A model generated the notes under the pieces. That model searched no databases, was not told where the DNA came from, and worked only from the letters and a program-made list of their open reading frames with translations. The translations under genes and the position numbers were made by a program. 31,636 bases of DNA from Acutalibacteraceae bacterium (GTDB taxonomy: Bacteria; Bacillota; Clostridia; Oscillospirales; Acutalibacteraceae): contig JAZOQD010000146.1 in assembly GCA_045655925.1 (NCBI GenBank), positions 1 to 31,636 of the forward strand. Reading direction: 5' to 3'. Of this stretch, positions 1 to 31,636 are shown piece by piece. The number at the start of each line of letters is the position of its first letter. The stretch's first letter is position 1.

Positions 1-2766
1 CTCTACTACAACCGTTCCACCGCCATCGCCACCCTCGGGACCCATATCAATAATATGGTCGGCAGTTTTGATAACATCAAGGTTATGCTCAATAACTATC
101 ATTGTGTTACCGCCGTCAACAAGACGGTTAAAAACATCAATCAGCCTATGAACATCGGCGGTATGCAGACCCGTTGTTGGTTCGTCCAGGATATAAATAG
201 TTCTACCCGTTGGTCTTTTTGAAAGTTCGGTTGCAAGCTTGACTCTCTGCGCCTCGCCGCCTGAAAGGGTTGTTGCAGGCTGGCCAAGCTTTACATATCC
301 GAGACCGACATCATAAAGAGTTTTAAGCTTTCTATATATCTTGGGATGATTTTCAAAGAAATACATCGCCTCTTCTACCGTCATCTCAAGAACATCGAAT
401 ATACTCTTATCGCGATATTTAACCTCAAGCGTTTCGCGGTTATACCTTGAGCCGTGGCAAACCTCGCAGGGAACATAAATATCAGGCAAGAAGTGCATCT
501 CTATTTTGATGATTCCATCACCCTCGCAGGCTTCGCATCTGCCGCCTCTGACATTAAAGGAAAAACGTCCCGCCGAATAGCCGCGACTTTTAGCGTCCTT
601 AGTCTGAGCAAAAAGCTCTCTTATATCGCCAAAAACTCCCGTATAGGTTGCAGGGTTAGAGCGTGGAGTTCTGCCAATGGGGTCCTGACTTATCTCGATA
701 ACTTTATCAAGATTTTCAATTCCCTTTATCCCCTTATGCTTTCCCCAGACGCGTTTTGCGCCGTTAAGCTCGCAGGACAAGCGTTCATAAAGAATTCGGT
801 TTATAAGCGAGGATTTTCCTGAGCCCGAAACGCCCGTTACGCATATCATTTTGCCAAGAGGGAACTTAACATTTATATTTTTGAGGTTGTTTTCTTCTGC
901 GCCTAAAACCTCAAGATACTGACCGTTGCCCTTTCTCAATGTTGTTGGCACCGGGATTATCTTTCTTCCTGAAAGATAATCGCCTGTTATAGAGGTTTTA
1001 CAGTTGCAAATCTCCTTAGGCGTTCCTGCACAAACAACCTCTCCCCCATGCACACCAGCGCCGGGACCGATATCAACAATCCAGTCGGCAGAAAGCATTG
1101 TTTCCTCATCATGCTCGACCACTATAACGGTGTTTCCAAGGTCGCGCAAGCTCTTCAAGGTTGCAAGCAGGCGGCTGTTATCGCGTTGATGAAGACCAAT
1201 ACTCGGCTCATCAAGAATATAAAGCACGCCCATGAGTGACGAACCAATCTGGGTTGCAAGGCGTATTCTCTGACTCTCGCCGCCCGAAAGTGTTCCCGAA
1301 GCGCGCGAAAGGGTTAAATATTCGAGGCCAACGCTTACTAAAAACTGCAGTCTTGCCTTTATTTCCTTAACAATCGGCTCTGCAATCTTGGTATCGCGAG
1401 TATTTAATTTGAGATTTTCAAAAAACTCGGCGGTTTTTGCAATCTGCATATCGCAAAGCTCTTTTATATTAAGTCCGCCTACCGTAACACCCAAGATTTC
1501 GGGTTTTAGCCTTGCACCATTACATTCGGGGCAAGGACTCTCGGTCATAAGCGCTTCTATTTCATTTCTTGAATAATCGCTGGTTGTTTCTTTATAGCGG
1601 CGCTCGAGATTGTTAACAACGCCCTCGAAAGCAGAATAATAGCTTCCGCCGCCCCATGCAACATTTCTTGTGAACTTGATTTTTTCTTCTGTTCCGTAAA
1701 GAATAATGTTCTTTACTTCTTCCGATAGTTCGCTATAGGGCGCATCAACAGAAAAACCAAAATGCTCGGCAAGACCCTTATAATACATAAGGGCTATTGT
1801 TCCCTGCTCCTTTGCTCCCCAACCGCTTGTTCCCCAGCCGCTAGCTCTGATACAGCCTTCAGCCAATGATTTTGTATCATCGGGAACTAAAAGCATCGGA
1901 TTGATTTTCATAAAGGTTCCAAGCCCTGTGCAATGCGGGCATGCTCCGAACGGGCTGTTAAACGAGAACATTCTCGGCGCCAACTCGGGAACACTTATAT
2001 CGTGCTCAGGGCAGGCATAATTCTCGGAAAAAGTATATTCCTCAGCATCTATGACCGAAACAGTTACAATACCGCCCGAAAGTCTCAGTGCTGTTTCAAT
2101 ACTGTCAGTCAGGCGCTTTATTATCCCCTCTTTAAGAACCAAACGGTCAACAACTATCTCAATAGTATGCTTTTTGGTTTTTTCAAGCTTTATTTCCTCG
2201 GATAAATCATAAATATCGCCATCAACCCTTATTCTGACATATCCGTCCTTACGGGCTTTTTCAATAACCTTCTGATGCTCGCCCTTTTTTGCGCGGATAA
2301 TTGGCGACATTATATAAATTTTATCGCCCTCGCCATGCTCCATTATTCTGTCAACAATCTGGTCAACCGACTGCTTGACAATTTCTCTGTTACAAATGGG
2401 GCAATGCGGAACGCCGATATGCGCATAAAGTAAACGCAAATAATCATAAATCTCGGTTATGGTTCCAACCGTTGAGCGCGGGTTTTTGGAGGTAGTTTTC
2501 TGGTCGATTGAAATAGCGGGAGAAAGACCCTCAATGCTATCAACATCAGGCTTTTCCATCTGACCTAAAAACTGCCTTGCATAGCTTGAAAGCGACTCAA
2601 CATAGCGGCGCTGACCCTCTGCATACAAAGTATCAAAAGCCAACGACGATTTGCCCGAGCCCGAAAGCCCTGTAAACACTATCAGCTTATCTCGCGGAAT
2701 TTCTATATCTATGTTTTTAAGGTTATGCTCTTTGGCACCCTTAACTATTATTTTATCAATAGCCAA
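1..2766 (-). CDS. uvrA: Excinuclease ABC subunit A (UvrA), 3'-truncated by the window edge
   Basis: Missing from the ORF track (no stop in window). Read by hand: TTG at 2766 after a GGAGG RBS gives (M)[26 protein letters not shown], followed by the [26 protein letters not shown] Walker A region. The same frame at the window start reads [19 protein letters not shown], the UvrA C-terminal motif. Confidence 0.97.
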
Positions 2767-2805
2767 GCACTTTTCCTCCGTTTTAGGCATTAAGGTATTT
2801 ATATT

Positions 2806-2834
2806 ATTTTACAATATTTGATTTTAAATGTAAA
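2806..2834 (-). promoter_or_regulatory. Putative sigmaA promoter for uvrA
   Basis: Minus strand TTTACA (2834-2829), 17-nt spacer, TAAAAT (2811-2806). Confidence 0.55.
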
Positions 2835-2896
2835 TCTTTTTCCATAAATTATAAAGTTTGGAAAGGTTTTTAAAAATTTATAGTCCCTATCCCCTA

Positions 2897-2925
2897 TTTA
2901 CAATTTTATTTGATTGTAATATAAT
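2897..2925 (+). promoter_or_regulatory. Putative sigmaA promoter for the M16 peptidase-cysK operon
   Basis: TTTACA (2897-2902), 17-nt spacer, TATAAT (2920-2925). Confidence 0.7.
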
Positions 2926-2952
2926 GATTGTATTGATTAAAGGCGGTGAATT

Positions 2953-4209
2953 ATGGAATTAACGGTTTTAAAGAACGGTCTTAGAGTTGCATTGCAAGAG
3001 GAAAAAGGCTTTCATTCTGCCGCAATCAGTATATTTATAGCGGCCGGCAACCGTTATGAAGAGCCTTTAAACTGCGGTGTTTCTCATTTTATCGAGCATA
3101 TGATTTTTAAAGGCACCATTACCCGCTCTGCCGCTGATATTTCTGCTGAGGCAGATGCCTTGGGCGGCCAATTAAACGCCTATACCGCCAAGGAATATAC
3201 CTGCGTTTATTCGAGAGCTTTAACTGAGCATGTTGGCAGAACTCTGCACTTGATGTGCGATATGCTCAAAAATCCTGCCTTCCAATATGATTGTCTGCAA
3301 TCTGAAAAGGGAGTTATCTTAGAGGAAATCGGTATGTATGAGGACTCGCCTGAGGACCTTTGTGCCGACCTGCTTACCGCCGTTTGCTATAAAAATAAAC
3401 CCTTGGGCTTTAATATTTTAGGAACAAGAGAAACTGTTTTTAATATGACTGATGCTGCTCTGCGCGAGTATATGCGCAAAACCTATGTTCCCGAAAGAAT
3501 GATTGTTTCTGTTTGCGGGAATTTTGACAAAGCAGAGGTTCTTAGCATTTTAGAGCAGTATTTTGGAGATTTGAAAAACACAAACAACCCATTAAAATAT
3601 GAGCAAATTTCAATCAGTGGGGGATTCTCTCTTTGCAAAAAGGATATTGAGCAAACTCAGCTTTCTTTATGCTTTAACGGTCTGCCAATCGGCCATCCTT
3701 TAAGGTTTGCCGCTTCTTATTTCTTGACCATTTCGGGCGGCGCAGCATCTTCAAGGTTAAACCGCCGCATTCGCGAGGAACTCGGAATTGCCTATTCGGC
3801 ATATGCTTTTACCTCAAATTTTTTAGGAACGGGAATGTTTGGTATTTCGGCAGGCCTTTCGCATAAAAATCAGGAGAAATTTTTAGTAGAGGGACTGAAG
3901 ATTATAAACGACACCAAGGTTAACATAACACCTGACGAAATGATGCGCACAAAGGACCAATTTAAAGCCGGTGTTGCACTCTCAAGTGAGAGCCTTTCCT
4001 CTAAGGCTTCCTCTATGGGAAGGCAGCTTCTTTTAGAGAACAAATATAACGATGTAGAAACAACTCTTAGGCACATCGAAAAGGTTACTCTTGAAGAGGT
4101 TTATGAGGCGGCAAGGTTACTTACTGACCCTTCTAAAATCGCTGTATCAGTGGTTGGCGATGCGAGAGATGAAAATTACTATAAAAATATAATTGAAAAA
4201 TACATTTAA
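2953..4209 (+). CDS. M16 family (pitrilysin/insulinase-like) zinc peptidase
   Basis: Inverted zinc motif HFIEH in GVSHFIEHMIFKGT; LNAYTAKEYTC; EKGVILEEI; 418 aa. Confidence 0.92.
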   Translation: MELTVLKNGLRVALQEEKGFHSAAISIFIAAGNRYEEPLNCGVSHFIEHMIFKGTITRSAADISAEADALGGQLNAYTAKEYTCVYSRALTEHVGRTLHLMCDMLKNPAFQYDCLQSEKGVILEEIGMYEDSPEDLCADLLTAVCYKNKPLGFNILGTRETVFNMTDAALREYMRKTYVPERMIVSVCGNFDKAEVLSILEQYFGDLKNTNNPLKYEQISISGGFSLCKKDIEQTQLSLCFNGLPIGHPLRFAASYFLTISGGAASSRLNRRIREELGIAYSAYAFTSNFLGTGMFGISAGLSHKNQEKFLVEGLKIINDTKVNITPDEMMRTKDQFKAGVALSSESLSSKASSMGRQLLLENKYNDVETTLRHIEKVTLEEVYEAARLLTDPSKIAVSVVGDARDENYYKNIIEKYI

Positions 4210-4221
4210 AGGAGAAAAAAT

Positions 4222-5151
4222 ATGCCAAAAAATGTTTACACATCGGTTGAACAACTTATCGGCAACACTCCGCTTTTAGAACTTAAAAATTTGAAGAAGA
4301 ACGAGGGGCTTTATGCAAATGTTTTTGCAAAGCTCGAGTTCTTAAATCCTGCAGGCTCGGTTAAAGACCGCGTTGCATTAGCAATGCTGGATGATGCCGA
4401 AGCACAAGGGTTTTTAAAGCCTGATTCGGTTATTATTGAAGCAACCTCCGGCAATACCGGAATCGGTCTTGCTATGGTAGCATCACTTCGCGGCTACAGA
4501 TGCATTATCGTTATGCCCGATACCATGAGCGAGGAGCGCAGAAAGCTTATGACTGCTTATGGTGCAGAGCTTGTGCTGACCGACGGTAAGAAGGGAATGG
4601 CGGGCTCAATAGAAAAGGCAGAGGAGTTGGCAAGAGAGATTCCGCACAGCTTTATTCCCGACCAATTCTGCAATATGGCTAACCCAAAAGCGCATTATAA
4701 AACAACCGGTCCCGAGGTATATGAAGCTCTTAACGGCGATGTTGATTTCTTTGTTGCAGGCATCGGAACAGGCGGCACAATTTCGGGCGTTGGCGAATTT
4801 TTAAAAGAACAAAACAAGAACATAAAAGTCATTGGAATCGAGCCCGAAAAATCTCCGCTTTTAACTAAAGGTATAGCAGGGCCTCACGGCTTACAGGGAA
4901 TAGGCGCAAACTTTGTTCCCAAAACGCTCAAAAAGGATGTTCTCGACGATATTTTAACCGTTTCTGACGACGAGGCTTTAGAAAACGGAAGGCTTATTGC
5001 AAAGTCTGAAGGAGTGCTTGTTGGAATAAGCTCAGGCGCTGCTTTAGCCGCCGCAATTAAGCTTGCAAAGAACCCCGAAAACGAGGGTAAAAACATCGTA
5101 GTTTTACTCCCTGATACAGGTCTTAGATACCTTTCAACCAACCTTTTTTAA
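4222..5151 (+). CDS. cysK: Cysteine synthase A (O-acetylserine sulfhydrylase)
   Basis: NPAGSVKDR PLP-lysine motif, ATSGNTG, GIGTGGT, QGIGA, GISSGA; 309 aa. Confidence 0.96.
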   Translation: MPKNVYTSVEQLIGNTPLLELKNLKKNEGLYANVFAKLEFLNPAGSVKDRVALAMLDDAEAQGFLKPDSVIIEATSGNTGIGLAMVASLRGYRCIIVMPDTMSEERRKLMTAYGAELVLTDGKKGMAGSIEKAEELAREIPHSFIPDQFCNMANPKAHYKTTGPEVYEALNGDVDFFVAGIGTGGTISGVGEFLKEQNKNIKVIGIEPEKSPLLTKGIAGPHGLQGIGANFVPKTLKKDVLDDILTVSDDEALENGRLIAKSEGVLVGISSGAALAAAIKLAKNPENEGKNIVVLLPDTGLRYLSTNLF

Positions 5152-5173
5152 TATTGAAATTTTTGGTTAACAT

Positions 5174-5209
5174 AAAACCCCGCAGTGAATTTTCACCGCG
5201 GGGTTTTTT
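5174..5209. terminator. Bidirectional intrinsic terminator between convergent cysK and serS
   Basis: AAAACCCCGCaGTGAA-tt-TTCACcGCGGGGTTTTTT: hairpin with A and T tracts on both sides. Confidence 0.85.
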
Positions 5210-5221
5210 ATATGGCTTTTA

Positions 5222-6505
5222 TTACTTTTTGACGATTTTTTCCATTCCACCCATATAAGGACGAAGTGCCTCGGGAATCCTGATGCTTCCGTCTTCCTGG
5301 AGGTTGTTTTCAAGGAATGCAATAAGCATTCTCGGCGGAGCAACAACGGTATTGTTAAGAGTATGAGCGAAATAGTTGCCGTTTTTACCCTTAACTCTGA
5401 TTTTGAGTCTCCTTGCCTGAGCATCCGAAAGGTTCGAGCAAGAACCAACCTCAAAATACTTCTTCTGTCTGGGCGACCATGCCTCAACATCAACCGATTT
5501 AACCTTTAAATCTGCCAAATCGCCCGAGCAGCACTCTAAAGTGCGAACCGGAATGTCAAGCGAACGGAACAAATCAACGGTGTTCTGCCAGAGTTTATCA
5601 AACCACATCGGCGAATCCTCAGGTTTGCATACAACAATCATTTCCTGCTTTTCAAACTGATGAATTCTGTAAACTCCGCGCTCCTCAATACCATGAGCAC
5701 CTTTTTCCTTGCGGAAGCAAGGGGAGTAGCTTGTAAGAGTGTAGGGGAGCTTTTCTTCGGGATTTATAGTATCGATAAACTTACCTATCATACTATGCTC
5801 GCTTGTTCCGATAAGATAAAGGTCCTCTCCCTCGATTTTATACATCATAGCATCCATCTCGGCAAAGCTCATAACGCCGGTAACAACATTTGAACGAATC
5901 ATAAACGGGGGAACGCAGTAGGTAAAGCCGCGGTTTATCATGAAATCACGCGCATACGAGATAACCGCCGAATGAAGACGGGCAATATCTCCCATAAGAT
6001 AATAAAAACCGTTTCCTGCAACCTTTCTTGCACTGTCAAGGTCGATTCCGTCAAACTTCTCCATAATTTCGGTATGGTAGGGGATGGGGAAATCGGGAAC
6101 TACAGGCTCGCCATAGCGCTGAACCTCAACGTTTTCGCTATCATCCTTACCGATAGGAACAGAAGGGTCGATAATATTGGGTATCGACATCATTACTTTT
6201 AACAGCTTTTCTTCATATTCGCCCTCTAAAACCTCAAGCTCGGCAAGCTTTGCGGCAGATTCGGTAACCTTTTTCTTTGCGGCTTCGGCTTCTTCTTTCT
6301 GACCCTTTGCCATAAACATACCAATCTGCTTGGAAACAGCATTTCTCTCGGCTCTTAAGGCGTCAGCCTCGCGCTGAACGCTTCTCTTTTTCTCATCAAG
6401 CTCGATTGCCTCATCAACAAGGCCTAATTTTGCATCCTGAAATTTATTTTTGATGTTTTGTTTTACAATTTCGGGATTTTCGCGGACAAATTTAATATCT
6501 AACAT
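5222..6505 (-). CDS. serS: Serine--tRNA ligase
   Basis: MLDIKFVREN N-terminus, coiled-coil arm, YLIGTSEH, motif 2 FRKEKGAHG..RGVYRIHQFEKQE, EVGSCSN, HTLNNT. Confidence 0.97.
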   Translation of the reverse strand: MLDIKFVRENPEIVKQNIKNKFQDAKLGLVDEAIELDEKKRSVQREADALRAERNAVSKQIGMFMAKGQKEEAEAAKKKVTESAAKLAELEVLEGEYEEKLLKVMMSIPNIIDPSVPIGKDDSENVEVQRYGEPVVPDFPIPYHTEIMEKFDGIDLDSARKVAGNGFYYLMGDIARLHSAVISYARDFMINRGFTYCVPPFMIRSNVVTGVMSFAEMDAMMYKIEGEDLYLIGTSEHSMIGKFIDTINPEEKLPYTLTSYSPCFRKEKGAHGIEERGVYRIHQFEKQEMIVVCKPEDSPMWFDKLWQNTVDLFRSLDIPVRTLECCSGDLADLKVKSVDVEAWSPRQKKYFEVGSCSNLSDAQARRLKIRVKGKNGNYFAHTLNNTVVAPPRMLIAFLENNLQEDGSIRIPEALRPYMGGMEKIVKK

Positions 6506-6548
6506 TTTTAAAACTCCTTATAATATATGTAACAAGATAAAATCTTGA

Positions 6549-7394
6549 TTATTGTTCTCCTGAAAGCTTGGAAGCCAAATCAAACAGGTCTTCATCACTG
6601 AAAAACTCTATTGTTAATGTTCCGCGCTTGCCGTTGCCGGCTATTTTAACCTTTCTACCTATCTGCGAAGCTAAGGCCGATTCGGTTTCAACATAGATTT
6701 TATTCTTTATATTGGGTTTTTTAACCGTAATTCCCGGTTTCTGATGCCTTGAAATGCGCTCAATCTCGCGGACAGACGCGCCGTTTTTAGCAAGTAAAAA
6801 GGCTTCCTTGCGAATTTCCTCATCATTTATTGCTAAAAGCGCTCTTGCGTGGCCTGAGGTTATTTCTCCCGCAACAAGTGCATCCTGTTCCTCTTTTGAA
6901 AGGCCTAAAAGCCTTAAAGCGTTTGCAACTGCAGAGCGCGATTTGCCTATTTTTAAAGCAACCTGCTCCTGAGTCAGCCCATAAGACTCCATAAGCATTT
7001 TATAGCCCAAGGCTTCTTCAATCGGGTTTAAATCCTCGCGCTGCAGGTTCTCAATAAGCGCTATTGCCTGAACCTCAGCGTCCTCCAGCTGCTTTATAAC
7101 AACGGGCACCTTTTCTAAGCCTGCCAAACGGCTTGCTCTCCAACGGCGCTCGCCTGCAACAATCTGATAACTTCCGTCATCCAGAGGGCGAACAAGCAAG
7201 GGTTGGATAACGCCATGCTCCTTGATGCTCTCGGAAAGTTCGCGTAACGCGTCATCAGCGAACTTTTTACGGGGCTGTTCGCGGTTAGGAACGATTTGGG
7301 ATAATCTTAGTTCAGTTGAGGGCTTGGCTTCGACCGTGTTCTCGGAAAACAGCGAATCAAATCCGCGACCGAGACCGCCTTTTTTAACTGCCAT
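6549..7394 (-). CDS. parB: Chromosome partitioning protein ParB/Spo0J
   Basis: GLGRGFDSL N-terminus, PNREQPRK, GERRWRA CTPase motif, ENLQREDLNPIEEA, HTH with SRSAVANALRLL. Confidence 0.97.
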   Translation of the reverse strand: MAVKKGGLGRGFDSLFSENTVEAKPSTELRLSQIVPNREQPRKKFADDALRELSESIKEHGVIQPLLVRPLDDGSYQIVAGERRWRASRLAGLEKVPVVIKQLEDAEVQAIALIENLQREDLNPIEEALGYKMLMESYGLTQEQVALKIGKSRSAVANALRLLGLSKEEQDALVAGEITSGHARALLAINDEEIRKEAFLLAKNGASVREIERISRHQKPGITVKKPNIKNKIYVETESALASQIGRKVKIAGNGKRGTLTIEFFSDEDLFDLASKLSGEQ

Positions 7395-7416
7395 ATTCTT
7401 TCTCCTTTAAATAAGG

Positions 7417-8190
7417 TTATTTCTTATTGCGATTTCTTTTTATAAACTCTTTAGCGAGCGCATTATAGCTATCGGTTCCGCGGCTTCTTTTATCATAATA
7501 CTGTATAGGTTTGCCAAAGCTTGGCGCCTCAGAAAGCCTGACAGCGCGCGGAATTGCGGTTTTATAAAGCTCGGCGGCAAAGTATTTTTTAAGCTCACCG
7601 ACAACCTGATTGGTTAAATTGAGGCGCGGGTCAAACATAGTAAGCACAACGCCCTCTAAATAAAGCTCAGGATTATAGCTGATTTTAATCTGCCGAACCG
7701 TGTTCATTAGCTGGGAAAGGCCTTCCATTGCATAGTATTCGCACTGAATAGGCACCAAAAATGAATCAGCCGCAGTAAGAGCATTAACTGTTATCAAACC
7801 CAACGACGGCGGACAATCAATTAAAATATAATCATAATCATCTCTTATAAGCGAAAGCGCAGTTTTTAACTGATTTTCACGATGAGGAATGTTTATAAGC
7901 TCAATTTCTGCGCCCGCGAGGTCAATATTTGCGGGGATAACCGAAACATTTTGGAATTCGGTTACAACCGTTGCCGATTTTGCGCCTGCGCCAGTTACAA
8001 GTAAATCATAGCTTGAAACAACAGCATCGCGCTTATCAATTCCCATTCCGCTGGTTGAATTGCCCTGAGGGTCGGCATCTATGAGCAAGACCTTTTTGCC
8101 GCAAATACCTATTCCTGCGGCGAGATTGACGGCGGGTGTAGTCTTTCCGACACCGCCTTTTTGGTTTATAACTGCAACGATTTTGCCCAT
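7417..8190 (-). CDS. parA: Chromosome partitioning ATPase ParA/Soj
   Basis: NQKGGVGKT deviant Walker A, DADPQGN, IDCPPSLG, IPRAVRLSEAPSFG. Start placed at ATG 8190 (after GGAGGTGA RBS) rather than the track's 8208. Confidence 0.96.
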   Translation of the reverse strand: MGKIVAVINQKGGVGKTTPAVNLAAGIGICGKKVLLIDADPQGNSTSGMGIDKRDAVVSSYDLLVTGAGAKSATVVTEFQNVSVIPANIDLAGAEIELINIPHRENQLKTALSLIRDDYDYILIDCPPSLGLITVNALTAADSFLVPIQCEYYAMEGLSQLMNTVRQIKISYNPELYLEGVVLTMFDPRLNLTNQVVGELKKYFAAELYKTAIPRAVRLSEAPSFGKPIQYYDKRSRGTDSYNALAKEFIKRNRNKK

Positions 8191-8219
8191 TTTTTCACCT
8201 CCGGACACTCGATATAACT

Positions 8220-8248
8220 ATTATAATGAGCCTTTACGGTTTTGTAAA
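8220..8248 (-). promoter_or_regulatory. Putative sigmaA promoter for parA-parB-serS
   Basis: Minus strand TTTACA (8248-8243), 17-nt spacer, TATAAT (8225-8220). Confidence 0.7.
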
Positions 8249-8271
8249 GAGTAAAATCGACAAAAAAGCGA

Positions 8272-8287
8272 TGTTTCACGTGAAACA
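8272..8287. promoter_or_regulatory. parS centromere site 1
   Basis: Perfect palindrome TGTTTCACGTGAAACA matching the Firmicute parS consensus, upstream of parA. Confidence 0.93.
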
Positions 8288-8299
8288 TTGCTTTTTGAT

Positions 8300-8665
8300 T
8301 TATTTGATTTTCGGTCGAGATATCAACGACGCAATAAGTCCGAACAACATAGCTGCGGTTATTCCGCCTGCCGTTGCAGTAAGTCCACCTGTCAACGCTC
8401 CGAGTAACCCGTATTCCTCAACCGCCTTTTGAACTCCTTTAGCCAACGTATAACCAAAGCCCGTGAGCGGAACACTTGCGCCTGCGCCCGCAAAATCGGC
8501 AAAAGGCTCATAAATTCCGATTGCAGTCAAGATAACGCCCGAAACAACATAAGAAACGAGTATTCTCGCCGGGGTTAGTTTTGTTTTATCAATTAAAATC
8601 TGTCCTATGAGGCAGATAATTCCGCCCGTCCAAAAGGCGTTAAGGCAAGAAATTGCAATTTCCAT
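8300..8665 (-). CDS. spoVAE: Stage V sporulation protein AE (SpoVAC/SpoVAEB family)
   Basis: GGIICLIGQILIDKTKLTPARILV and FAGAGASVPLTGFGY..LAKGV are SpoVAE signatures; 121 aa, hydrophobic. Confidence 0.9.
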   Translation of the reverse strand: MEIAISCLNAFWTGGIICLIGQILIDKTKLTPARILVSYVVSGVILTAIGIYEPFADFAGAGASVPLTGFGYTLAKGVQKAVEEYGLLGALTGGLTATAGGITAAMLFGLIASLISRPKIK

Positions 8666-8679
8666 TTCATTTTCTCCTT

Positions 8680-8695
8680 TGTTTCACGTGAAACA
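8680..8695. promoter_or_regulatory. parS centromere site 2
   Basis: Second perfect TGTTTCACGTGAAACA, between the upstream gene's stop (8696-8698) and the spoVAE RBS. Confidence 0.93.
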
Positions 8696-10111
8696 TCAAT
8701 GCACTGCGTTTTTGCCCGCAATGCTTCTTCTGATAAATATTTTAACGAATTTCTTAGGCGAAAAGGGAATAATGGGGTAGAGATAACCTCTTCCGCTCAA
8801 GGTTTTTGAGCACGCCGCGACAGTAAGCGCTAAAGCAATTCCTGCGCCAAATCCCCAGAAGCCGAAGAATTGCGAAAGTATAAGAATGAAAATTCGGCTA
8901 AATTTCATAGCATATCCCATTTCGAAGCTTGGTTGCGCATAGGAAGCAATAGCCACAAACGCCATATAAATAACCGTTTCCGATACAAACCAGCCCGCAT
9001 TTATCGCAAACTCGCTTAATATCAGTCCGCCTATAATGCCAAGGGAATTAGAGAGGGTGTTCGGTGTGTTGAGCGACGCCATTCGCAACCCGTCTATCAG
9101 GAATTCCAGCAATAAAAACTGCGCAAAAAAAGGTATCATATACTCTTCTTTGGTTGCAACGAACGACAGCCAATCGGGCAAAATATCAGGATTGTTCATT
9201 AAAATCAACGCTAAAGGCGTTAAAACGACAGTTAAAATCGAAACTATGAATCTCAAAATTCTAACATAGGTTCCCGTAAGCGGCGGAAAATAGTAATCAT
9301 CGGTTTCCTTCATGAAATCGGCGATGGAGTTAGGAAAAATCATTACCGACGGGGAATTGTCCATAACAAGCAGTATTTTTCCCTCTAACAGACAAGCGCT
9401 GGCAAAATCAGGCCGCTCGGTAAATCTAACTTTAGGGAAAGGGTTGAAAAAGGCGGTTGGAACAAGCACCTCAACCAACGCCTGTGAGGTCATCGATATT
9501 CCCGAAAGAGTAACTTCGGATAACCGCTTTTTGAGCTTTTGAACAACCGTTTTATCCGCAAGTCCCTCAATATAAGAAACCGCAATATCAACTTTTGAAC
9601 TTCTTCCTACCTGCATATACTCCATTCTTAATTTCGGGTCACGAATGCGGCGGCGAATCATCGCGGTGTTAAAAATAAAAGTTTCAACAAAGCCATCCCT
9701 TGAGCCGCGCAATGAGCGGTCCTTCTCGGGCTCGCCAACTGAACGAACGGGATAGGTTCGAGTGTCGACAAGTAACGCGTCATTTATACCATCTATGATA
9801 ATCGCGGTCTGACCTGACAAAACCGCAGAAACAATGAGGCTTTCGTCGCTTTCAAAGCAAACCTCAACATACGGAGTGAAGGCTTTTGAAAAAACCTCCA
9901 TGTCTGCTGTTTTTGAAAGTTGCTTTGGCGTTATTCTATAAAAGAACTCAAGTATTTTTTCAAACACCTCGTCCTTTATAAAACCATCAATAAAAATCAT
10001 AACGGCTTCTCTTTCGCCGATTATCAGTTCTCTTTTTACTATGTCAAAATTCTTATCCACAGCAAGCGTTTTGCAAAGCGAGTCAACATCTCGCTTGAAA
10101 TTTCCGGTCAT
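8696..10111 (-). CDS. GerA-family A-subunit / SpoVAF-like spore germination protein
   Basis: RTYPVRSVGEPEKDRSLRGSRDGFVETFIFNTAMIRRRIRD, FPKVRFTERPD, hydrophobic C-terminal helices. Start placed at ATG 10111 (after GGAGG) rather than 10150. Confidence 0.88.
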   Translation of the reverse strand: MTGNFKRDVDSLCKTLAVDKNFDIVKRELIIGEREAVMIFIDGFIKDEVFEKILEFFYRITPKQLSKTADMEVFSKAFTPYVEVCFESDESLIVSAVLSGQTAIIIDGINDALLVDTRTYPVRSVGEPEKDRSLRGSRDGFVETFIFNTAMIRRRIRDPKLRMEYMQVGRSSKVDIAVSYIEGLADKTVVQKLKKRLSEVTLSGISMTSQALVEVLVPTAFFNPFPKVRFTERPDFASACLLEGKILLVMDNSPSVMIFPNSIADFMKETDDYYFPPLTGTYVRILRFIVSILTVVLTPLALILMNNPDILPDWLSFVATKEEYMIPFFAQFLLLEFLIDGLRMASLNTPNTLSNSLGIIGGLILSEFAINAGWFVSETVIYMAFVAIASYAQPSFEMGYAMKFSRIFILILSQFFGFWGFGAGIALALTVAACSKTLSGRGYLYPIIPFSPKKFVKIFIRRSIAGKNAVH

Positions 10112-10227
10112 ATAAAACCTCCTGCCTTTTCTTTGGGTTATTTTTCCCAAGCTTTTTTCTATTATTCAAAAGGATATATGCACGGCTTTTTTGGCATAGA
10201 AATTAGTAACACAAAAAGAGGTGCATT

Positions 10228-11808
10228 ATGAAAATAAAAGTATTTATCAAAAACACGGCTATGCTCGTTTTTACTTCATTACTATTAAGAACTGCGGGAA
10301 TAATTTTCAGAGTTTATTTGGCAGGGAAAATAGGTTCGGAGGGAATGGGTCTTTATCAGCTTATAATTTCGGTTTATGTTTTTGGAGCAGCTTTTGCAAC
10401 CTCGGGAATATCAACCGCAGTGACAAGACTTATTTCGGAGAACGAAAGCGGAGGGCTTTTAGCGGCGAAAAAGATACTCTCAAGGGCTATGATGCTCACT
10501 GTATCGATAGGTCTTGCTTCCTCTGTTTCCATTTTCTTTGGCGCAAGGTTTATTGCTTATTACATTTTACGCGACATAAGAACAACGCTTTCTTTAAAAA
10601 TTCTTTCCTTCTCATTTATCCCTATGGGACTTTCCTCGGTTGCGAGAGGTTGTTTTATAGCAAAAAGAAAAACGCTTGAACCGTCACTCACTCAAATTGC
10701 CGAACAGATTATCAGAATAACCTCCATAGTCATTTTATTTTCTCGTTTTTCAAAACTTGGCACAGAGTATAGCACCGCAGCAGTTTTATTGGGCGATACA
10801 ATCGCCGAAACCGCCTCGTTTTTAATTCTTTGGGTGCTTCTTTTAAAGTATCGCAAATCATTAGAACGCGGCTGCTCCATTAAAGGAACTGTAAAGGAAA
10901 TCATCCGCATAGCTTTGCCTATTACGGCAAGCGGTTATATATCAACCGCGCTACATGCTATAGAAAACCTGCTTGTCCCTTTAAGGCTGGCTTTGTTTTA
11001 CGGCGTTAAGGACCGCGCTCTTTCGCTCTTTGGAGCAATAAGAGGAATGGCACTGCCCGTTCTGTTTTTTCCGGCCTCTTTTTTAACCTCGCTTTCAACA
11101 TTGCTGATTCCTGAAATGTCATCCGCAGCGGCAAGAGGGGATAAACGAGAAATCAAGCGCGCAGTTGTGGGAGCGTTCAGAATAACGCTTGTCCTTTCAA
11201 TTTTTGCGGCATCGGTTTTTCTGTTTTTATCAGAGCAAATCGGCTTGCTCATTTACGGCGACAAAGAGGTGGGCTTTATGATAAAAATGCTGGCACCCAT
11301 AGTTCCGTTTATGTATCTCGAAAGCGTTGCGGCAGGAATGCTAAAAGGGCTTGACGAGCAGGTCAGCCAATTTAAGCTTGGACTGATAGACTCGATTTTA
11401 AGAATTGCCCTTATTTTAATAACTCTTTCAAAACACGGAATAAAAGCATACCTCTCAATTATGATAATAAGCAACTGCTTTACAAGCATCCTTAACAGTC
11501 GCAACCTGCTTAAAAAAGCGGAATTAAGGCTTGATATTTCAGGCTGGGTAATTAAGCCGACCTTGTGCGGAATCGGCGCATCATTTTTGGCAAAAATCTT
11601 AACAAAAAACATTTCTCATTTAATGATAAAAGCCGTTACTTTTTTGCTTATAAGTGCTGCTATCTTTTTAATTCTCTCTTGTATTACAAAAATTATAAGA
11701 CGAGAAGAAATCGAAAGAATATTTTATAAAATCAAACCAACAACAAAAGAAAAAGCAACGCCTTTGAAATTATATAGCCGAGCGCCGCACAGGCAGGGAA
11801 GGTTATAA
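10228..11808 (+). CDS. SpoVB/MurJ-like polysaccharide biosynthesis flippase (MOP superfamily)
   Basis: FIKNTAML..RTAGIIFRVYLAGKIGSEGMGLYQL, GMALP, LKGLDEQ; multi-TM; next to sporulation genes. Confidence 0.85.
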   Translation: MKIKVFIKNTAMLVFTSLLLRTAGIIFRVYLAGKIGSEGMGLYQLIISVYVFGAAFATSGISTAVTRLISENESGGLLAAKKILSRAMMLTVSIGLASSVSIFFGARFIAYYILRDIRTTLSLKILSFSFIPMGLSSVARGCFIAKRKTLEPSLTQIAEQIIRITSIVILFSRFSKLGTEYSTAAVLLGDTIAETASFLILWVLLLKYRKSLERGCSIKGTVKEIIRIALPITASGYISTALHAIENLLVPLRLALFYGVKDRALSLFGAIRGMALPVLFFPASFLTSLSTLLIPEMSSAAARGDKREIKRAVVGAFRITLVLSIFAASVFLFLSEQIGLLIYGDKEVGFMIKMLAPIVPFMYLESVAAGMLKGLDEQVSQFKLGLIDSILRIALILITLSKHGIKAYLSIMIISNCFTSILNSRNLLKKAELRLDISGWVIKPTLCGIGASFLAKILTKNISHLMIKAVTFLLISAAIFLILSCITKIIRREEIERIFYKIKPTTKEKATPLKLYSRAPHRQGRL

Positions 11809-12757
11809 TCCACCAAAGCATAAAACCTCTGAAGGTTTTAACAGAAACGGCAGTTTTTGCCCCTGCTCCCAATATTGCGGCGGCTTTTGCATGGGTTGTG
11901 CTTACGGGAATTCCTAATAACGAACAAACAATCAGCGCGATTGAGGAAACAAAATCTGCCGCAAAGCCTGCTGCCGCATTTTTAGGAGCAATATTTTTAA
12001 AAGAGGAAATTATTCTGCTTCCACAACATAACATTCCCATAGATATAAGTAAAGCCGAAAGTATAACCGCAAAAACAGGAACCCTTATATTTTCGGCATT
12101 TTTATTGAGCGCCAAAACATAGCAAACCGTAAAAACACCTGCGAACTTTTGTCCGTCCTGAGCACCGTGAGAAAAAGAAAGCACCATTACACCAACTGTC
12201 TGAAGCCTTTTAAAGAGCGTTTGGCTTTTGTTTTCTGTTTTCTTAACCAAAAAAGTCGCGGCAGTATCGGCAAAAAATATAAGCGGCATAGTTGAAATCA
12301 AAATGCCCGAAAAGATTTTTAACCATTCTATATTTAAAAACGCTTTAAATCCTATAACCGCCGATGACGCGCCTGCTAAAGCTGCAAAGAGTGCATGGCT
12401 CTCGCTTGTTGGAATTTTATAGAAAAATGCTATAACCGCAAAAATCACAACTGTCAGCATTGCAGCAGTAATAACTATTGCCCCTTTTTCTTTCGCAATT
12501 CCCCCAATTCCCGATAACGAATAAACGCTAACCGCAACAGAGCTGCCGAAAACACTCATAAAAAAGGCGCCCAAAAGATTAAAGCCCGCCGATAAAGCGC
12601 AGGCTTTTTTAACCGTCAGTGCGCCTGATGTTACTGCTGCCGCAATGGTTGCGGGGGCGTCTGTCCAACCGTTTATAAACATCAACAAAACCGATGCTAA
12701 AACTGCAACGGGCATAATTGGCGAAAATCCGCCGCTAAAAAGGGCAGTAATCTGCAT
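11732..12757 (-). CDS. Inorganic phosphate transporter, PiT family
   Basis: Repeated PiT signatures NGWTDAP / PTSESH and HGAQDGQK / PVSTTH; 341 aa, hydrophobic. Confidence 0.88.
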   Translation of the reverse strand: MQITALFSGGFSPIMPVAVLASVLLMFINGWTDAPATIAAAVTSGALTVKKACALSAGFNLLGAFFMSVFGSSVAVSVYSLSGIGGIAKEKGAIVITAAMLTVVIFAVIAFFYKIPTSESHALFAALAGASSAVIGFKAFLNIEWLKIFSGILISTMPLIFFADTAATFLVKKTENKSQTLFKRLQTVGVMVLSFSHGAQDGQKFAGVFTVCYVLALNKNAENIRVPVFAVILSALLISMGMLCCGSRIISSFKNIAPKNAAAGFAADFVSSIALIVCSLLGIPVSTTHAKAAAILGAGAKTAVSVKTFRGFMLWWIITFPACAALGYIISKALLFLLLLV

Positions 12758-12775
12758 AATAAACCCCTTTCATAC

Positions 12776-12804
12776 TTGAAACTTTAAAGAAAATATTATA
12801 TATT
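12776..12804 (+). promoter_or_regulatory. Possible sigmaA promoter for the GH13 gene
   Basis: TTGAAA (12776-12781), 17 nt, TATATT (12799-12804). The context is very AT-rich, so chance is possible. Confidence 0.4.
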
Positions 12805-12847
12805 TATATATAATATTATTTTTTAAAATTACTTTTTGGAGAACTAA

Positions 12848-14713
12848 ATGGAACACATTCCTTTTGATTCGAGAAATTTAATATATAAAGACCCTTTCGG
12901 AGCTGTTGCAAGCGGCACCGAGGTTGCTTTTCGCGTTGTTTTGAAAAACGATATTAACGCAACTGCCGTTTTCATTGAATACATCCCTGACGGCAAGGCT
13001 CCTGTTTTACAAGAAATGATTAAAACAAAGGCTACTGAACAGACCTCAACCTATGAAACAAAGCTTGCGTTCGAAACCGGTCTTTATTTTTATAAATTTA
13101 AAATTCTAACCGATTATGGCGAAAAATATATTTTAAGAACAAATGGCGGAAAAGGCAAAATTTCCGATAGCGGAGATTGCTGGCAGTTGACAGTTTTTAA
13201 CAAAGACTTTAAAACTCCCGAAAAACTTTCGGGCGGCATTATTTATCAGATTTTTCCCGACCGCTTTTATAATTCGGGTAAACCAAAAAATAATGTTCCT
13301 TCGGACCGATATATAAAAAGCGATTTCACCTCTTTGCCCGAACACCGTCAGCAAGACGATGCATTAGCCCTGGGCAACGATTACTATGGTGGTGACTTGG
13401 AGGGAATAAGGCAAAAACTGCCCTATATTGCCTCTTTGGGCGTTAGCATTATTTATTTGAACCCGATTTTTGAGGCGCATTCTAACCACCGCTACAACAC
13501 TGCCGATTATATGAAAATTGACTCTTTGTTGGGCAACGAAAAAGACCTTAAACGCTTATGCCGCGATGCCAAAAAGCATGGCATTATCATTGTGTTAGAC
13601 GGCGTTTTTTCTCATACCGGAGATGACAGTATTTATTTCAACCGCTATAAACGCTACGGAAACGGCGGCGCATATAACTCGCCCGATTCCGAGTTTTGCG
13701 ATTGGTTCAAATTCAAAAATTGGCCCGATGATTATGAGGCTTGGTGGGGAGTTCCGTCTTTGCCCGAGGTTAACGAGGAGAATGCTTCCTTTACCGAGTT
13801 TATAACGGGCAAAAACGGTGTTTTAGAGCACTGGTTAAAATGTGGAATAGGCGGCTACAGACTTGATGTTGCCGATGAGCTGCCTGACCAATTTTTAGAC
13901 AAGCTCCGCAAAACCGTTAAAGCAAAAAAGAAGGATGCCATTATCATCGGCGAGGTTTGGGAGGACGCAACCAACAAAATCAGCTATAACGCTCGCCGCA
14001 GATACCTGCTCGGCGACCAGCTTGATTCGGTTATGAACTATCCCTTTAGCGATGCCATTATTGATTTTACGATTTCCGGTGATGCTGAAGAATTGTTGGA
14101 AACGGTTATGTCCATTTGCGAAAATTATCCTAAAAAATGCCTCGATATTTTGATGAACCACATAGGAACTCACGATACAAAGAGAGTTCTTACCGCCTTG
14201 GGCGGTGAAGCCGAAAACGGCCGCAACCGCGACTGGCAAGCATCAAAAAGAATGTCTGAGCAAGAGCTTTCGCTTGCAAAAAAAAGGCTTTATCTTGCCG
14301 CACTTTTGCAATACACTCTGCCCGGTATCCCTTCGCTTTATTATGGAGACGAGGCAGGTATGGAGGGCTATGGCGACCCGTTTTGCCGCGCGTTTTATCC
14401 TTGGAACAATCAAGACGCTTATCTTCTTGATTTTTATAAAAAGCTTGGCGCTATAAGGCGCAATAACAAGGTTTTTGAAGACGGATTATTTGTTCCCGTT
14501 TTTGCAGAAAAAGGAACTTTCTGCTTTGAGCGCATAAAAGGCAACCAAAAGGTTCTTATTTGTGTAAATCGCTGGTGCGACCCCGTGTTTATCGATGCGC
14601 CAAAAGACTATGATAACGCCGAAGTTATTTTCGGTGCCTTGCCCGTTGATAACAAACTTAAAATTGACGGGCTCGGCTTTACGGTTTTAAAAACCAAAGA
14701 CTCACATAAGTAG
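12848..14713 (+). CDS. Glycoside hydrolase family 13 (neopullulanase/cyclomaltodextrinase-like, probably cytoplasmic)
   Basis: YQIFPDRF, GGDLEGI, IYLNPIF, DGVFSH, catalytic regions GYRLDVADE / GEVWED / GTHDT; no signal peptide seen. Confidence 0.93.
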   Translation: MEHIPFDSRNLIYKDPFGAVASGTEVAFRVVLKNDINATAVFIEYIPDGKAPVLQEMIKTKATEQTSTYETKLAFETGLYFYKFKILTDYGEKYILRTNGGKGKISDSGDCWQLTVFNKDFKTPEKLSGGIIYQIFPDRFYNSGKPKNNVPSDRYIKSDFTSLPEHRQQDDALALGNDYYGGDLEGIRQKLPYIASLGVSIIYLNPIFEAHSNHRYNTADYMKIDSLLGNEKDLKRLCRDAKKHGIIIVLDGVFSHTGDDSIYFNRYKRYGNGGAYNSPDSEFCDWFKFKNWPDDYEAWWGVPSLPEVNEENASFTEFITGKNGVLEHWLKCGIGGYRLDVADELPDQFLDKLRKTVKAKKKDAIIIGEVWEDATNKISYNARRRYLLGDQLDSVMNYPFSDAIIDFTISGDAEELLETVMSICENYPKKCLDILMNHIGTHDTKRVLTALGGEAENGRNRDWQASKRMSEQELSLAKKRLYLAALLQYTLPGIPSLYYGDEAGMEGYGDPFCRAFYPWNNQDAYLLDFYKKLGAIRRNNKVFEDGLFVPVFAEKGTFCFERIKGNQKVLICVNRWCDPVFIDAPKDYDNAEVIFGALPVDNKLKIDGLGFTVLKTKDSHK

Positions 14714-15607
14714 GCCTATTGTCATCATTTCTTCAACCTGACCGTAAATCTGCTGACCGCTTTCGGCAGGCAACGGATTTTTACCTTTTCCGAGTTCTAT
14801 AGTAAACCCGGGGCGTTGGAAGGTTTCTATAAACCAATCCTTAAAACCTCCGCCCGTTGCAATTCCTACAGGAACCTCTATACTATAAAGGCTTGATGCG
14901 GCAAAGATTTCGGCAATTTTTCTGCCCCTTATGGTTTCTATTCCATTGTAATCCCAATAAATAACCTCGCCTTGAGAATGAAAACAGTATAAAACCCTTA
15001 TTTTGTTGTTTCTGCAAAGATTAGTAAGCGCGATTGTTTCAGGTTCGCTTTCGGGGCGATGGCCACCATAACGGGTGGGTCCGGGGCCTATATAGCCAAG
15101 GCTTTGCTCTAATTCGTGCAGTCTTTCCCAGCCGGCATCAAAATTATGATTCAAATCAACTCCTCTTAGATTTGAGTTCCAATGCTCAAAATCAGAGCCG
15201 CAAAGTCTTTTGATTCTTGCGGCGTGTTGGCCGCAACCAAGTTCTCCTTTTAAGGATATTTCGCATCCATCGGGGTTACATAAAGGAACAAAGATAACCC
15301 CTTTGCCCGATAGCGCTTTTTTTGCGTCTATCCCCGAAATTTTGCCACCGCTTTTTAAAGCATCACAAAGGTTTTCTATGTATTTTAATAAAACCGTTGC
15401 GGTTATTCTTTCGCTTCCGTGAATTGCGGCGGTATAAAGCGAATATTCTTTTCTTTCTGACTCGATTTTCAATGCAACTATATCCCTACCGAAAACAGAT
15501 TTCCCGATAACCTCCTCTTTTAAAAAGGGGAAGTTGGCGGTTAAATCTTTCATGATTTTTCGGTAACCGTTATAATCATATTCTTTGTGTCGGACTATAG
15601 TTGCCAT
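14702..15607 (-). CDS. M14 family zinc peptidase, gamma-D-glutamyl-meso-diaminopimelate peptidase (endopeptidase I)-like
   Basis: Zinc ligands HGSE and FHSQG, NPDG, GVDLNHNF, SEPET, GGFKDWF, FTIE. Confidence 0.85.
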   Translation of the reverse strand: MATIVRHKEYDYNGYRKIMKDLTANFPFLKEEVIGKSVFGRDIVALKIESERKEYSLYTAAIHGSERITATVLLKYIENLCDALKSGGKISGIDAKKALSGKGVIFVPLCNPDGCEISLKGELGCGQHAARIKRLCGSDFEHWNSNLRGVDLNHNFDAGWERLHELEQSLGYIGPGPTRYGGHRPESEPETIALTNLCRNNKIRVLYCFHSQGEVIYWDYNGIETIRGRKIAEIFAASSLYSIEVPVGIATGGGFKDWFIETFQRPGFTIELGKGKNPLPAESGQQIYGQVEEMMTIGLLM

Positions 15608-15659
15608 AATATAAACCTCTTTTCTTATTTACTAATAATTATGCGCTTTGGAGGCCAAT

Positions 15660-16205
15660 ATGAACTTAGAAGAAAAAACGTTGGACAACTCTGTTGTTTA
15701 TGACGGCAAAATATTAAAGCTTGTTTTAAAAGATGTGCTTCTGCCTAACGGCAAAACCGCCAAAAGAGAGGTTGTTGCCCATTCGGGCGGCGTTGGCGTT
15801 ATTGCGTTGACCAAAGATGAAGAAATCCTATTGGTTAAGCAGTTTCGCAGCCCCTATGAGAAAACGGTTATAGAAATCCCTGCAGGTAAAAAGGAGCCTG
15901 GAGAGGACCCCTTAGAATGCGGAAAAAGAGAACTTCTTGAGGAAACAGGCTTTACTGCAGAAAAATTTATCCCCTTAGGCGAGCTTTATCCGTCGCCGGG
16001 ATATTGCGGAGAAACTATTCATCTTTTCTTGGCCACAAGCTTAAACAAAAGCAATCAGAACCTTGATGAAGATGAATTTTTAACCGTGTTAAAAATCCCT
16101 TTTTCAGAGGCGTTAGATATGGTAATGTCGGGCGAAATTTGCGACTCTAAAACCATGGTTGCAATTCTAAAAACCGCCCTTTTCAAAGCAAACAGGAAGG
16201 TATAA
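15660..16205 (+). CDS. NUDIX hydrolase, ADP-ribose pyrophosphatase (NudF)-like
   Basis: Nudix box GKKEPGEDPLECGKRELLEETG; KQFRSP; SPGY. ATG 15660 follows GGAGG. Confidence 0.9.
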   Translation: MNLEEKTLDNSVVYDGKILKLVLKDVLLPNGKTAKREVVAHSGGVGVIALTKDEEILLVKQFRSPYEKTVIEIPAGKKEPGEDPLECGKRELLEETGFTAEKFIPLGELYPSPGYCGETIHLFLATSLNKSNQNLDEDEFLTVLKIPFSEALDMVMSGEICDSKTMVAILKTALFKANRKV

Positions 16206-16207
16206 AA

Positions 16208-17617
16208 ATGCTTAAAAAACTTGTCGGCACAAAAGAATTTTATAAATCGGTATTAGCAATTTGTTTGCCGATTATGCTTCAAAACGGAATAACCAACTTT
16301 GTAAATATGTTGGACAATCTTATGGTTGGGAGATTGGGAAACGCCGAAATGACAGGTGTTTCTATTGCTAACCAGCTTATTTTTGTTTTTTCTCTTTGCG
16401 TTTTCGGCGCAGTTTCGGGAGCCGGTATTTTTGGCGCTCAATTTTACGGAAAAAAGGATATGGAGGGCTTAAGATATACCTTCCGTTTTAAATTTATCTC
16501 CTGCGTTTTGTTGGCCGCTGTTGCTATCCTGATTTTTATTTTCGGCGGCAGTTTTTTAATAAACCAATTTTTAGCTGGCGAGGGTGACCCAAACGAAGCC
16601 GCCGCTGCTTTTGTTGCTGCTAAAAAGTATCTTTCTGTTATGCTTATCGGCCTTGTTCCGTTTGCAATAGTCCAGTGCTATTCGGGAACTCTGCGCGAAA
16701 CCGGCGAAGCTGTTTTGCCTATGAAGGCGGGAATTATTGCTGTCGGAGTCAACCTTTTATTTAACTATCTGCTTATCTATGGAAAATTCGGTTTCCCTCA
16801 TTTAGAGGTTGAAGGCGCCGCTATCGCCACCGTTTTATCAAGATTTGTTGAGCTTATTATTGTTGTTTTCTGGACCCATAAAAACAAGCAGAAAAATCCT
16901 TATACTGTCGGCGCTTACAGAAGCTTTAGGATTCCTCTTAAGTTAGCTTGGGCTATTTTAATTAGCGGAATGCCGCTTATGATAAATGAGGCTCTTTGGG
17001 CTTCAGGCACAACCACTATTAACCAATGTTATTCTCTGAAAGGTCTTAATGTTGTTTCAGCAACCAATATTTCTCAAACCTTCTGGAATCTTTTTGCCGT
17101 TGTTTTTATGGCAGTCGGCATTTCTATCGGCATTAAGGTTGGTCAGTTGTTAGGCGCAAGTGAGTTTGATAAGGCTAAGGACACCGCTTATAAAATGATG
17201 GCTTTTTCAGTTTCTTTAGGAATTTTAGTCGGCGCTTTATATTTTGCTTTTTCGGGAGTTATCCCTCAGTTTTACAAAACGAATGACGATGTTAAGCATA
17301 TTGCAACCAATCTTATAATGGTCAGCGCAGTATTTATGCCGATTTCGGCTTTCGTTCATGCAAGTTACTTTACTTTGCGCTCGGGCGGAAAGGTTATATT
17401 AACCTTCCTTTTTGATAGCTTGTTTGTCTGGTGCATTACCGTTCCCGTTGCATTTGTTCTTTCGCGCTATAGCGATATTTCTATTATTCCTATGTTCGCC
17501 GTCTGTCAGGCGGTTGATTTAATAAAGGTTGTCGCAGGATTTATTCTCATTAAAAAGGGTGTCTGGATAAACAATCTTGTAGATAACCCTGCAGTAAAGG
17601 AGTTGAATGAGGGTTGA
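16208..17617 (+). CDS. MATE family efflux transporter
   Basis: PIMLQNGITNFVNMLDNLMVGRLG, GAQFYG, GAAIATVLSR, LRSGG; about 12 TM segments. Confidence 0.92.
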   Translation: MLKKLVGTKEFYKSVLAICLPIMLQNGITNFVNMLDNLMVGRLGNAEMTGVSIANQLIFVFSLCVFGAVSGAGIFGAQFYGKKDMEGLRYTFRFKFISCVLLAAVAILIFIFGGSFLINQFLAGEGDPNEAAAAFVAAKKYLSVMLIGLVPFAIVQCYSGTLRETGEAVLPMKAGIIAVGVNLLFNYLLIYGKFGFPHLEVEGAAIATVLSRFVELIIVVFWTHKNKQKNPYTVGAYRSFRIPLKLAWAILISGMPLMINEALWASGTTTINQCYSLKGLNVVSATNISQTFWNLFAVVFMAVGISIGIKVGQLLGASEFDKAKDTAYKMMAFSVSLGILVGALYFAFSGVIPQFYKTNDDVKHIATNLIMVSAVFMPISAFVHASYFTLRSGGKVILTFLFDSLFVWCITVPVAFVLSRYSDISIIPMFAVCQAVDLIKVVAGFILIKKGVWINNLVDNPAVKELNEG

Positions 17618-18354
17618 AGGACCAATTTATAAGAACCGCTCTTTTGTTTTCCGAAAAAGGTGTAGAAGCCTTAATGGCTAAGCGCGTTGCCATTTTCGGA
17701 ATTGGCGGTGTCGGCGGCCATGCGGCTGAGGCTATTGCCCGTAGCGGTGTTGGCGCTATTGACCTTATCGACGGGGATACTGTAAGTGAAAGCAATATAA
17801 ACCGTCAGGCAGTGGCTTTTTATAGCACCGTCGGTCAATTTAAAACCGAGGTAATGAAAAACAGAATCCTCGATATAAACCCCAAGTGCAAGGTTCATTG
17901 CCGCAACGAGTTTTTTTCCTTGGAAAATATAGAAACCTTCGATTTTTCGCAATACGACTATATTGTTGATGCTATTGACAGCGTTGCTTCAAAGGTGGAA
18001 CTTATTTGCAAGGCTAAAGAACTTAATGTGCCGATTATTTCTTCAATGGGCGCAGGTAACAAGCTTGACCCGACCGCTTTTTCTGTTGCCGACATTTACA
18101 AAACCGATGTTTGCCCGTTGGCAAAGGTTATGCGCTCTCATTTAAGAAAAAGGGGTATTAAAAATTTAAAAACAGTCTTTTCAAAAGAAAAACCCATTGT
18201 TCCTAATAGCGAGGTTGCTCTTTCTGATTATGACAAAAATCAAAACCGCTCAATTCCCGGCTCGGTTTCATTTGTTCCGTCTGTTGCGGGGCTTATTATT
18301 GCAGGAGAGGTTATTAAAGATTTGGTAGGAGAAACAAATGCCGAGAGAACTTGA
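17614..18354 (+). CDS. tcdA: tRNA threonylcarbamoyladenosine dehydratase (ThiF/E1-like)
   Basis: GIGGVGG, DGDTVSESNINRQ, DAID, SSMGAGNK, CPLAKVMR, GSVSFVPSVAG; TTG start overlaps the MATE stop. Confidence 0.88.
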   Translation: MKDQFIRTALLFSEKGVEALMAKRVAIFGIGGVGGHAAEAIARSGVGAIDLIDGDTVSESNINRQAVAFYSTVGQFKTEVMKNRILDINPKCKVHCRNEFFSLENIETFDFSQYDYIVDAIDSVASKVELICKAKELNVPIISSMGAGNKLDPTAFSVADIYKTDVCPLAKVMRSHLRKRGIKNLKTVFSKEKPIVPNSEVALSDYDKNQNRSIPGSVSFVPSVAGLIIAGEVIKDLVGETNAERT

Positions 18355-19165
18355 AAAATATGAGGAAATCGAACGCAGTATAAACAAAAAATTCCGCAAG
18401 GATATTTGGAATAAGTTTATAACTGCTATAAATGAATATAAGCTGATTGAAGAAAATGACTGCATCGGAGTTTGCATTTCGGGCGGAAAAGATTCTATGA
18501 TTCTTGCTATATTGATGAAAATGCTCCAAAAATACAGTAAATTTCCGTTCTCGTTGCGTTTTATTGTTATGGACCCCGGATATAATCCCGAAAACAGAAA
18601 GCGAATAGAGGAAAATTTAAAGCTTTTAAACATAGAGGCTGAGATTTTCGAAACCGATATTTTTAAAATAACCGAAACGGTTACCGAATCGCCCTGCTAT
18701 CTTTGCGCCAGAATGAGAAGAGGTTATCTGTATTCAAAAGCAAAATCCTTGGGTTGTAACAAAATCGCACTCGGCCACCATATGAGTGATGTTATAGAAA
18801 CAACATTGCTTGGAATTATGTATGGCTCACAAATTCAGGGAATGCTGCCCCGCCTTAAAAGCACAAATTTTGAGGGTATGGAGCTTATCCGCCCGCTTTA
18901 CTGCATTTTAGAACAAGATATTATAAAATGGGCAGAATATAATGAACTTTCCTTTATCCGATGCGCCTGCCGTTTTACCGAAAATACCGAAACAGATTTA
19001 GGTGCATCAAAAAGGCTTGAAATAAAAGAGTTGATTTCAGAGCTTAAAAAGAATAATCCTCAAATAGAACATAACATTTTCAAAAGTATTCATAACTGCA
19101 ATGTTGATACTTTAATTGAATATAAATTAAATGGAGAAACACATAGTTTTCTAGAGAGATTTTAA
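18338..19165 (+). CDS. ttcA: tRNA 2-thiocytidine biosynthesis protein, TtcA family (PP-loop)
   Basis: PP-loop SGGKDS, CxxC in SPCYLCARMRRG, ALGHH..D, LIRPL, RCAC. Confidence 0.82.
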   Translation: MPRELEKYEEIERSINKKFRKDIWNKFITAINEYKLIEENDCIGVCISGGKDSMILAILMKMLQKYSKFPFSLRFIVMDPGYNPENRKRIEENLKLLNIEAEIFETDIFKITETVTESPCYLCARMRRGYLYSKAKSLGCNKIALGHHMSDVIETTLLGIMYGSQIQGMLPRLKSTNFEGMELIRPLYCILEQDIIKWAEYNELSFIRCACRFTENTETDLGASKRLEIKELISELKKNNPQIEHNIFKSIHNCNVDTLIEYKLNGETHSFLERF

Positions 19166-19169
19166 ATTT

Positions 19170-19210
19170 AAAAACCGACCTGATTTTTTAAGATTTTCAG
19201 GCCGGTTTTT
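19170..19210 (+). terminator. Intrinsic terminator after ttcA, insulating the dnaA promoter
   Basis: AAAAACCGaCCTGA ... TCAGGcCGGTTTTT inverted repeat with one mismatch. Confidence 0.7.
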
Positions 19211-19281
19211 ATATTTTATTTATATATATAATATTATAGAAAATAAATTATAATTATAGTATATATTTTAATATATTATGC

Positions 19282-19310
19282 TTGCAAAAAGTTATTAACT
19301 GTGATATTAT
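19282..19310 (+). promoter_or_regulatory. Putative sigmaA promoter of dnaA with extended -10
   Basis: TTGCAA (19282-19287), 17 nt, TATTAT (19305-19310), preceded by TG-n. Confidence 0.7.
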
Positions 19311-19314
19311 TTTA

Positions 19315-19323
19315 TGTGGATAA
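19315..19323 (-). promoter_or_regulatory. Perfect DnaA box at the predicted dnaA transcription start (autoregulation)
   Basis: TGTGGATAA is the reverse complement of TTATCCACA, 4 nt downstream of the -10. Confidence 0.8.
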
Positions 19324-19381
19324 TTCTGCGCTTCTTTAAAGCGTTTTCAATTATAATTTTGTTTAAAAGAAGGGAAAGAAT

Positions 19382-20686
19382 ATGGCGATAAATTCAATTA
19401 ATGAGCTTTGGAATCAAATTTGCGAAGATTGTCAAAAAAATGAGAAAATTTCCGAAGTCGGTATGAACGCCTGGATATTAGGTCTTATTCCTAAGCTTTC
19501 GGATGAAGGTCAGCTTATTTTACAAACCAACCATGATTTTGTTAAGAAAAATATTGATACCTATTATAAAAAAATATTAGAGCAGTCCTGCGAGCAGGTA
19601 TGCGGCCTTCCAATGCAGATTGAGGTTGTTGTTAAAACTGAAATTGTTGAAGATGTTAAGAAAATTGCAAGCGAGCAGGAAGAAGCCTATACCTTTGAAA
19701 ACTTTGTTGTTGGCTCATCAAATAAATTTGCTCATGCTGCCGCAATGGCTGTTGCTGATAAACCTTTTTCAAATATATATAATCCTTTGTTTATCTATGG
19801 TAATTCAGGTGTTGGTAAAACTCACTTAATGGTTGCTATTAAAAATTCGGTTGAGGCTAATTTTCCGGATAAAAAAATCCTTTTTATAAGAGGAGAACAA
19901 TTTGTTAATGAATTGGTTCAGGCAATCCGCTCGCAGACAACTGATATTTTCAGAGACCGTTTTAGAACAGTTGATGTCCTTCTTATAGATGATATTCATT
20001 TTATTGCCGGTAAAGAGCAGGCTCAAGAGGAATTTTTTAATACTTTTAATTCTCTTTATCCTGAAAAACAAATTGTTGTAACCTCTGACCGTCCTCCTAA
20101 AGAAATTAAAACTTTAGAGGAAAGAATAAGGTCTCGTTTTGAAAGCGGAATTTTAGCAGATATGTCGCCTCCGGATTTTGAAACAAGGGTTGGTATTCTT
20201 AAAAATAAGTCAGATCAACTTAATCTTAACCTGAATGATGATATTTTATTTTTTATTGCAGAACAAATTAAAAGTAATATCCGTCAATTAGAGGGTATTA
20301 TTAAAAAACTTCAGGCTTATGCAAATCTTCATTCAAACAATATAACTCTTCCGCTTGTTCAAAGTTATATAAGGGATATTATAAGTGAAGAATTACCTGA
20401 TCCTGTAACTGTAGAAAAAATAGTAGAAGAGGTTTCAAGAACTTATAATGTTTCAGTAGATGATATTTTTTCTAAAAAGAAATCGGCAGATATTGCTTAT
20501 GCAAGGCAAATTTCAATTTATATAGTTAATAAGCTTATAAAAATGTCATCAATAGAAATTGGTAAAAAGTTTGGTAAAGACCATACTACTATTCTTTATA
20601 CCATTGATAAAATAAACGGAATTTTAAAAGAAAATAAATTTGAAAGAAGTATTGTTGAAGATATTATAAAAAATGTCAATTCATAA
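19382..20686 (+). CDS. dnaA: Chromosomal replication initiator DnaA
   Basis: YTFENFVVG, NPLFIYGNSGVGKTHL, LLIDDIHFI, QEEFFNTFN, SRFESG, NIRQLEG, DHTT. Confidence 0.98.
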   Translation: MAINSINELWNQICEDCQKNEKISEVGMNAWILGLIPKLSDEGQLILQTNHDFVKKNIDTYYKKILEQSCEQVCGLPMQIEVVVKTEIVEDVKKIASEQEEAYTFENFVVGSSNKFAHAAAMAVADKPFSNIYNPLFIYGNSGVGKTHLMVAIKNSVEANFPDKKILFIRGEQFVNELVQAIRSQTTDIFRDRFRTVDVLLIDDIHFIAGKEQAQEEFFNTFNSLYPEKQIVVTSDRPPKEIKTLEERIRSRFESGILADMSPPDFETRVGILKNKSDQLNLNLNDDILFFIAEQIKSNIRQLEGIIKKLQAYANLHSNNITLPLVQSYIRDIISEELPDPVTVEKIVEEVSRTYNVSVDDIFSKKKSADIAYARQISIYIVNKLIKMSSIEIGKKFGKDHTTILYTIDKINGILKENKFERSIVEDIIKNVNS

Positions 20687-20940
20687 GTCTTTAGTTTAAA
20701 AAGTTTACATAAAAATACTTTTTATCCACTTATTAACATATCTTAACAAATATTTTTCAACACCATTTGTTTATAAAATTTTAACTATCAAAATTATTAA
20801 CAAATTTGCACAATTTAAAAAGAATAAAAAAAGGTTCTTTTCTTTTTAAATTAAGAATTTTTTAAGTTATCCCCAATTTTCACCGCACTACTATTACTAC
20901 TGTTTATAAAACAAATAAATAATGAAGGAAGTATTAAAAA
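20687..20940. other. Chromosomal replication origin oriC (dnaA-dnaN intergenic region) with basal unwinding system
   Basis: Box-like 9-mers TTATCCACT (20722-30), TTATTAACA (20730-38, 20794-802), TTTTCAACA (20754-62), TGTTTATAA (20768-76), TTATCCCCA (20867-75). These are followed by a short GC patch, the DnaA-trio run CTACTATTACTAC (20888-20900) and an AT-rich tail, the same layout as the B. subtilis unwinding region. Confidence 0.88.
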
Positions 20941-22047
20941 ATGAGATTTCTTGTAAATAGAAATGAATTATGCGAAGCAGTTACTAACCTTTCAAGAGCT
21001 GTTGCAACTAAAGCTACCTTCCCTGTTTTAGAGGGAATACATATGACTGCAACAAATGATGGCTTAAAGCTCATGGCTTATAACCTTGAAATTGGTATGA
21101 CCAAGAAAATTGATATAACTTGCGCAGAAGAGGGAAGCATTGTTATTAAAGCAAAGCTTTTAGGAGAAATTCTTCGTTCTGTTACAGATGAGAATGTTTC
21201 TTTTGAAGTAGACGATAGGTTGATGTGTAAAATAAAATGCGGATCTGCTCTTTTTGATATTATGGGAATGCCTGCATCAGATTTTCCAGAGATGCCTACA
21301 GTTGAAGATTGTGAAGCTATTTCTTTCCCATCAGAAGATTTAAAAAATATGGTTCGTCAGACTATTTTTGCAACTGCAGCAGCAGATGCTCAAAAACCAA
21401 TTTTAACAGGCCTTTTATTTGATATTGATGAAAATGGTGTTAGTGTAGTTGGCGTTGATGGATATAGATTGGCTATAAGAAAAGAAAATATAAAATTGAA
21501 CTGCAATAATTCCTTTATTATTTCTGCAAAAACTATTGGTGAGGCTGTTAAAATTATAGGCGAGGAAGATGAGAGTGTTCAATTCTTTGTTGGCCGTCGT
21601 CATGTTTCTATGATAATAAACGGATATACCATCGTTTCAAGAAAAATTGAGGGAGAATTTATCGATTATAAAAAAATTATGCCTTCCTCTTTCTCAACCA
21701 GCGTAAAGGTTAATATTAAAGAGATAGTTTCAATAATAGAAAGAATTTCTTTAATTATAAATGACCAGCTTAAAACTCCGATGAGATGTAAAATAGAAGA
21801 TGGCGAGATTATTTTCTCCTGCGCTACAGCTTTAGGAAGAGCAACTGATTCTTATAAAGTAGAGGTTAAGGGAGAAAAATTTGAAATTGGTATAAATAAC
21901 CGTTTCCTATTAGATGCTTTAAAAGCCTGTGAAACAGAGGAAGCTATTATCAATTTTAACGGTTCTTTTGCTTCTATTATAATTAAACCGGTTGAAAATG
22001 ATGATTATACCTATATGATTATGCCAATGAGGTTAAGAGCTGAATAA
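20941..22047 (+). CDS. dnaN: DNA polymerase III beta sliding clamp
   Basis: PVLEGI, AYNLEIG, DFPEMP, VGVDGYRLA, GEFIDYKKIMP, IGINNRFLLDAL, C-terminal MIMPMRL; position after dnaA. Confidence 0.96.
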   Translation: MRFLVNRNELCEAVTNLSRAVATKATFPVLEGIHMTATNDGLKLMAYNLEIGMTKKIDITCAEEGSIVIKAKLLGEILRSVTDENVSFEVDDRLMCKIKCGSALFDIMGMPASDFPEMPTVEDCEAISFPSEDLKNMVRQTIFATAAADAQKPILTGLLFDIDENGVSVVGVDGYRLAIRKENIKLNCNNSFIISAKTIGEAVKIIGEEDESVQFFVGRRHVSMIINGYTIVSRKIEGEFIDYKKIMPSSFSTSVKVNIKEIVSIIERISLIINDQLKTPMRCKIEDGEIIFSCATALGRATDSYKVEVKGEKFEIGINNRFLLDALKACETEEAIINFNGSFASIIIKPVENDDYTYMIMPMRLRAE

Positions 22048-22259
22048 TGGAAGAAATAAAAATACATACAGAATATATAAAACTCGATGATTTACTTAAA
22101 TTCGCAGGAATATTAGGTAGCGGTGGCCAGGCAAAAGCCGTCATTTTAGATGGGCTTGTTAAAGTAAATGGAGAAGTTTGCACTATGAGGGGTAAAAAAC
22201 TCCGTGGCGGCGAAATTATTGAGTTTATGGGTAATAAATTAAAGGTTATAAAAGAATGA
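22047..22259 (+). CDS. yaaA: S4-domain RNA-binding protein YaaA
   Basis: EYIKLDDLLKFAG..SGGQAK..I..G.VKVNGEVCTMRGKKL; canonical position between dnaN and recF. Confidence 0.92.
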   Translation: MEEIKIHTEYIKLDDLLKFAGILGSGGQAKAVILDGLVKVNGEVCTMRGKKLRGGEIIEFMGNKLKVIKE

Positions 22260-23329
22260 TTTTTAAAAAATTAGAGCTTAATAATTTTAGAAAAATCAAA
22301 TCTGCAAAATTAGAGCTTCATAAAGGTATAAATATTTTTTATGGAGATAACGCCGCAGGTAAAACAAGTATTTTAGAAGCATTATGGAGTTTTACTGGAG
22401 CAAAATCCTTCAGAGGATCTAAAGATACTGACCTTATTTCTTTTGGTAGTGAGAAAGCAAATATTAAATTATATTTTTTAGATAATGAAAGAGAACAGGA
22501 ATGTATTATTAACATCGAAAAACACCGTGAAGCAATATTAAACGATGTTGAATACGGTCCTGCTTCAAAAATAGCGGGAAAAATAAATGCAATAGTTTTT
22601 TCTCCAATTGATTTAAATATCATAGAAAACGGTCCTGCATTCAGAAGAAAATTTTTAGATACTGCAATTTGTCAATTATATCCCTCATATTTAGATATTT
22701 ATAAAAAATATCTAAGGGCGGTTGAGCAAAGAAATAAAATTTTAAAAGAAATAAAATATAATCCGATGCTTTTAGAATTTTTAGAGGATTTTGAAAACGA
22801 AATTTCATCTTTTGGAGCCCAAATTATTGATTATAGAGAAAAATTTATAGAAAAGCTTAATAAATATCTTCCTAATATTTATAATGGCATTTCTTTAGGA
22901 AAAGAAAAAATTGAGATTTTTTATGAAACTGATGCCAGTAAACAAAAAGAGAAATTTAAAGAAAAATTAAAGCTTTTAAGAGATGAGGATATTAAAAATA
23001 TATCAACTTCAATAGGTCCTCATAGAGATGATATAGATATTAAAATAGATAGTATCAGTGCCCGATATTTTGGTTCTCAGGGTCAAAAACGTTCGGCGGC
23101 GATTGCTCTTAAATTAAGCGAATCTGAGGTTATTTATGAAATAACAGAAAAAAAACCCGTAGCATTATTAGATGATGTTATGAGTGAGCTTGATATTAAC
23201 CGTCAGAATTACATTTTAAATCATATAAAAGAATGGCAGGTTTTTATAACCTGCTGTGATAAAGAAAATTTTAGTTCTTTGAAAGAAGGAAAAATTTTCG
23301 AGGTTAAAAACGGCGAGATATTCAGTTAG
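22256..23329 (+). CDS. recF: DNA replication and repair protein RecF
   Basis: GDNAAGKTSILEA Walker A, GPHRDD, GSQGQKRS, LLDDVMSELD. Confidence 0.95.
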   Translation: MIFKKLELNNFRKIKSAKLELHKGINIFYGDNAAGKTSILEALWSFTGAKSFRGSKDTDLISFGSEKANIKLYFLDNEREQECIINIEKHREAILNDVEYGPASKIAGKINAIVFSPIDLNIIENGPAFRRKFLDTAICQLYPSYLDIYKKYLRAVEQRNKILKEIKYNPMLLEFLEDFENEISSFGAQIIDYREKFIEKLNKYLPNIYNGISLGKEKIEIFYETDASKQKEKFKEKLKLLRDEDIKNISTSIGPHRDDIDIKIDSISARYFGSQGQKRSAAIALKLSESEVIYEITEKKPVALLDDVMSELDINRQNYILNHIKEWQVFITCCDKENFSSLKEGKIFEVKNGEIFS

Positions 23330-23331
23330 AG

Positions 23332-23607
23332 GTGATAGGTATTTATCTTCATTTAGGTCAGGATAAGGTTGTAAAATCTTCATCCGTTTTAGGAGTTTTT
23401 GATATGGATACCTCTACCGTTCAAAAAAACACCAGAACATTTTTAAATAAAGCAGAAAAAGAGGGCAGAGTTATAAATGTTTCTTTTGAACTGCCAAAAT
23501 CTTTTGTTGTTTGCCTTGAAGAAGGTAAAATAATAATTTATATTTCCCAGTTATCAACTGCAACGCTTGAAAAGCGAGCAGAGAATTTTAAAAGTATATT
23601 AGTTTAA
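23332..23607 (+). CDS. remB: RemB / DUF370 family protein
   Basis: YLHLGQD..V....LGVFDMD, PKSFV, YISQLSTATLEKR; canonical position between recF and gyrB. Start uncertain: GTG 23332 or ATT 23341. Confidence 0.82.
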   Translation: MIGIYLHLGQDKVVKSSSVLGVFDMDTSTVQKNTRTFLNKAEKEGRVINVSFELPKSFVVCLEEGKIIIYISQLSTATLEKRAENFKSILV

Positions 23608-23630
23608 AGTTTTGAGGTAAGGAGTTTAAA

Positions 23631-25571
23631 ATGAGTAACGACATCAATACACCTATAACCGAAAATTATGACGAAAATTCTATACAAGTTTTAGAAGGAC
23701 TTGAAGCGGTCAGAAAGCGTCCCGGTATGTATATCGGTTCGACCGGCGAAAGAGGTCTTCACCACTTAGTATATGAAATCGTCGATAACTCAATAGATGA
23801 GGCGTTGGCAGGCTTCTGCGATAAAATAACGGTTGAAATACTTGATGACGGAATAATCAGAGTAATAGATAACGGACGAGGAATACCTGTTGGTATCCAT
23901 CCGCAAAAGGGTATTCCTACAGTTCAAGTTGTTTTCACTATTCTTCATGCAGGCGGTAAATTCGGCGGAAGCGGATATAAGGTTTCCGGCGGTCTTCATG
24001 GCGTTGGCGCATCGGTTGTTAACGCGTTATCTTCCTGGCTTGAGGTTGAAATTAAAGATGGAACTCATATCTATAAGCAAAGATATGAGAAAGGTGCCAT
24101 TGCTACCGACCTTATAGTAATAGGCGATACTAAAGAAACAGGAACCACCGTTACCTTTAAACCTGACCCCACAATATTTACCGATACTACCACATACGAT
24201 TACGATATTCTTAAAAAACGTCTTCGTGAGCAGGCGTTCCTTAATGCAGGAATAAGAATTGAACTCAAAGATTTAAGAACTGATGTATTTGAGCCTAAGA
24301 CTGATGAATTCCATTATGAAGGCGGTATTAAGTCTTATGTAGAGTTTTTGCTCGAAGGAATGAAGAAAGAGAGTCTTAACAGCGAGGTTATCTACCTATC
24401 AACCGCAAAGGAAGACCAAACTGTTGAGATTGCGATGCTTTGGTCGACCGCTTATGATTCGAAAATAATGTCGTTCGCTAATACTCTATATACCGTTGAC
24501 GGAGGAACTCATGAGCAGGGCTTCAGACAGAGCTTGGCTAACACCGTTAATAAATATGCTTTTGACTTTAAACATTTAAAAGAGGGCAATCCGAGATTAA
24601 AGGGCGAAGATATAATCGAGGGATTGGTTGCTGTTGTTTCGGTAAAGCTTGCAGACGCGCAGTTTGAAAGCCAGACAAAAGCAAAACTCGGTAATACTTC
24701 TATAGGAAAATTAGTCCGTGACCTTGTTAATGAAAAACTTTATGAATATTTAGGCGAGCATCCGCAGGAAGCTAAGATTATTATTGATAAATCGATTGCT
24801 TCTTCAAATGCCCGTGAGGCTGCTCAGAAAGCAAGAGATGCTTCTAGAAATAAAGCGGGAATCGGCGGAAAGACTAGAATGCCTGAAAAATTGACCGACT
24901 GTATTTCAGATGACCCCACAAAGACCGAAATTTATATCGTCGAGGGAGATTCTGCAGGCGGTTCGGCGGTTGAGGGAAGAAACTCAACCTATCAGGCAAT
25001 TTTGCCTCTTTGGGGTAAAATGCTCAACGTTGAAAAAGCAAGAGATGATAAGGTTTACGGAAACGATAAGTTAACACCTGTTATTGTAGCCTTGGGCACA
25101 GGAATCGGTGAAAACTTTGATATAGAAAAGCTCCGTTATGATAAAATTGTTATTATGGCCGATGCTGACGTTGACGGTAGCCATATAAGAACACTTTTAC
25201 TTACTTTCTTCTTCCGCTATATGCCCGAACTTATAGAAACCGGTCATATTTATTTGGCACAGCCTCCTCTTTACAGAGTTTCTAAGGGCAAGCAGCATTT
25301 TGATGCTTTTACCGATGAAGAAAAGGCAATGTATATTGAACAATTAGGCGGAACAGCCGATGTTCAGCGTTATAAAGGTCTTGGTGAGATGGATCCTGAT
25401 CAGCTTTGGGAAACAACACTCGACCCTGAGAGAAGAACAATGCTTCGTGTAACAATGGCAGATGCCGAAATTGCCGATGCAACCTTTACAATGCTTATGG
25501 GCGATGAGGTTGAACCCAGAAAGCAGTTTATTGAAGAAAACGCGGTATTTGCTACCGATCTTGATATTTAA
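23631..25571 (+). CDS. gyrB: DNA gyrase subunit B
   Basis: EAVRKRPGMYIG, EIVDNSIDE, LHAGGKF, GGLHGVG, EGDSAGGS, MADADVDG, QRYKGLGEM. Confidence 0.97.
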   Translation: MSNDINTPITENYDENSIQVLEGLEAVRKRPGMYIGSTGERGLHHLVYEIVDNSIDEALAGFCDKITVEILDDGIIRVIDNGRGIPVGIHPQKGIPTVQVVFTILHAGGKFGGSGYKVSGGLHGVGASVVNALSSWLEVEIKDGTHIYKQRYEKGAIATDLIVIGDTKETGTTVTFKPDPTIFTDTTTYDYDILKKRLREQAFLNAGIRIELKDLRTDVFEPKTDEFHYEGGIKSYVEFLLEGMKKESLNSEVIYLSTAKEDQTVEIAMLWSTAYDSKIMSFANTLYTVDGGTHEQGFRQSLANTVNKYAFDFKHLKEGNPRLKGEDIIEGLVAVVSVKLADAQFESQTKAKLGNTSIGKLVRDLVNEKLYEYLGEHPQEAKIIIDKSIASSNAREAAQKARDASRNKAGIGGKTRMPEKLTDCISDDPTKTEIYIVEGDSAGGSAVEGRNSTYQAILPLWGKMLNVEKARDDKVYGNDKLTPVIVALGTGIGENFDIEKLRYDKIVIMADADVDGSHIRTLLLTFFFRYMPELIETGHIYLAQPPLYRVSKGKQHFDAFTDEEKAMYIEQLGGTADVQRYKGLGEMDPDQLWETTLDPERRTMLRVTMADAEIADATFTMLMGDEVEPRKQFIEENAVFATDLDI

Positions 25572-25588
25572 GGAAAGGAGAGAAAACA

Positions 25589-28159
25589 ATGGCAAAGCAG
25601 GAAAATGTTTATTGGCCCAGTAATGAAGAAACCAAAATAGTTCCCGTTGAAATAGTAGATGAAGTCAAAAATAGTATGCTTCAATACGGTATGTCGGTGC
25701 TTGTAGGCCGTGCATTGCCCGATGTTCGTGACGGATTGAAGCCTGTTCACAGAAGAATACTTTATACAATGTATGAAAACGGACTTACTCCCGATAAAGC
25801 CTACCGTAAATGCGCCGATACCGTAGGTGCAGTTCTTGGTCGTTACCATCCGCATGGCGATAGCTCGGTTTATGATGCTATGGTTCGTATGGCGCAGGAT
25901 TTTTCTCTCCGCTATCCCTTGATAGATGGTCACGGAAACTTCGGTAATATTGATGGCTATCCCGCAGCGGCATATCGTTATACTGAGTCAAAAATGAATA
26001 GACTTTCTCTCCATATGCTTGATGATATTGAGAAAGATACCGTTGATTTTGCTCCCAACTATGATGATCGTTTAAAAGAACCAACCGTTCTTCCTGTTCG
26101 TTTCCCGCAGTTGTTGGTTAACGGCTCATCGGGTATCGCTTTTGGTATGGCAACCGAGATTCCTCCGCATAACTTAGCAGAGGTTATTGATGGTATGTGC
26201 TGCCTTATCGATAACCCCGAGGCAGATTTATCGGAAATTTGCGAATTTATTAAGGGTCCCGATTTCCCTACCGGCGGAATCATTATGGGCAGAGCAGGTA
26301 TAAGAGCCGCTTATGCAACCGGTAAAGGAAAAATTATTGTTCGCGGTAAAGCTGAAATTGAAGAAAAACGCGATGGTAAATTCCGCATCGTTATAACTGA
26401 GATTCCTTATAAGGTAAGAAAGAAAGACCTTGTTAAAAAGATATATGATTTAGCCGCCGAAAAGCGTGTTGAGGGTATCGACGATGTTGTTGACTACTCC
26501 TCAAAGAGAGATGGCGGTATCAGAATAGTGGTTGACATAAAACGCGATGCGAATCCGCAGGTTGTGCTCAATAAACTCTATTCATATACCGAGCTTCAGA
26601 CCACCTTTGGCGCTAACTTAATTGCTATTGTAAACGGCAAACCTCAGATTTTAACACTCAAGGAAATGTTGCAGAATTGCATAGATTTCCAGTGTGAAAT
26701 CATTGAGCGCAGAACCCGTTTTGATATGAAAAAGGCGCAGGAGAGAGCCCATATTTTAGAGGGCTTAAAAGTTGCTCTTGACTTTATTGATGAAGTGGTT
26801 AACATAATCCGCAGCAGCAAAACAATTCCGGAGTCAAAAGACCGCTTATCAGAGAGGTTTGGATTAGATGATATCCAGACTACTGCAATCGTTCAGATGC
26901 AATTAGGAAAACTCGCAGGAATGGAAAAACAGAAGATTGAAGATGAGCTCAAAGAGAAATATGAGTTCATCAAAGAATGCATGGAAATTCTTGCTGACCA
27001 CAAAAAAGTTCTCGATATTGTTAAGACTGAGTCGCTCAATCTCAGAGATAAGTATGCCGATGAGAGAAGAACAGAGATTTCGGCGGTTTCGGGTGAGGTT
27101 GATATTGAAGACCTTATTCCTCGAGAGGAATGCGTTCTTACTAAAACCGTCAGCGGTTATATTAAGAGATTGCCCTCTGATACCTATTCAACTCAGCATA
27201 GAGGCGGTAAGGGTATTACCGGTATGACAACCCGTGAGGGCGATATCGTTGAAAATATGTTTACCTGCTGCTCGCATGACTATATTCTCCTCTTTAGTAA
27301 TTTAGGTCGTTTGTATAGAATCAAGGCTTATGAGATTCCCGAGGGAAGCAGAACCTCAAAGGGTATGAACCTTGTAAACATTCTGCCGTTAATGCCAGAT
27401 GAGAAAATTATAAACATTCTCCCGCTTGATGATACGATTGACCTTGATAATCCGTTCTCCGTATGTATGATTACCAAGAAGGGAACCATCAAGAGAACTA
27501 ATATCAGCGCGTTTAAGAATGTTCGCAAGACCGGTATTATTGCAATCAACATCGAGGAAGACGATGAGTTAGCTTATGTTTGCAGAACCTCGGGCAATCA
27601 GGAATTGCTTGTTGCAACAAAGAAGGGCTTCTCAATCAGATTTGATGAGAACGATGCCAGAGAAATGGGCAGAACCGCAAGAGGCGTTCGAGCAATCAAG
27701 CTCCGCGAGGGCGATGAGGTTGTGGGAATGACCGTTTGCGAAGAGGGTAAAGAACTGCTCACTGTTACCGAAACAGGCTACGGAAGAATCAGCAGCTTTG
27801 ATGATTATCGTTTGCAGTCAAGAGGCGGTAAGGGTATTACCAACTACCGCACTGCAAAATACGGAGATGTTGCCGCAGTTATAACCGTTACCAATGAAAA
27901 CGATGTTATTATAATCACATCGGCAGGTATAATTATCCGCGTTCCTGTTGAGGAAATCAGCAGATTCGCGCGTCCGGCAAAGGGTGTCAGAATAATGAGA
28001 GTTAAATCCGAAAACGGAGAAAAGATTCTCTCGGTTGCATCGGCAATCCACGATTCAGAAGAGGTTACCGACCACCCCGAAGCTGCAGAGGCAGATGCCG
28101 CAGATGTGGGCGAACCCGATGAAGCTGCAGAACCTGAAACAGAAGAAACCGAAGAATAA
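25589..28159 (+). CDS. gyrA: DNA gyrase subunit A
   Basis: DGLKPVHRR, YHPHGDSSVYD, catalytic AAYRYTE. GyrA-box QHRGGKG supports gyrase rather than ParC. Acidic tail. Confidence 0.97.
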   Translation: MAKQENVYWPSNEETKIVPVEIVDEVKNSMLQYGMSVLVGRALPDVRDGLKPVHRRILYTMYENGLTPDKAYRKCADTVGAVLGRYHPHGDSSVYDAMVRMAQDFSLRYPLIDGHGNFGNIDGYPAAAYRYTESKMNRLSLHMLDDIEKDTVDFAPNYDDRLKEPTVLPVRFPQLLVNGSSGIAFGMATEIPPHNLAEVIDGMCCLIDNPEADLSEICEFIKGPDFPTGGIIMGRAGIRAAYATGKGKIIVRGKAEIEEKRDGKFRIVITEIPYKVRKKDLVKKIYDLAAEKRVEGIDDVVDYSSKRDGGIRIVVDIKRDANPQVVLNKLYSYTELQTTFGANLIAIVNGKPQILTLKEMLQNCIDFQCEIIERRTRFDMKKAQERAHILEGLKVALDFIDEVVNIIRSSKTIPESKDRLSERFGLDDIQTTAIVQMQLGKLAGMEKQKIEDELKEKYEFIKECMEILADHKKVLDIVKTESLNLRDKYADERRTEISAVSGEVDIEDLIPREECVLTKTVSGYIKRLPSDTYSTQHRGGKGITGMTTREGDIVENMFTCCSHDYILLFSNLGRLYRIKAYEIPEGSRTSKGMNLVNILPLMPDEKIINILPLDDTIDLDNPFSVCMITKKGTIKRTNISAFKNVRKTGIIAINIEEDDELAYVCRTSGNQELLVATKKGFSIRFDENDAREMGRTARGVRAIKLREGDEVVGMTVCEEGKELLTVTETGYGRISSFDDYRLQSRGGKGITNYRTAKYGDVAAVITVTNENDVIIITSAGIIIRVPVEEISRFARPAKGVRIMRVKSENGEKILSVASAIHDSEEVTDHPEAAEADAADVGEPDEAAEPETEETEE

Positions 28160-28191
28160 AAAAACCCGCCTTCATTTTAAGGCGGGTTTTT
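28159..28191. repeat. Terminator hairpin after gyrA; copy 1 of a 33-bp direct repeat
   Basis: AAAAAACCCGCCTTCATTTTAAGGCGGGTTTTT: stem CCCGCCTT/AAGGCGGG with A and T tracts. Confidence 0.9.
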
Positions 28192-28390
28192 TATTTCTCG
28201 GACAATTTTTATCATCACAATCAAGACATAAAGCTTTATAATTTTTAGTTGTGCAACAAATCAGATAATCACATTCATCACAACAGCATTCAAGAAGTTT
28301 GCCTTTAAAATCTTTATGTTTGCCGTTGCCTTTGCAGTTTTTTCCGTTATTTCCCGGAAACAAAACAATTCCGGTAACATCAATAATCAT
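28172..28390 (-). CDS. Small cysteine-rich hypothetical protein (72 aa, 10 Cys)
   Basis: ATG with a GGGGG RBS 7 nt upstream and a TTTACA-N17-TATAAT promoter. Patterned Cys: C-x15-CCC-x2-C-x4-CC-x8-C-x2-C-x4-C. No family recognised. Confidence 0.72.
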   Translation of the reverse strand: MIIDVTGIVLFPGNNGKNCKGNGKHKDFKGKLLECCCDECDYLICCTTKNYKALCLDCDDKNCPRNKKPALK

Positions 28391-28403
28391 ATAAAAACCC
28401 CCT

Positions 28404-28446
28404 ATATAGACTATTACATTATATAACGTAATAGTCTATATGTAAA
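28404..28446 (-). promoter_or_regulatory. SigmaA-type promoter of the Cys-rich gene overlapped by a 38-bp palindrome (putative operator)
   Basis: Minus strand TTTACA (28446-28441), 17 nt, TATAAT (28423-28418). Palindrome ATATAGACTATTAC-a-TTATATAA-c-GTAATAGTCTATAT at 28404-28441. Confidence 0.75.
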
Positions 28447-28499
28447 GAGGGACAATAAGATATTATCTAATAAAAAAGTATGATATGGAGAAATATCTT

Positions 28500-28700
28500 A
28501 TGATTACATTAAACGTAAAGGAATTGTTAGAGAAGAAGGGTAAAACAAAATATTGGCTTTACAAACAGCTCGGTATGAGTTATCAGAATTTCAACAAAAT
28601 GATAAACAATCAAACAAAATCGATAAGATATGAAAATATTGAAACAATGTGCTTGCTTTTTGATTGCACTCCAAACGATTTGTTTAAAATAGAGCTTTAA
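28500..28700 (+). CDS. Xre/Cro-C1 (HTH_26-like) transcriptional regulator, 66 aa
   Basis: LNVKELLEKKGKTKYWLYKQLGMSYQNFNKMINN..KSIRYENIETMC..FDCTPNDLF fits a single-domain Xre HTH. ATG 28500 follows GGAG (the track start of 28485 has no RBS). Confidence 0.85.
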   Translation: MITLNVKELLEKKGKTKYWLYKQLGMSYQNFNKMINNQTKSIRYENIETMCLLFDCTPNDLFKIEL

Positions 28701-28731
28701 AAAACCCGCCTTCATTTGAAGGCGGGTTTTT
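28699..28731. repeat. Terminator hairpin; copy 2 of the 33-bp direct repeat
   Basis: AAAAAACCCGCCTTCATTTGAAGGCGGGTTTTT: 32/33 identical to 28159-28191, offset exactly 540 bp. Confidence 0.9.
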
Positions 28732-29296
28732 AATCTTCAGGCTCTATTATTTTATAGTATGCTCTATAATCCTCGGTCAGTGGTTTTGAAACATCGGTTT
28801 TGTATATGTTCACAATATCGCGACAAATAGATGAAGCATATTCTAAAGTGTTTTTTGTGCCTCCCGATTTCCCGTCAAAAAAGGTAATAACATAGCGGCT
28901 GCGCTCAACCATATATTTATTGCGCTGTGAAAAAGCCCATTTTTCATAACGGTCGTTTAAAACAACAACCTCGTCGGCTTGTTTTGAAAGTGCGTTATAT
29001 CGGGCTTTCCATTCATAGCTCCAGCCTCTTTCCTGACCTTTAAAGGGAATAACGGCGATAAGCTTTATGTCTTTATTGAGTTGTTTTATAAGGGCAACCT
29101 GTTCGGCGGCAATGATATCGAAACCGTTCGCCATTCCTGTATAAAAGGTATTAACCCCATTATTTATGAGCTTTGAAATAGCACCGATAAGGCGGCGCGA
29201 AAAATCATTATATTGAGGGTCGTTTTCGCTTAACGGGAACGGGAATTTATCCGCACGATAACCCGTAAAGCAGCAGCTTTTTTCAATATCGTTCAA
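28730..29296 (-). CDS. DUF1273 / YspA-like SLOG family protein
   Basis: CCFTGYR, FYTGMANGFDIIAAE, AVIPFKGQ, RNKYMVERS, GGTKNT; TTG start after AGGTGAG. Confidence 0.82.
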   Translation of the reverse strand: MNDIEKSCCFTGYRADKFPFPLSENDPQYNDFSRRLIGAISKLINNGVNTFYTGMANGFDIIAAEQVALIKQLNKDIKLIAVIPFKGQERGWSYEWKARYNALSKQADEVVVLNDRYEKWAFSQRNKYMVERSRYVITFFDGKSGGTKNTLEYASSICRDIVNIYKTDVSKPLTEDYRAYYKIIEPED

Positions 29297-29380
29297 AATA
29301 TCTCACCTAATTTCACTAATAAAATAAAGCATAGCCTTATAAAAATAAGGTTTTTTGCGCAACTAAGACAAGAAAAATCG

Positions 29381-29409
29381 TTGACAAAGGAAATTTAAAA
29401 AAGTATAAT
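29381..29409 (+). promoter_or_regulatory. Perfect-consensus sigmaA promoter for the Lrp/AsnC gene
   Basis: TTGACA (29381-29386), 17 nt, TATAAT (29404-29409). Confidence 0.85.
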
Positions 29410-29449
29410 AAAAAATAACAAAGAAAAGAAATTTCGGGAGTGAATAAAG

Positions 29450-29926
29450 ATGGATAAAATAGATTATCGTCTTATAAGTCTTTTGCAGGAGAATGCAAGA
29501 ATGCCGCTAAAACAGTTGGCCGAGCGTGTTTTCCTTTCCTCGCCCGCAACCGCAGCAAGACTGGAGAGGCTTGAAAAAAGTGGAATAATTTCAGGCTATG
29601 GCGTTAAGATTGACCATAAAGCCTTGGGCTTCCCGATAACCGCTTTTATAAACCTGGAGGTCCAACCTCAGCAAAAAGCAACTTTCTATCCTTTTATAAA
29701 GGCTCATCCGAACGTTTTGGAATGCAACTGCGTAACCGGTCATTATTCAATGCTGATTAAGGTTGCCTTTGAAAGCACCGAAGCGCTCGATATCTTTATC
29801 GGTCAACTCCAAACCTTTGGAAGCACTCAGACTCAGATAGTTTTCTCAACCGCAAAAGAGGAAACGAGTGTTGAATTAGAAAAGGTTATTGCAGGAGAGT
29901 ATCCCGAAGTTCCGCAGATGAAATAA
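29450..29926 (+). CDS. Lrp/AsnC family transcriptional regulator
   Basis: MDKIDYRLISLLQENARMPLKQLAERVFLSSPATAARLERLEKSGIISGY HTH; ECNCVTGHYSMLIKV RAM domain. Confidence 0.93.
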   Translation: MDKIDYRLISLLQENARMPLKQLAERVFLSSPATAARLERLEKSGIISGYGVKIDHKALGFPITAFINLEVQPQQKATFYPFIKAHPNVLECNCVTGHYSMLIKVAFESTEALDIFIGQLQTFGSTQTQIVFSTAKEETSVELEKVIAGEYPEVPQMK

Positions 29927-29930
29927 GAAC

Positions 29931-29963
29931 AAAAAGACCTATGCTCAGCATAGGTCTTTTTTT
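29931..29963. terminator. Bidirectional intrinsic terminator between the Lrp gene and the PSP1/ricT gene
   Basis: AAAAAGACCTATGCT-c-AGCATAGGTCTTTTT inverted repeat. Confidence 0.88.
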
Positions 29964-30813
29964 ATGCTTCTTCCGCCTCTGCCTCGGCGGCCTTTTTGCA
30001 ACCACCGCTTTTAATAACAACAACGTCATCGCGGTCAAAAACCTGCGGCGCGCCGTCGGTATTATCCATCTTAACCTTGATTTTTCCCGATAGCAGACTA
30101 ACATCGCAAACGGTTCCTCTGCCTGAGGGGGTATCAACATAAGAGTTGACCCTTGGAGTTATCTTGTTAAGATGCTCGTAAGCCTCCTGCTCATATTTCA
30201 GGCAGCACATAAGTCTGCCGCAGGTGCCTGAAATCTTGGTTGGGTTAAGGGATAAGCCTTGCTCCTTAGCCATTTTAATAGAAACGGGCTGGAAATCGGA
30301 TAAAAAGCGAGAGCAACAGAACGGTTGGCCGCAAAAGCCTAAGCCGCCCATCATTTTTGCCTCATCGCGAACACCAATCTGACGAAGCTCGATTCTTGTA
30401 TGGAAGCTTGCTGCCAAATCCTTAACGAGCTCTCGGAAATCAACTCTGCCGTCAGCAGTAAAGAAGAAAAGGATTTTAGAGCCGTCAAAAGCGATTTCAA
30501 CGCTGACAAGCTTCATCTCAAGCTCGTGCTCGGCAATTTTTTTCTCGCAAACTTCAAATATCTCGCGTTCTTTTGCGCGATTTTCTTTCATTTTTTTAAC
30601 ATCATCATCGGTAGCGGTTCGAACAACCGGCTTTAACTGACCAACAATCTGACTGTCAGGCACAGTATGGTTACCGCTGACAACCTCGCAAATTTCAGTG
30701 CCTCTTGAGGTTGTAACAATAACATAATCGCCAATATTATATTTTTTGTTCTGCGGGTCAAACGAGTAAATTCTACCGTCAGACCTGAACTTAACGCCTA
30801 TAATTTCTACCAT
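29962..30813 (-). CDS. ricT: PSP1-domain / stage 0 sporulation family protein (YaaT/RicT)
   Basis: FFFTADGRVDFRELVKDLA, RIELRQIGVRDE, GFCGQPFCC, ISGTCGRLMCCLKYE; downstream of holB. Confidence 0.9.
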   Translation of the reverse strand: MVEIIGVKFRSDGRIYSFDPQNKKYNIGDYVIVTTSRGTEICEVVSGNHTVPDSQIVGQLKPVVRTATDDDVKKMKENRAKEREIFEVCEKKIAEHELEMKLVSVEIAFDGSKILFFFTADGRVDFRELVKDLAASFHTRIELRQIGVRDEAKMMGGLGFCGQPFCCSRFLSDFQPVSIKMAKEQGLSLNPTKISGTCGRLMCCLKYEQEAYEHLNKITPRVNSYVDTPSGRGTVCDVSLLSGKIKVKMDNTDGAPQVFDRDDVVVIKSGGCKKAAEAEAEEA

Positions 30814-30854
30814 ATATTAACTCCGTTTCAAAGAAGATAAATTCTGTTTTTAAA

Positions 30855-30883
30855 ATTGTATCATAAAATATAAACAATTACAA
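30855..30883 (-). promoter_or_regulatory. Putative sigmaA promoter for ricT (extended -10)
   Basis: Minus strand TTGTAA (30883-30878), 17 nt, TG-n-TACAAT (30860-30855). Confidence 0.6.
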
Positions 30884-30886
30884 GAA

Positions 30887-31636
30887 TTATAGAAGTGCAA
30901 ATATTTCCGCAACAAAATAGGTTATATAAAGCGGTAACGATAGGGGTTGGCCAAGGTGGTCTTTAATAGCCAAACCAAGCTTATCGCAAAAAGCATAAAT
31001 TGCGGCAAGTGAGGAGGATCGAACGCCTACCGGGTTTTTAAAAGCTGTCTGCCTCATCTTTTCGGATAAAACTATGCGGAATTCCTTTAAAAAGGCATTA
31101 AAACCTGCACGGTCCTTTTCATAGGAAAACATCAAAACGGAGGCGCCAAGGCGGTCCTTTTTAACTAGAAACTCCCAAAACGCCAACGCGTCTGCTTTGG
31201 CTTTGTTCTGGTTGCCCTTAAGATATAAAAGAGCCTGACCAATGTTTCCGTTAGAGCTTTCGAGCGAAGAAATAATCGCTTCCTCGTCGGCGTTGGTTTT
31301 TTGCTTAATAAAGGCTGCCGATTCTTGTGTGTCGGGGTTTGTTACCGATAAAGTAACACATCTTGAACGAACAGTCGGAAGAAGAAAAGACGCGCTATGG
31401 CAAATAAGAATAAAAACCATAAATGATGGCGGTTCCTCTAAAACCTTTAAAAAAGCGTTTTGTGCCGAATCGTTCATTTTATCGCAATCGAGCAGAATAT
31501 TAACCTTGCGCTTTGCCTCAATAGGCATAACATAAGCATCGCTTCTAATATCGCGAACAGTATCAACCTTAAAGGTTGCGCCATCGGGCGCATAGGTTAA
31601 AACATCAGAATGAGAGTTGTTTAAAACAAGGGAACA
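30887..31636 (-). CDS. holB: DNA polymerase III subunit delta', 5'-truncated by the window edge
   Basis: The frame stays open past the track's Met (31528) to the window end: C..VLNNSHSDV...FKVDTVRDIRSDAYVMP. Also AQNAFLKVLEEPP and LLPTVRSRC. Confidence 0.9.
   Translation of the reverse strand, partial: CSLVLNNSHSDVLTYAPDGATFKVDTVRDIRSDAYVMPIEAKRKVNILLDCDKMNDSAQNAFLKVLEEPPSFMVFILICHSASFLLPTVRSRCVTLSVTNPDTQESAAFIKQKTNADEEAIISSLESSNGNIGQALLYLKGNQNKAKADALAFWEFLVKKDRLGASVLMFSYEKDRAGFNAFLKEFRIVLSEKMRQTAFKNPVGVRSSSLAAIYAFCDKLGLAIKDHLGQPLSLPLYITYFVAEIFALL

Follow-up and report, generated by a model that had tools for sequence, protein, structure and literature searches.

The entry of small genes without an integrase or transposase into bacterial chromosomes is poorly understood, and the gyrA–ypsA junction of an Acutalibacteraceae MAG (G000; fragmented, 170 contigs, 1.35 Mb, 83% complete) raises this question in a compact form. 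In the window, meaning the whole stretch of 31,636 nt that was analysed, two small genes lie at this junction between two copies of one hairpin. How did they arrive there, and how did the hairpin come to be present twice? We hold with moderate confidence that the segment 28195–28698 is a horizontally acquired cassette, a member of a Clostridia family of roughly 0.5-kb units, which entered with a long target duplication of the terminator hairpin. The cargo, an Xre repressor, a probable operator and an uncharacterised Cys-rich protein, forms a module of bacteria from gut and rumen that has so far escaped study.

Hairpins and cassette at the gyrA–ypsA junction

The left flanking core gene is gyrA (25589–28159, + strand, 856 aa in the ORF list, stop codon 28157–28159; Pfam DNA_topoisoIV/DNA_gyraseA_C is found on the same gene in contig L075). 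The right flanking gene is DUF1273/YpsA of the SLOG family (28730–29296, − strand; Pfam YpsA, E 7.4e-24), with an Lrp/AsnC regulator beyond it as its divergent partner (29450–29926, + strand; family match, synteny in the genus). A repeat search detected direct repeats of one family at 28159–28194 (copy 1) and 28699–28734 (copy 2), unstranded, 34/36 identical and 540 apart from start to start; their 33-mer versions are 32/33 identical, the sole difference being one loop base (T/G). Copy 1 begins at the last base of the gyrA stop (28159), and copy 2 overlaps the ypsA stop (28730–28732) by 2 nt. The repeat and its placement at the two stops thus agree with what an earlier note on this DNA had described. 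Each copy has a perfect GC stem of 14–15 bp, spans about 33 nt and carries A and T runs but no bulges. Folding of both copies on both strands gives −20.5 to −23.3 kcal/mol (z −5.3 to −7.1), and U-runs flank both copies on both sides. The strong fold on both strands, together with these U-runs, suggests bidirectional intrinsic terminators, copy 1 serving gyrA (+) and the Cys-rich gene (−), and copy 2 serving the HTH gene (+) and ypsA (−).

G000 contains this hairpin twice, whereas many copies would be expected of a REP, BIME or MITE sequence. Its 22-nt core occurs at two sites only in the whole 1.35-Mb assembly (83% complete), its 28-nt core pattern never turned up in 100 shuffled versions of the window, and exact 26-mers elsewhere come from unrelated taxa only. 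Among 218 strong hairpins in G000, just 5 repeated pairs are present. In contig L076, from another sample, the loop of copy 1 holds an IS-like (transposase-like) insertion, and in G021 a Gut-1-containing repeat sits in terminator loops. Hairpin arms with adjacent stop codons are also common to unrelated loci, namely gyrA and a beta-galactosidase gene in G021, mntP and ypsA in G021, and C144 and C59 in G000.

The cassette itself (28195–28698, unstranded, 504 bp) has a GC content of 29.0% against 40.6% for the genome, which places it in the lowest 0.5% of the genome's 504-bp windows. Its two ORFs are divergent, and both tails run into the hairpins, the insert having no stops or terminators of its own. 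The Cys-rich gene (28172–28390, − strand; ORF list, conserved family) encodes 72 aa ending in NKKPALK; hairpin copy 1 supplies its final 6 codons along with the stop (TGA). The Xre-type HTH gene (28485–28700, + strand; HTH_26, E 1.5e-12) has a TAA stop (28698–28700) overlapping the A-run of copy 2; its true start is likely the ATG at 28500, preceded by GGAG (66 aa, as called in L073 and L027). Besides HTH_26, the HTH protein has weak similarity to PezA and PDC-M69A only. A palindrome of 19+19 nt (28404–28441, unstranded, 95% complementary; repeat search) is kept beside this HTH gene in G022, G006 and G017 and, judged by sequence, is a probable operator of the HTH protein. The predicted sigma-70-like promoter of the Cys-rich gene (28418–28446, − strand; TTTACA-17-TATAAT, 11/12, a consensus match only) sits within this palindrome. 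We infer that the HTH protein represses the Cys-rich gene; any role assigned to the Cys-rich protein is likewise presumptive.

As the earlier note had stated, the insert encodes no recombinase: it consists of two ORFs, neither of which matches one. The ORF list and family searches gave no recombinase match in or beside the insert and no integrase-like ORF in the region, and Y1_Tnp and Cas1 were not found in G000 (83% complete). A type II toxin-antitoxin module is not indicated, as the genes are divergent and the Cys-rich protein has no match in Pfam, NCBIfam or PADLOC.

The junction in relatives and its later spread

The contents of the gyrA–ypsA junction differ among relatives. In G023, the gyrA stop and the ypsA stop are separated by one bidirectional terminator, which is non-homologous to the G000 hairpin, and in G019 the junction is occupied by a different gene. 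The cassette was not found in G021, the closest species representative, in which gyrA–ypsA adjacency is unproven. Because the right arm of hairpin copy 2 also adjoins ypsA in G021, copy 2 appears to be the resident copy, and copy 1 would be the left-hand duplicate of the target. Contig L094, the sole empty-site contig for this locus, has exactly the predicted empty junction in a strain 99.7% identical over ypsA–lrp; this contig, of 1.9x coverage, is provably chimeric, however: 175 bp from the junction two sequences are fused through a common word of about 20 nt, and assembler collapse of the 30-nt repeat may account for the junction. G000 has one copy of the cassette, and no near-identical copy at another locus was found anywhere searched.

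The segment is therefore an insertion, as had been proposed: its composition is foreign, it was not found in G021, and G023 has a single terminator between the stops. The hairpin is no genome-wide repeat and relatives do not carry the gene pair at this locus between unrelated terminators, the two findings that had been named in advance as counting against the proposal.

The same junctions, one or both, are present in Logan contigs L073, L074 and L075 (other samples, about 95.6% identical) and in ENA contigs L077, L078, L071, L072 and L027. The 30-nt cores of the two hairpin copies are identical in L073 and L074. In a sister lineage, the cassette is 98.8% and the HTH gene 100% identical, against 94–95% for gyrA and ypsA, and the low-divergence tract shared with that lineage runs from about 28128 to about 28808 (roughly 680 nt), past both hairpins. 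As the cassette is closer than its flanks and the tract extends past both hairpins, they point to later spread by homologous recombination. The transfer between sister lineages used crossovers in the flanks and not at the hairpins. In public runs, words from the cassette occur in a higher share than the stretch with its flanks.

Bracketing hairpins in the Cys-rich family

The Cys-rich family follows the pattern MIIDVTG..PGN.G..C.GNGKH...ECCCDECDY..CC...C..C.D..CPR, and the window protein has both the N-terminal MIIDVTG..PGN.G..C.GNGKH and the ECCCDECDY..CC core. In an alignment of 24 sequences (A1), 18 columns are invariant and the window protein is 51–89% identical to the others. The family forms 79 clusters; the gene is present in 18/301 sampled genomes of the order and 33/399 of the class (about 8%), with up to 6 copies per genome. 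Within the genus, it occurs in 4/24 genomes, at other loci in the three besides G000. The HTH repressor is strongly conserved (75–96% aa identity in the genomes compared); modules in other families are old, their HTH genes being 71–83% identical in nt. In most genomes the Cys-rich gene lies between unrelated terminators: seven other genomes have the module with unrelated terminators on its two sides, and at seven other loci no shared flank is longer than 14 nt. The reading of the Cys-rich tail and stop from hairpin 1, pointed out in the earlier note, is seen in the ORF but is no special mark of this copy, because a stop read from a terminator is common in the family. In G419, one hairpin is present in three copies, each beside a Cys-family gene.

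Bracketing nevertheless recurs. At 7/57 Cys loci the gene is flanked by an exact direct repeat of at least 18 nt, about 50 having none, against 10/2065 control positions. In this enrichment of about 25-fold the controls come from one genome, G000, related genomes among the cases are not independent, and dispersed REP-like repeats are plentiful in the genomes of the bracketed cases G693, G525 and G504. Different local hairpins with a period of 540–600 bp are present in no fewer than four independent cases (G000, G019, G556 and G693). G019 has a 32-nt hairpin whose two copies, the only ones in that genome, are 599 bp apart. In G556, a 50-nt repeat recurs at 573 bp, three hairpins bound two successive HTH/Cys-rich cassettes, and CysA finds its TGA within the hairpin loop, as in G000. 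In G693 the repeat is about 95 nt long, includes a hairpin and likewise recurs at 573 bp, and G504 and G697 have diverged hairpin brackets. The bracketing hairpins are mutually unrelated in sequence across cases. The array in G556 is adjoined by a weak Y1_Tnp-like remnant.

The G019 locus has informative relatives. In G017 and G011, one homologous hairpin terminates the right-hand gene and the cassette is absent; the terminator that relatives have after the left-hand gene is unrelated. On this comparison, the G019 hairpin is resident, being the neighbouring gene's own terminator. Since related cassettes have locus-specific hairpins and the G019 hairpin is resident, a 540-bp circle carrying its own hairpin, which the earlier note had envisaged, cannot explain first entry. 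That note's attL/attR-like entry at the terminator stands as far as the whole hairpin is duplicated, whereas the element does not bring the hairpin along as a sequence-specific att site. An attL/attR element is accordingly improbable, the unrelated hairpins having no common att core and no recombinase being found in cis. Descent from a larger element, also suggested there, is unlikely because the size of roughly 0.5 kb recurs.

Under the preferred reading, the cassette landed at a single bidirectional terminator common to the convergent gyrA and ypsA, and its insertion copied the whole hairpin, giving a long target duplication of about 34–36 bp. With the hairpin duplicated by the insertion, each of the four genes would have a terminator, and the Cys-rich gene would get its stop codon from the duplicated hairpin. 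Since related cassettes are bracketed by their own local hairpins, the mechanism probably recognises a hairpin or cruciform structure, not a sequence. The duplication would be a by-product of such structure-recognising insertion, most likely through staggered cuts at both hairpin bases followed by fill-in, and the enzyme would probably act in trans because the cassette has no recognisable recombinase. After first entry, ordinary homologous recombination in the flanks passed the cassette between sister lineages. What the sequences show directly are the insertion, the duplication, its recurrence and the recombination tract in the flanks, from which the cutting geometry and the trans-acting enzyme are deduced. 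Intrinsic terminators can in this way act as reusable landing pads, at which the newcomer gains a terminator, and here a stop codon too, and the neighbours keep theirs.

Known systems and alternative explanations

Insertion with long target duplication has been described before, although we know of no mechanism for it. It is attributed to Nobusato et al. 2000, as cited in Furuta, Abe and Kobayashi 2010 (PMC2853133), where small gene units without transposase or integrase lie between genes and are flanked by direct repeats of >30 bp, which occur once at the empty site and nowhere else in the genome. The repeats there are 'long and variable', the cargo consists of restriction-modification genes, and in the Haemophilus cases a few bases of the repeats fall within the 3′ ends of the genes next to them; the text of PMC2853133 has 0 occurrences of 'palindrom' or 'terminator' and gives hairpins no role. 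The cassette described here shares the repeats of >30 bp (34/36 nt, spacing 540, with the 30-nt identical cores in L073/L074), the lack of a mobility gene, an insert of <20 kb (504 bp) and a repeat that is not high-copy (two hairpins); as to a single-copy empty site, the gyrA–ypsA junction offers the chimeric L094 and the non-homologous terminator of G023, and the G019 case shows one on its right side (G017, G011). It differs in that its cargo is a repressor and a Cys-rich mini-protein, its target is exactly one terminator hairpin, and the pattern recurs, also in tandem arrays, with cargo of one family.

The minimal mobile elements of Neisseria reportedly spread by homologous recombination in their flanks. 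They are strain-variable cargo between conserved genes and have no mobility genes (Saunders and Snyder 2002, cited in PMC1538595). The roughly 680-nt tract past the hairpins and the differing gyrA–ypsA contents in G023, G019 and G000 resemble this situation; however, such elements need no flanking repeats, explain spread but not first entry, and predict no duplicated hairpin. Integron attC sites are imperfect palindromes of about 57–141 nt with bulges and conserved outer boxes, recognised by structure as folded hairpins, with intI nearby; attC sites also form clusters that lack an integrase. Like attC cassettes, the present units are short, separated by hairpins and found in arrays, as in G556, but their hairpins are local intrinsic terminators from the target, not from the cassette, with perfect 14–15-bp stems in about 33 nt. 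Assignment as an integron cassette was rejected, since the hairpins have no bulges and, in our reading, no R/L box pattern, and the window has no integrase gene. IMEX and the pdif modules of Acinetobacter plasmids are small, recombinase-free and moved by host enzymes, and the repeated sites that bracket them are conserved XerC/XerD-binding sequences. The likeness lies in the small module without a recombinase, whereas the bracketing sequence here differs at every locus.

Extragenic palindromes are insertion targets of IS1397 and ISKpn1 (IS3 family) and IS621 (IS110) (PMC1525189), and such hairpins are likewise targets here and in REP/RAYT systems. Those elements carry a transposase and go into the palindrome itself, making short duplications, whereas here the whole hairpin is duplicated and is present in two copies, not in hundreds. 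That a dedicated hairpin-specific enzyme, such as a RAYT-like Y1 enzyme, moves the cassettes in trans is a proposal that we make tentatively. A stronger version, a new class of mobile elements in which units integrate at extruded terminator hairpins by staggered cleavage of the hairpin bases, the hairpin itself forming the target duplication, and the Cys-rich mini-protein (with or without the HTH protein) is itself the nuclease or integrase, seems very doubtful; if so, it would be the smallest self-mobilising DNA element known. A compact cassette family with a recurring pattern and arrays makes it testable whether a structure-specific activity cuts a hairpin at both bases, and through which protein.

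A one-off illegitimate insertion, in which a foreign fragment was joined beside the ypsA terminator by microhomology or homology-facilitated illegitimate recombination and the hairpin was copied by chance, is an unlikely alternative to target duplication as a regular by-product. Recurrence would then reflect selection to keep small modules that are selfish or useful, together with palindrome fragility, in place of a dedicated mechanism. It would suit an insert that ends in both ORF tails, the absence of bracketing repeats from most family members, the tendency of terminator palindromes to draw other insertions (those in L076 and G021), and the long target duplications of restriction-modification genes without mobility genes (PMC2853133). 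Chance copying, however, fits poorly with at least four independent events that each copy precisely one whole local hairpin at a similar period, with the enrichment over G000 control positions, and with two successive G556 cassettes bounded by the same hairpin.

It is less probable still that the cassette first lay beside ypsA with its own Cys-rich tail and terminator, and that hairpin 1 was later copied from hairpin 2 by template switching or gene conversion, or arrived through spread of hairpin modules between loci. Contig L027 (98% identical) keeps the right junction with hairpin 2 but has other sequence in place of hairpin 1; its Cys-rich gene has the tail NHNYRPCR*, read from another hairpin, and homology stops exactly at the inner edge of hairpin 1. 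This may indicate a secondary arrival of hairpin 1, or a further change in that strain, the variant flank being 48 nt on a single 5x-coverage contig. The hairpin arms with stop codons common to unrelated loci in G021 and G000 are compatible with such copying. We know of no mechanism, however, that would put a full same-orientation copy exactly between two stop regions, and full bracketing is likewise seen at four unrelated loci.

A site-specific integrative element, entering as a 540-bp circle with one hairpin by attP x attB recombination through an Xer-type or other trans recombinase, as for IMEX/pdif, is scarcely probable. The repeats share their orientation and unpaired loop, the geometry of gene ends and hairpins fits, the candidate empty site in the chimeric contig L094 equals the exact reciprocal product, and the three G419 copies indicate that a hairpin can travel with the gene. 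Against this, the hairpins differ wholly between events and the G019 one is resident, excluding attP x attB for first entry; the seven modules with unrelated terminators on their two sides are also contrary to it. Moreover, the plain bulge-free GC stem is, in our reading, not dif-like and without attC features, gyrA lies in the origin region and not the terminus, and the tract that the lineages have in common stops in the flanks and not at the hairpins.

A misjoin creating the repeat or the insert has a negligible probability, for although the MAG is in 170 contigs and one public contig of the locus is chimeric, the same junctions recur in six or more independent assemblies, which come from different samples and were made with two assemblers.

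The duplicated hairpin and its cassette at the gyrA–ypsA junction

The window contains a single direct-repeat family, the two members of which (28159-28194 and 28699-28734) match at 34 of 36 positions and start 540 bp apart. The earlier note had described a hairpin present twice, 540 bp apart, and this was borne out, its 33-mers differing at one loop base alone. The 28-nt core pattern had no match across 100 shuffles of the window, and in the source genome G000 (1.35 Mb, 170 contigs, 83% complete) the core occurs at these two sites only; no half-hairpins were found elsewhere in this 83%-complete assembly. Both copies fold strongly on either strand (-20.5 to -23.3 kcal/mol, z -5.3 to -7.1) and have U runs on both sides, and therefore look like bidirectional intrinsic terminators. 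In public metagenome and genome contigs, a 26-mer of the hairpin matched unrelated organisms only (Christiangramia and two unrelated contigs), which are taken as convergent terminators, with no strain variants. A second perfect bidirectional terminator, with a 14-bp stem, is located at 29931-29961 between the lrp-type gene and the PSP1-domain gene.

The gyrA gene ends at 28159 and the DUF1273/YpsA gene, ypsA, at 28730 (Pfam YpsA, E 7.4e-24). Between the hairpin copies lie a Cys-rich ORF of 72 aa on the minus strand (28172-28390), a 19+19-nt palindrome (28404-28441) enclosing an 11/12 promoter match for this ORF, and an HTH_26 Xre gene (28485-28700; likely start, 28500). As the earlier note had claimed, the last six codons and the TGA stop of the Cys-rich ORF are read from hairpin copy 1, and nothing resembling a recombinase is encoded in the cassette. 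Both junctions are reproduced in contigs of other samples and assemblers (L073, L074), the left junction alone in L075 and L078, and the right junction alone in L071, L072, L027 and L077; the duplicated-hairpin structure is no assembly artefact.

The GC content of the 504 bp between the repeats is 29.0%, compared with 40.6% for the genome, and is in the lowest 0.5% of 504-bp windows. The Cys-rich gene is present in 4 of 24 species representatives of the genus, the three others carrying it at other loci, and was not found in the closest relative, G021 (97% complete). The insert is foreign DNA and the gyrA–ypsA junction is variable. In wider sampling, the gene is present in 18 of 301 genomes sampled from the order and in 33 of 399 from the class, with at most six copies per genome, and the protein has 79 homologous clusters in a large protein collection. 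The family alignment contains 18 invariant positions (MIIDVTG..PGN.G..C.GNGKH...ECCCDECDY..CC...C..C.D..CPR) followed by a free C-terminal tail. No family matches were obtained in Pfam, NCBIfam or PADLOC, no matches at 0.9 or above in Atlas, and nothing below E 0.27 in a PDB profile search; the AlphaFold2 model (pLDDT 51) is unusable.

In many genomes the Cys-rich gene again has this HTH gene as its divergent partner, together with the palindrome, and the HTH protein would bind this palindrome and repress the Cys promoter. Across families, the HTH proteins are 75-96% identical and the Cys proteins 46-60%. HTH genes within the module DNA are 71-83% identical and match the nearest at 48 of 72 third codon positions; judged from the nucleotide sequence, the modules are old. 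The closest relatives of the cassette (P0002, P0004) adjoin prfA, and their flanks have nothing in common with the window.

Orthologues of the window HTH protein (81-86% aa identity) are also encoded at L022 (G006:C3), L023 (G017:C52) and L021 (G022:C46). Their upstream DNA is homologous, the operator palindrome itself being matched in G022 only, and their divergent partner is a 156-aa YpsA/DUF1273 paralogue (degraded in G022), with no Cys-rich gene. The window HTH gene itself converges on ypsA. The arrangement suggests one of two things, a functional link of the repressor to SLOG/YpsA genes or a portable repressor–operator unit that can change partners. None of these YpsA-paralogue modules has bracketing repeats.

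Recurrence of bracketing repeats at other Cys-family loci

Seven genomes have unrelated terminators on the two sides of the module and no flanking repeats longer than 14 nt, so that a one-off event was favoured at first. Exact direct repeats of at least 18 nt across the gene are present at 7 of 57 Cys loci, compared with 10 of 2065 equally framed control positions, a control frequency taken from one genome (G000), with some of the bracketed cases lying in repeat-rich genomes. A mismatch-tolerant scan of Cys loci yielded further, diverged bracketed cases; diverged hairpin brackets are present in G504 and G697.

Related cassettes flanked by direct repeats of local terminators are seen in G019, G556 and G693. 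In G019, which belongs to the same genus, a 32-nt hairpin with only two copies in the genome, 599 bp apart, brackets a Cys gene and a divergent HTH_3 gene at a different locus. In G556, a member of another family, a 50-nt hairpin-containing repeat recurs after 573 bp, followed 623 bp further on by a third copy that has diverged more. These three hairpins bound two successive cassettes, in each of which an Xre gene and a small Cys-rich gene are divergent; the second Cys gene has its TGA stop in the hairpin loop, exactly like that of the window. For the Cys-rich protein of the first cassette (CysB), homology to the family is not demonstrable (hhalign probability 1.7%). In G693, a repeat of ~95 nt including a terminator hairpin occurs 573 bp apart. 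Tandem units at L024, L026 and L036 have the HTH gene itself as the repeat.

The four clean bracketing hairpins are mutually unrelated in sequence. In G017 and G011, relatives of G019, one homologous hairpin is present as the terminator of the right-hand gene, with no cassette there, and the left-hand gene of the G019 locus has other terminators in relatives. Since a single resident hairpin exists where the cassette is absent, comparison of these sites indicates that the hairpin is duplicated target DNA, not DNA brought by the cassette. The window cassette belongs to a family that enters repeatedly at terminators with duplication of the hairpin.

Two further arrangements were observed at Cys-family loci. 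The hairpin AAGACGAGATTTGAAATCTCGTCTT occurs in exactly three copies in the genome G419 (L120, L137, L139), each within ~400 bp of a Cys-family gene, and hairpins delimit both the blocks of homology and an inverted segment between these loci. At L117 (G667:C6), a Cys-family gene and a RelE/ParE-like pair lie between direct repeats of ~60 nt, 1089 bp apart, that correspond to the 3' end of a neighbouring gene, a further insert with a long target duplication of the non-hairpin type.

Junction states in relatives and exchange between lineages

The empty-site layout predicted in the earlier note is seen in G023, where the gyrA stop, one bidirectional terminator and the ypsA stop follow each other; the terminator sequence differs from that of the window. 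At the same junction in G019, a metallo-beta-lactamase-fold gene is flanked by two unrelated terminators. Four genomes of the genus have the ypsA–lrp pair in inverted orientation with respect to gyrA, and in others the pair lies elsewhere.

Two candidate empty sites were not taken as decisive. In G021, which lacks the cassette, the ypsA gene is flanked by the right hairpin arm only and then by a multi-copy repeat of ~345 nt with Gut-1 RNA matches. This genome was first read as gyrA–repeat–ypsA, but its two contigs overlap by only 16 nt, inside the multi-copy repeat, and an arm on a different contig is a better pairing partner for the hairpin arm found to the left of gyrA. Contig L094 (ENA ERZ1767560 NODE_25807) has the gyrA stop, one hairpin and the ypsA stop, and is 99.7% identical to the window over ypsA–lrp, but it is chimeric, with a clpX/gyrA join 175 bp away at a shared word of ~20 nt, and is not decisive. 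Given this join, the 30-nt repeat could also have been collapsed by the assembler. In L094, a foreign clpP–clpX (N-terminus) segment, 69% identical to the clpP region of G000, is joined to the last 43 gyrA codons at the shared KILSVA word (~20 nt), and this chimeric assembly yields a false fusion ORF of 128 aa.

Locus L027 (98% identical) keeps hairpin 2, the end of its Cys gene lies in a different hairpin, and homology to the window stops exactly at the inner edge of hairpin 1. This arrangement could represent either an older state or an additional change; the 48-nt variant segment had no matches in G000 or any locus compared.

Evidence for later movement of the cassette comes from a sister lineage (L073, L074, L075). 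Identity to the window is 94.1-95.3% for gyrA, 94.5% for ypsA and 96.6% for lrp and PSP1, and reaches 98.8% for the cassette and 100% for the HTH gene. The low-divergence tract extends from ~28128 to ~28808, covering the cassette, both hairpins, ~30 nt of gyrA and ~78 nt of ypsA, and beyond it the sequence switches abruptly to a G021-type ypsA allele. In public runs, cassette words occur at a share of 0.69-0.83, compared with 0.52-0.57 for the stretch with flanks. Samples holding the locus include goat, sheep and bovine gut runs (X1-X6). The extension of the tract past both hairpins and the higher share of cassette words indicate that the cassette has been exchanged between lineages ~5% apart by crossovers in the flanks. 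Such exchange is mobility at the population level, in which the hairpins are not used. Minimal mobile elements of Neisseria are said to spread by crossovers in their flanks, and the window cassette resembles them in this respect. These elements go back to Saunders and Snyder (2002), as cited in PMC1538595.

Insertion at terminator hairpins

The window pattern fits insertion with long target duplication, known from restriction-modification inserts that lack mobility genes and are flanked by repeats of >30 bp, of which the empty site has a single copy (PMC2853133). Unlike in those inserts, the duplicated target is here one whole terminator hairpin each time, and the pattern recurs within one cargo family, also in tandem. 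These two features lead us to favour structure-directed insertion of the cassette. Opposite-strand nicks would be made at the two bases of the extruded hairpin, and incoming cassette DNA would be joined at the nicked hairpin, followed by fill-in; this geometry would be that of any target-site duplication, only one hairpin long.

The earlier note had proposed a 540-bp circle carrying one hairpin as its own att site. Its recombinase-less cassette and its entry at a terminator with hairpin duplication stand, whereas the hairpin as att site does not, the locus-specific hairpins being duplicated target. Because the hairpins are locus-specific, a circle with its own hairpin is excluded as the route of first entry. 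As for the enzyme, RAYT is a lead only: searches for Y1_Tnp were positive in G019, G556 and G693 and negative in G000 and G021. A CRISPR-integrase-type origin of the repeat-length duplication was rejected, Cas1 not being found in G000, and the readings as integron attC, as dif-type site or as REP-type repeat each fall short on a defining feature. At L103:311-540 (G556:C16:15069-15440), a split or frameshifted gene resembling RAYT/IS200-type Y1 transposases (RLKNFDYSADGYYFITICTHNRQKLFGEIV...; Y1_Tnp 21.1 bits, below the cut-off) begins 12 nt from the first hairpin of the two-cassette array.

Terminator hairpins are targets for other DNA too in these genomes, and there are precedents for palindrome targeting in IS1397, ISKpn1 and IS621 (PMC1525189). 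At L076:270-564 (ENA ERZ27302939, another sample), an insertion splits hairpin copy 1 at its loop (AAAAAACCCGCCTTCAAATG|TGATATGCACC...), which extends the Cys protein to 79 aa. The first ORF of the inserted unit (MRKKGSKNKLYSAEFK...) has a transposase-type HTH (HTH_28, E 7e-6) and looks by eye like an IS3-type OrfA. The non-coding repeat of ~345 nt in G021 has at least 10 copies (L020:2396-2732, L064, L062/L063/L065/L066), with many contigs ending within it, and matches Gut-1 RNA (RF01706), at 50.4 bits for one copy. It is found inside terminator-hairpin loops, with arms ATGCTGTGC/GCACAGCGT on C52 and further arms AAAAAAACGCCTGATGG/CCATCAGGCGTTTTTT split between C73 and C28; partial copies are present in G000 on C98, C34 and C61.

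Unrelated gene ends in G021 (L018, L067, L020, L019) have hairpin arms in common together with the adjacent stop and last codons. The sequence GAAGAATAAACAAAAC.CCTC.GGCA is common to the gyrA end (L018) and a beta-galactosidase-like gene (L067 = C19), and AAGATTAAAAACCCGCCTTCAAATGA is present at the mntP 3' end (L020) and, as the reverse complement, at the ypsA 3' end (L019). At G000 C144:1377 and C59:16836, arms of 15-16 nt are in common and the loops differ. Palindromes reach into the last codons of both convergent genes.

Also in G000, the last ~20 nt of a tRNA and its terminator hairpin are repeated downstream on C3 (L085:~330-640) and C79 (L086:~300-560). The repeats of the tRNA-Arg(tct) and tRNA-Val(gac) ends lie 187 and 196 bp downstream, around a conserved insert of ~110 nt. 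A search of this insert against Rfam gave nothing convincing, all matches being below the gathering score. Compensatory changes are present in it between the two loci (GGTGC/GCACC vs GGCAC/GTGCC).
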